From Thermoplasmatota archaeon (GTDB lineage: Archaea; Thermoplasmatota; Thermoplasmata; UBA10834), in NCBI GenBank assembly GCA_040751795.1, contig JBFMHR010000003.1, forward strand, positions 13,586 through 77,585: DNA of 64,000 nt, read 5' to 3'. This document shows positions 1 through 64,000 of the stretch, piece by piece. Made by a program: the position numbers and the translations under genes. The stretch's first letter is position 1. Every line of letters starts with the position of its first letter. Under the pieces are notes generated by a model. It was not told the DNA's origin. It worked only from the letters and a program-made list of their open reading frames with translations, and made no database searches.

Positions 1-269
1 TAAGGGTGGACGAGAGGGCCATCGCGGCCGCCGGTGCGGTGCTCTACTACGCCAACGTGAACGAGAGGGACGGGAAGGTCTACACCACGACCTCCAGGGC
101 CGTCGGCGTCGTGGGCGTGGCGGACGGCCTCGAGGAGGCCGAGCGCAGGGCCGAGGAGGGCGTGGGGCACGTGACCGGCAAGGTCTTCGTGAGGCACGAC
201 ATCGGGAAGAGGGACATGCTCGACGCGAAGGTCGCCAGGATGAACGCGATAAGGGGGCGGGCCGGATGA
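1..269 (+). CDS. purD: phosphoribosylamine--glycine ligase (PurD), C-terminal fragment entering from the left edge
   Basis: Translation ...GKVYTTTSRAVGVVGVADGLEEAERRAEEGVGHVTGKVFVRHDIG matches the PurD C-domain pattern (GGRVLxV...tl.eA...aY....f.R.DIG). The ORF is open to the window edge. Confidence 0.7.
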   Translation, partial: RVDERAIAAAGAVLYYANVNERDGKVYTTTSRAVGVVGVADGLEEAERRAEEGVGHVTGKVFVRHDIGKRDMLDAKVARMNAIRGRAG

Positions 270-883
270 TGAACCTGGAGAGGGTTGTCTCGAAGATAGA
301 GGAGGAGCTGGACGAGAAGGACCAGATCAGGGAGGTAGCCCTGAAGTCGTCGAGGGCGGTCGTGCGCCTCTCGGGGAACGTGCTCAAGTCGCTCCACAGG
401 GAGGAGGAGCTCGACGACCAGCTGGACGACCTGAAGGACGAGGCCTCGCGCCTGTCGAGCCTGCTCGCGGACCACCCTGACCTGGCCTCGGCCGGCTACG
501 TCGAGAGCGCCTTCCAGGAGTACTCCGAGGTCGGGATCATGCTCTCGATACTGGAGAAGGACGACGTGCCGTCGCCGGAGGACCTGGGCGTCGAGAGCGT
601 GCCGTACCTGCTCGCGCTCGGCGACACGGTCGGGGAGCTGCGGAGGTTCTGCCTGGACGAGCTCAAGCGCGGGAACGTCATGAGGGCCAACTACTTCCTG
701 GACAGGATGGAGGACATCCACACCGCCCTGATGCGCTTCGACTACCCCGACGCGATAGTCGCGATAAGGAGGAAGCAGGACGTCGCCAGGAGCCTCCTCG
801 AGAAGACCCGCGGGGAGGTGGCCGTAGCCGCCAGCGCGAGGAACCTGCAGGACAGGATCGACGACCTCCTGAAGAAGGTCTGA
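266..883 (+). CDS. translin-family protein (archaeal COG2178-type)
   Basis: 205 aa, helical. Block VPYLLALGDTVGELRRFCLDELKRGN ... MRFDYPDAIV..IRRKQDVARSLLEKTRGEV is typical of archaeal translin-like proteins. ATGA overlap with the purD stop. Confidence 0.7.
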   Translation: MMNLERVVSKIEEELDEKDQIREVALKSSRAVVRLSGNVLKSLHREEELDDQLDDLKDEASRLSSLLADHPDLASAGYVESAFQEYSEVGIMLSILEKDDVPSPEDLGVESVPYLLALGDTVGELRRFCLDELKRGNVMRANYFLDRMEDIHTALMRFDYPDAIVAIRRKQDVARSLLEKTRGEVAVAASARNLQDRIDDLLKKV

Positions 884-886
884 GGC

Positions 887-1222
887 TCACTGGAAGTGCT
901 TCTTCAGGATGTTCTCGATGTCGCCCCTGGGGCGGACGCCCGTGACGCGCTCGACCTGCTCGCCCTTCTTGAAGAATATCAGGGTCGGGATGCCGCTTAT
1001 GCCCAGGGACATCGCCGTCCCGGGGCTCTGGTCGGTGTCGAGCTTCGCGAACGTGACCCTGCCCTTGTAGTCCTTCGCGAGCGCCTCGAACGTCGGGGCG
1101 AGCATCCTGCACGGCCCGCACCACGGGGCCCAGCAGTCGACCACAAGCTTCTCGGACGCCTTCACCACGGACTGGAAGTTGGAGTCCGAGACCTCAACGA
1201 TGTCACCTGACACTGCATTCAC
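887..1222 (-). CDS. trxA: thioredoxin
   Basis: 111 aa with the active-site motif WAPWCGPC and a thioredoxin fold-length sequence. Confidence 0.9.
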   Translation of the reverse strand: MNAVSGDIVEVSDSNFQSVVKASEKLVVDCWAPWCGPCRMLAPTFEALAKDYKGRVTFAKLDTDQSPGTAMSLGISGIPTLIFFKKGEQVERVTGVRPRGDIENILKKHFQ

Positions 1223-1273
1223 CTACGGATGTGCCGGTAAGCGCCTCATGGATATTTCAGCCTATGCCAGGGG

Positions 1274-2068
1274 CTACTTCTTCCTCTGCTTCTGGGGCTT
1301 CGCGATGAACATCAGCGCGACGAGTATCGCCATGATGATCACGCCCACCGTGAGTATTGCGCCCACCGGGTTGCCCTGCGAGCCGACGTAGATCGTCTTT
1401 GAGTAGACGTTGTTGCCGTCGCTGAACTCCACGAGGCCGAGCCCGTCGTCTATGACCACGGTCACGACGTGCTCACCCTCGGCTATGTTGGCCCACGTCC
1501 AGTTGTGGACCAGCTCCTTGCTCCCGCCCGCCGCGAGGGAGAACTCCTGCTCGCCGAGCAGGATCCCGTCGGCGAAGAAGCTCGCCTTCACGTCCTCCGC
1601 GTCGACCGTCCCCGTGTTGTACACGGTCGCGGTGATGGTTATCGGCTCGACGACCTTGACCTCGTACTCCCTCACCTCGGTGACGGAGTCGGACGACTCC
1701 GCGCTCTTGGACGTCGCGTTGACCCTCACCTTGATCGTCTGGGCCTCCCCCGGCATGGTCACGGTTAGGTTGAACCTGCCCGTGGCGGAGGAGCCCGTGG
1801 ACGGCGAGACCGACGAGCCGGTCTTGTTGTCCGCGACTATCTCGGCCTTGTACGTGAAGTTCGTCCCCTCGGTCTCCGCCGGGCCGCCCGTGACCGTCAG
1901 GCTGCACGACACCTTCTCGAGGGTGCCTGCGAACGTGGGTATGGTCAGGGATATCTCGACCGGCGTGTAGGCCGACGCGTTCCCGACAGCGCCGAGCAGC
2001 GAAGCGCCGGGCGCCATCAGCAGCGCGGCCGCGAGGAGGGCCATGACCGCCCTGTCGGCCGTCGTCAC
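1274..2068 (-). CDS. membrane-anchored surface protein with CARDB-like domain
   Basis: N-terminal signal-like hydrophobic segment. CARDB-like block ITATVYNTGTVDAEDVKASFFADGILLGEQEFSLAAGGSKELVHNWTW...VVTVVID...SDGNN. C-terminal TM plus KPQKQRKK tail. GTGA overlap with the aglB stop. Six N-x-S/T sequons. Confidence 0.7.
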   Translation of the reverse strand: MTTADRAVMALLAAALLMAPGASLLGAVGNASAYTPVEISLTIPTFAGTLEKVSCSLTVTGGPAETEGTNFTYKAEIVADNKTGSSVSPSTGSSATGRFNLTVTMPGEAQTIKVRVNATSKSAESSDSVTEVREYEVKVVEPITITATVYNTGTVDAEDVKASFFADGILLGEQEFSLAAGGSKELVHNWTWANIAEGEHVVTVVIDDGLGLVEFSDGNNVYSKTIYVGSQGNPVGAILTVGVIIMAILVALMFIAKPQKQRKK

Positions 2069-5000
2069 TTGGGACCACCCCTCCCGAAGCCCTTGCGCCT
2101 CCTAAGGACGAAGAACGCCACGACGAGCGCGGCGAGCGACGCCGCGAGACCGACGTCCAGGTAGATCCGGCCTATGTCGTACTCGTACGTCACGTCGCCC
2201 CTCGTCACATCCAGGCCTCCCGGGCCTATGACGATGTCGGGGAGCAGCACCTGCACCGCGCCCAGGGCGTCGGCCCCGCTGCCGAGCGAGGAGCGGGCGT
2301 GCACGACCGCGACAGCCTTGGGGTCGGCCGTGAGGCTCGTCGCGGTGAACTCCACCGCGAGCTCCTTGGACCCGAAGGCGGCGAGGGTGATGTTCTTGAC
2401 CTCCTCCCCGGTCGCCGGGTCCACCACCCTCGCGGACCAGCCCGAGGCGTTCAGCGCGTCGGAGTTGGACACCGAGAGGAGGTACTCGTCCCCGATGTTG
2501 CCGGTGTTGTTGAGCAGGAACTTGGAGGTCGTGACGTTGGAGCCGGTCGGGGAGGACGCGTTCGCGGCCTCGACGGAGACGGAGTAGACCGGGGAGACGA
2601 CCACCTTGAGGTCCACTGTCGCGCGGGCCGAGCTCTGCGAGCCCGACCTGACCGTGACGGTGATGGTGTTGTTGCCCGCCTCCGCCGCCGACCCGACGGT
2701 GACCTCGGCCACCATGTAGGCCGTGTCGCCGTTCGTCCCGAAGTCTATGGCGACCTCCTCCGGGGAGAAGGCGAGGTCGAAGCCTGTGTTGGTGTACGTG
2801 AACGTGTAGGTGTCCGCTATGTTGCCGGTGTTGACCAGCTCCACGACGTAGCTCACGGACTGGCCGGGGGCCAGCGTCGCCGTCCTGTTCTCGTCCCAGC
2901 GTGCCTCGACGGAGCGCTCGGTGTCCCTCGTGAGGGCGAGGTCGATGTAGACGCTGTCGCCCCCGAGGGCTATGTCGGCCGTGCGGCCGTAGGTGACGCT
3001 CATGCCGCCCTCGGTCCTCACCGCGCTCGAGCTGACCGTGTAGTCGCCGGACGGCAGCAGGAACTGGAAGTACCCGTCCCCGGACGGGACGAATGAGAGG
3101 CGCGTGTTGTTGGTGACGGCTATGACCTCCTCCGTGGCCGGGGCGCCCGCCACGGTCAGGCGGCCCTCCAGGTACTCGCCCACCGACAGCTGCACGGCGG
3201 CCGTGGCGCCCTCGTTCCTGGGCACCGGGAGGTAGGATATCGACACGCGCCTGTCGACGGAGCGCGAGACGTAGACCGTGTAGTCGCCGGGCTGCACCTG
3301 CGCGGAGAACACGCCGGACGAGTCGGTCTGGAACGAGGCGTACATCCCGTACCTGCTGTTCGGGAACACCTCGATGCTGGCCGTGATCGGGTCCCCGTCC
3401 TCGTCGACGACGGTCCCGCTGACGGTGGTGTTGTCGAGCCTGGTCGAGAGCGACGGGTCGAGGGCGACGTCGTCCGTGCCCACGACGATCAGCTGCTCGC
3501 TCCACCGCTCGACGTACATGCTGGTGTCGCCGGCGTGCTCGATGTCCTCGAGGAGGAAGAGCAGGGCGTACTCGCCCGGCGGAAGGGCCAGGGAGTAGTC
3601 CCCGTACCTGGTCGACTGGTTGACGGCCTGGATCCCCTCGGACGAGGTGGCCGTCACGGTCACGACCTTCGTCGCGACGGTGTCGCCGATGCTTATGATC
3701 CCTGAGACATCGTAGGCGCGCTCGAGGTGGATGTCATGGTCGGGGTCGGCCGCCGAGGCCTCCATGGTCCCCATGGACGCGTACGGCGTCGTGCCGATCC
3801 TGCCGGTCGCGTACACCGAGTACTCGCCGGGCATCAGGAAGACGGAGTATGAGAGCGCGATCGGGTCGACCGAGAGCTCCTCAGGGCCCGAGAACTCTAT
3901 GCTTATGTCCTGGGCCGCCCCGAGGACGCTGCCCTGGACCTGGACCCTCAGGACCGCGCCTATGTCGAGCTCGAAGGCGGAGCCGCTCGGCTCCAGGGTG
4001 AATGTCGACTCGTGCTGCCACCACGCGCCCGGCGTGTTGGTCAGCTCCTGGTCCACGACCACGGTGTATGGACCGGGGATGAGCATGGCCGAGTACCGGC
4101 CGGACGCCCCCGAGGCCGCCTCGACGGTGGCGAGGCCCGTGGTCGGGTCCGGGACGAACGAGATGGTCACTCCGGTGATCCCTGCCCCGTCCGATGTCAG
4201 GAGGCCCGTTACCTCGACCGCGTCGGAGAGGGCCACGAAGGCCGTGTCCTCGATGTCGGAGGCGTACAGGAGCTCCTGGGACCACGAGGAGAAGCCCGGG
4301 TCCGCCAGGGACACGGTCACCTCCTCGCCCTTGGGGAAGACGACGCTGAACGAGCCGTCCTCGTAGCTCTTCGCGGTGTGGACGTAGCCGTCGGCGTCGG
4401 TGACGGATATGCCGCCGAAGGGGGCCTTCTCGACGGGCGACGGCTCGGCGTCGCCGTCCGCGTCCTTGTAGAGCGTCCCGGATATCCTCACGCCCTGGGA
4501 GAGGGTGATGACGAGCCCTGTCCGGTCGCCGTCGACCGACAGCTCCCCCCCGTAGACGCCGGAGCCGGTGTGTGAGTTGACCACGACGCCGTACACCCCC
4601 TGCGGGAGCAGCACGTCGAAGCCCCCGAGGTTGTCGCTCTTGGCGACAACGCGCGCGCCCGTGGCGCAGACGAAGGCGATGTCCTCGGACTTGAGGACCG
4701 ACCCGCTCGGGGCCTTGAGCCCGCCGGTGACCTTGAAAGCCTCGTGCACGGGCAGGGCGCCCGTGACAGAGGCCGACTCCCTGAGGTCCACGACCATCGC
4801 GCCCGAGTAGGGGCCCGAGCCGGTCGCGTGGACCGCCTGGAGGGTGTACCTCCCCGCGGGGACCTCGAGCCTGACCCACCCGTACCCGTCCGTGAGGCCG
4901 GAGAGCGAGGAGAGGGGGTCGAAGTCGTCCGTGAGGGCGTAGGCCGCGTACGGGGCCGGGGCACCGTCGACGGTGACCCTGACGCTGACCGTGCACGCGT

Positions 5001-8000
5001 CCCAGAGAGTCACGTTCCTGGTGGACGCCGGGACGGTCTCGAAGCTGAACCTCTCGTCGAAGACGGTCTTCCCGTCCTCTGTCGTCGTCATGACGTACCT
5101 GGAGCCTAGGAGCATGCCGAAGGAGTAGGCGCCGTCCCCCGCCGTGACGGCGGAGAACTCCGCGTCGGAGGCCAGGTCGTCCAGCACCAGCTCGACGCCT
5201 GCCGCAGGGGACCCGTCGGGGTTGAGGAGGTACCCGCCGAGCCTCGCGGGCTCGACCGCGAGGTCGAGGTTGGCCTTCTCGCCCGCCGAGATGTTCTCGG
5301 CCTCGGCGACCGTGAGGTTGGCGCCCATCACGATCGCGTAGATGTCGTACTGCCCGGGGGACACGTTGCCGTCGTAGGAGCCCTCGGGGGCGTCGAACTC
5401 GAAGGTCGCGCCGGTGGCGGTGTCGACCGCGTACACCTCGACGTCCTCCATGAGGATGTCCGTGTCGGCGGTGTAGTTGCCCTCCCCGTCGACGTCCCAG
5501 AAGACGTCGCCGTACACGCGCGAGGCCTTCATGACGTGGTCCTTCGTGATGATGTAGTCGAGGACGCCGTCCCCGTCCAGGTCCTGCCTGACCCGCATCG
5601 CCTGGTCGTCGGTGACGTTGAACTCCATCCTCGCGACGATGTTGGAGCCGGTGAGTCCCGGGTTGACGGCCGACCCGTCCGATATGATGACGGTGACCTC
5701 CCCGAAGGGCGCGAGCAGCGAGTACCTCCCCAGCGCGTCGGTCCTGACCTGCTGGTGGGGTATGCCGTACTCGTCCTGGACGGTGACCCACAGGCCCTCG
5801 GCCGGGTAGCCCTCCTCGGTCGTCACGGTCCCGTTGACGTAGGCCCCGTGGTAGTACTTCAGGAACACCGTCCCGCTGTTGTAGAGCGACGAGGCGCTGT
5901 AGTCGACCACGCCCTCGATCTCCCCGGCAGTTATCTGCTCGTAGAGCTCCAGGGCCTCCTCGTAGCTCACCGCGCGCCAGTCGGCGCTGTGGAGCGCGAC
6001 CTGGCCTGACGGCCACGGGTTGTAGTAGGCGGTCCTGTAGACCGCCCTGAAGTGGGTCATGTTCCAGCCGGGCATCGGGGCGTTCTTCTGGACGGAGCCG
6101 GACACGCCGGGCAGGCCGTCGTTGGCCGCGCCTATGTCGGTCCCGCTGAACCCGCACATCGCCCTGTAGAACATGCTGTCGTAGAACATGTCCGTGTACT
6201 CGATCTCGTAGCTGTAGATGACCATGTCAGCCGTTACCTCGTCGAGGTCGTAGGCTATGCCGTTGCTGTCCACGGCCTTGATGGTGAAGAAGTCGACCGG
6301 GGTGGAGCCGTCTATGCGCCTGTCGGAGAGCTTCGCCGGCGCGTAGAAGATGCCGGTCTGGTAGGCCGACGTGGGGAACAGTCTGGAGTCGACGTTGAAG
6401 TACCTTATCTCCCAGCCGGTCACCTCGCACACCCTGTCGTACAGGCCGACGACGGAGTCCGCCCCGGCCTTCTCTATCTCGACCCTGCCGGCGACGATCC
6501 TCGCGTTGGCCTCGGTGAGGTCGGGGGACATCGGCCCGTAGACGTCCGGGTCGGAGAGCACCTCGTCGATCACCGGCTGGCCCGGGCCCTCGATGATCTC
6601 CTGCATGCGGTCGGGGTCCACGCCGTAGGCGTCCATGGCCTGGACGACGCCCTCCTCGGCCGCGCCGCCTATGCGGTAGGCGCCCTGTATCAGCCTGAAG
6701 GCGAACAGGGCGACCGCGTCGTCCTCGCTCTGGGCCATGATGGCGTTCCCCGTGAACTGGTAGCCGTTCTGGAAGTTGTCCGCCACGGTCGGGTGGTCCC
6801 CGTCCGCGACGGCCTCGAAGCCGTAGTCCCACCACGCGACGTACGCGGGCCTGCTGCTCATCGGGTAGATGTCGGAGTCCTGCTCGGAGAACCAGTCCCA
6901 GGCCGCTGGGTAGTAGTAGGTCGGCAGGGGCAGCGAGTAGCCGAAGGCGCCCAGGTACCAGTTGGAGCCGTTGTACTCGTCGTACCCGCCCGGCCTCATG
7001 AAGCTGGGCATGCTGAAGTAGATCTCCTTGTCGTAGGCCCGCTTCGTCTCGGAGGGGATGCCCGCGTCCACGCTGTACCAGACGTTGGGGAGCAGGATCA
7101 TGAACCCGAGGAAGAGGACGCCCACGACATGGCGCACCTTCACGCTCTTGCGGATGGTCCCGAACAGCGACCCGCTCGCGCCGGCCATCGCCTTGCGCAC
7201 GGAGTTGAAGTCCAGGCCGTCGACTATGATAACGAACACCCACGCCGCGGATATCGCGAACGCCGGGGACGCGTTGATCATGAACCTGCTCGCGGATATC
7301 GCCATGAATATCGAGGCCGCGAGCCAGACGACCATGAAGACGTACGCCGCGCCGGTGCGCTTCGGCACCCGCATGAGCGCGTACATCAGCCCCGCCAGGG
7401 ACAGGAAGAACGTGACCATGCCGAATGAGAGCGCGAGCTCCGAGAACTGGGGCGCCCGCGCCTCCGCGATGGTGGTGTACAGCTTGCTCTGGCTGAAGTA
7501 GCCCTGCCCGGTCATTATGGCCTCGCCGAGCCACGGGTAGAAGAGGCTGATGACGCCCACGATCCCGGCGGTCACGCCGACGATGGCCGGGAGAGACAGC
7601 GTCCACGGGACGTCCCTCGACACCACGAACATGATGCCGAAGAAGAGCGCCCCCGCGGTCAGCAGCACCGGCACGAGGAACCTGTCGTTGAAGAACGAGT
7701 CGATGTAGTTGGCGTAGTACGGGAACGCCAGGAGGTACCCGAAGCCCATCGCGACCAGGATGACCATGGTCACGCTCGTGGAGTCCTGGCCCCTGAACAT
7801 GTTGAAGAAGAGCTCCACGATGTAGTAGACGAGTATGATGACCGTGACGTAGGCGAAGCCGACCCAGGTCATCATTAGGGCGGCGTAGGCCGCGCCCGCC
7901 ATGAGGGCGTAGAGCACCGCGGTGCGGCTCCCGGCGAAGTACGCCTTGAGCCCCGAGACGACCGAAGCCCGGCTCCTCCAGCTCTCGACCCACCTCCTGT

Positions 8001-8643
8001 GCTCCTGGACCCTTATGGCCCTGAGCAGGAAGAAGAAGGTGGTGACTATGAGGAACAGGATGAGGGCGTCGTGGTCGGCGTTGGACAGGACGGTCCTCTG
8101 GATGTGCGCCGGCATCAGCGCGAAGAGGAACGCGGCGGTCATGCCCACCCTCCGGCCGAACACCTCCCTGCCAAGGAAGTAGACCGGGACCACGGTCAGG
8201 GCGCCCCAGAAGGCCGTCGACCATACGAGGAAGAAGCCCGCGGAGTCGCTGACCGAGTCGAAGAGCCCCTGCGCCAGCACCGCCGGTATCGCGACGGACA
8301 TGCTGTACATCGGCGGCCTCGGGTTGACGAGGTTGTCGGGGTAGTTGAGCAGGGGGTCCTTGAAGAGGTTGAGGCCGGTGTCGATGTGGTAGTCGATGAT
8401 CCTGCGCCAATAGTAGGAGTCGGACCCGCCCGAGACGATGTAGTCGTTCTCTGCAGACGTCTCGTAGGCGAAGTACGACCGCACGAAAAGCGCGAGCAGG
8501 ACCGCGAAGGTCAGCATCAGCAATGCCGGCCCGTTGGTTCTCATCCACTTTCCCAACTCGCTCGGCCCCCCGCCCCCCCTCGAAAGCTTGGGCATAAAGG
8601 ACCTAGCAGGACTATCCCTTGCTTCGGCCAACGATAACTCCAC
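2065..8643 (-). CDS. aglB: oligosaccharyltransferase AglB/STT3 fused to a very long array of carboxypeptidase-regulatory-like and CARDB-like beta-sandwich domains with a C-terminal TM anchor
   Basis: 2192-aa ORF. The N-terminal part is multi-TM with GGSDSYYWRR and the STT3 hallmark WWDYGF (AYVAWWDYGFEAV). The C-terminal ~1300 aa shows about eleven repeats ending in G-x-Y-x-[VL] motifs (PGQYDIYAI, AGRYTLQAV, PGPYTVVV, PGEYSVYA, PGDYTVYV...). Two CARDB/NEW3-like modules and a final TM (LAASLAALVVAFFVLRRRKG) follow. The start could be a downstream Met. Confidence 0.85.
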   Translation of the reverse strand: MELSLAEARDSPARSFMPKLSRGGGGPSELGKWMRTNGPALLMLTFAVLLALFVRSYFAYETSAENDYIVSGGSDSYYWRRIIDYHIDTGLNLFKDPLLNYPDNLVNPRPPMYSMSVAIPAVLAQGLFDSVSDSAGFFLVWSTAFWGALTVVPVYFLGREVFGRRVGMTAAFLFALMPAHIQRTVLSNADHDALILFLIVTTFFFLLRAIRVQEHRRWVESWRSRASVVSGLKAYFAGSRTAVLYALMAGAAYAALMMTWVGFAYVTVIILVYYIVELFFNMFRGQDSTSVTMVILVAMGFGYLLAFPYYANYIDSFFNDRFLVPVLLTAGALFFGIMFVVSRDVPWTLSLPAIVGVTAGIVGVISLFYPWLGEAIMTGQGYFSQSKLYTTIAEARAPQFSELALSFGMVTFFLSLAGLMYALMRVPKRTGAAYVFMVVWLAASIFMAISASRFMINASPAFAISAAWVFVIIVDGLDFNSVRKAMAGASGSLFGTIRKSVKVRHVVGVLFLGFMILLPNVWYSVDAGIPSETKRAYDKEIYFSMPSFMRPGGYDEYNGSNWYLGAFGYSLPLPTYYYPAAWDWFSEQDSDIYPMSSRPAYVAWWDYGFEAVADGDHPTVADNFQNGYQFTGNAIMAQSEDDAVALFAFRLIQGAYRIGGAAEEGVVQAMDAYGVDPDRMQEIIEGPGQPVIDEVLSDPDVYGPMSPDLTEANARIVAGRVEIEKAGADSVVGLYDRVCEVTGWEIRYFNVDSRLFPTSAYQTGIFYAPAKLSDRRIDGSTPVDFFTIKAVDSNGIAYDLDEVTADMVIYSYEIEYTDMFYDSMFYRAMCGFSGTDIGAANDGLPGVSGSVQKNAPMPGWNMTHFRAVYRTAYYNPWPSGQVALHSADWRAVSYEEALELYEQITAGEIEGVVDYSASSLYNSGTVFLKYYHGAYVNGTVTTEEGYPAEGLWVTVQDEYGIPHQQVRTDALGRYSLLAPFGEVTVIISDGSAVNPGLTGSNIVARMEFNVTDDQAMRVRQDLDGDGVLDYIITKDHVMKASRVYGDVFWDVDGEGNYTADTDILMEDVEVYAVDTATGATFEFDAPEGSYDGNVSPGQYDIYAIVMGANLTVAEAENISAGEKANLDLAVEPARLGGYLLNPDGSPAAGVELVLDDLASDAEFSAVTAGDGAYSFGMLLGSRYVMTTTEDGKTVFDERFSFETVPASTRNVTLWDACTVSVRVTVDGAPAPYAAYALTDDFDPLSSLSGLTDGYGWVRLEVPAGRYTLQAVHATGSGPYSGAMVVDLRESASVTGALPVHEAFKVTGGLKAPSGSVLKSEDIAFVCATGARVVAKSDNLGGFDVLLPQGVYGVVVNSHTGSGVYGGELSVDGDRTGLVITLSQGVRISGTLYKDADGDAEPSPVEKAPFGGISVTDADGYVHTAKSYEDGSFSVVFPKGEEVTVSLADPGFSSWSQELLYASDIEDTAFVALSDAVEVTGLLTSDGAGITGVTISFVPDPTTGLATVEAASGASGRYSAMLIPGPYTVVVDQELTNTPGAWWQHESTFTLEPSGSAFELDIGAVLRVQVQGSVLGAAQDISIEFSGPEELSVDPIALSYSVFLMPGEYSVYATGRIGTTPYASMGTMEASAADPDHDIHLERAYDVSGIISIGDTVATKVVTVTATSSEGIQAVNQSTRYGDYSLALPPGEYALLFLLEDIEHAGDTSMYVERWSEQLIVVGTDDVALDPSLSTRLDNTTVSGTVVDEDGDPITASIEVFPNSRYGMYASFQTDSSGVFSAQVQPGDYTVYVSRSVDRRVSISYLPVPRNEGATAAVQLSVGEYLEGRLTVAGAPATEEVIAVTNNTRLSFVPSGDGYFQFLLPSGDYTVSSSAVRTEGGMSVTYGRTADIALGGDSVYIDLALTRDTERSVEARWDENRTATLAPGQSVSYVVELVNTGNIADTYTFTYTNTGFDLAFSPEEVAIDFGTNGDTAYMVAEVTVGSAAEAGNNTITVTVRSGSQSSARATVDLKVVVSPVYSVSVEAANASSPTGSNVTTSKFLLNNTGNIGDEYLLSVSNSDALNASGWSARVVDPATGEEVKNITLAAFGSKELAVEFTATSLTADPKAVAVVHARSSLGSGADALGAVQVLLPDIVIGPGGLDVTRGDVTYEYDIGRIYLDVGLAASLAALVVAFFVLRRRKGFGRGGPK

Positions 8644-8778
8644 CTAGTGCGATAGTAGGCTGGGGATGCCTGGGGTGCTATATATACGTTAGGGGCCACT
8701 TCCTACGGAAGTGGCGCGCCGAAACGGCCCATCTGGCACGTCACCCTTTGGCACAGCGGCGGACCCCTCCGGGGGGCG

Positions 8779-9435
8779 TCAGTGCCCGGCGCAGGCCGAG
8801 GCGGTCTCCTCCGCCAACCTCCGGGCGGCCGCGGCGGGGTCCGGGGCCTCGTAGATCGCCCTGCCGACTATGACGAAGTCCGCCCCCGCCCTCAGCGCGT
8901 CGGAGGCGCTCCCGCCCTGGGCCCCGACGCCCGGCGTTATGATCTCCATGTCGCCGACGATCCTCCTCAGGGCGGCTATCCTCTCGGGCCTCGTCGCAGG
9001 CGCGACTATGCCCCTCGCGCCGGAGGCCTTCGCAAGCGCCGCGAGCCTGTCCGCGACGGGCGCCGTGAACTGCTTCCCGCCCGGGTGGCTCATCTCCGTG
9101 AGCACGAACACCTGCCCCTTCGCGGCGTCGACGCACGCCTTGACCGAGTCGTCGCCCGCGAACCCGTGGCATATGACCGCCGACGCGCCCCTGGCCATCG
9201 CCTGCTCGACTATGAGCCGGTTGGTGTTCGGGATGTCGGAGATCTTGAAGTCGCAGATGACCTGCCTGACCTCCGAGAGCTCGGTGATCATCCCGGGGCC
9301 CGCCCCCAGGACCAGCGGCCAGTTGATCTTTATGGCGTCGACGTGGTCCCTCACCTCCCCCACGATGCGCATCGCGTCCTCCCTGGCGGTGACGTCCAGC
9401 GCGAGTATGACCCGCGTGTTCTTCTCGATCCTCAT
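8779..9435 (-). CDS. pyrF: orotidine 5'-phosphate decarboxylase
   Basis: 218 aa. VILALDV..., DFKISDIPNT (DxKxxDIxxT motif), ...IITPGVGAQGG, VIVGRAIY. Confidence 0.85.
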   Translation of the reverse strand: MRIEKNTRVILALDVTAREDAMRIVGEVRDHVDAIKINWPLVLGAGPGMITELSEVRQVICDFKISDIPNTNRLIVEQAMARGASAVICHGFAGDDSVKACVDAAKGQVFVLTEMSHPGGKQFTAPVADRLAALAKASGARGIVAPATRPERIAALRRIVGDMEIITPGVGAQGGSASDALRAGADFVIVGRAIYEAPDPAAAARRLAEETASACAGH

Positions 9436-9540
9436 GGCCGGTTAATCCGCCGGGGGCCGGTTAATCCTTTTGGGAGGGGCGGGGCGAATCTGTTCAATAG
9501 CCGCGACCGCATACGAGGTGCCGTGTCCGAGGTCAGGCGG

Positions 9541-10602
9541 ATGAAGATGGGGTCGGCGTACACGGGGCGGCTGCCCGAGGGCTGCGTCCTCTGCGAGAAG
9601 GGGGCCAAGATGGTCCTCCTCGTGACCGGCAGGTGCGCGAGGAGGTGCTGCTACTGCCCGCTGTCGGCGCAGAAGAAGGGCAGGGACGTCTTCTTCGCCA
9701 ACGAGAGGAGGGTGCGGACAGTCGGGGAGGCGCTCGACGAGGCGGCCCTCATGGACGCCCTCGGGACCGGCATCACCGGCGGTGACCCGCTCATCGCGGT
9801 CCAGAGGACCGCGGACTCCATCAGGGCCCTGAAGGAGCGGTTCGGCCCCGAGCACCACATACACCTCTACACCTCCACCACCGACACGGGGAGGATAGGG
9901 AGGGTCGCGCGCGCGGGCCTGGACGAGATACGGTTCCACCCGCCCGCCGGACTGTGGACGAGGCTCGAGGGGAGCGACTTCGCGAAGGCGCTGCGCTTCT
10001 CCAAGCGGAAGGGGATGGCCACGGGCCTCGAGGTGCCCGCGCTGCCCGGCCGCGGGAAGGAGCTCGCCGCGCTCGTCCGCTCCGCCGACGCGCTCGCCCT
10101 CGACTTCGTGAACCTCAACGAGCTGGAGTTCTCCGAGACGAACTGGAAGGCGCTGAGGGCGGCGGGGTCCGAAGTGAAGGACGACGTCTCGTCCGCGGTG
10201 CTCGGGAGCGAGGGGGTGGCGATGGGGCTGCTGAGGTCGGGCGCCGGCGTCCCGCTCCACTACTGCTCCTCCTCGTTCAAGGACGGGGTGCAGCTCAGGA
10301 GGAGGATCGCCCGGCGCGCGCGGAACGTGCGGCGGCCGCACGAGCTGCTGACCCGCGACGGCACCCTGCTCAAGGGCGTCGTGGAGACCGACGACCCCGA
10401 GGGCGTCGCGGGCATGCTGATCATGGACCACGACGTCCCGCCGAGGCTAATGTGCATAGACGAGGAGAAGGGGCGGCTCGAGGTGGCCGCGTGGGTCCTG
10501 GAGGAGCTGGCGCCGCAGCTGGGGCTCGATTCATACATGGTCGAGGAGTACCCGACGGCGGACAGGCTCGAGGTCGAGCGCAGGCCGCTCAGGCGACGCT
10601 GA
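9541..10602 (+). CDS. radical SAM protein (COG2108-like)
   Basis: Starts at ATG 9541 (MKMGSAYTG...). The listed ORF 8782.. is an antisense run-in over pyrF. Cluster motif GRCARRCCYCP (Cx3Cx2C). Confidence 0.75.
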   Translation: MKMGSAYTGRLPEGCVLCEKGAKMVLLVTGRCARRCCYCPLSAQKKGRDVFFANERRVRTVGEALDEAALMDALGTGITGGDPLIAVQRTADSIRALKERFGPEHHIHLYTSTTDTGRIGRVARAGLDEIRFHPPAGLWTRLEGSDFAKALRFSKRKGMATGLEVPALPGRGKELAALVRSADALALDFVNLNELEFSETNWKALRAAGSEVKDDVSSAVLGSEGVAMGLLRSGAGVPLHYCSSSFKDGVQLRRRIARRARNVRRPHELLTRDGTLLKGVVETDDPEGVAGMLIMDHDVPPRLMCIDEEKGRLEVAAWVLEELAPQLGLDSYMVEEYPTADRLEVERRPLRRR

Positions 10603-11014
10603 TGCTCTGGATGTTGTGGTGCCTGGAGACTATCTCCCTGGCGATCCTCAGGTTCCGGCCGTTCTTGCCTATGGCCTTCCCCTTCACCTTCGGGTCCACG
10701 GTCACCGTCGCGTGTATGATGGTCCCGCGGTCCTCGAGCGCGACCGACTGCACGCTGTAGGTGTGGAAGACGTTCTTCACGAAGGTCTCCGGGTCCTCGG
10801 AGTACTCTATGACGTGTATGTTCTTCCCCGTGAGGTTCTTGAGGCGTATGACGTTCTCCCCCTTCTTCCCCACGGCCCTGGAGCCCTGGTTCTTCTCCAC
10901 CACGAACACGAGCTTCTCCTCGGTCTCGAGGCAGTCCTTCACCTGGGTCCCCGTGACCTTCTCGAACAGGGAGATGTACCGGAGGGTGTCCCCCGTAAAG
11001 GTGATGTCGCCCAT
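10589..11014 (-). CDS. nusA: archaeal NusA-like transcription termination/antitermination factor (two KH domains)
   Basis: 141 aa with GxxG-type KH signatures (VGKKGENVIRL, IGKNGRNLRIA). Lies downstream of rpl30e in the canonical archaeal rpo cluster. Confidence 0.85.
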   Translation of the reverse strand: MGDITFTGDTLRYISLFEKVTGTQVKDCLETEEKLVFVVEKNQGSRAVGKKGENVIRLKNLTGKNIHVIEYSEDPETFVKNVFHTYSVQSVALEDRGTIIHATVTVDPKVKGKAIGKNGRNLRIAREIVSRHHNIQSISVA

Positions 11015-11027
11015 CTGGACCAGTCCT

Positions 11028-12745
<1,718 letters not shown>

Positions 12746-15535
12746 TCATCCCTCCTCCCCGCCGCCGACGTCGAAGTCCGGCTCCTCCTCCGCCTCCGGC
12801 TCCTCGGGCGTCTCGAGCAGGTCCCTGTCCTGGATGCCGTAGCTCACGACGCCCTTCTCCTGGACCTTGGCGATGAGCTCGCCCTTGTCGCCCAGAACGC
12901 TGAGTATGATGTCGTCCACGTCCACGGCCTCGCCCTGGACGCTCCTCGTCGGGTCGATGCCGTCCTCGCCGTACTCGAGCTGGATGATCGTGCCGGCCGT
13001 GTTCCTGACGGAGCCGTCCTGCATGACCTTCAGGTCCTCGAGGGCGTTGATGAGCCTCCTCTGCATGTAGCCGGACCTGGAGGTCCTGACCGCGGTGTCG
13101 ACGAGCCCCTCCCTGCCGCCCATCGAGTGGAAGAAGTACTCGGTCGGCGTCAGCCCGCTCTTGTAGGAGTTCTTGATGAAGCCCCTCGCCTCGGAGCCGA
13201 GGTCGCCCTTCTTGAAGTGCGGGAGGGTGCGGTTCCAGTACCCCCTGGACAGGCGCTCGCCACGGACGGCCTGCTGCCCTATGGCGCCGGCCATCTGCGA
13301 CAGGTTGAGCATCGAGCCCCTCGCGCCGCACCTGGCCATTATGACGGCCGAGTTCTCCATGCCGAGGTGCCTGCCCGCGATCTGGCCCGCGGTGTCCCTC
13401 GCCTTGCCCAGCACCTTCATGATCTCGACCTCGAGCGTCTCCTCGAGGGACCGGCCGGGCATCTGCTCGAGCTCGCCGCGCCTGTAGGCGCCGACGTGCT
13501 CCTCGACCTTCAGCCTCGCCTGGGTCATCGCGTCGTCTATCTCGCGCTTGGCCTGGTCGGGGATGTCCTCGTCGTCTATGCCGGTCGTGAAGCCGCGGAC
13601 CATTATGGCGCCTATGGCCATCTTGGTCGACCTGTCGATGAAGAGCCTCGCGGTGTCGGGGCCGTAGTCCCTGGACAGCTTGTCCAGGATGCGCCCCTTG
13701 AACGCGCCTATGGCCTTCTCGTCGATGGTTCCCGCGACCAGCTCGCCGTTGCGTATGACCACGAACGAGTCGTGCTCGCACGCCTCCTTCTTGCACTCGT
13801 CGCACCTCTGGCAGATGGACGACTTGAAGGTCATGTGCAGGTCCTTGGGCAGGATGAGGCTGAAGAGCTGCTTGCCGCCCCAGTAGTCGACCCCGCCCTC
13901 CTTGCCCGCGGGCTTGGGCATCTCGAGCATCGGGGTCTTCTCCATGATCCTCAGGGTCTCCTCCCTCGTGAACCTCGAGTCCTCGTGCGTGAGGAGGAAC
14001 GCGCCCGTGATGTGGTCGTGGATGCCCCCTATGACGGGGCCGCCGAACCTCGGGCTCAGGATGTGCTCCTGGACCCTCATCAGGACCTTGGCCTCGGCCC
14101 TCGCCTCCTCGCTCTGGAGCACGTGGAGGTTCATCTCGTCGCCGTCGAAGTCGGCGTTGTACGGCGGGCACACGCACAGGTTGAACCTGAAGGTCTTGTG
14201 GGGCATGACCCTCACCTCGTGCGCCATGATGGACATCCTGTGCAGGGACGGCTGCCTGTTGAACAGGACTATGTCGCCGTCCATCAGGTGCCTCTCGACG
14301 ATGTACCCGGCCTCGATCCCCTCGGCGACGGTCGCCGCGTTCTTGTCCGTGATCTTGATCCTGCGGCCGTCCGAGCGGATGACGTAGTTCACACCCGGCT
14401 TGTACGCGGGGCCAGGCGGGGCCGGTCCGCGCGCGGCCATCTCCTTCGCCGCGGCCAGGTTCTTGTCCGTGACCCTTATGGGCACCGTGAGCTCCCTCGC
14501 GGCCGCCTCCGGCACCCCGACCTCGTTGACCGAGAGCATCGGGTCCGGGGATATGACCGTCCTGGCGGAGAAGTTGACCCTCTTGCCGGACAGGTTCGAC
14601 CTGAACCTGCCCTCCTTGCCCTTGAGCCTCTGGACGAGGGTCTTCAGGGGCCTGCCCGACCTGTGCCTCGCGGGCGGGATGCCCGAGGTCTGGTTGTCGA
14701 AGTAGGTCGTGACGTGGTACTGCAGGAGCTCCCAGAGGTCCTCGACGATGAGCTGGGGCGCGCCCGCGTCCCTGTTCTCCCTCAGCCGCTGGTTGATCCT
14801 CAGGACGTCGACGAGCTTGTGCGTGACGTCGTCCTCGGACCTGTCGCCGGACTCGAGGGTGATGGACGGCCTCACCGTCACCGGCGGGACCGGCAGCGCG
14901 GTCAGGACCATCCACTCCGGCCTCGAGACCGTCGGGTCCATGCCGAGCGCTATCAGGTCGGCGTCGGGTATGCGCTCAAGCCTCTCCCTGACCTCCTTGG
15001 GGGTGAGCTTGTGCCCCTCCTCCCTGAAGGTCGTGGGCTTGTCGAGCGTTATCTTCAGCTGGACGGTGCTGCAGTGCGGGCAGGTGGTCCTCGAGGCCGC
15101 GTCCTTCGCCGCCTCCTTGGTGACCGTGGCGGTGTCCAGGGTGTCGCCGCCGAGCTCCTCCATCCTGTCCCTCTGCTTGATGTACTCGGCAGCCTGCTCG
15201 CCCGTGAGCAGCAGCCTGCCGCAGGAGCGGCAGGTGGACTGCAGGAGCTTCTTGATCTCCTTGACGTAGCCCACGTGGATGACCGGCATCGCCAGGTCGA
15301 TGTGCCCGAAGTGGCCGGGGCACTCGTCGACCTTCTTCCCGCAGGTCTTGCACCTGAGGCCGGGCTCTATGACCCCGAGGTGGGGGTCCATCAGGCCCAT
15401 GTCTATCGGGAAGCCGTCGTCGTCGTAGGTGTCGGCGGTGATGATCTTCGTCGCGCTCATCTTCCGTATCTCGTCCGGGGACAGCTGCGCGAACTTTATC
15501 GCAGATATCCTCTTGGTCACGCCTGAGATCATCAT
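12746..15535 (-). CDS. rpoA1: DNA-directed RNA polymerase subunit A'
   Basis: Start [25 protein letters not shown] at 15535, with ATGA overlap onto the rpoB stop. The listed ORF start 15658 lies inside rpoB. Zn motifs [17 protein letters not shown] and the catalytic [10 protein letters not shown] are present. Confidence 0.92.
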
Positions 15536-18500
15536 TTCAAGTCCTCCAGCTGAAGGCGCATGACCACGCCTAACGAGAGCAGCTCGTCGAGGAGCAGCTT
15601 GAAGGCGTACGAGGTCTGCACCTGGTAGATCTTCGAGTTGTTCCCGCAGACGGGGCACCTCAGGGTGCCGCGCCTGTCGAGTATGGCGATGTGGCCGCAG
15701 CTCGGGTTGCCGCAGACGTACTGGAGCGTCCCGTCGGACTCGTCCAGCAGCCTGTCCTTGATGACCATGGCCGCGCCGTGGCCTATCAGGCAGTCCCTCT
15801 CCATCTCACCGAACCTCAGGCCGCCCTGCCTCGAGCGCCCCTCGGTCGGCTGCCTGGTGAGTATCTGGACCGGGCCCCTGCTCCTGACGTGGAGCTTGCC
15901 CGAGACCATGTGGTGCAGCTTCTGGTAGTAGATGACGCCGACGAAGACCTCGGCCTCGACCTTGCGGCCGGTGATCCCGTCGTACATGATCTCCTTGCCG
16001 TTCTGCTTGAAGCCGTTCTTGACGAGGGCGTCCCTGAGGGCCTCCTCCCTCTCGCCGCTGAAGGGGGTGCCGTCTATGAACCTGCCCTCCATCGAGCCGA
16101 CCTTGCCGCCGATCATCTCCAGCACGTGCGCCACGGTCATACGCGACGGGATGGCGTGCGGGTTGATGATCAGGTCGGGGATGAGCCCGTCCTCCGTGAA
16201 CGGCATGTCCTCCTGCGGGACCAGCAGCCCGACGACGCCCTTCTGGCCGTGCCTGGACGCGAACTTGTCCCCGAGCTCCGGGGTCCTCTCGTCCCTGACC
16301 TTGACCTTGACGAGCCTCGAGCCGTTCTCCGACTCAGTCAGCATGACGGAGTCGACCCAGCCCTTCTCGCCAGGCCTGACGGTGACGGACGTCTCCCTCC
16401 TCTTCTGGGGGGTCAGGAAGTCCGCCTCCTCCTCGAGGAACCTCGGGGGCGATGTCTTCCCTATCAGGACGTCGCCGCCCTCGACCCTCGTCTCGGGGCT
16501 GATGAGGCCGTCCTCGCCCAGGTTGCTGTAGGAGAGGTCGGCCCTGGCGCCCCTGACGTCCGGGCTCGGGATCTCGAAGTGGTCCTCCTGGCCTCCGGGG
16601 TACCTGCGCTCCTCGGCCCTGTACGTCCTCATGAAGGACGAGCGGCCCAGGCCGCGCTCCACGGAGGCCCTGTTCATGACTATGGCGTCCTCCATGTTGT
16701 AGCCCTGGTACGACATGATCGCGACCACGAAGTTCTGCCCGGCCGGCCTCTGCGCGAACGCGACGAAGTCCATCGGCTTCGTGGTCGTCAGGGGCTTCTG
16801 CGGGTAGTGCATCACGTGGCTCCTGGTGTCGGGCCTCGTCCTGTAGTTGGACGAGCTCAGGCCGAGCGACTGCTTGGCCATGCCGGACCCCATGGTGACC
16901 CTGGGGCTCGAGTTGTGCTCCGGGTACGGGACCAGCGCCGAGCAGACGCCGAGGATGACCATCGGGTCTATCTCGACATGGGTGTGCTCGTCCCTGAGCA
17001 GGGACTCGACCTGGACGGTGCCGCCGCAGCCCTTGCACTCGAGGACGACCTTGCCCTCCTCGCCGGGGTTGCGCCAGTCGACGTCCGTCTCGGACAGGAG
17101 CTTGCCGCAGTGGTCGCACTTCTGGGGGGCGTGGTAGGCCGACACGGCGGTGTACGAGTCCTCCTCCTCCTCGGCGTCGATCCACTCGACGACGCCCTCG
17201 CGGATCAGGTCCGACCACTTGGCCTTGTGCGACCTCATGTCGTCTATGTGCCTGTGGTTCATGAGGGTCTTGCCGTGGCGGACGACGAGCAGAGGCCTCC
17301 TCAGCCTGCCCTCGTCGCAGTTGATTATGATCTCGTTCATGTTGTCGTCGAAGCGGATGTTGACCTCGGACGAGAGCAGGCCCGAGCGCCTCCTCTGCCT
17401 GATCTCCTCGACGAGCTCCTTGGGCTTGTCGTGGAGGCCGATGAGGTCCCCGTTGACGTAGACCCTGGTCTCGGTGGTCTGCTGCTCGCTGACGTCCTTG
17501 ACGCCGAGGTCGCGCAGCAGCCAGATGACCTCCTTGTCGTCCGTGCCCTCGCTCACGTCGACTATGAGCGCGCAGTTCTTGACCAGGCCGCAGTTCTGTC
17601 CCTCAGGGGTCTCGTTCGGGCACAGCCTCCCCCACTGGGTGGGGTGCAGGTCACGCGCCTCGAAGTGCGGCTGGCTCCTCGTGAGCGGGGACGTGACGCG
17701 CCTCAGGTGCGAGAGCGCGCTCATGTTGGACGTGCGGTCCAGGAGCTGCGACACACCGGCCCTGCCGCCGACCCAGTTGCCCGTCGCGAACGCGTGGAGC
17801 AGCCTGTGGGTGAGCAGGTCCGGCCTTATGGCCGACGATATCCTCAGGCCCTTCTTCCGGGTGTAGCCCCTCTCGAGCTGGTACTTCAGGTCCTTGATCA
17901 GGTTGGTGAACGCGACCCTGAAGAGGTCCTCCATCAGGTCGCCCGCGAGCTTGAGCCTCTTGTTCGCGTAGTGGTCCTTGTCGTCCTCCTTCCGCTTGCC
18001 GAGCTCCAGCTCCAGTATCGTGCGCGCGACGCGGCCGAGGAATATGGACTTCTTCATCCTCGCGTCCGCGGTGTCGCCCAGGTGCGGCAGGAGCGAGCGG
18101 TCGATGATGCTCTCGACCTTCTTGGCCCTGTACTCCTTGGCCTGGCCCGTGGCGAACTTGCGCTCCAGGAACAGTATCGCGTCCTCGGTCGTGTATATGC
18201 CGTTCGGGGGGTACAGCTTCTTGTTCTGGCACTCCTCGATGTTGGCATAGACTATGTTGGCCATCTGCGGGTCGGAGACTATGGACTTGTAGATCTCCTC
18301 GTCGCTCTCCATCCCGAGGGCCTTCATGAGCACTATGAGCGGTATCTGGCCCGAGGCCGCGGGGACCGAGACGACGAGTATGCCGTCCTTCTTCTTCTCC
18401 ATCAGGGTGAGGGCCCTGTACCCCTCCTTCTGCGAGAAGACCTTGGCGACGTGCAGGCTGGTGCCGTACCTCTCGTTGGTCTCGACCATCACCCTGTTCG

Positions 18501-19122
18501 GGGCTAGGTCCTCCAGGGATATGAGCGCCCTCTCGGTGCCGCCGATGATGAAGTAGCCGCCCGGGTCGCAGAGGTCCTCGCCCATGTCGACCAGGAACTT
18601 GTCGGCCTCCTCGGGCGTCGGCTCCCGGTCTATCTCGATGTTGTCCTTGTGCAGGTTGCACTTCTTGGACTTGACCATCACGGGCAGGTCGCCGATGTGG
18701 ACCTTCTCGGGCTCCCTCTCGATGCCGTCCTCCAGTATGGTGAACTCGAGCATGATGGGGGCGGAGTAGTTGAGGTTCCTCAGCCTGGCCTCCATGGGGT
18801 AGAGGTCGTGGGTGGCGCCGTTGGCCTCCTTGATGACCGGCCTCCCGACGTTTATCGTCGGCCTGGCCGACGGGTCGATGAGACCTGTCTTCTCGTCCCT
18901 CTTCCGGCCGATCCTGATCTCGATGATCTTCCCCTCGGTCCTGTCGGGGTCGAGCCGGATTATGCCCCTGTCGCTCTCGTCAGGGGACGCGCGGACGTTG
19001 TCCACGATCTTCTGCATCCTGCTGTTCGGGTGGTCTATGGTCGGCAGGAAGTCGTTGTACGACGCTATGTGGTGGTTGACGATGCTCCGCTCTCGGAAAT
19101 AGGTTTCCACAAGTTCCCTCAA
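15532..19122 (-). CDS. rpoB: DNA-directed RNA polymerase subunit B (unsplit)
   Basis: 1196 aa single ORF. ...[10 protein letters not shown]..., [19 protein letters not shown]-terminal Zn ribbon CGNPSCGH...CPVCGN. Confidence 0.95.
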
Positions 19123-19126
19123 GGGT

Positions 19127-19384
19127 TCACCCCCGCACTACCAGCCGGTAGCTGGTCGATACGCCGCTGGTCCGGCTGCGCCTCACGATCTTGACTACCA
19201 TTCCCTCTTCGACTGGGCCCGATATCGCGTCCAGCGCGCGAATGCACGGGTCCGAGATCCTGATCTTCGGAAGCTGGTCCTTCGTCAGCTTCAGGTCGTT
19301 CAGGACCTTCTCGGCCTCCTTCTCCGACAGGAGATGATGCTCGGGCACGAGCTCATGCTCCAGAACGTTAAATTCTCCGGCCAT
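19127..19384 (-). CDS. rpoH: DNA-directed RNA polymerase subunit H
   Basis: 85 aa; [19 protein letters not shown]...LPKIRISDP...G.VVKIVR.S.T. Sits immediately upstream of rpoB. Confidence 0.9.
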
Positions 19385-19464
19385 CTAGATCACCGCACGA
19401 GCGCTAGGATGTCCAACTGGTCGACTCTCCCCCGTTTCTCCCACTGACCGATCCCGACGCCCGG

Positions 19465-19609
19465 CGGGCCCGCGGGGATTTCCGAGACTAGTCTGTGAGG
19501 CATAGTCATTCGAACCCCGGGCCACCTGCTTAAAAGGCAGATGCTCTTTCTAGGGAAACCGATACATCGAGAATGCATGAGATTTCCTACCTAGCTGAGC
19601 TACGGGCCC
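19465..19609 (-). tRNA. tRNA-Lys (anticodon UUU) interrupted by two putative non-canonical introns (D-arm ~41 nt, T-loop ~30 nt)
   Basis: The minus strand reads GGGCCCG-UA-GCUC-AGCUAGGUA-[41 nt]-GAGC-A-UCUGC-CUUUUAA-GCAGG-UGGCC-CGGGG-UUCGAAU-[30 nt]-CCCCG-CGGGCCC-G. All four stems pair once the two inserts are removed, giving a mature length of 74 nt. CCA is not encoded. Intron borders are ambiguous by 1-3 nt. Confidence 0.7.
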
Positions 19610-19660
19610 TGGGCGGCGTGGATACCCTAGGCTGCGTTAGCAGGCCGTGTAGTCTCTTCG

Positions 19661-19670
19661 AGTATTTAAT
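19661..19670 (-). promoter_or_regulatory. candidate TATA box upstream of tRNA-Lys (and possibly of the rpoH operon)
   Basis: The minus strand reads CATTAAATACTC about 52-60 nt upstream of the tRNA 5' end. No TATA-like element is visible between the tRNA and rpoH. Confidence 0.3.
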
Positions 19671-19776
19671 GACTCCTTTCAATCCACCCCTTTCCCACCG
19701 GAGGGGGCGTTGTCCGTGTTTTTTAGGGCCGAATTGAATATAATTACGGTAATAAATCATCGGTTCTCAGCAACTG

Positions 19777-20305
19777 TTATGAAGGTTTCCCATGCGACCT
19801 CGTGTCATGCCGACCGGCCTGACCCTCCCGCCCCGCCGCCGATGAGAGCACCTCCCTGACGTATGCCCGGACCATGTCCTCCCAGCGCGGGGAGAGCGGC
19901 CCCCTGATGGAGACCACCCCCACCTTCAGCACGGGCGTGTGGACCCTGACGCCCCTCGAGCGCGCGATGTCGTGCATCTTCGCGGCGGCGCTCGCGCCGT
20001 CCTCGTCGATGATCCCCTGCATCCCGGTGTCGAACGCCGCGACGCTCCTCCCGCCCCAAGCCTCGGGGTCGAGGCGGCTCACCACCTTCCTCATCCTGCC
20101 CGTCATCGTCCCGAGCCTCGTGGGCGATCCCAGGAAGAGGATGTCCCCCGTGACGGGGCGCCTGAGCGCGTCCTTCGCCCTCACGACCTCCGCGGAGTGG
20201 CCCTCCTCCTCGAGGACCTGAGCGAGCATCCTTGCGACGAGCTCCGTGTTGCCGTAGACGCTGTCGTAGACTATGGTCCCCTTCGTCGCGGCCCCCCTCG
20301 GCCAT
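19777..20305 (-). CDS. flavodoxin-like protein; 5' end disrupted or non-canonical (see findings)
   Basis: KGTIVYDSVYGNTELVARMLAQVLEEEGH...ILFLGSPT is a flavodoxin N-terminal signature. The only well-placed ATG (20305, downstream of TATATAAT) is one frame off. The frames meet in a G6 run (20292-20297). Confidence 0.6.
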
Positions 20306-20360
20306 GGTGCTATAGGATTATATACAGATAGGCTATTCCTCAGCCCCGAGGTAGGAGAAT

Positions 20361-20531
20361 TTGGAAGGCCAGGAGAAGGTCTGCTCCTCATGCGGCATCC
20401 GTCTCGTCAGGAAGACGGAGACCACGTTCCGGTGCCCGAAGTGCGGGCAGGCCGAGATCGGACGGTGCATGAACTGCAGGGATCAGAGCGTGCACTACAG
20501 GTGCCCCGCGTGCGGGTTCGTCGGCCCGTGA
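20361..20531 (+). CDS. small Zn-ribbon protein (the type usually paired with aEF-1beta)
   Basis: Not in the ORF track (56 aa). TTG start preceded by AGGAG. Translation [56 protein letters not shown] has four CxxC pairs. The stop is 1 nt before the ef1b start. Confidence 0.65.
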
Positions 20532-20532
20532 G

Positions 20533-20808
20533 GTGTTTTCCATGGGAGAGGTCGGCCTCCAATACAGGGTCCTGCCCGAAGGGCTCGAAGTGGACCTAGA
20601 CAAGCTCGAGAAGGATATCAGGGCGAAGCTGCCTGCGGGCGCGGTCCTCAAGGCGGCGGAGAAGAGGCCCGTCGCGTTCGGGCTCAAGGCGCTGCACGTG
20701 CTCATAGTCCTCGACGACAAGAAGGGCGGGGCGGAGCAGGTCGAGTCGGCCATAGCCGAGGTGCCCGGCGTGCAGAGCGTCGAGATAGTCGAGATGGGGC
20801 TGCTCTGA
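20533..20808 (+). CDS. translation elongation factor aEF-1 beta
   Basis: 91 aa; MGEVGLQYRVLPEG.EVDLDKLEKDIRAKLP....L.....PVAFGLKAL........D..GG...VE..I..V.GV.SVE is the aEF-1beta pattern. Confidence 0.85.
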   Translation: MFSMGEVGLQYRVLPEGLEVDLDKLEKDIRAKLPAGAVLKAAEKRPVAFGLKALHVLIVLDDKKGGAEQVESAIAEVPGVQSVEIVEMGLL

Positions 20809-20826
20809 GGGGCCGCCCGTTCCGCA

Positions 20827-21369
20827 TCACTTCTTCTTAGGCTTGGCCTTGGAGGCCGGCGAGGCGTAGGACCTCAGTATGTCCCTGAGCTCCCCCTGCA
20901 GCCTGACGCTCTGGGCGTAGTGCTCGTCGTCCTGGGAGAGGAGGTGGGCGAACTCCGTCATGGACTGCTTGGTGAGGAAGGGCACGTCCCCCATCTCGCC
21001 GATCTTGTCCGACCACTCGTGGGTCTTGCAGCAGCTCTCGATGTCCTTGACCAGCTTCGCGACCTTGGCGACGGCATCCGTCTCGGGGTTGAGCAGGAGC
21101 CCGAGCTTGGCGAGCCCCTCGAGGGTGGCCTTGGCCTGCTCCTCGTAGGTCTGCTTCCGGGCGGCCTCGCCGTGGGCGAGCATGAACATCTCCGCGGCGG
21201 ACCTGTAGTACGTCTCTATGAAGTGGCCGACGCGCTCCTCGCGGGCGACCTCGACCATGCCCGCGGCCTTCATCTTCCTGATGTGGTGGTAGATCGCCTG
21301 AGCGGTGAGGCCCATCTCGGACGCTATCTGGCTGACGGTCATCTCCTTGACCCTGAGGAGGTAGATCAC
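20827..21369 (-). CDS. ArsR-family winged-helix transcription regulator
   Basis: ...LLADETRRKVIYLLRVKEMTVSQIASEMGLTAQAIYHHIRKMKAAGMV is an ArsR HTH. The first canonical start is GTG 21369, but the homologous helix 1 extends upstream (see findings). Confidence 0.7.
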   Translation of the reverse strand: MIYLLRVKEMTVSQIASEMGLTAQAIYHHIRKMKAAGMVEVAREERVGHFIETYYRSAAEMFMLAHGEAARKQTYEEQAKATLEGLAKLGLLLNPETDAVAKVAKLVKDIESCCKTHEWSDKIGEMGDVPFLTKQSMTEFAHLLSQDDEHYAQSVRLQGELRDILRSYASPASKAKPKKK

Positions 21370-21621
21370 CTTCCTCCGGGTCTCATCGGCCAGCAGCTCG
21401 AACGCCTTGGGGTCCTTGATGGTCTTGATGCTCTTCAGGACTAATCACCGTTAAAACATATTGTATCGCTGTAATATAATGCTTTTCGCACTAACATGTC
21501 GTTTTCCGTACTATCACAACCATGTTGCTGATTAAAACGATGGTTTTATTAGGTAAATCTGCTATTAGCACCATGACAAGGAGCTGAGCGAGGTGTACGC
21601 GAAGAACACCGCAGGAGTCCC

Positions 21622-21999
21622 ATGGGCTCGGACGTATCGGGTGCGACCAGTCGCGCTCTCTGGGATCTGGATGAAGGCAGAGATAGCCTCGAGGGGGCGC
21701 GCGATATGAGCCTGGGGCACCACGTACTCCCCTCCGCCAGGAGGGTCGACGCCGAGGTCAGGCGGTACGTCCGGTCAGAGTACGGGGAGAGGGACCCGTG
21801 CTGGTTCTCCTCCGCATGCGCCGGTGGCCCGCCCAAGGGGTGGGCCGCGGAGCGTGCGGCGGCGGGGGCTGTTGCGCCCCTCGCCATGCGCGGCGACAAT
21901 GCCCGCGCGGAGCGCTGCTGCCCTGTCCTGAACGCTCTGGGCGACAACCGGCTCACCAAGGGGCTGGCCTCGAGGGGTGGGGTAGCTGGAGAGCCTTGA
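21622..21999 (+). CDS. hypothetical protein, possibly frameshifted from a C-terminal zinc ribbon at 21986-22105
   Basis: Only part of the ORF has genome-typical codon usage (AGG, GAC, GAG, GTC). The +1 frame immediately downstream encodes ...TCSYCGRSCDCGSAQCPKCGNVFRKERKG* with no start codon. Confidence 0.25.
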   Translation: MGSDVSGATSRALWDLDEGRDSLEGARDMSLGHHVLPSARRVDAEVRRYVRSEYGERDPCWFSSACAGGPPKGWAAERAAAGAVAPLAMRGDNARAERCCPVLNALGDNRLTKGLASRGGVAGEP

Positions 22000-22280
22000 G
22001 GAGCAGGGCACGCGGACGTGCAGCTACTGCGGCAGGAGCTGCGACTGCGGCTCCGCCCAGTGCCCCAAGTGCGGCAACGTCTTCCGCAAGGAGCGGAAGG
22101 GGTAGCCGTGCAGACCTGACGATCACCTGCCCCGGGCGCCACACACCTCTCTCATTCTGACGCGAACCCCCGAAACCGCGAAGGACGGCGCCCGGGGCCA
22201 AACCGCCCCGCCCATCGATGATGTCCAGAATAAGGTAGCAAGAGGTTTTCGGAAGGGGTTTATGACCCGGACCGGCCGGC

Positions 22281-23690
22281 TCACGCCTTCGGCGGGGGCT
22301 TGATGAAGCCGCCCTTCATCAGGTACTTGGTCTGGTCCCTGGCCCTCTTGATGATCGCCGAGGCCGTGTCGTAGAGCTCCTGCCTGCTCTTCTTGACCCT
22401 CGCCAGGCCCTCGTTGACCGCGGCCGTGCCCACCGCGGCGGCCTCCCTCGGGAAGACCTCCCACTCGTCCATCGTCGGGACGATGTAGTCCTCCCTCAGG
22501 CCGTTGTCCTCCGCGGTCTTGGCGATCTCCAGGACCGCCGCCAGGCACATGGTGTCGGAGATGGTCTTGGCCTTGACGTCCAGGGTACCCCTGAATATGC
22601 CGGGGAACCCGAGCGAGTTGTTGACCTGGTTCGGGAAGTCGGACCTCCCGGTCGCGACTATCCTCGCGCCGGCCTCCTTCGCCTCCCACGGCCATATCTC
22701 GGGGATGGGGTTCGCGGTGGCGAACACGATGGAGTCGTCGGCCATGCCCTTGATCCACTCGGGCTTGACCGTCCCGGGGCCCGGCTTGGACGCGGCGACG
22801 ACGATGTCGGCGCCCTTCATCGCGTCGGCCGGCGTCCCGACGACGCCCTCCTTGTTGGAGTGCTCGCACATGAACCACTTCTCCTTGTACTCGGCCTTGG
22901 TGTCCAGCCTGCCGGAGTGGAGGGTGCCCTTCGAGTCGCACATGATCATGTTGCCCCACTTGAAGCCGGAGACCTGCATGATCCTGGATATGGCGATGTT
23001 CGCGGCGCCCGCGCCGATGAACACGGCCTTCATCTCCGACGGCTTCTTCCCGACCATCTTCGCGGCGTTCACGGCGCCCGCGGCGACGATCGTGCCGGTG
23101 CCCTGCTGGTCGTCGTGCCAGACGGGGATCTCGCACTCGGCCCTCAGGCGCTCGAGTATGTAGAAGCACTTGGGCTGGGAGATGTCCTCGAGGTTGACGC
23201 CCCCGAGCGACGGCTGCAGCACCTTGACCGTCTCGATGATCTTCTCCGGGTCCTTCGTCCCGAGGCAGATCGGGTACGCGTCCACGCCGCCCAGGTACTT
23301 GAACAGGAGCGACTTGCCCTCCATGACGGGCATGCCCGCCTCGGGGCCGATGTCGCCCAGGCCCAGGACCCTGGTGCCGTCGGATATCACACCGACCGTG
23401 TTCCACCTGTTGGTGTGCACGTACGACAGGTCCTTGTTCTTGTTGATCGCCTTGCACGGCTCGGCCACGCCGGGCGTGTACCAGATCGCGAAGTCGTTGA
23501 AGTCCCTCACGGCGCACTTGGGGACGACCTCGATCTTCCCCTCGTAGAACGGGTGGTAGACCATGGCGAGCCTCGCGGGCTCGTACGCCTTCTTCAGGAG
23601 CTCCTCGACCGACGCCGGCTTGGCGGCTGGCGCGGCCTTGGGCTCGGCCTTCTTCTTAGCAGCCTTCGTTTCCTTTGCCATTCGATTCAA
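22281..23690 (-). CDS. NAD(P)-dependent malic enzyme
   Basis: 469 aa; ...AIWYTPGVAEPC..., VGVISDGTRVLGLGDIGPEAGMPVMEGKSLLFK, VNLEDISQPKCF, PVWHDDQQGTG, GAGAA. Confidence 0.9.
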   Translation of the reverse strand: MNRMAKETKAAKKKAEPKAAPAAKPASVEELLKKAYEPARLAMVYHPFYEGKIEVVPKCAVRDFNDFAIWYTPGVAEPCKAINKNKDLSYVHTNRWNTVGVISDGTRVLGLGDIGPEAGMPVMEGKSLLFKYLGGVDAYPICLGTKDPEKIIETVKVLQPSLGGVNLEDISQPKCFYILERLRAECEIPVWHDDQQGTGTIVAAGAVNAAKMVGKKPSEMKAVFIGAGAANIAISRIMQVSGFKWGNMIMCDSKGTLHSGRLDTKAEYKEKWFMCEHSNKEGVVGTPADAMKGADIVVAASKPGPGTVKPEWIKGMADDSIVFATANPIPEIWPWEAKEAGARIVATGRSDFPNQVNNSLGFPGIFRGTLDVKAKTISDTMCLAAVLEIAKTAEDNGLREDYIVPTMDEWEVFPREAAAVGTAAVNEGLARVKKSRQELYDTASAIIKRARDQTKYLMKGGFIKPPPKA

Positions 23691-23876
23691 CCCCTCTGTA
23701 TCCGCATCATCGTCGAAACTCGTTGGTCAAGCTTACACGTTCGCGCAACGGCGACGGCGGTTTGTTGCGCTTCTTGCTACCAGCACAGGATAATTTCGAC
23801 GGATTAATAGGTTGTTATCGTACCTTCCCGCTCAGAGGCGGGTCCGCCAGACGTCCCTCCGAGAACTGAACATATT

Positions 23877-25529
23877 ATGAGGGCAAATCGATTCGGAACG
23901 GACATGAGGGTAGTGCTCCTCGACGGATACACGGACGAGCCCGCCTGCCTCGGCGTGCCCCCCTACGTCTCGCCCTACGTCAGGCTCTGCTACGGCGCGG
24001 CGAAGGACGCCGGCGCGGAGGTCCGCTACCTGACGGTCGACCAGTGGAGGGCGGACCCTGGCTCCCTCCCATCCGGGGACCTCCTGGCCGTGGTCAGGAA
24101 TGTGGCGGTCCCGGGCAAGTACATCAGGGGCATGCCCGCGAGCGACAGGGAGCTCGCCGCGGTATGCGGCGCGTTCGACGGCCCCAGGGTCGCCAGCCTG
24201 GGGGTGGGCCCCGGGCAGGCGCCCGAGGCGTTGGTGGACTCGTTCGACATGATAGTCGAGGGGGACCTGGACGCGGCGGTGCACGGCGCGGTCGCCGAGA
24301 AGGCCCTCGAGGACCGCAGGAGGACCGCCGCCGAGTGGAACTCGTGGCTGGTGAAGGGGGCCGCGCTCTGCGCGGAGCACCCCGACATATGGGGGCCCCT
24401 CACCGCCGAGGTGCAGACATACCGCGGCTGCGTCAGGTACATCTCGGGAGGGTGCAGCTTCTGCGTCGAGCCGCTGTACGGACGGGTCGACTTCAGGGAG
24501 GCGCGGGACATCGCCGAGGAGGTCCGCGCGCTCGCCCGCGCGGGCGTGCGCAACTTCAGGCTGGGCGCGCAGTCGTGCGTGTACTGCTACGGCTCGAAGG
24601 AGGTCGGGTCCTCGGAGACCCCGAGGCCGGACCCCGGGGCGGTGGAGTCGCTCCTCAGGGGCGTCGCGGAGGCCGCGAGGCCGGAGGTGCTACACCTCGA
24701 CAACGCCAACCCCGCGGTCATCGCGGAGCACCCGGAGGAGGCGCGGGAGGTCACGAAGGCGATAGCCGAGCACTGCACCAGCGGGAACGTCCTCGCCTTC
24801 GGGCTGGAGTCGGCCGACCCCGCGGTGGCGAGGGCCAACAACCTCAACTCCACGCCGGAGCAGACGCTGGAGGCGGTCAGGCTGGTCAACGAGGTCGGGG
24901 GGCGGCCGGGCCCGACCGGGCTGCCGGCGGTGCTCCCCGGCATCAACCTGCTCTGCGGGCTCCTCGGGGAGACCAAGGGCACCTACGACCTCGACCTCCA
25001 GTTCCTGAAACGCGTCCTCGACGAGGGGCTCCTTCTCAGGAGGATCAACATAAGGCAGGTCGTCCCGTCGCGGCAGGAGTTCCCCGGCGTGAGGCACAGG
25101 GACGCCTTCGCCTCTCTCAAGAGGCGTGTCAGGGAGGAGGTCGACCTGCCCATGCTCTCCAAGGTCGCGCCCGACGGGGCCGTTCTGAGTGGCGTGTACA
25201 CGGAGCTCAGGGAGGGCGGGAGGACCTTCGGCAGGCAGGCCGGGAGCTACCCGCTGCTGGTGGGCCTCCCCTACCCGTTCGAGGTGGGGAGGAAGGTGGA
25301 CGTCTGGGTGAACGGGCGCGGGCCGAGGAGCGTCGGCGGCCTCGTGCACCCCACCGACGCGAACACCGCCACCCTGTCGATGCTCGGCGCCGTGCCCGGC
25401 ATAGGCAAGAAGAGGGCCATGGCCATCGTGCGCAGGAGGCCGTTCGGGGGCGAGGAGGAGCTGTGGGCGCTGTTCGACGAGCCCGTGGCCCTCGAGTCGG
25501 CGAGGCGCCACCTCAAGGTCGGGACGTAG
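23877..25529 (+). CDS. radical SAM protein (COG1031-like) with C-terminal helix-hairpin-helix
   Basis: YRGCVRYISGGCSFCVEP cluster region. C-terminal LSMLGAVPGIGKKRAMAIVRRRPF is HhH-like. An alternative start is MRVVLL at 23904. Confidence 0.75.
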   Translation: MRANRFGTDMRVVLLDGYTDEPACLGVPPYVSPYVRLCYGAAKDAGAEVRYLTVDQWRADPGSLPSGDLLAVVRNVAVPGKYIRGMPASDRELAAVCGAFDGPRVASLGVGPGQAPEALVDSFDMIVEGDLDAAVHGAVAEKALEDRRRTAAEWNSWLVKGAALCAEHPDIWGPLTAEVQTYRGCVRYISGGCSFCVEPLYGRVDFREARDIAEEVRALARAGVRNFRLGAQSCVYCYGSKEVGSSETPRPDPGAVESLLRGVAEAARPEVLHLDNANPAVIAEHPEEAREVTKAIAEHCTSGNVLAFGLESADPAVARANNLNSTPEQTLEAVRLVNEVGGRPGPTGLPAVLPGINLLCGLLGETKGTYDLDLQFLKRVLDEGLLLRRINIRQVVPSRQEFPGVRHRDAFASLKRRVREEVDLPMLSKVAPDGAVLSGVYTELREGGRTFGRQAGSYPLLVGLPYPFEVGRKVDVWVNGRGPRSVGGLVHPTDANTATLSMLGAVPGIGKKRAMAIVRRRPFGGEEELWALFDEPVALESARRHLKVGT

Positions 25530-25591
25530 CCCCACTGCAACAGTCACATTATAGTAATGAGCACCCGATTCGAGTCGGGGAGTCGAAGAGC

Positions 25592-26623
25592 GTGGACGTC
25601 CGGAGAGCCGCGAAGTACCCGTTCCTGAAGGATGCGTCGGCCTACCTGAAGGAGTCCGGGATCACCCTGGACAGCCTGACCAACAGCGTCGCCTACCAGC
25701 GGGCGCGCTTCATGGGGAAGGAGAGGGTGATGGAGGCGGTCGACGGCGGCATCATAGACGACCACCCCATGGCCTCCGCGGGGGACGCCAACAACGAACT
25801 GCTGAGCTACCCCGTCGCGAGGATGATCGTGTCGGCCGTCGCCGACCCGATGCTGGTTAACAGGTACGCCATCGCCGAGGCGAAGAAGGCGGACGAGAGG
25901 CTCAGGGGCGAGGAGCTCCCCTTCATAAAGGCCGTCGCTGAGGAGCTGGGGCTCGACGTGGCCGTGGAGGACGGGGCCATCTCGGTGGACTTCGCCGCCT
26001 TCCTGCGCTTCACCGCGACCATGCGCAGCAAGGACTGGAAGCTCGTGAACCAGCAGGTCGTGGGCGGGAGAGTCGTGGTGACGAAGCACAGGCTGGTCAG
26101 GCTGATCCAGCAGATGCTCACGGACAAGATATCCTCCGAGCTGCCGCTGCCCGTGAACGACGGCATAATGCAGGCCTTCTCCGCGGACATCGCCGAGATC
26201 GGCGGGATCATGGCCGAGAAGAGGGCGGAGTTCAAGGCCAGGAGCATGGGGAGGGTCTCGATAATCAGGTTCCCCCCGTGCATGAAGAAGATGCTCAAGA
26301 TGATCCAGGGCGGCGAGAACCTGCCCCACTCCGGGAGGTTCGCCCTCGTGTCGTTCCTCCACAAGCTCGGCATGAACTCCGACGAGGTGCTCGAGACATT
26401 CTCCTCGGCCCCGGACTTCGACGAGAGCAAGTCCAGGTACCAGATCCAGCACATAACCGGGGAGATCTCAGGGACGGAGTACACGCCCCCTGAGTGCTCG
26501 ACCATGAAGAGCTACGGGATATGCTTCGACCCCGACTCGCTATGCAAGCAGGAGTGGATGACCCACCCGCTCACCTACTACAAGGCCAAGGGGAGACGGT
26601 TCAAGAGACCGTCAGGGAAGTGA
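25592..26623 (+). CDS. priL: DNA primase large subunit PriL
   Basis: GTG start giving MDVRRAAKYPFLKDASAYL. An ATTATAGTAAT TATA-like element lies ~35 nt upstream. FPPCMKKML...LPHSGRFALVSFLHKLG plus C-terminal Cys residues. The listed ORF 24044.. is a run-in over the previous gene. Confidence 0.8.
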   Translation: MDVRRAAKYPFLKDASAYLKESGITLDSLTNSVAYQRARFMGKERVMEAVDGGIIDDHPMASAGDANNELLSYPVARMIVSAVADPMLVNRYAIAEAKKADERLRGEELPFIKAVAEELGLDVAVEDGAISVDFAAFLRFTATMRSKDWKLVNQQVVGGRVVVTKHRLVRLIQQMLTDKISSELPLPVNDGIMQAFSADIAEIGGIMAEKRAEFKARSMGRVSIIRFPPCMKKMLKMIQGGENLPHSGRFALVSFLHKLGMNSDEVLETFSSAPDFDESKSRYQIQHITGEISGTEYTPPECSTMKSYGICFDPDSLCKQEWMTHPLTYYKAKGRRFKRPSGK

Positions 26624-27222
26624 CTTCCAGATCATGTGGGCGCGCTGGACCGCGGTGACGTTCCCCGCGACCCCGAACCATATCATCATCCACCCGATGA
26701 GCGAGGAGTCGAACAGGTCGGTCGCCTCGGACACGCCGAGGGAGACCAGCACGTACTGGACAATGGGCACGACGATCAGGAGGACCAGCCTGTCCGCCCT
26801 CCCGAGGATGCCCCTGTACTCGCGCCTCAGGCCCAGCGCCTGCGCCTGCGTGCCCATGTAGCTGGCGAGCATCACGCCTATGACCGCGAAGAGTCCGGTG
26901 AAGAGAGAGCAGTAGGGGCTCAGCGCTATGCCCGCGAGTATGAAGACGTCCGCGTACCTGTCGATGACGTGGTCCACGAAGTCGCCGCGCTTCGACTCCT
27001 TGGCGGCGAGCCGCGCGACCTTCCCGTCCAGGGCGTCGAGCAGGCCGTTCATGCCCACCATCGCGGCCGCGAGCAGCAGGAAGTGCTCCGGCTCCCACGT
27101 GAAGAACAGGCCGGCGAGGAACGCGAAGAGCAGCGAGGCGACGGAGAGGTGGTGGGGGTTGATCCTCGCGAGCCGCCTGGCCGCGGGCGAGAGTATCTTG
27201 TCGGCCTCGCCCCTGTAGCTCT
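26612..27222 (-). CDS. CDP-alcohol phosphatidyltransferase family (archaeal phospholipid synthase); start unresolved
   Basis: Motif DALDGKVARLAAKESKRGDFVDHVIDRYAD (DGx2ARx8Gx3Dx3D). The conserved N-terminal region ...RRLARINPHHLSVASLLFAFLAGLFF continues in frame upstream of the first ATG (27061) with no ATG/GTG/TTG. Confidence 0.7.
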
Positions 27223-27747
27223 CTAGAACCAGTCCAGAACCTCCCTGCTCCAGTCAACATGGCCGACTGGATATTTCTGGATTTCTCCCGCGGCTATCTT
27301 CTCGATGGCCGCCGCGACCTCCGCGGGCTTCATACCAGTGGTGTCCACCTCGCACACCTCCGGGACGCTCTCGACCGCCTCGACGAGGATCACGTCGACG
27401 GCCTCCGCCTCGACGTTCTCGCGGACCTTGGCCTCGGGCCACCCCTTCTTGGCGAGCCTCCTCCCGAGGACCTTCGGGGAGCACCTCAGCACCACCGCGA
27501 CGTCCACGTCCAGGAGGTGCGAGAGGTGCCCCTCGAGGAGGAGGTCGCCCTCCAGCTTCGACACGGCCTTGGCCAGCCTCCGGACGTCGACCTCCTTGGT
27601 CCTCCGCCCCTCGTCGAAGCCGACCACCGCGCCGCAGCTCTCGGCGAGGTCGTTGACGTGCACGACCTTGAGCGTCCGCACAAGCTCGGACGCCGAGGTC
27701 TTGCCCACGCCCGGCGTCCCTGTGACCGCGATCCTCATGCCGACCAT
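27223..27747 (-). CDS. putative adenylate kinase / Fap7-AK6-like NTPase
   Basis: P-loop MRIAVTGTPGVGKTS; COG1936-like length and layout. Confidence 0.75.
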   Translation of the reverse strand: MVGMRIAVTGTPGVGKTSASELVRTLKVVHVNDLAESCGAVVGFDEGRRTKEVDVRRLAKAVSKLEGDLLLEGHLSHLLDVDVAVVLRCSPKVLGRRLAKKGWPEAKVRENVEAEAVDVILVEAVESVPEVCEVDTTGMKPAEVAAAIEKIAAGEIQKYPVGHVDWSREVLDWF

Positions 27748-27768
27748 CCATACGAGCGTCGGGAGATA

Positions 27769-28578
27769 TCAAGGCTCACACGCGCGCCCGCCCAGCTCCT
27801 CCGCGAAGGCGAGGGCCATCGCGCTCCTCCTCATCCGCGCCTCCACGGCCCGCCTTATCCCGACCGCCGCGCGCGGATCCACCGGGAACCCGATGCCGCA
27901 GTCTATGTCCATGAGGACCAGGTACTCCGCGGGGGCGAGGCCCACCCTCACCGGCCTCTTCCCGGCCTCGGGCCCCATCGACTCCAGGTCCATCCTGCCC
28001 GAGCTGCCCTCGTTCATCATCCAGACGATCCTCCGGACCATGTTCCAGAGGAAGCTCTCTGCCCTGAAGTCGACCGCGTAGAACATCCCGGAGTCGGAGA
28101 CGTCGATGGAGTCGATCCTCCTCACCGGGTTCCTGTCGTCCTTCCTCGCGTAGCCGGAGAAGTCGTGCACCCCGACGAACCTGGACGCGACCTCCCTCAG
28201 GAGCGCGGGGTCCTGGCCCGACCTGGGCAGGTGGTACCTGTACCACCGCTGCCTCGCGGCGCGCGGGTTGAACCCGTCCGGGACCTTGACGGCGGAGAAG
28301 GCCCAGACGTCCTCCATCTCGGAGTTGATGGCGGAGCAGAGCGACCCCAGCGGGAAGGAGGTCCTGAACGACACGATGTTGCCGAGGGCGCTCACCCCGC
28401 GGTCTGTCCTGCTCGAGCTCCTGTAGCCGCACTCGCGCGGCGAGCTTATCGCGCCGACCCTCGCGAGCGCGTGCACGAGGGCGCCCTCGACCGTGGCGCC
28501 CTCCGGCTGCCTCTGGAAGCCGAGGAAGCTCGCGCCGTCGTACGCGAACTTGAGCGCCACCCTCTCGTCCTGGGACAC
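27769..28578 (-). CDS. truA: tRNA pseudouridine synthase A
   Basis: RVALKFAYDGASFLGFQRQ and the catalytic SSRTDRGVSA. GTG 28578 (MSQDERVALK...) fits the promoter geometry. The alternative ATG 28617 would place the TATA box inside the CDS. The listed ORF to 29064 is antisense run-in. Confidence 0.85.
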   Translation of the reverse strand: MSQDERVALKFAYDGASFLGFQRQPEGATVEGALVHALARVGAISSPRECGYRSSSRTDRGVSALGNIVSFRTSFPLGSLCSAINSEMEDVWAFSAVKVPDGFNPRAARQRWYRYHLPRSGQDPALLREVASRFVGVHDFSGYARKDDRNPVRRIDSIDVSDSGMFYAVDFRAESFLWNMVRRIVWMMNEGSSGRMDLESMGPEAGKRPVRVGLAPAEYLVLMDIDCGIGFPVDPRAAVGIRRAVEARMRRSAMALAFAEELGGRACEP

Positions 28579-28600
28579 GTCCGTGTCATCTGCTACAGGG

Positions 28601-28608
28601 TTAAATAC
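28601..28608. promoter_or_regulatory. single TATA element (TTAAATAC / GTATTTAA) shared by divergent truA and trmJ-like genes
   Basis: Its centre lies ~26-27 nt from GTG 28631 (+) and ~26-27 nt from GTG 28578 (-). This is consistent with two leaderless transcripts. Confidence 0.5.
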
Positions 28609-28630
28609 ATGCGGCATCCGTGCTGGGGGC

Positions 28631-29383
28631 GTGCCCCGGTTCAGGGTAGTGCTCATCGAGCCTCTGCACGACGGGAACGTCGGCGCCATCGCGAGGGCCA
28701 TGAAGAACTTCGGGCTGGACGACCTCGTCCTCGTCAGGCCGTGCGCGATCGGCGAGGAGGCCACCAAGAGGTCCATGCACGCCATCGACGTGCTCCAGAG
28801 CGCGAGGAGGGTGTTCACGGACGAGGAGGCGCTCAAGGGGGCGGACTTCGTGGCTGCGACCTCCGGCATCTCCACCTCCAACGAGAAGCGCTTCTCCAGG
28901 ATCGCCATGACCCCGAGGGAGTTCGCGGAGAAGGTCAAGGACGTCGACGGGACGATAGCCGTACTCTTCGGGAGGGAGGACTTCGGCCTGGACAAGGAGC
29001 TCATCAGGCGCTGCGACTTCCTCGTCACGGTGCCCGCGAATCCCGAGTACACCGTGATGAACATCAGCCACGCGGCCGCGGTCGTCTTCTACGAGCTCTT
29101 CGCGTCCAACTTCACCAAGTGGGAGCCGAGGAAGGCGGCCGAGCTGGAGACGGAGAAGCTCCACGAGTACTTCGCGACGCTCCTGGACCTGATAGACTAC
29201 CCGCAGCACAAGAAGGCGAAGACCAAGGTGATGTTCAGGAGGCTCATCGCGAGGTCCGCGCCCTCGACGTGGGAGTTCCACACCCTGATGGGCGTGCTGA
29301 ACGACTCGATGAGGAAGTGCTCGGACGGGGAGGTCCCGAAGAGGCGCGCGAAAAAGGGGGGTAGCCCCTCCAAGTTGCGGTGA
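28631..29383 (+). CDS. SpoU/TrmH-class RNA 2'-O-methyltransferase (TrmJ-like)
   Basis: GTG start giving MPRFRVVLIEPLHDGNVGAIARAMKNFGLDDLVLVRP; ...VLFGREDFGL....I..CD.LVTVP......MNISHAAAVVFYEL. Confidence 0.8.
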   Translation: MPRFRVVLIEPLHDGNVGAIARAMKNFGLDDLVLVRPCAIGEEATKRSMHAIDVLQSARRVFTDEEALKGADFVAATSGISTSNEKRFSRIAMTPREFAEKVKDVDGTIAVLFGREDFGLDKELIRRCDFLVTVPANPEYTVMNISHAAAVVFYELFASNFTKWEPRKAAELETEKLHEYFATLLDLIDYPQHKKAKTKVMFRRLIARSAPSTWEFHTLMGVLNDSMRKCSDGEVPKRRAKKGGSPSKLR

Positions 29384-29426
29384 GGGGCGTGGTTGTGGTT
29401 GTGTCTTCTGTGGGGGAGGAATCAGG

Positions 29427-30482
29427 TCATCCTAAGGCCCCTGCAAGGCCGTACGAGGGCGGCCTGTAGCCGACCTCCTCGATGCCTACCGGGGACGAGC
29501 ACTGCGCCGCCGCTCCGGGCGTCCTGATGCCCGTGACGATCGCCATGAGCTTGATGTTGCTGCCAGCGTCGGGGTCTATGCGTGCGCCGAGCTTGATGTT
29601 CGCCGTGTCGCCGAGCCTGTTGGTTATGCCGTTGAAGACCTCGTAGGCCTTCCTCAGGGAGAGCGTGGGCCCGCCCGTGACGTGTATCATCGCCCCGGTG
29701 GCGCCCTCGAAGTCTATGTCCAGGAGGGGGTTGCTGATCGCCTCGAGGACGACCTTGTGGGCGTCCTCGCTCTCGCCGTAGAGGACCGTGGACGCGCCGC
29801 CCTTGAGCATCATCGTCCTGAAGTCCGCGAAGTCCAGGTTGATCATGCTGGTCTCGCAGATCGTCTCGGTGACGCCCCTGACGACCTCCACGATGAGCTG
29901 GTCCATGACCATGAACGCCTGCTCTATCGGCAGCTTGGGCACTATCTTGAGGAGCCTGTTGTTGTCGAGGATGATGGTGCTGTGGGCGCGCTCGCGCAGC
30001 TTCGCGATCCCCGCCATGGCCACGCGCGACCTGCCCTTCTCTATGTCGAAGGGGATGGTCACGAGCGCGACGGAGATCGCGCCGTGCTTGCGGGCCGCCT
30101 CCGCGACGACCGGGGCGACTCCCGTGCCCGTCCCCCCGCCCATGCCGGCGGCGACGAACACGATGTCGTAGTCCCGGACGAGGAGCTCGATCTTGTCCAG
30201 GTAGTCGTAGGCGACCTTCTCCCCTATGGCGGGGTCGCCCCCCGTGCCGTATCCGTTGGTGAAGTTGTCGCCGATGAGGAGCTTCTTGCCGGCGTTCACC
30301 CTGGACATGTGGAACTTGTCGGTGTTGATGGCTATGGTGTCCGCCTCGAGGCCGGCCTGGTTCATCCTGTGCACGCTGTTGGAGCCGCCGCCTCCGCAGC
30401 CGACGACGCAGATCTTGGGGGACAGGCGCGCCTCGAGGTCGCAGTCGTTCTCGAGGGCGTCCTGGATGATCCTGTTGAGCAT
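29427..30482 (-). CDS. ftsZ2: divergent FtsZ paralog (FtsZ2-like by its linkage to an upstream RHH gene)
   Basis: VVGCGGGGSNSV, AAGMGGGTGTG and T7-loop INLDFADF are conserved. The GLGAGA.P block is replaced by GYGTGGDP. GGAGGTG lies 13 nt upstream of the ATG. Confidence 0.8.
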   Translation of the reverse strand: MLNRIIQDALENDCDLEARLSPKICVVGCGGGGSNSVHRMNQAGLEADTIAINTDKFHMSRVNAGKKLLIGDNFTNGYGTGGDPAIGEKVAYDYLDKIELLVRDYDIVFVAAGMGGGTGTGVAPVVAEAARKHGAISVALVTIPFDIEKGRSRVAMAGIAKLRERAHSTIILDNNRLLKIVPKLPIEQAFMVMDQLIVEVVRGVTETICETSMINLDFADFRTMMLKGGASTVLYGESEDAHKVVLEAISNPLLDIDFEGATGAMIHVTGGPTLSLRKAYEVFNGITNRLGDTANIKLGARIDPDAGSNIKLMAIVTGIRTPGAAAQCSSPVGIEEVGYRPPSYGLAGALG

Positions 30483-30570
30483 GCGCTAACCGCACCTCCC
30501 GGGGGAGGGCGTGCGCTCATGCGTACATGCGTGCGTGGCCGACATCTTCCCATCCCTTGTTTCTAGGCCG

Positions 30571-30885
30571 TCACCGCTCCAGTTCCTCTATCGCCTTCGA
30601 CAGCCTCTTGCGTATGTATTCGCGCACGGCGTTCCTTATCGCGTCGTCGACGGACACGGAGTCGCCGTCCTGGACGAGCTGCTTGAGGTTGACCACATTC
30701 CCCTTGGGCAGCTCGACTGTGACCTTCTCTATGTACTCGGGCGTGAACTCGCCCTCGACGAACTTGTCGATGGCGGCCCTAATCGCGTCAGATATGGTGG
30801 AGAACCTGCCCTGGTCCACGAGAGCCTGGAGTGCATGGATGCGCTCCTCCGGGAGCCGGATTGTGACCCGCTCTGACTCTACCAT
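30571..30885 (-). CDS. ribbon-helix-helix (CopG-type) protein made of two tandem RHH repeats; CdrS-like by position upstream of ftsZ2
   Basis: RVTIRLPEERIHALQALVDQGRFSTISDAIRAAIDKFV aligns with KVTVELPKGNVVNLKQLVQDGDSVSVDDAIRNAVREYI within the same 104-aa protein. Confidence 0.7.
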   Translation of the reverse strand: MVESERVTIRLPEERIHALQALVDQGRFSTISDAIRAAIDKFVEGEFTPEYIEKVTVELPKGNVVNLKQLVQDGDSVSVDDAIRNAVREYIRKRLSKAIEELER

Positions 30886-30953
30886 CTGGCAGCCTCCTGT
30901 CGTCCGACGATATCGCGGTGTTCGTCAGACAAATGTCAGTATCAACTCCGTGA

Positions 30954-30961
30954 TATTTATA
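30954..30961 (-). promoter_or_regulatory. TATA box (TATAAATA on minus strand) of the RHH-ftsZ2 operon
   Basis: Lies ~69 nt upstream of ATG 30885, with AGGAGG 8 nt before the ATG. The IS end at 30976 abuts it. Confidence 0.45.
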
Positions 30962-30975
30962 CCTTTTCAGCCCTC

Positions 30976-31365
30976 GGTTCTGGTGCATTAGCGGGTGTTG
31001 GCCGTCCGCTGTTTGTCCGCTGTTTCTTTTCGGGTGCTGGCTAGCTTCAATAACTCGTGCCATTTGAAGCCCTTTAGAGGGGGCAGATCGGCGGCCTCTC
31101 CAGGGGTCTTTCCTAGTGTCTGATGCGTCCGCACCATGTCGTAGTGCACTCTCCACCCGTCCATCAGGGCGGCTGCGCCCGTCTCTCCGTCGAAGGCCCT
31201 CATGACCTTGGTTCGGGACTTCTCCGAGCCGTGGAGCCTCTCGATCTTGTTGTTGTTCTTCTCCGCCCTGATGCTCTCGACCAGGACATGCGGGTTCTTG
31301 TGGCCCGTGCCAAGCTCGCGCCTGATGGCCTTCGGGTAGCCTGGAGGCAACGTCGTCGGGCATAA
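30976..31365 (-). mobile_element. IS6-family insertion sequence remnant: terminal repeat plus 3' portion of the DDE transposase gene (5'-truncated)
   Basis: The end GGTTCTGGTGCA resembles IS6-type termini (IS26: GGCACTGTTGCAAA). Translation ...YPKAIRRELGTGHKNPHVLVESIRAEKNNNKIERLHGSEKSRTKVMRAFDG...VHYDMVRTHQTLGKTPGEAA contains the NNxIE region and the C-terminal YN..RPH..L-like block. The N-terminal catalytic half is missing. Confidence 0.7.
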
Positions 31366-31370
31366 TGTCG

Positions 31371-32162
31371 TCATCTCAAAGCCCACCGCAACACTTCCGA
31401 CAATACCGTCAGTCCAATAGGAATGAGGATGTACGCCACAGCTGTCCAAAGCCGCTTCTTCCATACGTCTCCTATCCTACTATGCTCAGGGCCAGTTACG
31501 AGTTCGACTCTTGGATAGAGGTTTTCAAACCGTTTAACAAAAGATGGCATTGCATATATCGCTGCGATGAAGAACACAAGGAAGAGAAACCAGAATGCGT
31601 TGCTATCCCACTCTGCATCCTCAGTGAGCTTGGTCAATATCACGATTGTATTCGTGAAGAGATAAGCGAACACTAGCGGCAATAATGTAATCATGCAGAA
31701 TCGTCTTAGCTTTGTAAATTTCACCTGCGGCTTTGCGTCTCCGATTATCTTCTCTAGAGTACCCCGAATGCCATTTACCCAGATGTCCTGGCTACCTGTA
31801 ACGGATATTACATTGTTTGTGTCGGTATCAGAACCATGTTCCAGCCGGATAGAAATGGTCTTATTCTCATCCTTATTCTCAAATACCATTTCTACATAGA
31901 CAATCCTCTTGTCATAGAGCCGTCCTCCTTCTGCGAAGACCCCTGCGTCGTCACATTCGTATTGCGTCCCGTCCGAACTTCGAAGAATGTATTTCCTCGT
32001 CGGTACTGTCCTTGTCGGTGGATACACAACAACAGGGTCATCGGGGTCAGCTTCCTCGGCAGTTTTCAGATATTCTGCCTCAATGACCTCTGCCAACTTC
32101 CTAATGTCGCCAATCGTGAATATCCTGTCAGAAATCCTGTATGGTGGCGGGGTGATCTTCAT
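31371..32162 (-). CDS. hypothetical protein: ~150-aa soluble N-domain plus three or four C-terminal TM helices
   Basis: 263 aa in AT-richer DNA. AGGAGG upstream of the ATG. TM segments FCMITLLPLVFAYLFTNTIVIL, AFWFLFLVFFIAAIYAM, LWTAVAYILIPIGLTVL. No family recognised. Confidence 0.6.
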   Translation of the reverse strand: MKITPPPYRISDRIFTIGDIRKLAEVIEAEYLKTAEEADPDDPVVVYPPTRTVPTRKYILRSSDGTQYECDDAGVFAEGGRLYDKRIVYVEMVFENKDENKTISIRLEHGSDTDTNNVISVTGSQDIWVNGIRGTLEKIIGDAKPQVKFTKLRRFCMITLLPLVFAYLFTNTIVILTKLTEDAEWDSNAFWFLFLVFFIAAIYAMPSFVKRFENLYPRVELVTGPEHSRIGDVWKKRLWTAVAYILIPIGLTVLSEVLRWALR

Positions 32163-32402
32163 AATCGTTGATTCCTCCTTCGACTATCCACGTCGAAATA
32201 CTATAGTGAGCTTATGAATGTAATTCATGAATCATCTGGTCATGCTTGATTTCGCTGGATTCCGCCCACCACCCAAATTGCCACGCTCAGGCGGGGCCGT
32301 CAGACCACCCTCCGATTTGCTCCAGAACCTCAGCCTCGGGCATTGTCATCTTGAGTGTGATAGCCAGACCACGTCTGGTATGACGAATTTCTTACGAGTT
32401 CG

Positions 32403-33338
32403 CTACTCAGCTGAGTACTTGTATCGAAGGTCGACCAGAATCCTGTCATAGAGGTTAGAGGCACTCTCGAGGTATGCCGAGGCGGCAAGGGCTTTTCCCC
32501 TCAGTTCTTCTGAATGGAGGGCAGTAACAAGACCTGGTACCCTGATCTTCTTGCCATCGAGATTGCTGATCACGAAAGGTCGGTCGCCACCCCATATCAA
32601 AGTGTTGAAATAATCCTTCTGAGGTGATTGGCTTTGGTGCTCCGTGAGATGCTTGTACATTGTGAAGACCACGCTGCGCACAATCTCGGTCTGGTCATCC
32701 GGCTTCGTGCGTTCTACATCCACTCCTTTCGCAATCTCATAGGCTTCGGTGGCAAAGTCGTTGAAATTCCTGATGAACGAGACTGATTCCTTCTCCAGCT
32801 CATCCATCATATTGACAAGGTTTCCGTCGAGGTACTGCATGTCTTTCTGACGATCTGGCGTGATGTGCTTCCGCCACGCTGTCACAAGTCCCTCGGGAAT
32901 CTTCCCGTCTTCAAACCGAAGATTGCCAGCTCTGATTCTGACAACTGTGCTAGGCATCATAGAGGTCTTGTACTTGACAAAAGCTTCCTGGGCAGCAGCA
33001 CTCAACTTCCCGTCCTCCTGCCTTAGGACTGATGCACGGTTTCGAAGGCTGACCGCCTTTCTATCAGCCGATAAAGTACACCACAGCGCGGAACACCACA
33101 ACATTATCATTGAGAAGAAGGTGAGCGCCGATGCGACAACGGCTATCTGCCTGAAGGGCTCGCCCTCCGGTGCATACGCGAGACTCGTTAGGAGGGCTAC
33201 GAGAACCACAATAATCACAGTTGGCAGCCCCTTCAGGAGACTCATCCATATCTCCCTGTGAGTTTCGAGGTCTTGAATGTCTTGATTGGATTGCCTAAGT
33301 TCCTCATTGAGACCTGCAAGCCTTCCGCCCACAACCAT
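32403..33338 (-). CDS. hypothetical protein: N-terminal helix plus 2 TM hairpin, ~200-aa soluble C-domain
   Basis: 311 aa in AT-richer DNA. TMs LPTVIIVVLVALLTSLAYA and IAVVASALTFFSMIMLWCSALWC. No family recognised. Confidence 0.6.
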   Translation of the reverse strand: MVVGGRLAGLNEELRQSNQDIQDLETHREIWMSLLKGLPTVIIVVLVALLTSLAYAPEGEPFRQIAVVASALTFFSMIMLWCSALWCTLSADRKAVSLRNRASVLRQEDGKLSAAAQEAFVKYKTSMMPSTVVRIRAGNLRFEDGKIPEGLVTAWRKHITPDRQKDMQYLDGNLVNMMDELEKESVSFIRNFNDFATEAYEIAKGVDVERTKPDDQTEIVRSVVFTMYKHLTEHQSQSPQKDYFNTLIWGGDRPFVISNLDGKKIRVPGLVTALHSEELRGKALAASAYLESASNLYDRILVDLRYKYSAE

Positions 33339-33394
33339 TGAACCGAGAACTACGAAGTTGGTGATTAAACTGACTCAGCGAACAGTCCACTGAA

Positions 33395-33513
33395 TGGAGT
33401 CTCCCCCAACCATTCTCAAATGGGCAGATAAAACCGGCCTTCTCTGCGAGGGGCAGTCCACCCAGCACAGAGTGTCTCCTCAAGAAGTTGTACTGAATCA
33501 CGGAAGAAGGCAC
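33395..33513 (-). pseudogene. relic of a second transposase C-terminus
   Basis: ...VIQYNFLRRHSVLGGLPLAEKAGFICPFENGW parallels the C-terminal block of the IS6-like fragment (VHYDMVRTHQTLGKTPGEAADLPPLKGFKW). There is no upstream catalytic region. Confidence 0.4.
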
Positions 33514-33547
33514 CTTGTCATGACAATCCTCAAATAGCGCACAACAG

Positions 33548-34090
33548 ATGGATTCCTCTGGAGGAGGTGGTATGCAAGCCTCTAGTCTTAGTCTTGAGAA
33601 GAGAGGATTCTGGGAAGCATCGAGGGAGGCCTACAGGTTCATTCTGGCTATGGCCATCCTGATCATCTTCGGGATGTTGCTGGTAGCCACCATGGCGGGA
33701 GGATATACTGACCCGACGGTCATTGCGGGCATGTTCAGCGGCTGGATAGTAGCCATCATTGGCTTCTACTTCATGGATGAAGTGTCTGCTCGGTCTACGT
33801 CCGAAGAGGTCAAGCGAGCAGTCCAGAGCCAATACGACGATGCATTCGCAGCGCACGAGGAGAACCTAAGGGCAAAAGACACCGTCATACAGCGGTTGAA
33901 GGACGAGCTAGTCACTCTATCCTATGACTGTGCCAGGGCCAAGAAGGAGCGGGATGAAATCATAAACCAGCAGAAGGAGGCTCTCGAGAAGCTGATAAAC
34001 GAGGTCGAGGAACGACGAGCATTTGCGAAGCAATTCTCAGACATGCTAACTCAGCTTGGCCCGAAGCCAGAGAGTGTGAAGGAGGGATAG
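33548..34090 (+). CDS. hypothetical 2-TM protein with C-terminal coiled coil
   Basis: 180 aa. TMs FILAMAILIIFGMLLVATMAG and IAGMFSGWIVAIIGFYFM, then a heptad-rich tail (LRAKDTVIQRLKDELV...EKLINEVEERRAF). Confidence 0.6.
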   Translation: MDSSGGGGMQASSLSLEKRGFWEASREAYRFILAMAILIIFGMLLVATMAGGYTDPTVIAGMFSGWIVAIIGFYFMDEVSARSTSEEVKRAVQSQYDDAFAAHEENLRAKDTVIQRLKDELVTLSYDCARAKKERDEIINQQKEALEKLINEVEERRAFAKQFSDMLTQLGPKPESVKEG

Positions 34091-34114
34091 ATCCTTTCCA
34101 AGGAAAGGTGTGAG

Positions 34115-34375
34115 GTGCTGTCTATGGCAGAGGAGAAGGAAACCCTGAAGCAAAAGGTTACCCGTTTCGAGGAATGGCTTGAAGAGATTGACAAGCAGAA
34201 CCAGGTCAACTTCGAGGAATTGAAGCTGGTGCTCAAGCGAAAACCGTCTGAAGATGACTCATGTGCCGATGTCAGACTGGCTGTTCAGCAGACAGTTGCC
34301 AGGGCAACTGAGGATAGTGTCAGGATAGACAACGAATCCAGGGAGAGATTGAGGAAGGTCAAGAGGGCGTTCTGA
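34115..34375 (+). CDS. hypothetical small coiled-coil protein
   Basis: 86 aa, charged and helical, 24 nt after the previous gene on the same strand. Confidence 0.45.
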   Translation: MLSMAEEKETLKQKVTRFEEWLEEIDKQNQVNFEELKLVLKRKPSEDDSCADVRLAVQQTVARATEDSVRIDNESRERLRKVKRAF

Positions 34376-34416
34376 ACTTCAATCGAGCTCTGTCCACTGC
34401 TGCGTCCAATGATGTC

Positions 34417-34713
34417 CTACGAACTCAACCACGCTGACAGGAACTCGAGGTAGTCCTGGGAGTTCTTGCCGAACGAGTGGTTCTCCACCGACTCCATGAG
34501 CCTGTCGACGCAGTTCACCATGGCCCTGTCCGACCACTTCTTCTCCGCCGCCACGACCCTCACGACGTTGAACAGCGTCCAGGGGAGGATGGTGTAGTCC
34601 TTAACCGTGTCCTCGCCGACGAGGATTCTCCGGAGGCTCTTGAGGGCCTTGAGCACATCGCTGTCGGTCATCGATGGATCGAGCTCGTAGAGTTCTAGGA
34701 TTGTTGACTCCAT
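34417..34713 (-). CDS. hypothetical protein (98 aa)
   Basis: Start taken at MESTILELYELDP... (34713). The upstream part of the listed ORF is low-complexity and overlaps the IS end. Confidence 0.45.
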   Translation of the reverse strand: MESTILELYELDPSMTDSDVLKALKSLRRILVGEDTVKDYTILPWTLFNVVRVVAAEKKWSDRAMVNCVDRLMESVENHSFGKNSQDYLEFLSAWLSS

Positions 34714-34868
34714 TCCCCAGTAGACCGGGGCATACTTCCCCCAATGGCTCCTGCTCACGCCACGTTCATGGGGCGAGCTGTTGAAGATGCTTTCGGATAC
34801 CGTGCCATGATCTCCTTCTTGAGCAGTTCGCGGATGTTGTGGAGGGTGACCCTCAGCCTGAGCTCCCT

Positions 34869-34998
34869 GGTTCTGGTGCATCAACGGGCAGTGGCAGTCC
34901 GCTGTTTGTCCGCTGTTTCTTTTCGGGTGCTGGCTAGCTTCAGAAGCTCATGCCATTTGAAGCCCTTCGGAGGGGGCAGGTCGGCGGCCTCTCCGGGG
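34869..34998 (-). repeat. second, shorter copy of the IS6-type end (direct repeat of 30976-31105)
   Basis: Same GGTTCTGGTGCA terminus. Near-identical ...GTCCGCTGTTTGTCCGCTGTTTCTTTTCGGGTGCTGGCTAGCTTCA...TGCCATTTGAAGCCCTT...GGGGGCAG.TCGGCGGCCTCTCC. Encodes only the last ~35 codons (PGEAADLPPPKGFKWHELLKLASTRKETADKQRTATAR*). Confidence 0.75.
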
Positions 34999-35008
34999 CC
35001 GGATGCGG

Positions 35009-36451
35009 TCAGATCGAGAGCATGTATTCCTTCGGGATCGAGACGATGTTATCTTCCGGGAACACGGAGAGCTCGTTCTCGGATATCAGGACCCCGTACT
35101 TCGGCCGGACCTTCTTAGCCGTCCTGATGATCTGTCCCTTCCCCTTGGTCCCGTACCCCACCTCGATGACTATCTCCTCACCGCTCGAGAGCCTGACGAT
35201 GAAGTCTGCGCCCCCTTCGCGCGCGTCGTGGAAGAAGTCGAGCCAGTTCTCCGTCCCCCGCAGCCTGAACAGGGATGCCGAGACCGCCTCCTCGAGGAGG
35301 CGGCCGTGTACCTCAGGGGTGTGAGCGAACTTGCCCACGAGGTGCAGCAGCGCCGCCTTGACCACCGGGGCGTTGAACTTGTACTTCGGGGACTTGCTGA
35401 TCCCGCTCGAGACGGAGCCATAGGGCCTGATCGGATAGATGACCTCGGACTTGATCAACACGTCCAGGACCTCGCTCAGGGCGGACCTGGATATCTTGAC
35501 CTTCTGGCTCAGCGACTCGTAGCTGCACTTCCCATTGACGGCGAACAGCAGGAGGATGTTGAATATCTTGTCCAGGGTCTCCTTGTCGAAGTTCTGGATG
35601 GCGGGTATGTCGGAGTTGACGATCTTCGACAGCGAGTCGAGGACGCGGCCGAACACGTCCTCCTCCTCCGAGAAGGGGATCGCGAACGGGAGCGTCCCGA
35701 CGGTCAGGAACGTCTCGACCTCGTAGGGCTTGATCGATGACCAGTAGCGGTCGACCTCCCCCTTCATCCCCCTCAGGCTCTCGTAAGCCTCGATGGCGTC
35801 CTTCGAGCGGAATATGGCGCCCTCTATCCTCTCCTTCAGGTTCCTCGTCTGGGTCACCTTGTGCTTCAGGGTCATGTACTCGGGGAAGTTCAGGGGGTAC
35901 AGCCTCTCCTTCCTCGCCCGCCTCGCCGCGTCGGAGCTGCTCTGCAGAGAGAGGGCTGACGACCCGGTGGTGATCATGAAGACCCTCCTGGTGCGGTCGA
36001 AGACGGCCTTCTGCGCGACCGCCCAGTTCCTATCATAGTGGGCCTCGTCGACCAGGAGGAAGTGGTTGCCAGAGAGGTCCTCGAGGCTGGTGTTCATGAG
36101 GGACTCGTAGGCCCTGACGACGCCGTTCAGGTCCGCGCCTATCAGCCTGGTGACCTGGTCCATCGAGACGTATAGTATGTTCTGCTGGGGCACCCCCTGC
36201 TGCGCCAGATGGAAGTACAATTGGGCCAGCAGAGTGGTCTTGCCCGTCCCCCGGAGGCCGGAGAAGACCACCCACCTGTCCTCCGAGCGTCCGCTCAGAT
36301 AGCCGTCCAGGAGCGTCCTGAAGCGATAGTAGGCCCATCGCCAGTAGATGCGGTTCCCTCCGGCGTCGAGGGTGTAGTTGCCCAGCATGGTCGGTGCGAG
36401 GGACACCCGGCTGCGGACGTGGTCCATCAGCAGGGGCGATACTTCCATCAC
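35009..36451 (-). CDS. AAA+ ATPase of the AAA_14/DUF4143 (COG1373) type
   Basis: 480 aa. Walker A GLRGTGKTTL, Walker B FLLVDEAHY, long C-terminal DUF4143-like region. Confidence 0.8.
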   Translation of the reverse strand: MMEVSPLLMDHVRSRVSLAPTMLGNYTLDAGGNRIYWRWAYYRFRTLLDGYLSGRSEDRWVVFSGLRGTGKTTLLAQLYFHLAQQGVPQQNILYVSMDQVTRLIGADLNGVVRAYESLMNTSLEDLSGNHFLLVDEAHYDRNWAVAQKAVFDRTRRVFMITTGSSALSLQSSSDAARRARKERLYPLNFPEYMTLKHKVTQTRNLKERIEGAIFRSKDAIEAYESLRGMKGEVDRYWSSIKPYEVETFLTVGTLPFAIPFSEEEDVFGRVLDSLSKIVNSDIPAIQNFDKETLDKIFNILLLFAVNGKCSYESLSQKVKISRSALSEVLDVLIKSEVIYPIRPYGSVSSGISKSPKYKFNAPVVKAALLHLVGKFAHTPEVHGRLLEEAVSASLFRLRGTENWLDFFHDAREGGADFIVRLSSGEEIVIEVGYGTKGKGQIIRTAKKVRPKYGVLISENELSVFPEDNIVSIPKEYMLSI

Positions 36452-36754
36452 AGTATGTTATATCATACCATAAGATAATGATTATGTATCGCTGTAGACT
36501 ACTCTTAGTGCGACAACACCTATAGCGAGCGATGTACGCCCATGCGCGGTATGGCTCCTCAGTCAGTCTCTCCAGGGCCGATGGATGGAGTGAGTATCCC
36601 CTTGGAGGGGGATACTTACACCGACTCCCGTGTCGGTCCCGTGGCGTTGCCTCGGCAATCAGCCACCAGACCCCGGGGACCGGAGAGCATCTGGAACCGG
36701 CGGCCGACTGATGCCGCGGTGGCCGTGTTCCTTCCGAGCGAGAAATAGAGGTTT

Positions 36755-36779
36755 CGAGAGGGGCCGCCCACCCCTCTCG
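36755..36779 (-). terminator. GC-rich hairpin downstream of the peptidase gene, flanked by a 10-nt direct repeat
   Basis: CGAGAGGGG-CCGCCCA-CCCCTCTCG between two copies of TAGAGGTTTC (36746-36755, 36786-36795). On the minus strand it is followed by TATTTCT. Confidence 0.4.
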
Positions 36780-36795
36780 CTGTCGTAGAGGTTTC

Positions 36796-38010
36796 TCAGT
36801 TGTAGTCGTTGAGGAACGCCCACCAACCCATGTCGATGGCCCAGGCGACCTCGGTGTACGCGTCGGCGTACATGTCCCAATCGCCGCCCACACCCCACCA
36901 CAGGGTGAGGCCGTGGCACGCCGCGGCGCCGGGCCCGTTGTCGAAGGCTAGGACCGCGTCGTCTATGGCGACGATCATCGCGGACGTCAAGGTCCTCAAC
37001 GTGGTGTCCTTGATCTTCGCGTCGGCGAGCAGCCACTCGCCCAGGTCGGCCATGTCCACGTGCTCGGATGTCGCCCATGCGCAGTAGGCGCTGCTGAGCG
37101 CGTACTTGTAGTTCTTCTTGTACAGGGCCAGGTCCGTGTGCATCCTCGCGCACCAGGCGTCGAACACCGAGGCCTGGGCACCTATGCTCGCGACGTCCAC
37201 TGCCGACAGGGCGACGGTCTGCGCCCAGTTCAGCGGGTCGTAGTACGCCGCCCATCCGGCGACCATGTCCACCGCGACCTGGTCCGGGGTCCTCGCCGCG
37301 TTGCTCGCGAGCGGCGCGAACATCAGGTCGTACGGGAAGCCGTTCATCGGGATGGTCTCCTCGGACGCGACCATGTTGTCCACCATGCCCGTCAGCGAGA
37401 CCTGGTAGACGACCTCGATCGCCGCCATGTTGCAGCAGTCGAACGACAGCACGTCGATGTGCACACCGGCGTTCACGAGCGACGCCTGCAGCTCGGGCAT
37501 CGTGATCTTGTCGCCGGAGGTCTGGTCGTTGCTGAAGTACCTCCACGCGTAGCCGTGGTCGGACGCCGTCACGACCAGGTTCTCGGACGGATATAGGGTC
37601 GTGACCTCGGTCAGGAACCACGCGAAGGTCGCGCCGTCGCCGAAGTTCATCTCGGGATACGTGTTCACAACCGTCACCGTCCCGCCCTCGATCTCCATGA
37701 GCTCGATGGTCTGCGTGCTCATCCTGTCCAGCACGGCGACGATCTCGAAGTCGTCGCTGGCAGGTATGTTCAGCAGGGCCGGGAGGCTGTACTCGTCCCA
37801 GTACCTCTCGAGGTCGTTGTCGCCGTTGTAGTAGACTGCGAGCGTCCACGGGACCGGGTCCTGCGCCCTCGCGTTGCCCACGAGCAGCATGCCCGGGGCG
37901 ACGAGGACTACTGCGGTCAGAATACCTAGGCACAATCTGGCTTTGTGTCCCCTCGTTGCAATACCCCCATCAGAGGACCAGCTGCCTTGACAGTTGTGAA
38001 GGTCCCCCAC
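36796..38010 (-). CDS. secreted clostripain-like (C11 family) cysteine peptidase
   Basis: Signal-like N-terminus. Catalytic His block VVTASDHGYAW and Cys block VLSFDCCNMAAIEV in the C11 order and spacing. Confidence 0.75.
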   Translation of the reverse strand: MGDLHNCQGSWSSDGGIATRGHKARLCLGILTAVVLVAPGMLLVGNARAQDPVPWTLAVYYNGDNDLERYWDEYSLPALLNIPASDDFEIVAVLDRMSTQTIELMEIEGGTVTVVNTYPEMNFGDGATFAWFLTEVTTLYPSENLVVTASDHGYAWRYFSNDQTSGDKITMPELQASLVNAGVHIDVLSFDCCNMAAIEVVYQVSLTGMVDNMVASEETIPMNGFPYDLMFAPLASNAARTPDQVAVDMVAGWAAYYDPLNWAQTVALSAVDVASIGAQASVFDAWCARMHTDLALYKKNYKYALSSAYCAWATSEHVDMADLGEWLLADAKIKDTTLRTLTSAMIVAIDDAVLAFDNGPGAAACHGLTLWWGVGGDWDMYADAYTEVAWAIDMGWWAFLNDYN

Positions 38011-38304
38011 TCGCCGCCGTATCGGCTACTGACTACTTGTACGTATCACCCTGGTGCGTGCCACGTCCAGGAGGCCGGTTCCTCCCCGTCGCCGCGCGTC
38101 CCGCCCCGACCTCGCCGGACCGAGGGGCGGCGCGCCCCGAGCCATGCTGGCCAACGCCCTTCGGCACTCGACGACACGAGTGCCAGTCATCGCCGTCTCG
38201 GGGGAAAACCATGCGGCCGGGGCCGATGGGCCGCGAAAACATCGACACGCACAGAAGCCAGATGGCTCAAGAATGGGCATCGGGGGGCGCTCTGGCCCGG
38301 GAAA

Positions 38305-38328
38305 CCTATTTAAATACCTATTTAAATA
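38305..38328 (+). promoter_or_regulatory. tandemly duplicated TATA box upstream of tbp
   Basis: CCTATTTAAATA CCTATTTAAATA is a perfect 12-bp tandem repeat. Each TATTTAAATA is palindromic. The proximal copy ends 22 nt before ATG 38351. Confidence 0.6.
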
Positions 38329-38350
38329 CCCTTAGTGCCGGTGAGATTTT

Positions 38351-38899
38351 ATGGCAGTCATCAAGATAGAGAACGTCGTCGCCTCGACGTCTCTCGGGGG
38401 GGAGCTGGATCTCCAGGCAATCGCTCTCGCGCTGGACGGCGCGGAGTACGAGCCGGAGCAGTTCCCAGGGCTGATATACAGACTGAAGGAACCGAAGACC
38501 GCCACGCTGCTCTTCAGGAGCGGCAAGGTCGTCTGCACGGGCGCGAAGAGCCTCGAGCAGGTGAAGACCGCGATCAGCAAGGTCGCCAAGCAGATCGAGG
38601 CGGCCGGGATCGTGATCAAGGTCGAGCCGAAGATCGAGGTCCAGAACATAGTCGCGTCGAGCGACCTGGGCGCCCAGATCAACCTGAACGCCATAGCCAT
38701 AAGCCTCGGCCTGGAGAAGGTCGAGTACGAGCCGGAGCAGTTCCCCGGACTCGTCTACAGGATCGACTCCCCGAAGGTCGTGGTGCTCCTGTTCGGCAGC
38801 GGCAAGCTCGTCTGCACGGGCGCAAGGAAGCCCGAGGACGTCGAGGCCGCGGTCGACAAGATAACCGAGGAGCTCAAGGCGGCCGGTCTCCTGAAGTGA
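38351..38899 (+). CDS. tbp: TATA-box binding protein
   Basis: 182 aa with two direct repeats (IENVVASTSLGGELDLQAIA...FPGLIYRL / VQNIVASSDLGAQINLNAIA...FPGLVYRI). Confidence 0.95.
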   Translation: MAVIKIENVVASTSLGGELDLQAIALALDGAEYEPEQFPGLIYRLKEPKTATLLFRSGKVVCTGAKSLEQVKTAISKVAKQIEAAGIVIKVEPKIEVQNIVASSDLGAQINLNAIAISLGLEKVEYEPEQFPGLVYRIDSPKVVVLLFGSGKLVCTGARKPEDVEAAVDKITEELKAAGLLK

Positions 38900-38909
38900 A
38901 GCCCTGCCC

Positions 38910-39752
38910 ATGGACGTACCGATACTGGACAACCACGCGCACCTAGAGCCACTGATAGGAAGGCACGTGGAGGCGGTCAGGGACTTCGAGAGGGCCGGCG
39001 GGACCCACATCGTCATATCGCATCTGCCCTACGGTCACCTCAGGGTCTCCTCCCCGGAGGACTTCAGGAGGGGCTTCGACGAGACCGTGCGGCTCAGGGA
39101 CCGCGTCAACTCCGAGACCGGTGTCAAGGCCTTCGCGACGGTCGGCCCCTACCCGGTCGAGCTGCTCCACCTCGAGGAGAGGCTCGGGCCGGAGCGCGCC
39201 AAGGACGTCATGATGAGGGGCATGGACATCGCGGCCGAGTTCGTCAGGGAGGGCAAGGCGCTCGCGATCGGGGAGGTCGGGAGGCCGCACTTCGAGGTCA
39301 CGGAGGCTCAGCTGGCCGCGTCGAACGAGATAATGTCGTACGCGATGTCGCTCGGGAAGGAGCTCGGGTGCGCGGTCGTCCTGCACACCGAGAGCGCCAC
39401 GCCGGAGTCGATGCGCGAGCTTGCTTCCATGGCCGACCGGGCGGGCCTTCCCAGGTGGAGGCTCGTCAAGCACTACTGTCCCCCGCTGGTGCTGGAGGAG
39501 GAGAACCACGGGCTGATGCCGTCGGTCCTGGCCGGCATGGACGCGGTCGCGGAGGCGCTCTCGAAGGGGACGAGGTTCCTCATGGAGACGGACTTCCTGG
39601 ACGACCCCAGGAGGCCGGGTGCAGTCCTGGACATACGGACCGTGCCCAAGCGGACCCGGACGATGCTGGAGAAGGGCCTCATGACAGAGGAGCAGGCCCA
39701 CAAGATACATGTAGACAATCCGCGTGCGACCTACGGGCAGGCCTTCGAGTGA
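38910..39752 (+). CDS. TatD-related metal-dependent hydrolase (COG1099-like)
   Basis: MDVPILDNHAHLEP..., ...IGEVGRPHF..., VVLHTE. Confidence 0.7.
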   Translation: MDVPILDNHAHLEPLIGRHVEAVRDFERAGGTHIVISHLPYGHLRVSSPEDFRRGFDETVRLRDRVNSETGVKAFATVGPYPVELLHLEERLGPERAKDVMMRGMDIAAEFVREGKALAIGEVGRPHFEVTEAQLAASNEIMSYAMSLGKELGCAVVLHTESATPESMRELASMADRAGLPRWRLVKHYCPPLVLEEENHGLMPSVLAGMDAVAEALSKGTRFLMETDFLDDPRRPGAVLDIRTVPKRTRTMLEKGLMTEEQAHKIHVDNPRATYGQAFE

Positions 39753-39783
39753 GACCCATGGCCTGCCGGAAGGCATCTGACCT

Positions 39784-40950
39784 ATGGCGGCCTATTCTGA
39801 CATGGCGGACAGGTTCTCTGAGGTGGCCCAGAGGCACGGGAGCCTAGTCTTCGTCCAGGCGGTCGTCGCGGTCGCAAACACGACCGCCAACGCTTTCGTG
39901 ATGATCTACCTCCTCCGCGAGGGGATGGAGTACATCGAGTGCGCCTTCTTCCTCCTGATCGCCTTCGTCGTCGCCCTCGTCCTAGCGACCCACGGGTCGA
40001 ACCTGGTCGCCCGGGACTTCTCCGCCTCGATGCGGCTGGGCATGGCGTGCATGGCGGCCTACTACATCGCCCTCGCGGCGCTCTCCGGCCCGGTCCTCAT
40101 GCTCGTCCCGCCGCTCTTCCTCGGCACCTATATAGTCACGTTCTGGGTGCCGTACAACTCGCTCATCTCCCATGCGACCTCGCAGGAGAGGCGGGGCGCC
40201 GGCGTGGGGGCGTACTTCCTGGTCTTCCCCGCGGTGTCGACCGTCGGCCCGCTCGCCGGCGGGCTGATCATAACCCTGGGGTCCTACGACCTCCTGTTCG
40301 CGTTCGGGGCCGCGGTGATCGGGGTGAACATCCTGTACCTGTCGAGGCCGTCCGCGGTGAGGCCGGACCAGGGCCTCACAACGGCTGGAATCCTATCTCC
40401 GTCGAGGGGGAGGGTCTTCTCGCTCGCCCACACCGACGGACGTGTGGCGCGCGGGCTCTTCGCGCAGGGGGTCCAGGACGGCGTGTTCTGGATTGCCCTG
40501 CCGGTCCTGAGCTTCGAGTTCGCGACCGACGAGGCCGCCCTCAGCGGGTACCTCTCTCTCTTCGCCTTCTGCGGGGCGCTCATGACCGTCGCCCTCGGAT
40601 ACCTCTCGGACCGGGTGAGGGAGAGGGGGAGGATACTCAGGCTGGGTGCGGCCGCGACCGCCGTCTCGATGGCCGTCTGCGGGCTCGCGTCCTCGGCGGA
40701 AGGGTACCTCACCGGGATGAGTGCGGCGAGCTTCTGGCTCGCGGTGGTCTCCGCCTTCCTCTTCACCCTCCTCGTCGACCGCTCCGAGAGGACCATCACG
40801 ACAGGGATGATGACGAGGGAGGCGATGCTCAACGCGGGGAGGCTAGTGGGGATCTCCGTCACCATCGTGCTCCTCGCACTCGAGCTCGACCTCTCGGCTA
40901 GCATGTTCGTCGCCGCGGCGGCCGTCGCGACGGTCGTCGCCGTCAAGTGA
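39784..40950 (+). CDS. multi-pass membrane transporter, probably MFS
   Basis: 388 aa with ~10-12 hydrophobic segments and an MFS-like loop after TM2/TM8 (SQERRGAGVGAY; LSDRVRERGR). Confidence 0.55.
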   Translation: MAAYSDMADRFSEVAQRHGSLVFVQAVVAVANTTANAFVMIYLLREGMEYIECAFFLLIAFVVALVLATHGSNLVARDFSASMRLGMACMAAYYIALAALSGPVLMLVPPLFLGTYIVTFWVPYNSLISHATSQERRGAGVGAYFLVFPAVSTVGPLAGGLIITLGSYDLLFAFGAAVIGVNILYLSRPSAVRPDQGLTTAGILSPSRGRVFSLAHTDGRVARGLFAQGVQDGVFWIALPVLSFEFATDEAALSGYLSLFAFCGALMTVALGYLSDRVRERGRILRLGAAATAVSMAVCGLASSAEGYLTGMSAASFWLAVVSAFLFTLLVDRSERTITTGMMTREAMLNAGRLVGISVTIVLLALELDLSASMFVAAAAVATVVAVK

Positions 40951-40954
40951 CTGG

Positions 40955-41230
40955 TCATGGGACGATGCTGAAGTCATCGAACTCATCCGTGGCCTCCGAC
41001 ATCTCCACGGCCTTCCGCTCCACGCGCGCGTGCGGCTGTCCTGTGGCGCACCACTCTACCGCCTGGTCGACCGCACGCTCCTCGCCCTCGAACACCGCCT
41101 CGACGGCGCCGTCATCCCTGTTCCTCACCCACCCGGTGAGGCCGAGGGAGCGGGCGCACTTCTGAGCGTTGGCCCTGAAGAACACCCCCTGGACGAGGCC
41201 CTCGAAGACGACGTGCGCGCGGACCTTCAC
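40955..41230 (-). CDS. acyP: acylphosphatase
   Basis: GTG start giving MKVRAHVVFEGLVQGVFFRANAQKCARSLGLTGWVRNRDDGAVEAVFEG; canonical V.G.VQGV.FR and GWV.N motifs. Confidence 0.8.
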   Translation of the reverse strand: MKVRAHVVFEGLVQGVFFRANAQKCARSLGLTGWVRNRDDGAVEAVFEGEERAVDQAVEWCATGQPHARVERKAVEMSEATDEFDDFSIVP

Positions 41231-41418
41231 GCCCCTGGATGAACCTCCCGCGCGATGAAACCTGCCATCCGGGCGGGCGCGCGGCCAGCGGGGGCGCCAG
41301 TACATAGATATTTATACTCACATGCCGATTTTATAGATGCGCACGCACGCGCGCGGGATGCACCGTCAGCAGAGCCGTATGTGAGGATCACGTCGGCCTC
41401 GGGATGAGGTGAAACAAC

Positions 41419-42540
41419 ATGATGAGATCGCTCGTCGAGGACGCACTTGCGAGGGAGCCAGGGCCTGGCTCGAGCATCGCTGAGGCAGCGATGCTGGGAC
41501 AGGACCAGAGGGTGGATGCAGAGCTCGAGCAGATACTGCGGAGCCTGAAGACGAACATCAAGATCGTCGGGGTCGGCGGAGGCGGCACCAACACCGTCGC
41601 GAGGCTGTACGACGAGGGGATCATAGGCGCCGAGCTCTACGCGGCCAACACGGACGCGCAGCACCTCCTCACGCTGAAGGCGCCCCACAAGATCCTCCTG
41701 GGCAGGAGGGTCACGAGGGGCCTCGGCGCGGGCGCGCTCCCGCAGGTCGGGGAGGAGGCCGCCAGGGAGGTCGAGGACGACCTCAAGAAGATACTCGCCG
41801 ACACGCACATATGCTTCGTCACCTGCGGGCTCGGGGGCGGCACCGGAACGGGCGGGTCCGCCGTCGTCGCGCGCATAGCGAAGGAGATGGGCGCGCTCAC
41901 GATCGCCGTCGCCACGATGCCGTTCAGGGGCGAGGGCAAGATGAGGATGGAGAACGCCGAGTGGGGCCTGGACAGGCTCAGGGACGCGGCGGACACCGTC
42001 ATAGTCATACCGAACGACAAGCTCCTGGAGCTGGTCCCGAGGCTCTCCCTCAACGCGGCCTTCAAGGTCGCCGACGAGGTCCTCATGAGGTCCATCAAGG
42101 GCCTCACCGAGGTCATAACGAGGCCCGGCCTGGTGAACCTGGACTTCAACGACGTCAAGACGATCATGAAGGGCGCCGGCGTCGCCATGATGGGCATGGG
42201 CGAGTCGGACGCGCCCGGCGACGACAGGGTCCTGGAGGCCATAGACCAGGCGATCAACTCACCGCTGCTCGAGGTCGACATCAGCGAGGCCAACGCCGTG
42301 CTGATAGACGTCATCGGCGGCACGGACATGACCATATCCGAGGCGGAGAAGGCGGCCGAGGAGGTCCAGAGCAGGGTCAGCCCGAACGCCCGCATCATAT
42401 GGGGCGCGGCAGTGGACCCCGCGATGGACAAGACGGTCCGGGTCATGCTCGTGGCGACCGGGGTGAAGTCGAAGCAGATCCTCGGCAAGCCCACGGAGAG
42501 GCGCTTCAAGGGCGTCGGAGAGGTGGACCTGGTCCGCTGA
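41419..42540 (+). CDS. ftsZ: cell division GTPase FtsZ (FtsZ1-type, copy a)
   Basis: GVGGGGTN, GLGAGALPQVGEEAA, CGLGGGTGTG, NLDFNDV. GAGGTGA lies 7 nt upstream of the ATG. Confidence 0.9.
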   Translation: MMRSLVEDALAREPGPGSSIAEAAMLGQDQRVDAELEQILRSLKTNIKIVGVGGGGTNTVARLYDEGIIGAELYAANTDAQHLLTLKAPHKILLGRRVTRGLGAGALPQVGEEAAREVEDDLKKILADTHICFVTCGLGGGTGTGGSAVVARIAKEMGALTIAVATMPFRGEGKMRMENAEWGLDRLRDAADTVIVIPNDKLLELVPRLSLNAAFKVADEVLMRSIKGLTEVITRPGLVNLDFNDVKTIMKGAGVAMMGMGESDAPGDDRVLEAIDQAINSPLLEVDISEANAVLIDVIGGTDMTISEAEKAAEEVQSRVSPNARIIWGAAVDPAMDKTVRVMLVATGVKSKQILGKPTERRFKGVGEVDLVR

Positions 42541-42667
42541 CCCCCTCCGTAAGCTCCGAAACGTTTAAGAGACCCAATCAGCTACGGTGCTCTCGACCGG
42601 CGAGCATGGCTCGCCGTTGCCATTTGTCACGTTACGTTCACGTGAAGAACGCTGCGGAGGCCCCTAG

Positions 42668-43771
42668 ATGAAGTCGCTCGTCGACAGTGCCCTTAGCTCG
42701 GTGGACGCGGAGCAGAGCAGGAGACCGGAGGGTTTCACCCCCTTCACTGCGGAGGACGAAGAGCTGCAGAAGATACTGCAGGGGCTCAAGACCAACATCA
42801 AGATCATAGGCTGCGGCGGCGGAGGCTCCAACACGATAAACAGGCTGGCCCAGGCCGGCATCGTGGGGGCCGAGCTCTACGCGGCCAACACCGACGCGCA
42901 GCACCTGCTGATGACCCACGCCCCGCACAAGCTCCTGCTCGGCAGGAGGGTGACGAGGGGGCTGGGCGCCGGCGCGCTCCCCCAGGTCGGCGAGGAGGCC
43001 GCCAGGGAGGCCGAGGAGGAGCTGAAGAAGGCCGTCGCCAACGCGGACATCGTGTTCGTGACGTGCGGGCTCGGGGGCGGCACCGGGACCGGCTCCGCCC
43101 CGTTCGTGGCGCAGCTGGCCAAGGAGGCGGGCGCGCTCACGATAGCGATATGCACCTACCCGTTCCAAGCCGAGGGGGCCATCAGGGCGGAGAACGCCGA
43201 GTGGGGCCTCGAGAGGCTGAGGAGCGTGGCGGACACCGTCATAGTCATCCCCAACGACAAGCTCCTGGAGCTCGTCCCGAAGCTGGCCCTGAACGCCGCG
43301 TTCAAGGTCGCCGACGAGGTCCTCATGAGGTCGATCAAGGGCATAACCGAGATCGTCACCAAGCCGGGCCTGGTCAACCTCGACTTCAACGACATCAAGA
43401 CCGTCATGAAGGCGGGCGGGGTCGCGATGATCGGCCTCGGCGAGGCGGACGACGACGACAGGGCCGTGACCGCGGTCATGGAGGCCATCAACTCGCCGCT
43501 CATCGAGCTGGACATATCGGAGGCCACGGCGGCGCTCGTCAACGTGACGGGCGGCCCGAGCATGACCGTCACGGAGGCGGAGCAGGTCGCGGAGGTCATC
43601 CAGTCGAAGATCAGCCCTGGCGCCAGGATCATCTGGGGCGCCGCGGTGGACGAGACGCTCGACGAGACCATCCGCGTGATGGTGGTCATAACCGGAGTGA
43701 AGTCGAGGCACATACTCGGCCCGAAGAAGGACAAGAAGGGCTCGGCCATGGGCCTGGACTTCATCAAGTAG
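42668..43771 (+). CDS. ftsZ: cell division GTPase FtsZ (FtsZ1-type, copy b, in the canonical position before secE)
   Basis: GCGGGGSN, GLGAGALPQVGEEAA, CGLGGGTGTG, NLDFNDI. Long blocks are identical to copy a. GGAGG lies 9 nt upstream of the ATG. Confidence 0.9.
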   Translation: MKSLVDSALSSVDAEQSRRPEGFTPFTAEDEELQKILQGLKTNIKIIGCGGGGSNTINRLAQAGIVGAELYAANTDAQHLLMTHAPHKLLLGRRVTRGLGAGALPQVGEEAAREAEEELKKAVANADIVFVTCGLGGGTGTGSAPFVAQLAKEAGALTIAICTYPFQAEGAIRAENAEWGLERLRSVADTVIVIPNDKLLELVPKLALNAAFKVADEVLMRSIKGITEIVTKPGLVNLDFNDIKTVMKAGGVAMIGLGEADDDDRAVTAVMEAINSPLIELDISEATAALVNVTGGPSMTVTEAEQVAEVIQSKISPGARIIWGAAVDETLDETIRVMVVITGVKSRHILGPKKDKKGSAMGLDFIK

Positions 43772-43790
43772 GTCGAAGGGTAGGAACGAG

Positions 43791-44030
43791 ATGACAGACA
43801 TAGTGGACAAGTCCTGGGATCTTCAGAGGAAGATCGAGGAGAAGACCAAGCACGTCGGCAAGGGCAAGTACGGCAGGGTCCTGAAGATGGCCAGGAAGCC
43901 GACGGGCGAGGAGTACCTCAAGGTCACGCAGACCGTGGCGATCGGCCTGATCCTCCTCGGGGGCCTGGGCTTCCTTATCTACTGGCTGTTCGAGTACGGC
44001 TCTGACCTGATCATCAGGGCCTTCAGCTGA
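43791..44030 (+). CDS. secE: protein translocase subunit SecE / Sec61-gamma
   Basis: 79 aa; KPTGEEYLKVTQTVAIGLILLGGLGFLIYWL is a single C-terminal TM. Conserved ftsZ-secE-nusG-rpl11 order. Confidence 0.8.
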   Translation: MTDIVDKSWDLQRKIEEKTKHVGKGKYGRVLKMARKPTGEEYLKVTQTVAIGLILLGGLGFLIYWLFEYGSDLIIRAFS

Positions 44031-44041
44031 CGTTTCACGAT

Positions 44042-44977
44042 GTGCGAGGGATCGTTTTGGGACTGTTCGACGTAGAATCCAAGAAGGCGGAACCGAAGAA
44101 GGAGGCGCCGCAGCACCACGCGCCATCCGGAGCGAAGGCCCTCCAGTTCGTCGTCCAGGGGGAGACGAAGAGGTCGGTCGCGTCCGGCGACGCGACGGAG
44201 TTCGAGGCGGCCCTCAAGATAGCCGACGACGGCCAGACCCACTCGGTCGCGGTCAAGGTCGACACGGTCTTCTCCGCGACGGAGGAGGGCTCCCCCGAGT
44301 GGTTCGTCAAGCTCTACGACCCGGTCGGGGTCGTCTGGGAGAACACCCCCTCGGCCGACCAGGCCAAGGAGAAGGTCTTCGAGATCATGCCGGGCGAGGA
44401 GAAGAGCCTCACCCTCAAGATCACCTCGCCCACGGGCGCCAGGTTCGGCGACAAGATAACCGTCCTGGTGAGCGCGAACCTCACGGACGACCCGAGCGTC
44501 AACGACACGATAACGCTCCAGGCGACCGCGAGGCAGTCCATAATGGCGATCAAGACGTCCATAGGCCACGAGAAGACCGTGGCCGACTCCGTGGCCAGCA
44601 GGGCGAAGCCGAAGCCGATCGGCCTCTTCGCCATCCTGTCCCCGGCGACCATCAGGGGCTACGTCTTCGTCGAGGCGATGAACACCGACGCGCTGAGGGA
44701 GGTCGTGAAGGGCGTGCGCAGGACCAGGGGCATGGTCAAGGGCGAGACGACCTTCGCGGAGATAGAGCACTTCCTGACTCCCAAGCCCATAGTGTCGGGC
44801 ATAGTCGAGGGCGACATCGTGGAGCTCATCGCCGGCCCGTTCAAGGGCGAGAAGGCCAGGGTCCAGCAGATCGACGAGAGCAAGGAGCAGATCACCGTCG
44901 AGCTGTTCGAGGCCATGGTGCCCATACCCGTCACGATCAGGGGGGACCATGTGAGGGTCCTCGAGAAGGAGAAGTGA
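44042..44977 (+). CDS. spt5: transcription elongation factor Spt5/NusG with a 167-aa N-terminal beta-sandwich-like extension
   Basis: NGN+KOW core from Met 44543 (MAIKTSIGHEKTVADSV...GDIVELIAGPFKGEKARV...) has normal Spt5 size. The upstream 167 codons are in frame with no stop and have genome-typical codon usage. Confidence 0.85.
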   Translation: MRGIVLGLFDVESKKAEPKKEAPQHHAPSGAKALQFVVQGETKRSVASGDATEFEAALKIADDGQTHSVAVKVDTVFSATEEGSPEWFVKLYDPVGVVWENTPSADQAKEKVFEIMPGEEKSLTLKITSPTGARFGDKITVLVSANLTDDPSVNDTITLQATARQSIMAIKTSIGHEKTVADSVASRAKPKPIGLFAILSPATIRGYVFVEAMNTDALREVVKGVRRTRGMVKGETTFAEIEHFLTPKPIVSGIVEGDIVELIAGPFKGEKARVQQIDESKEQITVELFEAMVPIPVTIRGDHVRVLEKEK

Positions 44978-44981
44978 AACG

Positions 44982-45455
44982 ATGGCAGAGAAGCTCGAAG
45001 TTCTGGTGGACGGTGGCAAGGCCACCCCGGGACCGCCGCTGGGTCCGTCCCTCGGTCCGCTGGGAGTGAACGTGATCCAGGTAGTGAACGCGATAAACGA
45101 GAAGACCAAGGCGTTCGCCGGGATGAAGGTGCCAGTCACCCTTACCGTCGACTCGAAGACCAAGGCCTTCGAGATCAAGGTCGGGACGCCGCCCACGAGC
45201 GCCCTGATACTCAAGGAGATCAGGGTCGAGAAGGGGAGCGGGAGCCCGAAGGCGACCAAGGTCGGGAACCTCTCGATACAGCAGGCCCTCAAGATCGCCG
45301 AGATGAAGAAGGACTCGATGCTCGGCAAGACCAAGAGGGAGAGGTTCAAGGAGGTCGTCGGGACCTGCGTGTCGATGGGCGTCACCGTCGACAACAAGGA
45401 GCCGAAGCAGGTCATCAAGGAGCTCGAGGCCGGCGGCTACGCCGGCGTAGTCTGA
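44982..45455 (+). CDS. rpl11: 50S ribosomal protein L11
   Basis: VDGGKATPGPPLGPSLGPLGVNV...KVGTPPTSALI. Confidence 0.95.
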   Translation: MAEKLEVLVDGGKATPGPPLGPSLGPLGVNVIQVVNAINEKTKAFAGMKVPVTLTVDSKTKAFEIKVGTPPTSALILKEIRVEKGSGSPKATKVGNLSIQQALKIAEMKKDSMLGKTKRERFKEVVGTCVSMGVTVDNKEPKQVIKELEAGGYAGVV

Positions 45456-45482
45456 GCCACCTCCTGGGATGCGGTCGAACGG

Positions 45483-46892
45483 TCACTGCACAGCCCTGGC
45501 CATCTTCAGCCTGGCCGCCTCGCACGCGATCGTTATCACGTCCATCGTAGGAGCGGCGGGCGGGCAGTAGGCGGTCTCAAGCCTCGCGAACTCGTGCACG
45601 GTCATCCCCGCCATTATGCCCACGGCGAAGGCGTTCACCCTCATGTGCACCCTCCCCTCGCCGACGATCTGCGCCCCCAGGATCTTCCCGGTCTCCGGGT
45701 GCGCCAGCACCTTGACGTAGATCTCCTTCCTCCCGGGGAAGTAGTCCGGGAGGGTGAAGCCCCTGACCTTGCCAACGAGCGGCCTGATGCCGGCCGCCTC
45801 CAGCTGGGGCGTCGTCGGCCCGACGGCCGCGACCTGGCACCCGAAGGGCTCCGTCGCGCGCGTCTGCAGGAAGCCCTTCGGCAGGTGCTCGTCCCCGCCT
45901 GCGGCGTTCACGCCCGCGACCATGGCCATCTTCACTGCTATGGTGCCCAGGCCGCTCACCGTCGGCTTCCCGGTGATGAGCTCGGGGTACTCGGTGCAGT
46001 CGCCTACCGCATACACGTCCTTGACGCAGGTCTCGCACCTGTCGTCGACGACGATCTGCCGCGTCTGCCCGACCTCGCACCCGACCTGCTTGGCCAGCTC
46101 AGTCTCCCCCCTCTGGCCGGTGGCAATGACGATGACGTCTGCGTAGAACGTCCGCTCCTCCTTCGTCTTCCTGTCCACCGCGACGACGCAGTTGGCCCTC
46201 TGCTCCCCCAGTATCTCGGTGACCTCGTACTCGTTGAACATCTTCACGTCGTGCTTCCGTATCGCGTCGGCCATCATCTGGGCCATGTCGTCGTCGACCA
46301 TGGCCAGGATGCAGCTCGGGAGGTACTCGATGATGGTGACCTTGCAGCCCCTGACCATCAGCGCCTCGGCCACTTCGAGGCCGACCAGGCCAGCGCCGAC
46401 CACGACCGCGCGCTTGCCCTTGGTCGAGAGCCTCTGTATGCCCCTCGCGTCGTCTATGGTCCTTAGGACGAACACGCCCTCCTTCAGCTCGCCCTGTGTC
46501 CCCTCCTTGAAGGCCCCCTTGATCGGGGGCACCCATGCCTTCGCCCCCGTGGCGAGGACCAGGGAGTCGTAGGGCAGGGCCTCCTCCGAGCCGTCCGCCT
46601 TGGTGACGTGGACGACCTTCGCCCCGCGGTCGACGGAGGTGACGGACGCGCCGAGCAGAAGGCCTATCCTGTTCTTCTTGAGGCGCTCCTCCGGCGCCTC
46701 GATGAGGTTCGTGAGCTCGGGGATCACCCCCGATATCCCGTAGGGGAGGCCGCACCTCGAGTACTGGGGGTACGGCTCGCGCTCTATCATGACTATCTCT
46801 GCCTGGCGGTCCGTCTTCCTGGCGAACTGGGCCGCCGTGCCCCCGCCGCATCCCGCGCCTACTATGACAATCCTCCGCACCATGGCAGCCAA
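45483..46892 (-). CDS. FAD-dependent pyridine nucleotide-disulfide oxidoreductase (NADH oxidase / CoA-disulfide reductase type)
   Basis: IVIVGAGCGGGTAA, redox Cys in YSRCGLPY, second dinucleotide fold VVVGAGLVGLE, ...AVGDC. Confidence 0.8.
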   Translation of the reverse strand: MAAMVRRIVIVGAGCGGGTAAQFARKTDRQAEIVMIEREPYPQYSRCGLPYGISGVIPELTNLIEAPEERLKKNRIGLLLGASVTSVDRGAKVVHVTKADGSEEALPYDSLVLATGAKAWVPPIKGAFKEGTQGELKEGVFVLRTIDDARGIQRLSTKGKRAVVVGAGLVGLEVAEALMVRGCKVTIIEYLPSCILAMVDDDMAQMMADAIRKHDVKMFNEYEVTEILGEQRANCVVAVDRKTKEERTFYADVIVIATGQRGETELAKQVGCEVGQTRQIVVDDRCETCVKDVYAVGDCTEYPELITGKPTVSGLGTIAVKMAMVAGVNAAGGDEHLPKGFLQTRATEPFGCQVAAVGPTTPQLEAAGIRPLVGKVRGFTLPDYFPGRKEIYVKVLAHPETGKILGAQIVGEGRVHMRVNAFAVGIMAGMTVHEFARLETAYCPPAAPTMDVITIACEAARLKMARAVQ

Positions 46893-47090
46893 CCCTCCAG
46901 GGTCCTCCGGGAATCAGCTCAGCGGCGTTAAATCATTTCCATGCCCCTGGGGGCTCCCGGAGGGGTTGCATGGGAGCCAGGCGGGCGCCCCCCGGCCCAA
47001 AACACTTATAAACCCCCTCTGCATTGGCTGACCTCCCTAGGCATGTAGGAGAGCCCCCTGGGCTCGCCGTACTACATCGGAGGGATCCAA

Positions 47091-47729
47091 GTGGTAGACC
47101 AGCACCTCATAGACGTCATGAAGAAGCTCCAGGCCGAGTCCAAGAAGCGGAATTTTGTGGAGTCGGTCGAGCTGGCCATCAACCTCAAGGACATCGACCT
47201 CAGCAACCCCAAGAACAGGATACAGGAGGAGATCATGCTCCCCAAGGGCAGGGGGCGTGAGGTCAGGGTCGGGGTTTTCGGCAGCTCCGAGATGGCCATG
47301 AAGGCCAAGGGCGTCGCGGACGTCGTCATCCAGCCCGAGGAGATCGAGGAGATCGCCAAGGACAAGGCGAAGGCCAAGAAGTTCGCGAGGGCGAACGACT
47401 TCTTCGTCGCCGAGGCGCCCCTGATGCCCACGATAGGCAAGAGGCTCGGCATAATCCTCGCCCCGAGGGGCAAGATGCCGAAGCCGATACCCCCGGGCTC
47501 GGACCCGAAGACGGCCATAGACAAGCTCAAGGTCAGCGTGAGCGTCAGGACGAGGGACAAGAAGACCTTCCACCTCGCCATCGGGACGAACGCCATGACC
47601 CCGGAGGACCTCGCCGAGAACCTCGACGCCGTCCTCAAGAGGCTCACCTCCAAGCTGGAGAGGGGCAAGATGAACATCCGCTCGGCCTATGTCAAGACCA
47701 CCATGGGCCCCTCGTTCAAGGTGATCTGA
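47091..47729 (+). CDS. rpl1: 50S ribosomal protein L1
   Basis: GTG start. ...RNFVESVELAINLKDID..., FDFFVAEAPLMP.IGK.LG..L.PRGKMP. Confidence 0.9.
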   Translation: MVDQHLIDVMKKLQAESKKRNFVESVELAINLKDIDLSNPKNRIQEEIMLPKGRGREVRVGVFGSSEMAMKAKGVADVVIQPEEIEEIAKDKAKAKKFARANDFFVAEAPLMPTIGKRLGIILAPRGKMPKPIPPGSDPKTAIDKLKVSVSVRTRDKKTFHLAIGTNAMTPEDLAENLDAVLKRLTSKLERGKMNIRSAYVKTTMGPSFKVI

Positions 47730-47730
47730 G

Positions 47731-48738
47731 ATGACGGCGCACGTCGCACCCTGGAAGAAGGAGGCGGTCGCGGGCCTCGTCACGCTGATGAGCAAGGGGG
47801 ACGTGATCGGCGTGATCGACGTCAGCGGCGTCCCCGCGCAGGCCTTCCAGACCATCAGGGCGAACCTGAGGGACAAGGCCGACATCGTCATGCTCAAGAA
47901 CTCGCTCATAAGGATCGCGATCAAGGAGGCCGCCAAGGAGAAGAAGGGGCTCGAGCAGCTGGTGGACGCGGTCGACGGGCAGTGCGCCATCGTCACCACC
48001 TCCCTTAACCCCTTCAGGCTCTACAAGCAGCTCGACGCCACGAAGACCAAGATGCCCGCCAAGGGTGGCGAGGTCAGCCCCGAGGACATCGAGGTCAAGG
48101 CCGGCGAGACGGCGTTCAAGCCCGGCCCGGTCGTCGGCGAGCTGCAGAAGGCGGGCCTGCCCGCGGCGATAGAGCAGGGCAAGGTCGTCATCAAGAAGGA
48201 CAAGGTCCTGGTCAAGAAGGGCGACAAGATCCCGAGGGACGTCGCCCTGGTGCTCGCGAAGCTCGAGGTCTTCCCCATCACCGTGGGGCTGGACCTGCAC
48301 GCGGCCTACGACGACGGCATGGTGTTCAGGAAGGACGTGCTGGCGGTCGACGACAAGGAGTACCTGGACAGGGTCGCGAGGGCCGCCTCCGGCGCCCTCA
48401 ACCTGTGCGTGTTCGTGTCGTACCCGACCTCGGCCTCCATAAGGCCGATGCTCGCCAACGCCCACATGAAGGCCCTCAACCTGGCTGTGAACGCGAAGAT
48501 CGCCAACGAGGAGACCATCAAGCTCATGCTCGCGAAGGCGAACGCGCAGATGCTCTCCCTGGCGTCCAAGGTCCCGTCGGGCCTGGACGACGAGCTGAAG
48601 GGCGCGCTCAGCGCGGCCCCGAAGGCCCCCGAGAAGAAGGGCGGCGAGGGCAGGAAGGAAGACAAGAAAGAGGAGAAGAAGGAAGAGAAGGTCTCCGAGG
48701 AGGAGGCTGCGGCCGGCCTCGGTGCCTTGTTCGGATAA
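47731..48738 (+). CDS. rpl10: 50S ribosomal protein L10 (P0)
   Basis: 335 aa. PWKKEAV..L......[16 protein letters not shown] and the acidic stalk tail [12 protein letters not shown]. Confidence 0.9.
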
Positions 48739-48760
48739 CCGATGTAAAGGAGGCAGAAGA

Positions 48761-49069
48761 ATGGAATATGTGTACAGCGCGATGGTCCTGCACGCGGCGA
48801 AGAAGCCGGTGACGGAAGAGGGCATAACGAAGGTGTTGAAGGCGGCCGGCGTCGAGGCGGACGCGGCCAGGGTGAAGGCCCTCACGGCGGCCCTGGAGGG
48901 AGTCAACATAGACGAGGCGATCGCGACCGCGGTCGCAGCGCCCGTGGCGGCGGCCCCTGCGGCGGCTGGACCCGCTGAGAAGAAGGACGAGAAGAAGGAA
49001 GAGAAGAAAGAGGAGAAGGGCGTCTCCGAGGCAGAGGCTGCGGCCGGTCTCAGTGCGCTCTTCGGCTGA
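48761..49069 (+). CDS. rpl12: 50S ribosomal protein L12 (P1)
   Basis: [32 protein letters not shown]... and tail [20 protein letters not shown] lies upstream. The listed ORF start 48722 overlaps the rpl10 end. Confidence 0.9.
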
Positions 49070-49119
49070 GACCTTTTCCTTAGTCTCAAACCTCTTCCCG
49101 GGACTCCGTCCCCGGAGGC

Positions 49120-49137
49120 CGGGACCTACGGGTCCCG
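49120..49137. terminator. hairpin between convergent rpl12 and the small minus-strand ORF
   Basis: CGGGACC-TACG-GGTCCCG, a 7-bp stem. A TTTTCC run directly follows the rpl12 stop (49074-49079). Confidence 0.3.
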
Positions 49138-49162
49138 CCCGGCCGGGAGCGCACGGTGAGCA

Positions 49163-49459
49163 TCAGCCCTGTCCGAGCATCCTGCCCACTTCTTTCTCGA
49201 GCATGTTGGCCAGCTCGTGCCCAATCTCCTTCCGGAGGTCCTCCGGCACGAGGGCTATCCCCAGCTTCGCCCCGCACTTGCCGATCTTGAGCAGGGCGTA
49301 CGCCTCCCTGACCTTCGCCTCCATGAGCGACTCGACCGCGGCCCTGAGCTCCGCGCGGAGCTCCGGGTCCGCCTCCAGCTTCTCCCGTATATGCCTCTTG
49401 ACCTCGTCCCTGACGAGGTCCTGGACCGCCTCGACCATGAGCGTCTCCGACTGCATCAT
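49163..49459 (-). CDS. hypothetical helical protein (98 aa)
   Basis: Genome-typical codon usage and a charged helical sequence. No family recognised. Confidence 0.5.
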   Translation of the reverse strand: MMQSETLMVEAVQDLVRDEVKRHIREKLEADPELRAELRAAVESLMEAKVREAYALLKIGKCGAKLGIALVPEDLRKEIGHELANMLEKEVGRMLGQG

Positions 49460-49631
49460 CGACTTCGTGGTCTTGAGGACCGCGCTGACGACATCCTCCT
49501 CTGCTCCCGTGTTCTCACCCGACCTTCGACGGGGTTGTCAAGATAAAACCGTTTGCCCTGACCCGGCCCCAGCCCCCTCCCCTTAAAATAGAACGAAGTC
49601 GATTGCGAGCCACCTTCTGAGGACGAGCGAC

Positions 49632-50801
49632 ATGTGGGACACCGTCGGCAAGAGCGTTTTCAAGGACCAGCGCACCCTGTCCTTCGACTACGTCCCCCCC
49701 AAGCTGGTGCACAGGGACGCCCAGATGAAGCGCCTGATAATGCTCTTCAGGCCCGTCGTCGAGGAGGACGGGGCGCAGAACGCCGTCCTGACGGGCAGCG
49801 TCGGCACCGGCAAGACCGCGACGGCCAAGCGCTTCTGCATAGACCTCAAGGACCACGCCGAGAAGAGGCAGAAGGCGGTCGACTGGACCATAGTCAACTG
49901 CAGGCAGAGGAACAGCGAGTCCGCCGTCGTGCTGCAGATCGTGAACCACTTCCAGCCCAACTTCCCCGACAGGGGCTTCTCCATCACCGAGATGCTGAGG
50001 ATCCTCAGGAAGGACCTCGAGAAGCGCAGGCTGCACATGGTGGTCGTCCTGGACGAGGCCGACGTGCTCCTCAAGAAGGCCGGCCCGGACATCATCTACA
50101 AGCTCACCAGGTTCGGCGAGGAGAAGCTCGACTCGCGCCCGCTGGTGTCCCTGATACTCGTCTCGCAGAAGAACATATTCGACATGCTCGACGCGGCCTC
50201 GACGAGCACCTTCAAGCGGACCAACCTGATCGAGTTCGGCAAGTACACCACGGAGGAGCTCAGGGACATAGTGGCCCAGAGGGCCGCGCTCGCGCTGCAC
50301 GAGGGGGCGGTCGAGGAGGGCGCCCTCGACATCATCGCCGAGGCTTCCTCGGAATGGGGCGACGCCCGCTTCGCGATCGAGATCCTCGAGAAGGCGGGCA
50401 TGCTCGCGGACGAGGAGGCGACGGGCAGGATAGGGGTCGAGCACGTCCGGGGCGCGAAGGCGGAGGCGTACAGCTCCATCACCGAGTCGAAGCTCTCCGG
50501 GCTCGACCTGCACCAGAGGCTCGCGCTCCTGGGCATCGCGAGGGCCTCCCGGGGCAAGGCCTACATCACCACGAGGGACGCGGAGTCCGCCTACGCCGTC
50601 GCGTGCGAGGAGCGAGGGGAGAGGCCGAGGGCGCACACGGCCTTCTGGGGCCTCATGAAGGACCTTGACACCCTGGGCGTCGTCAGCGCGAAGAAGAGCG
50701 GCCCCGGGATATCGGGGAAGACGACCGTCATAACGCTGCTGGACATCCCAGCCAAAGCGCTCGAACAGAAGGTCGTGCAACTACTAGATGAACCCCACTG
50801 A
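49632..50801 (+). CDS. cdc6: Orc1/Cdc6 replication initiator
   Basis: DYVPPKLVHRDAQMKRL, Walker A GSVGTGKT, Walker B VVVLDEAD, C-terminal winged helix. Confidence 0.9.
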   Translation: MWDTVGKSVFKDQRTLSFDYVPPKLVHRDAQMKRLIMLFRPVVEEDGAQNAVLTGSVGTGKTATAKRFCIDLKDHAEKRQKAVDWTIVNCRQRNSESAVVLQIVNHFQPNFPDRGFSITEMLRILRKDLEKRRLHMVVVLDEADVLLKKAGPDIIYKLTRFGEEKLDSRPLVSLILVSQKNIFDMLDAASTSTFKRTNLIEFGKYTTEELRDIVAQRAALALHEGAVEEGALDIIAEASSEWGDARFAIEILEKAGMLADEEATGRIGVEHVRGAKAEAYSSITESKLSGLDLHQRLALLGIARASRGKAYITTRDAESAYAVACEERGERPRAHTAFWGLMKDLDTLGVVSAKKSGPGISGKTTVITLLDIPAKALEQKVVQLLDEPH

Positions 50802-50884
50802 ACGGCTTGTATCCAGCAAACTGCCAGTAGGAACAAGATATTTATAGGACGGGCCCTGTCCACGACGTAACGGATGGAGGCCCC

Positions 50885-51433
50885 ATGGGCTCGGATGACA
50901 AGGGCGCTGTGGAGATGATACGCCCTGAGGAAGGCATGTGCTACGTCGTCAGGGAGCGTAAGCCCTTCCTCTCGTACAAGCTCTTCGAGGGCGCCATATC
51001 CGACGGGTCCCCCGGCCTCTGCGTCACGAGGCAGTACCCGGACAAGATAAGGGAGTCGTTCGACCTGAGGGACACGCGCGTGATGTGGCTCAGCCACACC
51101 CCGGGGAAGGACCACCACAACCCGACGAGCATCGGGACCCTCGCGACCATCATCTCCTCGTTCATAGAGCGCTACGAGAAGTGCGTCGTGATCATCGACG
51201 GCCTCGAGTACCTCGTCATCAACAACGGCTTCCAGCAGGTCCTCAGGTTCGTGGAGCACATAAACGAGCAGGTCATGCAGAGCAGGTCGACCGTGCTCGT
51301 TCCCATAAGCCCCAACGCCTTCAGCGAGAAGGAGCTGGCGCTCCTCGAGAGGAACGTCGAGGTCATAGAGGCGCCCTCCGTGAGCATGGGCCTCGAGAAG
51401 GACATGATGAGGCTCATCGACCAGTACAGGTGA
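50885..51433 (+). CDS. DUF835-type protein
   Basis: ...GLCVTRQYPDKIRE...RVMWLSHT....P.....L...I..F.....K.VVIIDGLEYLVINNGFQQVLRFVEHI matches my recollection of the archaeal DUF835 pattern. Confidence 0.55.
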   Translation: MGSDDKGAVEMIRPEEGMCYVVRERKPFLSYKLFEGAISDGSPGLCVTRQYPDKIRESFDLRDTRVMWLSHTPGKDHHNPTSIGTLATIISSFIERYEKCVVIIDGLEYLVINNGFQQVLRFVEHINEQVMQSRSTVLVPISPNAFSEKELALLERNVEVIEAPSVSMGLEKDMMRLIDQYR

Positions 51434-51490
51434 AGGGCGGTCCGTTTTACCGGCCCAAGGTTTTTGCACACCTTCCATGATTAGCCCTGC

Positions 51491-52642
51491 ATGAACGCGA
51501 CCCCTCTGAACGACGAGCACAGGAGGCTCGGTGCCAAGATGGTCTGGTTCGCAGGGTGGGACATGCCCATCCAGTACACGTCGATCATGGACGAGCACAT
51601 GACCGTCAGGAACGCCAGCGGGGCGTTCGACGTGTCCCACATGGGGGACTTCATCATAAGGGGCCCCGGGGCGTCAAAGGTGATAGACCTCCTCATGACC
51701 AACAAGGTGCGCGACGCCCCGGTCGGCCGGTGCGTCTACTCCCACCTCCTGGACGAGCGGGGGAGGATACTGGACGACACCATCGCGTCGCCTCTGGGCA
51801 AGGACGAGTACTTCATGGTCCCCAACGCCTCCACGACCTCCAAGATGAGGAAGTGGGTCGAGAGCCACCTCGACGGGCAGGAGCTGGTGGACATGTCCTC
51901 GGAGCTCGCGACCGTCGCGGTCCAGGGCCCGATGGCTAGGGAGGTGGTCCAGAGGCTCACGTCCGCCGACCTGTCGCCCCTGGGCTCGTTCTGGGCGACG
52001 TTCGCGAGGCTCGACCACATCGATTCCAAGGGCTCCCGCCCGAGGACCGAGCTCCTGAGGGACAGGAGGTCCGCGAACGGCCAGGGCGAGGGCATCATGG
52101 CCTACCTGTCCACGACCGGCTACACCGGGGAGGAGGGGTTCGAGATCGCCTGCGAGAACGCGGACGCGCACGACGTGTGGAGGGCCGTCCTCGAGAAGGG
52201 GAGGGACCTGGGCCTCAGGCCGATAGGCCTGGGCGCGAGGGACACCCTGCGCCTCGAGAAGGCGCTCCTCCTGTCCGGCACCGACTTCGACGGCTCCCAG
52301 ACGAGCGTGCAGACCGGCCCTTCCTGGGTGGTCGACTGGGGGCACGAGTTCATGGGCAGGAAGCACCTGGAGGAGCAGCGCGCCTCCGGTTCCTACGACA
52401 GGCTCGTGTGCGTCGAGGCGAAGGACAAGGGCATACCCAGGCACGGCTACGAGATACACAGGGACGGGGCGAGGGTCGGGACCGTCACCAGCGGCACGAT
52501 GTCGCCCGTCCTGAAGAAGGGGATCGCCATGGGCTACGTCCCCGTCGGCATGTCGGCCGTCGGGACGGGGCTGCAGGTCAAGGTAAGGGACACGCTGGTG
52601 GAGGCGGAGATCGTGAAGCCGCCTTTCGTGAGGAGGGGATGA
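51491..52642 (+). CDS. gcvT: glycine cleavage system aminomethyltransferase (T protein)
   Basis: TPLNDEHRRLGAKMVWFAGWDMPIQY..I..EH..VRNASGAFDVSHMG, TGYTGEEGFEI, GLGARDTLRLE. Confidence 0.9.
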   Translation: MNATPLNDEHRRLGAKMVWFAGWDMPIQYTSIMDEHMTVRNASGAFDVSHMGDFIIRGPGASKVIDLLMTNKVRDAPVGRCVYSHLLDERGRILDDTIASPLGKDEYFMVPNASTTSKMRKWVESHLDGQELVDMSSELATVAVQGPMAREVVQRLTSADLSPLGSFWATFARLDHIDSKGSRPRTELLRDRRSANGQGEGIMAYLSTTGYTGEEGFEIACENADAHDVWRAVLEKGRDLGLRPIGLGARDTLRLEKALLLSGTDFDGSQTSVQTGPSWVVDWGHEFMGRKHLEEQRASGSYDRLVCVEAKDKGIPRHGYEIHRDGARVGTVTSGTMSPVLKKGIAMGYVPVGMSAVGTGLQVKVRDTLVEAEIVKPPFVRRG

Positions 52643-52643
52643 C

Positions 52644-53678
52644 ATGAAGGAGCTGCTCGAGGAGCTGATACGGGTGCCCGGGGTCTCCGGGTTCGAGGAG
52701 GACATAAGGGAGCGCATCAGGGAGAAGGTCGAGGCCATGGGCCTCGTGGCCGAGGAGGACAACATCGGCAACCTGATGGTGACCGTCGGGGACAAGGGCC
52801 CCAAGGTCGTGTTCATAGCCCACATGGACGAGCTGGGCCTCATAGTGAGCAAGATGGAGGCGGACGGCTCCCTCAGGATACGCAAGGTCGGGGGCATCGA
52901 CGACCGCACCCTCGTGGGGAGGGTCGTGGAGATCAAGACGCAGAAGGGGACCGTCACGGGCGTCATAGGCCTCAAGCCCCCGCACCTGATGACCGAGAGC
53001 GACGACAGGAAGAAGGTCGTCGGGTGGGAGGAGGTCAGGGTCGACGTCGGCACCAGGACCAGGGCCCAGACGGAGAGGCTCGGCGTGCGGATCCTGGACC
53101 CGATGGTGCTCAAGAAGGACGTGACATTCATGGGCGACATGGTCTGCGCCAGGGGCGTGGACGACAGGGCCGGGTGCGCCGTGCTCCTGGAGGCGCTGGA
53201 CCGGCTCCGCAAGAAGAGGCTCCCGCTGCGGCTCACCTTCGTCTGGAGCGTCCAGGAGGAGACGGGGCTCAAGGGGGCGAAGGTCGTCGGCTTCAGGATG
53301 ACCCCCGACTACGTGTTCGCGATAGACACCATGACGACGACGGACGGACCGGGCCAGGGGGAGACCTACGAGAAGATCCTCCTGGGCTCGGGACCGGCCC
53401 TCCGCATGCTGGACCACGCCGCGGTCGCCTCCCCGAAGCTGAGGAAGCTCGTGGAGGAGGTCGCCAGGGCGGGGAAGGTGCCCCTGCAGTACGGCACGGG
53501 AGGGGGCGCCACCGACGGAGCGGTGATGCAGGACTTCGGCGCGCTCATGATGCCGCTGGGCATACCCATGCGCTACACCCACTCCCCGACCGAGTGCGCC
53601 AGCATGGAGGACCTCGCGCAGCTCTCGAGGCTCGTGGTGCTCATATCCGAGAGGCTCGCCAAGGGCGGCAAGGGATGA
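52644..53678 (+). CDS. M42-family (TET/FrvX-type) aminopeptidase
   Basis: L..L...PGVSGFEE.IRE.I, FIAHMDELG, ARGVDDRAGCA, VQEETGLKGA. Confidence 0.85.
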   Translation: MKELLEELIRVPGVSGFEEDIRERIREKVEAMGLVAEEDNIGNLMVTVGDKGPKVVFIAHMDELGLIVSKMEADGSLRIRKVGGIDDRTLVGRVVEIKTQKGTVTGVIGLKPPHLMTESDDRKKVVGWEEVRVDVGTRTRAQTERLGVRILDPMVLKKDVTFMGDMVCARGVDDRAGCAVLLEALDRLRKKRLPLRLTFVWSVQEETGLKGAKVVGFRMTPDYVFAIDTMTTTDGPGQGETYEKILLGSGPALRMLDHAAVASPKLRKLVEEVARAGKVPLQYGTGGGATDGAVMQDFGALMMPLGIPMRYTHSPTECASMEDLAQLSRLVVLISERLAKGGKG

Positions 53679-54745
53679 CCATGGCCTCCGACGCGGAGAA
53701 GGTCCTGACGGACCTGGTGCTGATGAGGTCCCAGGAGACCGACCCTATGGGGCCCATCGCAGACTACGTGGCCAGGCGCATGAAGGCCCTCGGGATGGAC
53801 GTGAGGAGGCACGGCTCCGCCGAGAAGCCCTCGCTCGTGGGCGAGCGGGGGAAGGGCGGCGTGGTCCTGTCGGGCCACCTCGACACCGTGCCCATAGGCA
53901 CCGGCTGGACCAGGGGGCAGGGCGAGGTCGTGGACGGCGCCATGTACGGCCGCGGCACCAACGACATGAAGGGCGGGTGCGCGGCGATGCTGCTGGCGGC
54001 CGAGGAGCTCGTGGCCGCCGATGTGCCTTTCGCGCTCTGCTTCACCACCGACGAGGAGACGTCCATGGACGGGGCGGCCGCCGCGGCGAAGGACCCCGCG
54101 CTCGGCGCGGCCCCGGCGGTGGTCGTTACCGAGGCCACGGAGTTCGACATCGTCGTCAGGGAGAAGGGGCTGGTGCAGTTCTCCATCACCACCAGGGGGA
54201 GGCCGGCCCACGCCAGCATGCCCCACCTGGGCGAGAACGCCATCGCAGGGATGGTGTCGGTGCTCCACAGGCTGGAGGACGTCTACAGGCCCCCCAAGGA
54301 CCCGCTGGAGCAGATGACCCTGTGCGTCGACACGATCAGGGGCGGGACCGCGATGAACGTCATACCCGACGAGTGCGTCGCCGAGGTCGACGTCAGGTAC
54401 CCGCCGCACATGAGCACCCAGGCGGTCCTGGACCTGGTCAGGAGGAAGGTCGGGGACGCCAGGTTCGAGGTCAAGGTCCTGCACGAGCTGGACCCCGTGG
54501 AGACGGAGGCGGACAGCGGGGCCGTCAGGACCATGAGGGACGTCGTAGGCCCGGGGGCGAAGGTCCTCTCGGTGCCCTACGCGACTGAGATGGTCATGTT
54601 CAAGGCCGCCAACAAGAGGCTCATGGTCTGCGGGCCCGGTGAGTCGGCCGGGTGCCACATCCCGGACGAGAAGATACGCGTCGCGGACGTGGCCAGGGCG
54701 GCGGAGATCTACACAGAGTACTGCTCCCGCATGGCCGGCGGCTAG
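53675..54745 (+). CDS. M20-family deacylase (ArgE/DapE-type)
   Basis: ATG 53675 overlaps the M42 stop (ATGA). VVLSGHLDTVP, YGRGTNDMKGG, TTDEETS. Confidence 0.8.
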   Translation: MTMASDAEKVLTDLVLMRSQETDPMGPIADYVARRMKALGMDVRRHGSAEKPSLVGERGKGGVVLSGHLDTVPIGTGWTRGQGEVVDGAMYGRGTNDMKGGCAAMLLAAEELVAADVPFALCFTTDEETSMDGAAAAAKDPALGAAPAVVVTEATEFDIVVREKGLVQFSITTRGRPAHASMPHLGENAIAGMVSVLHRLEDVYRPPKDPLEQMTLCVDTIRGGTAMNVIPDECVAEVDVRYPPHMSTQAVLDLVRRKVGDARFEVKVLHELDPVETEADSGAVRTMRDVVGPGAKVLSVPYATEMVMFKAANKRLMVCGPGESAGCHIPDEKIRVADVARAAEIYTEYCSRMAGG

Positions 54746-56031
54746 GGGAAGACCCTGCTGACCGTGCGCGGGTAGGGGATCGCGTCCCTGATGTGGTCCA
54801 TCCTGCAGACCCACGTCAGGAACCTCTCGACGCCCAGGCCGAAGCCGGAGTGCGGGACGGAGCCGTACCTCCTCAGGTCGAGGTACCACGAGTACCTGTC
54901 CAGGCTCTCGCCCTTCTCCCTGATGCGCTCCATCAGGAGGGCGTTGTCCGTCTCCCTCTCGCTGCCGCCGATGATCTCGCCGAAGCCCTCCGGCGCCAGG
55001 AGGTCCGTGTTCTTGTAGGTCCTGGGGTCGTCCGGGTTCTCCTTCATGTAGAACGGCTTCAGCTCCTTCGGGTAGTTCATGACGAACATGGGGGTGCCGC
55101 TGTCCTTGGTCAGCTCGCGCTCCTCGACCGCCCCGAAGTCGGAGCCCCATTCCACGTCCAGGCCCTTCGCCTGGAGCCGCTCTATGGCCTCGCCGTACGG
55201 GAGCCTGTCGAACGGCGGCGCGACCCGCAGGAGGTCCGCGGGGTCCCGCTTGAACAGGCCGAGCTCGGCGCTGCAGTCCTTGGCGGCCCTGTGCAGCATC
55301 GCCGTCACGAGCTCCTCCTGGACCTTCATGTTCTCCGCGTTGTCGACCCAGGCTGCCTCCATCTCGAGGTGCCAGAACTCGGCGAGGTGCCTGGGGGTCC
55401 TGGACTTCTCCGCCCTGAACGACGGCGTGAGCGAGTAGACCTTCTCGCAGGAGTAGATGAGCGACTCGAGGTAGAACTGGGCGCTCTGCGACAGGTACGC
55501 TATCCTGTCGAAGTACTTGATCTGGAAGAGCTGCGTGCTGTCCTCCGCGGCGACGCCTGTTATGATGGGAGGGTTGACCTCGACGTAGCCGTTCTCGTGG
55601 AACCAGTCCCTCGCGCCCATGAGGAGGGAGTCCTTGATCCGCATCGCGGCCGTCTGCTCCCTGGAGCGTATCCAGAGGTGGCGCAGGTCGAGGAGCAGCT
55701 CGGTGCTCTGGTACTCCGTGATGGGGAACGGCTCCGCCGGGCCCACGAGGGTGAACCTGGAGGCCCGCACCTCGAACCCGCCGGGGGCGCGCTTGTCCTC
55801 CGCCATGGTCCCCTCTATGATGGCCGATGATTCGATGCCCGCGTTGGTGGCCGCCGCGAAGTCCGGCTCCGGCACTGTGCCCTTCTTGACGGTGACCTGG
55901 ACTATGCCAGAGGAGTCCCTGAGCACGGCGAACACGATCCCCCCGCTGCTCCGGGTCCGGTAGATCCAGCCCCTCACCTGCACGGCCTTCCCGACCATGT
56001 CCTCGGCGAGGACGTCCCTTATCGCGACCAT
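54742..56031 (-). CDS. asnS: asparaginyl-tRNA synthetase
   Basis: Start MVAIRDVL at 56031. Class II motif 2 FRAEKSRTPRHLAEFWHLEME, YSWYLDLRRYGSVPHSGFGLGVERFLTW, GGSERE. The upstream part of the listed ORF is run-in. Confidence 0.85.
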   Translation of the reverse strand: MVAIRDVLAEDMVGKAVQVRGWIYRTRSSGGIVFAVLRDSSGIVQVTVKKGTVPEPDFAAATNAGIESSAIIEGTMAEDKRAPGGFEVRASRFTLVGPAEPFPITEYQSTELLLDLRHLWIRSREQTAAMRIKDSLLMGARDWFHENGYVEVNPPIITGVAAEDSTQLFQIKYFDRIAYLSQSAQFYLESLIYSCEKVYSLTPSFRAEKSRTPRHLAEFWHLEMEAAWVDNAENMKVQEELVTAMLHRAAKDCSAELGLFKRDPADLLRVAPPFDRLPYGEAIERLQAKGLDVEWGSDFGAVEERELTKDSGTPMFVMNYPKELKPFYMKENPDDPRTYKNTDLLAPEGFGEIIGGSERETDNALLMERIREKGESLDRYSWYLDLRRYGSVPHSGFGLGVERFLTWVCRMDHIRDAIPYPRTVSRVFP

Positions 56032-56097
56032 CCAGATGCTGAAGCCCCAATCCGAATATAAGCCCTTCGGACGCCGGCGCAACGGAGATATCGCGGC

Positions 56098-56589
56098 TTG
56101 GCGGTACCGCTGACCGTGAAGGTCAGGGAGGCGGCCCCCGAGGACCTGGGGGGCCTGATGCGCCTCGAGGAGGAGTGCTTCGGGGTCGAGAAGTTCTCGG
56201 AGGCCACCCTCATGGCGTTCCTCGTGAGGGAGGACGCCTTCGCCCTCGTGGCCGAGGAGGAGGGCGTCGTGGGCGCCGCCCTCTGCCTCTGCTCGAGGGG
56301 CAGGGCCGAGGGGAGGATAGCCTCGATAGCCGTCCTGGGGCGGGAGAGGAGGCGGGGGGTCGGGTCGCTGCTCCTCCGGGAGACGGAGGCGCGGCTCGAG
56401 GCGATGGGGGCCAGGACCTTCGGGCTCGAGGTCGACGTCGAGAACGGGCCCGCGATAGCCCTCTACACGAAGCACGGCTACACGCTCAGGGCGATCGTGA
56501 GGGATTACTACGGCGCGGGCAGGCACGCGTACGTGATGGAGAAGTCCCTGAGCCCCCAGGGGTCGAGGGTCAGCGTCAGGCCTTCCTGA
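56098..56589 (+). CDS. GNAT-family N-acetyltransferase (RimI-like)
   Basis: TTG start. ...IASIAVLGRERRRGVGSLLL...LEVDVENGPAIALYTKHGY. Confidence 0.8.
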   Translation: MAVPLTVKVREAAPEDLGGLMRLEEECFGVEKFSEATLMAFLVREDAFALVAEEEGVVGAALCLCSRGRAEGRIASIAVLGRERRRGVGSLLLRETEARLEAMGARTFGLEVDVENGPAIALYTKHGYTLRAIVRDYYGAGRHAYVMEKSLSPQGSRVSVRPS

Positions 56590-59500
56590 CGACCAGCTCG
56601 AGCGGCATCCTGTCGACAGTCCACTTGACGGCGCCCTCCGCTGGCTCCGACCGCGTGAGCGCGCGCGCGTGCGTCTCGTGGCGTATATGCTCCATGTGGG
56701 ACGAGATGGCCGCCTCGATGTCCGGGTGGGCGCTGTACTCCACGACCACCTCGTCCTCGAACTCCAGGCCCTGCTCCTTCCTCATGTGCTGCACCCGCCT
56801 GATGACCTCCCTCGAGAGACCCTCCAGCCTCAGCCTCCGGTCCACCGCGAGGGACATGTAGGCGTGGATGTCGCCGGCGCTGGCGTGGGCGTACCCGCCC
56901 TTCTGCCTCTCCGACACCAGGACGTCCTCCTCGGTGAGGTCGAAGCCGCCGAGCCGGACCTTGCCCGATGCGCGCAGGTGCCTGACCAGCTCGCTCCCGT
57001 CCACCTGGTCCAGGAGCCTGGAGACCTCCGAGGCGGACTCCTTGAACTTGGGCCCGAGGGTCCTGAGGTTCGGGGACACGGCGAACTCCACCATGCCCTC
57101 CCTCGACTCGACGCACTCGACCCGCTTGACGTTCAGCTCCTCCGCGATCATCCTCTCGTACCTGCGCAGGACCCATGCGACGTCCCTGCTGGAGGCTATC
57201 ACCGCGTGGTCCAGGGGCTGCCTCAGCTTCACGTTCGCACCCTGCCTGGCGGTCCTCCCGGCCTCCACCGCCTGCCTCACGGCCGCCATCTGCGACTCGA
57301 GGGGTGGGACCACCATCGAGGCGTCCGCCCTCGGGAAGTCCTCGAGGTGGACGCACCCCTTCGGCCCCTTCAGGCACCTGTACAGCCAGTCCGAGAAGAA
57401 CGGCGCCGCCGGCGCCATGATGAGGGAGAGGGATGCGAGGCACTCGTGGAGCGTCGCGTGCGCGGAGAACCTGTCCTCGGGGTCGTTCTCCATCCAGAAC
57501 CGCCTCCTCGACCTGCGGACGTACCAGCCGCTCAGGTCGTCGACGAACAGAGTGGTCGCGCGGACCGCCGACTGCACGTCCATCGCGTCGAACGCCGCCC
57601 TCACGTCCCCTATGGTCGAGTTGAGCCTGGACAGGATCCACCTGTCGAGGTCGTGGGTCCGGTCCTTCGCCCCCTGGCCCGTGTACCCGTAGGCGTTGGC
57701 GTTGGACGAGTAGAACGCGTAGAGGTTCAGGACGGTCGTGAGCGTGCCCACCATCGTCTTCCTCACGTCCTCCATCGAGAACCTGACGGGGCTGGACACC
57801 GTCGAGCCGAGGAGGTACAGCCTGGCCGCGTCTGCGCCCACGGAGCCGAACACCTCGGCCGGGGACGCCGCGCCGGCGGCGCCCGCCCCCATCGCCCTGC
57901 CCTTCTCGTCGAGCAGGCGCTCCAGCACCAGCACCGACCGGAAGGCGGGCGCGTCGAAGAGCAGCGTGCCCACGACGTGCTGCGTGTAGAACCAGCCCCT
58001 GGTCTGGTCCGACGACTCGGTGATGAAGTCGACCGACCTGTGCGTCTCGAACTCGGCGATGTTCTCGAACGGGTAGTGGTACTGGGCGAACGGGGCGCAG
58101 CCGGAGTCGTACCAGCAGTCGAGCACGTCCTGCTCCCTGGCCATCCCCGCGCCGCACTCAGGGCAGCGGAGGCGGACCGAGTCCACGGACGGCCTGTGGA
58201 GGTCCAGGGGCTCGGGGAGCGGCGCCTCCGAGAGACGGGCCAGCTCCTCCACGCTCCCGACGCAGACCTCGTGGCCGGACGGGCACCTCCAGACCGGCAG
58301 CGGGGTCCCCCAGTACCTGCTCCTGCTGACCACCCAGTCCTTCGCGTCCTCGAGGAACGTGCCGAACCTGCCCCCGCCGTAGTCGGTCGGCACCCAGCTG
58401 ATCTCGGAGTTGAGCTCGGCCATCCGCTCCTTCGCGCCCGAGGCGCGCACGGACCAGACGTCCCTGGGCTTGTACATGAGAGGGCTGCGGCACCTCCAGC
58501 AGAACGGGCTGGAGCGCCTGGTCAGGCCCCACTTGAAGAGGAGGCCCTTCGCCTCGAGCATGCGCACGACCTCCGGGGAGGCGTCGCCCACGCTCCTGCC
58601 TGCGAGGTCCGGGACCTCTGCGGTGAACCTGCCCGAATCGTCGACGGGGTCGAACGGGGCGACGCCCTCATCCTCCCCGATCTGGCGGTCGACTGAGGCG
58701 TATGGGGGCGACACGTGCATGACGCCCGTCCCCTCCGCCTTGGTGACCTCGTGCGAGCCCACGACCCTGTGGCCCCTGCCCCCGAAGTCACAGTACGCGA
58801 AGGGAGGCTCGTAGGCCATGCCGACCAGCTCGGAGCCGGCCATCGTCCTGACCGGCCGGGCCTCCGGGCCCAGCATGTGGGCCTTGTCCTCCGCGACGAT
58901 GGCGCGCTCGCCGGCCACCTCGTACACGCCGTAGGCCTTCGATGCGTCGACCGCGAGGAGCGCGTTCGCGACCAGCGTCCAAGGCGTCTCGGTGTAGACC
59001 AGGGCCGACGCGCCGAGCGACGGGACCCTGAACCTCACCACGGCCCACCTGACCTCCGCCTCCTCGAAGCCGAGGGCGACCTCGTGCGTGCTGAGGGGCG
59101 TGCCGCACCTGGGGCAGTACGGCGCGACCTGGAGCGACTTCGACACCAGGCCTCTGGAGTGTAGCTGCTTGAAGGACCACCAGACGCTCTCGATGTACTC
59201 GTTGGACATCGTGAGGTAGGCATGCTCGTAGTCGATCCCGTATCCGAGCCTGCGGCTCATGTCCTCCCAGTCGGCCTTGTACCTCACGACGCTCTCGCGG
59301 CAGGCGTCGTTGAACCCCCCGACCCCGAAGGCCTCGACCGCGCCCTTGCCGTCGATGCCGAGGGCGCGCTCGACCTCGATCTCGACCGGGAGGCCGTGGC
59401 AGTCCCACCCCGCGATGAAGGGGAGGACATCGCGGCCGTTCATGATGTGGTACCTGAGGAAGGAGTCCTTCACGGCGCGCGTGAGCGCGTCGGACATGTC

Positions 59501-59668
59501 GGGGGGCCTGTTGGCCGTCGGGGGGCCCTCGCAGAACACCAGAGGCGCCCCGCCCCGCATCCGCTCCTTCACCCGGGAGAGGGTCCCCTCCTCTCGCCAG
59601 AGCGCGAGGACCTCCTCCTCGAGCTGGGGGAAGGTCTCCCCCGCGGGTTCCCGGTAGTACCTCTTCAT
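56576..59668 (-). CDS. isoleucyl-tRNA synthetase homolog with degenerate HIGH and KMSKS motifs
   Basis: Start MKRYYREPAGETFPQLEEEVLALWREEG at 59668. IleRS blocks GPPTAN, GWDCHGLPVE, TETPWTLVAN, WVVSRSRYWGTPLPVW, DCWYDSG, DQTRGWF and LSGWYVRRSRRRFW are collinear. HIGH is replaced by DMSD and KMSKS by AMGAG. Confidence 0.85.
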   Translation of the reverse strand: MKRYYREPAGETFPQLEEEVLALWREEGTLSRVKERMRGGAPLVFCEGPPTANRPPDMSDALTRAVKDSFLRYHIMNGRDVLPFIAGWDCHGLPVEIEVERALGIDGKGAVEAFGVGGFNDACRESVVRYKADWEDMSRRLGYGIDYEHAYLTMSNEYIESVWWSFKQLHSRGLVSKSLQVAPYCPRCGTPLSTHEVALGFEEAEVRWAVVRFRVPSLGASALVYTETPWTLVANALLAVDASKAYGVYEVAGERAIVAEDKAHMLGPEARPVRTMAGSELVGMAYEPPFAYCDFGGRGHRVVGSHEVTKAEGTGVMHVSPPYASVDRQIGEDEGVAPFDPVDDSGRFTAEVPDLAGRSVGDASPEVVRMLEAKGLLFKWGLTRRSSPFCWRCRSPLMYKPRDVWSVRASGAKERMAELNSEISWVPTDYGGGRFGTFLEDAKDWVVSRSRYWGTPLPVWRCPSGHEVCVGSVEELARLSEAPLPEPLDLHRPSVDSVRLRCPECGAGMAREQDVLDCWYDSGCAPFAQYHYPFENIAEFETHRSVDFITESSDQTRGWFYTQHVVGTLLFDAPAFRSVLVLERLLDEKGRAMGAGAAGAASPAEVFGSVGADAARLYLLGSTVSSPVRFSMEDVRKTMVGTLTTVLNLYAFYSSNANAYGYTGQGAKDRTHDLDRWILSRLNSTIGDVRAAFDAMDVQSAVRATTLFVDDLSGWYVRRSRRRFWMENDPEDRFSAHATLHECLASLSLIMAPAAPFFSDWLYRCLKGPKGCVHLEDFPRADASMVVPPLESQMAAVRQAVEAGRTARQGANVKLRQPLDHAVIASSRDVAWVLRRYERMIAEELNVKRVECVESREGMVEFAVSPNLRTLGPKFKESASEVSRLLDQVDGSELVRHLRASGKVRLGGFDLTEEDVLVSERQKGGYAHASAGDIHAYMSLAVDRRLRLEGLSREVIRRVQHMRKEQGLEFEDEVVVEYSAHPDIEAAISSHMEHIRHETHARALTRSEPAEGAVKWTVDRMPLELVVRKA

Positions 59669-60013
59669 GGCAACAGACTCCTCCAAAAGGGGCTCTATCA
59701 CATACTCGGCAATGGTGGCATGAATCAGCCAATAGCTATAATCAGGGACTGGCCAGCCGAGTACATCGGAGGGTTTGGAACGACGGTCACGATATATAAT
59801 ACCTAGTCGCGGGCGATGGACGCTATTGGTCATCGGCGCTGCGGGCGCGCCCGGGCCCGTGACTAGGCGTGTCATGGCACGGCCCGCGCATGCTGGCCTG
59901 TTGCCAGGGCCGCAGGGCCTCTAAGAAAGTAATATATAACAGAGGACATATAGCGCGCCAGCGTGCAATCCATGGCCCGGGGTGGTGCCCAGGGCCAGAT
60001 GGGGTGAACACGG

Positions 60014-60184
60014 ATGGAAGAGCCCTTGTGCAACGTGGAGTTTCTGAAGAGCAACGCCTCGTACGTGGCCAGAGTACAGAGCGACCTGGGCGGAGTGAGG
60101 GAGTACAGGAGCGCCTCGTTGGAGGAGATACTTGAGCAGGTGATCATAGACCTCCAAGAGGAGTTCGAGGGCGCGCGCCTTTAA
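60014..60184 (+). CDS. possible small protein (56 aa)
   Basis: MEEPLCNVEFLKSNASYVARVQSDLGGVREYRSASLEEILEQVIIDLQEEFEGARL. Below the ORF-track size cut-off. Codon usage is plausible. No family recognised. Confidence 0.3.
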   Translation: MEEPLCNVEFLKSNASYVARVQSDLGGVREYRSASLEEILEQVIIDLQEEFEGARL

Positions 60185-60307
60185 GGCCGCGCACGGGCAT
60201 TGGAACGGCAGCGGGTCGACGGAAAGGGTTCGTCGGAGCCGAGTTCATCCCCGAGGGCGTCGGGAGCGGGCACCACAGGCCGAGGCGGACCCAAAGGGGG
60301 CGACTGA

Positions 60308-60649
60308 ATGGAAGAGAAGGACAAGAAGGAGTACGAGGAGATCATCTCGTCCTACTACGGCGAGGACCAGGTCGCCGCGCTCGTGAGCTTCAAGATAGAC
60401 ACCAAGGGCTCCGACACGGTGGCGCAGAAGATCGCGGGGTTCGACCACGTCGAGGACGTGTTCCTGGTGACGGGCGACACCGACATCATCGCCAAGGCCA
60501 GGTTCCCCAACTACGCGTCCCTGAAGAAGTTCATAGTCGACGACGTCGCGGGCATAGAGGGCGTGAAGGAGACCAAGACATTCATGGTCGTCACGACGTT
60601 CAAGGAGAGGGGCAAGGTCAGGGAGCCCGAAGAGGAGCAGAAGGAATAG
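60308..60649 (+). CDS. stand-alone Lrp/AsnC ligand-binding (RAM) domain protein
   Basis: ...ALVSFKIDTKGSDTVAQKIAGFDHVEDVFLVTGDTDIIAKARFPNYASLKKFIVDDVAGIEGVKETKTFMVV. No HTH is present. Confidence 0.7.
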   Translation: MEEKDKKEYEEIISSYYGEDQVAALVSFKIDTKGSDTVAQKIAGFDHVEDVFLVTGDTDIIAKARFPNYASLKKFIVDDVAGIEGVKETKTFMVVTTFKERGKVREPEEEQKE

Positions 60650-60693
60650 GCGCCCCCTGCTCACCGCGCAGCCATTCACAGAGGTGGTCGTTC

Positions 60694-60948
60694 ATGGATA
60701 TGGAGACGAGGCTCAGGCAGATAATGGAGGTGTTGGACCAGCTTGCGGACGACAACTCCGTACCGAGGAACATAAGGCGCGGGGCGACCCAGGCCAAGGA
60801 GCGGCTCTCGCAGAGGAGCGAGGCGCTCGACATCAGGAGCGCCAGCGCGATCATGATACTCGACGAGCTGGCGAACGACCCGAACATACCGCTGCACGGG
60901 CGCACGCTGATCTGGAACATCATCAGCCAGCTCGAGACGGTCAAGTGA
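60694..60948 (+). CDS. UPF0147-family protein
   Basis: ...LADDNSVPRNIRRGA..A...L......IR.A.AI.ILDELANDPNIPLHGRTLIWNIISQLE is the UPF0147 pattern as I recall it. Confidence 0.7.
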   Translation: MDMETRLRQIMEVLDQLADDNSVPRNIRRGATQAKERLSQRSEALDIRSASAIMILDELANDPNIPLHGRTLIWNIISQLETVK

Positions 60949-60953
60949 AACCT

Positions 60954-61025
60954 GCGGCTGTAGTCTAGTGGTTAGGACTGAAGCTTCCCAAGCTTTAAGC
61001 CCGGGTTCGAATCCCGGCAGCCGCA
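60954..61025 (+). tRNA. tRNA-Gly (anticodon CCC)
   Basis: GCGGCTG-TA-GTCT-AGTGGTTA-GGAC-T-GAAGC-TTCCCAA-GCTTT-AAGC-CCGGG-TTCGAAT-CCCGG-CAGCCGC-A folds as a cloverleaf. No intron and no encoded CCA. Confidence 0.9.
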
Positions 61026-61044
61026 CTCATACCCCGCGGCCGGC

Positions 61045-61494
61045 TCATTGCAGGTTCAGCACCGCGACCTTCTTCTCCTGGTTCATCTCGCGGGTCGACC
61101 TGACGCCGTCCAGCCTCAGCACCCCTATCTCGTTGGACACCCAGGCCTTCCCCCTCAGGAGGTGGCCGCCGAATGCCCTGTGCTCCCTGTCCGCGACCGA
61201 AACGTGGATGTGCACCCTGTGTTCGCCATACCCCGAGATCACGCCCTGTATCGACAGGAGCTCATGCGGCTCTGGAAATGCACGGCTGACGTACTCCCCC
61301 TTGTCGAAGTACCCGAGCTCGAAGTCGCTTATCATCCCCACGCCCGTGCATATGAGCATCGTCGACCGCGAGTCCCTGACCGACTTGAGTATCGACTCGA
61401 TTATGTCCTCGCCGTCGTCGAGGCGGAGGATGTGCATCTGGCCGCTTCTGGACTGCTGCATCTGACCTCTCCCGTGCCTGTAGGCGCGTGCCAC
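61045..61494 (-). CDS. PPC (DUF296) domain protein
   Basis: HILRLDDGEDIIESI......R......ICTGVGMISDFELGYFD...EY........ELLSIQGVIS.......HIHVSVAD...RAFGGHLL.G. The start may be an internal Met. Confidence 0.7.
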   Translation of the reverse strand: MARAYRHGRGQMQQSRSGQMHILRLDDGEDIIESILKSVRDSRSTMLICTGVGMISDFELGYFDKGEYVSRAFPEPHELLSIQGVISGYGEHRVHIHVSVADREHRAFGGHLLRGKAWVSNEIGVLRLDGVRSTREMNQEKKVAVLNLQ

Positions 61495-61626
61495 CCGAAG
61501 TACCTACGCAATGCGGGCGCGAGGGAACAGGCCCCGGTGCGCATCGGCCCGGTTCGTTGACCGGCGCGTCAACCGCGAAACCAGGTTCATATAGCGCCCT
61601 CCGGCTACGAAGATGCCGGTGAGGAA

Positions 61627-63018
61627 GTGGTGGCTCGGAAGCTGGTCATAGCGACGGTGGCATTCGCCATGCTCGCCTTCCCGATGACGACGCCCTTGGC
61701 CTCGGCCGACGGTATGACGCACGTGTACGACGATGTCTACGATGACTGGAGCCTCTCGGCCGAAGAGACCCAGTACGGGATGATCAACCTGGTCGGAGGG
61801 TCGGAGAGGCTCCTGCTCGCCATAAGGGTCGACAGCGACACCCTGGCCTCGGCGGACCAGGCGGTGTGGATATTCACCGTCCCTGGGGACCCCGACCAGA
61901 TCGAGGTCGACCTCATGCCCGCGGTAAGGGAGATATCCGGCGAGCCGTTCTCGCACACGGCCAGGAGGGAGTTCTGCGAGAACCTCGTGATGGGCTACGG
62001 CACTCAGCTGTACCCCGTGGCCGCGCTCCTCCTCACGCCATCGGTGAGCCCGAGCCTCCTCCTGGGCGATGACTCGAAGGACTACGGACCCGGGGTCGAA
62101 GTCTCCACCCACATCGAGTCGCGCGGCATGACGATGGAGGTCGTCTCCGCCCAGTACGCCGATGCGCTGGAGGCGTACCTGCTGGGCCTGGGACTGGAGC
62201 TGGACGAGGGGTCGGCGTCCCTGATCGGCGAGTATGTCGGGGACGAATACGCCTTCGTCGTCTCGTGGATCTCGGACGTCGAACAGTTCAGTCTCGACGT
62301 GCCGATGCAGTACGACCGCTCCACGGGCGAGTTCTACTACGAGCTCGGCCTCTTCGCCGAGTTCCCGACGGACCGTGTGTTCTACCCGCTCAGGCTGACG
62401 AGTGTCTACGGCGAGAGGGTGGTGCCCATGCTGCTGCAGGTCCTCGGCTTCGTTCAGACGGACGCCGGCGCCGCCGACTACGGCCCGCTGGACATCGCCG
62501 TCGAGCACAAGGTCTCCCGCTACTACTCCATCTCCCCCGAGCTGAGCCCGTTCTTCACGGCGGACGGGAACAGCACCGTCGACGAGTACATGTTCCTTCA
62601 GAACTTCAGGTACACGGAGGTCGTGATCAAGGCCCCCTCGGAGCTGCTGGAGGCGGACCTCTGGATGGTGCCCGCGTCGTCCACCTCCCTGGACGTGCAG
62701 CTGTGGGTGACTGAGAACGGGTTCCTCGCCTCCCTGATGGTCGTCCTGGGGCTCTCCTCGCTGGCAGGGGTCGTCTCCGGGGCGCTCGTGTTCGCACCCC
62801 ACCGCCCGGTCCTCTGGAAGTTCGCTGTCCTCGGGCTTGCGAACGTCCTCACGGTCGTCGGGCTCTGGTTCGCCGCCAGGACGCTCGAGGTGGAGCGCAC
62901 GATGACGAGGCCCGAGGTGCCTGTCCCGGCCAGCCCCTACAGGGCGGACTTCCTGTTCGTCTACAGCTTCGTGTTCCTGGCCTCGGTGACCATGGTCCTC
63001 ATGGCGTTCTGGGCGTGA
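61627..63018 (+). CDS. hypothetical secreted/membrane protein (signal peptide, large extracellular domain, 3-4 C-terminal TM helices)
   Basis: 463 aa. N-terminal LVIATVAFAMLAFPMTTPLASA. C-terminal TMs GFLASLMVVLGLSSLAGVVSGALVF, FAVLGLANVLTVVGLWF, FLFVYSFVFLASVTMVLMAFW. Confidence 0.55.
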   Translation: MVARKLVIATVAFAMLAFPMTTPLASADGMTHVYDDVYDDWSLSAEETQYGMINLVGGSERLLLAIRVDSDTLASADQAVWIFTVPGDPDQIEVDLMPAVREISGEPFSHTARREFCENLVMGYGTQLYPVAALLLTPSVSPSLLLGDDSKDYGPGVEVSTHIESRGMTMEVVSAQYADALEAYLLGLGLELDEGSASLIGEYVGDEYAFVVSWISDVEQFSLDVPMQYDRSTGEFYYELGLFAEFPTDRVFYPLRLTSVYGERVVPMLLQVLGFVQTDAGAADYGPLDIAVEHKVSRYYSISPELSPFFTADGNSTVDEYMFLQNFRYTEVVIKAPSELLEADLWMVPASSTSLDVQLWVTENGFLASLMVVLGLSSLAGVVSGALVFAPHRPVLWKFAVLGLANVLTVVGLWFAARTLEVERTMTRPEVPVPASPYRADFLFVYSFVFLASVTMVLMAFWA

Positions 63019-63032
63019 GGCGGTTGGCCGCC

Positions 63033-64000
63033 CTAGGCCTGCTCGAAGACCTTCGAGATCCGTTCCATGGCCCAGTCGACCTCGGCCTTGGTTATGACCA
63101 GCGGGGGCGCGAACCTGATGGTCTTCTCGTGGGTGTCCTTCGCGAGGACGCCCTCGGCCATCAGCTTCTCGCAGATCGGCCGGACCGTCTCGCCGGGCCC
63201 GAGGTGGAACTCGACGCCTATGAGGAGGCCCTTGTACCTGATGGCCTTGATCTTCCTGGTCTTGACCTCCTTCAGCCTCTTGACGAAGTACTCGCCCATC
63301 TCCTTCGACCTCGCGTCGAGCTTCTCGTCGACCAGGACGTCCAGCGAGGTGCTGGCGATGGCGCACGCGAGCGGGTTGCCCCCGAAGGTGCTCCCGTGGG
63401 AGCCAGGTGTGAAGACGCCCATGAGCTCCTTGGTGGAGACGCACGCCGACACCGGGTAGAGGCCGCCGCCGAGGGCCTTGCCCACGCAGAGAATGTCGGG
63501 CTTGATCCCCTCGTGCTGGAACGCGAACATCCTGCCCGTGCGCGCGAACCCGGTCTGTATCTCGTCGATGATGAGGAGGACCCCGTTCTTGTCGCACACG
63601 CGCCTGAGGTCCTTGAGGTACCCCGGGGACGGGACGTTGATGCCTGCCTCCCCCTGGATCGGCTCGACGAGTATGCCGATGGTGTTCTTGTTGATGGCCG
63701 CCTCGAAGGCCTTCACGTCGTTGTAGGGGATCGTGACGAAGCCCGGGGCGAACGGCCCGAAGCCCTTCTTCGAGTCGGGGTCGGACGAGAAGCTGATGAT
63801 GGTGGTCGTCCGGCCGTGGAAGTTGTTCTCGCACACGATGATCTCCCCCTTGTCCTCGGGTATGCCCTTCTTCGTGTGGCCCCATCTCCTGGCGAGCTTG
63901 ATGGCTGTCTCCACCGCCTCGGCCCCTGTGTTCATCGGGAGGGCCATCTCGAGGCCGGCGAGGTCGCAGAGCTTCTTCAGGAACGGGCCCATGCGGTCGT
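63033..64000 (-). CDS. rocD: ornithine aminotransferase (class III PLP aminotransferase), N-terminus beyond the right edge
   Basis: ...MNTGAEAVETAIKLAR.W, NFHGRT, EPIQGEAG, LLIIDEIQTGFARTG, CVGKALGGG, STFGGNPLA. The ORF is open to the window end. Confidence 0.85.
   Translation of the reverse strand, partial: DRMGPFLKKLCDLAGLEMALPMNTGAEAVETAIKLARRWGHTKKGIPEDKGEIIVCENNFHGRTTTIISFSSDPDSKKGFGPFAPGFVTIPYNDVKAFEAAINKNTIGILVEPIQGEAGINVPSPGYLKDLRRVCDKNGVLLIIDEIQTGFARTGRMFAFQHEGIKPDILCVGKALGGGLYPVSACVSTKELMGVFTPGSHGSTFGGNPLACAIASTSLDVLVDEKLDARSKEMGEYFVKRLKEVKTRKIKAIRYKGLLIGVEFHLGPGETVRPICEKLMAEGVLAKDTHEKTIRFAPPLVITKAEVDWAMERISKVFEQA

Follow-up and report, generated by a model that had tools for sequence, protein, structure and literature searches.

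IleRS2-like proteins with degenerate class I signature motifs in a clade of uncultured Thermoplasmata

The window analysed here is a 64,000-nt stretch of contig JBFMHR010000003.1 from a Thermoplasmatota archaeon. It carries a gene for an isoleucyl-tRNA synthetase (IleRS)-like protein, which lies among the following genes and features.

54742 to 56031, minus strand: class II Asn/Asp-tRNA synthetase-like gene, 429 aa, a syntenic neighbour (PF00152 and PF01336).
56098 to 56589, plus strand: GNAT acetyltransferase gene, convergent with the IleRS-like gene and overlapping its 3′ end by 14 nt.
56576 to 59668, minus strand: IleRS2-like coding sequence, 1030 aa, stop included (TIGR00392, 686 bits; fold matching PDB 8c8v).
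59669 to 59768, minus strand: structured, conserved 5′ leader with an 11-bp long-range stem, an inner hairpin with the loop CUGAUUC and a second hairpin with GGAGG.
59791 to 59803, minus strand: TATA-like box, GGTATTATATATC, about 25 nt before the leader, identified from sequence and conserved in the alignment.
60014 to 60184, plus strand: divergent gene for a 56-aa protein, nearly invariant across the clade described below (differences mostly at third codon positions).
60308 to 60649, plus strand: stand-alone Lrp/AsnC ligand-binding (RAM) domain protein (PF01037, E 2e-15).

The 14-nt overlap between the GNAT and IleRS-like genes is the same in all related loci. The long-range stem of the leader shows compensatory changes at two pairs, and a search of Rfam did not find a known RNA family for it. 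The 56-aa protein has no Pfam match. Its candidacy as an obligate partner of the IleRS-like protein is weakened by the presence of the same protein in related lineages without the IleRS-like gene. These lineages keep the order AsnRS-GNAT-[ ]-small ORF-RAM, with the IleRS-like gene absent from it, and their IleRS must therefore be encoded elsewhere.

The IleRS-like ORF runs from an ATG at 59668 to a stop at 56576, in agreement with the coordinates and frame of an earlier, sequence-only reading of this DNA. Homologs begin at the same MKRYYREP, and a GGAGG lies 9–14 nt upstream. A longer ORF from an ATG at 59875 was ruled out because homologs start at MKRYY and the extension would span the conserved promoter and leader. 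The protein scores 686.4 bits against the TIGR00392 (EC 6.1.1.5) profile, a modest margin over the equivalog cutoff of 621.4. Its Pfam domains are PF00133 (tRNA-synt_1), PF08264 (Anticodon_1) and PF19302 (DUF5915), and the architecture is that of an IleRS: a Rossmann core, CP1, the anticodon helical domain and type-2 C-terminal domains. Together with a collinear alignment to 8c8v, the IleRS2 of P. megaterium (phmmer E 2e-222), these matches bear out the earlier description of a full-length IleRS homolog. Among the IleRS1, IleRS2 and IleRS-A classes (as defined in bioRxiv 10.64898/2026.02.03.703510), we assign it to IleRS2; it scores 746 bits against P. megaterium IleRS2 and 263 bits against the IleRS1 of the same organism, and DUF5915 is present. 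The AlphaFold model has a pLDDT of 92 and superposes on 8c8v with a TM of 0.94. Its sole weak block, residues 591–600 (pLDDT 64), falls in the region of the KMSKS loop.

The catalytic and editing elements of the protein map as follows.

57860 to 57901, minus strand: KMSKS-loop equivalent, residues 590–603, GRAMGAGAAGAASP, placed by alignments; the lowest-confidence block of the model.
57920 to 57922, minus strand: Glu583 in place of Gly (G583E), in the strand before the KMSKS loop, from the conservation comparison.
58688 to 58717, minus strand: CP1 editing segment from His318 to Asp327, both residues kept, placed by alignments.
58976 to 58996, minus strand: CP1 editing Thr-rich peptide, residues 225–231, YTETPWT (canonical WTTTPWT), placed by alignments.
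59489 to 59509, minus strand: HIGH-loop equivalent, residues 54–60, RPPDMSD (canonical G-x-P-H-x-G-H), placed by alignments and identical in the independent assembly L088.

The sequence-only reading claimed that both class I signatures had been replaced. HMM, PDB and structural alignments all place RPPDMSD and AMGAG in the signature columns, with GPPTAN-RPPDMSD-ALTR opposite GPPTAN-GLPHVGH-ALGR of 8c8v and DEKGR-AMGAG-AAGAASP opposite DENGQ-KMSKS-KGNALDP. The positions that it gave for DMSD (59489–59500) and AMGAG (57881–57895) are correct. In canonical enzymes the KMSKS columns are K 100%, M 99%, S 100% and K 100%. The phmmer alignment is free of gaps around both motifs, which agrees with substitution rather than an indel, and a frameshift or alternative frame hiding the motif was ruled out, as the other frames of the loop DNA contain no KMSKS. 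Residue 583 is Gly in 99% of canonical IleRS2 and in 93% of the clade. The elements missing from the window protein are thus both HIGH His residues, the Gly before HIGH, Gly583 and both KMSKS Lys residues. HIGH and KMSKS are regarded as defining and essential in class I synthetases, and the elements lost here hold the ATP phosphates and stabilise the adenylation transition state. Judged from its sequence, canonical adenylation by this protein appears very doubtful, as had been proposed. The motifs of the Ile/adenosine pocket (GWDxHGLP, WxxSRxRYWGxPxP, DxWxDSG and ExxDQxRGWF) are nevertheless all present, and the zinc knuckles and the complete IleRS fold are kept.

Two further explanations are a decaying pseudogene and faulty assembly or binning at two patches of high GC. 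The loop sequence GAGAAGAAS is written in GC-rich codons and the gene has a GC3 of 0.97, as expected from mutational drift at unconstrained sites. However, the ORF is intact across 1030 codons, and L088, which is 96% identical, has the same DMSD. The two proteins differ at 30 positions, two of them in the KMSKS-loop segment, with a dN/dS of 0.13 (dS 0.13). Against four more distant relatives dN/dS is 0.15–0.23. Motifs of this kind, in the same synteny, recur in more than 100 related clusters drawn from many samples. Because L088 shares DMSD and dN/dS is 0.13, we take the gene to be neither an artefact nor in decay; either explanation is scarcely credible, and the earlier suggestion of a decaying copy falls with it. 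The signature residues are gone, and purifying selection acts on the protein.

About 114 sequence clusters from uncultured Thermoplasmata form a monophyletic clade, and within it the window copy is the most extreme. The stem of the clade (0.32) is longer than any other internal branch of the tree. The whole clade collapses to one representative at 50% identity, and the next representative is just 40% identical. Three closed genomes are available for the clade (CP070736.1, CP070748.1 and ERZ25039515 contig_27509). A literature search found nothing on IleRS in Thermoplasmata, on motif-less IleRS or on these closed genomes. We compared constraint in 111 clade sequences with that in a divergence-matched canonical control, using mean pairwise identity. 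The catalytic and editing regions are relaxed in the clade: 0.34 vs. 0.93 in the control for the KMSKS loop, 0.64 vs. 0.89 for the HIGH loop, 0.60 vs. 0.96 for the editing Thr peptide and 0.50 vs. 0.67 for the CP1 domain. The anticodon domain (0.67 vs. 0.62) and the C-terminal domain (0.63 vs. 0.49) are tighter than in normal IleRS. The Gly before HIGH is lost throughout the clade. The KMSKS loop varies freely, with an entropy of up to 3.2 bits, near random, and its second Lys, a residue that nearly all other IleRS representatives have, is absent from about half of the clade. Other IleRS representatives tolerate HxGT and xMSKS. Two thirds of the clade have HxGH; 15 members have lost the first His, and the fourth-position His is replaced almost only by Asp, in several separate groups of the tree. 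A basic residue (Arg/Lys) stands at position 54/55, just before HIGH, in 93 of 111 clade sequences (84%) and in 7 of 118 canonical ones (6%). The pocket motifs GWDCHGLP, RYWGTPLP, DxWYDSG and DQTRGWF are about 100% conserved. The sequence-only reading had missed G583E, the loss of Gly before HIGH, the degeneration across the clade and the change of the editing site, likewise clade-wide.

The protein is probably an IleRS2-derived pseudo-synthetase that still binds tRNA-Ile, in a cell with a working IleRS encoded elsewhere. A pseudo-enzyme with a tRNA-binding or regulatory role was among the candidates of the sequence-only reading, and it is the best supported of them: the signatures are lost, the loss is real and reproducible, dN/dS is low, and constraint has moved clade-wide from the catalytic loops to the domains that recognise tRNA. 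The monophyly of the clade on its long stem and the sister loci with the same gene order but no such gene argue in the same direction. So do bacterial IleRS2-like genes that are far more degenerate and still sit in the classical ileS-lspA position; by analogy, they suggest that IleRS2 bodies may be retained after catalysis is lost. On the other side, a perfectly conserved Ile/adenosine pocket is expected of a working synthetase too, a majority of the clade keeps HxGH, the new basic residue before HIGH resembles the HIGH-loop lysine of some ArgRS, and the non-catalytic role is one that we infer from sequence.

A pseudo-synthetase calls for a second enzyme, and the searches for one bear on both this reading and its main rival. 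Using tblastn with canonical and clade queries, we found no second ileS in the 64-kb window, and none was found in the 23-kb flanks of ten related loci. Searches for a co-resident canonical IleRS2 with P0116 (the nearest canonical group) and P0227 (high-GC canonical) gave no hits matching clade contigs in length, and a composition test revealed no large high-GC Thermoplasmata-type IleRS2 family. Together these results reject, for most clade members, a partner IleRS2 of the Thermoplasmata type, a conclusion that concerns the IleRS2 type. A GTDB scan with P0001, dominated by the generic peptide QYHYPFEN, returned seven clade loci, the window's genome not among them, and no second copies. A second IleRS type does exist in high-GC Thermoplasmata: P0407, an IleRS-A-like protein from another high-GC MAG, carries WCISRQRYWG and xMSKS, the latter retaining the second Lys, and its WTTTPWT is intact. 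This supports the pseudo-synthetase, but by accession block and GCA number the P0407 assembly matches none of the clade members.

The same null results would fit a protein that is the only IleRS of its lineage and charges tRNA-Ile with a rewired site, in which the HIGH-loop Arg/Lys replaces the KMSKS Lys and editing is abandoned. Its TIGR00392 score lies above the equivalog cutoff and the amino-acid/adenosine pocket is intact. The enrichment of the basic residue at 54/55 and the repeated replacement of the fourth His by Asp look constrained rather than random. Departures such as HxGT and xMSKS in other IleRS representatives, and G/AxHH in IleRS2 (PMC10485003), also show that the motifs can bend. 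But in the window protein both HIGH His residues, Gly59 and Gly583 are gone, and Arg591 is the one basic residue left in the loop. Across the clade the loop is near random, about half of the members are without the second Lys, 15 are without the first His, and 18 are without the proposed compensating Arg/Lys. Loss of editing in free-living organisms would be unusual. The sister lineages without the gene at this locus imply that the ancestral or neighbouring state has its IleRS elsewhere. We consider a rewired sole IleRS unlikely. The fuller proposition, that a whole free-living Thermoplasmata lineage has no IleRS but this protein, which would work with neither a conserved KMSKS loop nor editing, in the window's subgroup without HIGH as well, and would use a relocated basic residue or a novel route to activated isoleucine or Ile-tRNA, strikes us as quite improbable.

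An editing role was another candidate of the sequence-only reading. The protein would then be a free-standing trans-editing factor that does not activate Ile, its CP1 hydrolysing Val-tRNA-Ile to back up an editing-poor IleRS. In the window copy and its subgroup the editing residues (Thr226, Thr228, Thr231, Asn235, His318 and Asp327) are largely in place, and the suggestion fits this subgroup. It does not extend to most of the clade, in which other residues stand in for the editing His and Thr. Only 16% of the clade have the editing His and the other 84% have Ser, Gln, Gly or Asn, WTTTPWT is degenerate with variable Thr residues, and CP1 is the most relaxed domain; a function common to the whole clade therefore cannot be editing. 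Even in the window copy one Thr of the Thr-rich peptide is Glu, and in P0407, the candidate for the second enzyme, the editing site is intact. Trans-editing is thus a distinctly poor prospect.

As a pseudo-synthetase, the window protein would not make Ile-AMP at a useful rate. Binding of tRNA-Ile would persist, perhaps along with binding of isoleucine or the charged 3′ end, and the protein might act non-catalytically, e.g., as a sensor, a sequestering factor or a regulator of tRNA-Ile. Another possible ligand is the structured leader of its own mRNA, with the conserved CUGAU loop. The real charging of tRNA-Ile would fall to an enzyme encoded elsewhere in the genome, probably of a different IleRS type, e.g., IleRS-A-like as in the P0407 MAG. 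In one Thermoplasmata lineage the gene may have entered the GNAT/small-ORF locus or been retained there, changed rapidly, and then come under the purifying selection seen since.

An abundant archaeal lineage retains the IleRS body at full length, with constraint lifted from both signatures and from the editing site and the tRNA-recognition end tightened. If a second IleRS is present, this would be the first IleRS-derived pseudo-synthetase family in archaea and would point to a new tRNA-Ile-binding function, possibly tied to the conserved mRNA leader. If there is none, the accepted class I catalytic mechanism would need revision. The bacterial IleRS2-like genes suggest that the phenomenon is wider. 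Annotation pipelines call such genes "isoleucine--tRNA ligase", and they may be counted under that name in marker-gene sets.

Among known systems, the closest is IleRS2 itself (P. megaterium, PDB 8c8u/8c8v), to which the window protein is collinear over its full length at 37% identity. The two share the same domains, including the type-2 C-terminal tRNA-binding domains, the Zn knuckles and the pocket motifs. They differ in the replacement of HIGH, the preceding Gly, Gly583 and KMSKS, and in the degenerate CP1 editing residues of the clade. Natural departures from HxGH described so far in IleRS are limited to the G/AxHH variant, which is confined to IleRS2 and confers mupirocin hyper-resistance; positions 1 and 3 are swapped, the two His residues and KMSKS are kept, and the enzyme is fully active (PMC10485003). 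Both are HxGH departures within the IleRS2 type, but the window protein has DMSD (HMGD or HIGD in relatives) rather than [G/A]-x-H-H, and its KMSKS is gone as well.

Some ArgRS reportedly lack KMSKS, with a HIGH-loop lysine compensating. The clade resembles them in its degenerate KMSKS loop and in the basic residue just upstream of HIGH. In those ArgRS, however, HIGH is intact and the Lys invariant, whereas the basic residue is absent from 16% of the clade and the window copy has no HIGH. Crenarchaeota split ThrRS into ThrRS-cat and ThrRS-ed, and other trans-editing proteins are known. Like ThrRS-ed, the window protein is synthetase-derived, would not aminoacylate and, given that it keeps most editing residues, could still edit, but the editing site of the clade is not conserved and the full synthetic domain is kept. 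Inactive synthetase paralogs include LeuRS-I of Sulfolobus, the SerRS-like SLIMP of insects, HisZ and the HisRS-like domain of GCN2; all have lost catalytic residues, are under selection and act via binding of tRNA or a partner. To our knowledge, all of them coexist with a canonical enzyme and none is derived from IleRS. PMC7373986 also names HisZ. The window protein resembles this group as a synthetase body under selection without its catalytic residues, and differs from it in its IleRS origin and its intact amino-acid pocket.

The 1030-aa protein in the window matches TIGR00392 (isoleucine--tRNA ligase) at 686 bits, above the cutoff of 621, and contains the Pfam domains tRNA-synt_1, Anticodon_1 and DUF5915. 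Its closest solved relatives are IleRS2-type enzymes. It scores 746 bits against P. megaterium IleRS2 and 656 bits against T. thermophilus IleRS, but just 263 bits against P. megaterium IleRS1. The start ATG is common to all homologs (MKRYYREP) and is preceded by GGAGG. An AlphaFold model made with 107 homologs as input has a pLDDT of 92 and superimposes on the solved P. megaterium IleRS2 structure (8c8v) with a TM of 0.94; its sole weak block is residues 591-600.

Features of the IleRS2-like gene
56576-59668, minus strand: IleRS2-like coding sequence, an intact ORF of 1030 codons
59489-59500, minus strand: DMSD, the HIGH equivalent in the alignment to 8c8v
57881-57895, minus strand: AMGAG, the KMSKS equivalent in the alignment to 8c8v

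The protein aligns to 8c8v without gaps, with RPPDMSD opposite GLPHVGH and, at the KMSKS loop, GRAMGAGAAGAASP opposite GQKMSKSKGNALDP. The sequence-only reading, that both catalytic signatures are replaced by DMSD and AMGAG at these coordinates, is correct, and the actual picture is somewhat stronger than it claimed. Position 583, a Gly in 99% of canonical enzymes, is Glu. A KMSKS in another frame of the loop DNA was ruled out, as none of the other frames encodes one.

A separate metagenome assembly contains a near-identical gene on one of its contigs (L088, ERZ1649853). Its protein is 96.4% identical over 839 residues, and its KMSKS-equivalent loop (GRAMRAGSAGAAS) differs from that of the window copy at two positions. 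RPPDMSD is identical in the two, which makes an assembly artefact very unlikely. The comparison of orthologs that the sequence-only reading had proposed thus finds DMSD kept, with a dN/dS of 0.13 (dS 0.130, dN 0.017). For four relatives at greater distance, dN/dS is 0.15-0.23; GC3 among the compared genes is 0.84-0.97, so that dS is, if anything, too low. These ratios and the recurrence of the motif argue against a decaying copy, which had been one of the explanations considered. The Ala/Gly-rich loop is what GC-driven drift would yield at unconstrained positions, and the protein outside the loop is constrained. None of the residues known to contact the ATP phosphates is left in the window protein, which upholds the earlier doubt about canonical aminoacylation, yet the protein is under purifying selection. 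From this combination we infer that it probably does not catalyse adenylation and that its organism would have another IleRS.

A homolog search covering 5.8 billion proteins placed the window copy in a clade of 114 clusters at 57-84% identity to it, every one derived from MAGs of uncultured Thermoplasmata or 'Euryarchaeota'. Below these there is an abrupt drop to 45% identity, at the nearest canonical IleRS (GMPHIGH, KMSKSKGN). The clade is reduced to one representative in a library clustered at 50% identity, where the next representative is 40% identical. The clade is monophyletic in an NJ tree, and its stem is the longest internal branch (0.32 substitutions per site). KMSKS is present in 0/114 clusters, and the Gly of G-x-P-H in one of the 111 sequences analysed. 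HxGH is intact in 66/111; its fourth His is Asp in 27, across at least four separate tree groups, and 15 sequences have lost its first His. No member is more degenerate than the window copy. A basic residue directly precedes P-H-x-G-H in 93/111 clade members versus 7/118 canonical sequences. Group B retains x[RK]PHIGH and, in many cases, K[IM]x[RK], with the editing His changed to Ser, Gly or Asn. HIGH and KMSKS have degenerated most in the window's subgroup, which belongs to group A, yet the editing His and Asp are kept there.

Constraint has shifted across the domains relative to a canonical control subgroup that is about as divergent overall (mean pairwise identity 0.64 versus 0.66).

Mean pairwise identity by region, clade versus canonical control
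KMSKS loop: 0.34 versus 0.93
HIGH loop: 0.64 versus 0.89
Editing Thr peptide: 0.60 versus 0.96
Editing His segment: 0.56 versus 0.82
CP1 (editing) domain: 0.50 versus 0.67
Anticodon-binding domain: 0.67 versus 0.62
C-terminal domain: 0.63 versus 0.49

The pocket motifs GWDCHGLP, SRxRYWGTPLP, DxWYDSG and ExxDQTRGWF are conserved at about 100% in the clade. Selection would be acting on the fold and the Ile/adenosine pocket, and most of all on the modules that recognize the tRNA anticodon, a pattern that suggests a non-catalytic tRNA-Ile-binding role. The editing role raised in the sequence-only reading is not supported for the clade as a whole: trans-editing would suit the window subgroup, but not the rest of the clade, as the editing His is conserved in 16% of the clade versus 100% of canonical sequences.

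We did not find a second IleRS in the 64-kb window or in any flank of the clade loci. Neither the nearest canonical group nor a high-GC canonical protein, used as queries, led to a family matching the clade by size, composition or contig, and a co-resident Thermoplasmata-type IleRS2 is unlikely. The protein could instead be the sole IleRS, with a relocated basic residue as in ArgRS. The intact amino-acid pocket, the HxGH and new Arg/Lys kept in most clade members, and the unseen partner enzyme all favor this, though we consider it improbable. A recent preprint (bioRxiv 10.64898/2026.02.03.703510) recognizes two kinds of archaeal IleRS, IleRS2 and the deep type IleRS-A. P0407 (MEA3201231.1, 'Thermoplasmata archaeon', GCA_034667685.1, JAXDQU010000086.1; loci L115/L116, 71% GC) is of the IleRS-A kind, scoring 417 bits to IleRS1 versus 263 for the window protein. 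WCISRQRYWG and WTTTPWT are intact and the editing His and Asp are present; HIGT replaces HIGH, AMSKS replaces KMSKS, and the C-terminal tail is long and Lys/Ala-rich. The combination HxGT and xMSKS is common to several other IleRS representatives. Thus, a different and, judging by its motifs, apparently competent IleRS type occurs in high-GC Thermoplasmata. A search for a genome with both P0407 and the clade gene gave no match.

Features beside the IleRS-like gene
56098-56589, plus strand: GNAT gene
59669-59768, minus strand: leader of the IleRS-like gene
59925-60013, plus strand: leader of the 56-aa protein gene
60014-60184, plus strand: 56-aa protein gene (MEEPLCNVEFLKSN...EEFEGARL)
60308-60649, plus strand: RAM-domain protein gene
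60954-61026, plus strand: tRNA-Gly(CCC), the sole RNA gene detected in the window (ARAGORN, Rfam)

All clade loci examined, including two from the closed 1.4-1.7 Mb genomes CP070736.1 (GCA_020347645.1) and CP070748.1 (GCA_020348345.1) and one from a single 1.98-Mb contig, share the order UPF0147, RAM-domain protein, 56-aa protein and, on the opposite strand, the IleRS-like gene. Beyond it are the convergent, overlapping GNAT, an AsnRS-like gene, M20 and M42 peptidases, GcvT, DUF835 and Cdc6, and further along the ribosomal proteins P1, L10 and L1. The 3′ overlap with GNAT is 14 nt in the window (56576-56589) and is kept, at about 14-56 nt, in all related loci examined. Elsewhere in the window, a low-GC island (~30500-36500, 51-58% GC versus ~65%) holds a transposase-like fragment, membrane proteins and a 480-aa ATPase-like ORF, and is probably an integrated mobile element. 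An FtsZ/CetZ-like gene (29427-30482, minus strand) directly adjoins it.

With the 56-aa protein as query, a scan detected sister lineages on JGI metagenome contigs (L096, L098-L103), among them Ga0315277_10000707 and Ga0315281_10003465, with the AsnRS-GNAT-small ORF-RAM order and orientation of the window (small protein 81-89% and AsnRS 61-66% identical). The IleRS-like gene is absent between GNAT and the small ORF in these contigs. Either the clade ancestor gained it by insertion or the sisters lost it by deletion, and under either history close relatives have an IleRS encoded elsewhere. With loss of constraint beginning on the clade stem and coinciding with a locus absent from the sisters, the simplest history would be the repurposing of a redundant IleRS2 copy, either a paralog or a xenolog.

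Conservation of the 100 nt upstream of the IleRS-like ATG exceeds that of synonymous sites. In their fold, distant segments pair in an 11-bp stem, two pairs of which show compensatory changes, and there are two hairpins. The inner one carries an invariant loop, CUGAU, in which GAU corresponds to the anticodon of tRNA-Ile; the other contains the Shine-Dalgarno GGAGG. We did not find an Rfam match for this leader. In E. coli, thrS has an operator in its own leader that is bound by the encoded protein; by analogy, the IleRS-like leader may be a candidate autoregulatory operator bound by its own product. The neighboring 56-aa ORF is a real coding gene, since its differences sit at third codon positions. 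At most about 6/56 residues differ between genomes whose IleRS-like proteins share just 59-62% identity. The protein has no Pfam match and by eye resembles HicB/UPF0150-type small proteins. Its own leader (GCGCGCCAGCGTGCAATCCATGGCCCGGGGTGGTGCCCAGGGCCAGATGGGGTGAACACGG), with a near-perfect GC-rich hairpin, hardly varies within the clade but is different in the sister lineages.

Several bacterial IleRS2-like representatives (P0355, P0384, P0410, P0385) are far more heavily degenerate than the clade, having lost HIGH, KMSKS and DQTRGWF, with the Asp of GWD changed to Glu, Asn or Gln. At least two of the genes, L118 (P0355, GCA_034432955.1) and L120 (P0384, Ga0498921_0000160), adjoin lspA, the classical ileS position. 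It may be a broader, so far undescribed trend that IleRS2 bodies persist once catalysis is lost. G/AxHH (PMC10485003) is the sole natural variant of HIGH reported in IleRS; an archaeal IleRS with a variant of this type, APPALHH, and a normal KMSKS is encoded on JBDRAY010000103.1 (L072, 'Methanobacteriota archaeon'). Full-text literature searches turned up no account of archaeal IleRS homologs that lack the motifs. Inactive paralogs of synthetases are already known, but one derived from IleRS, present throughout an archaeal clade and labelled 'isoleucine--tRNA ligase' in every annotation, would be new.
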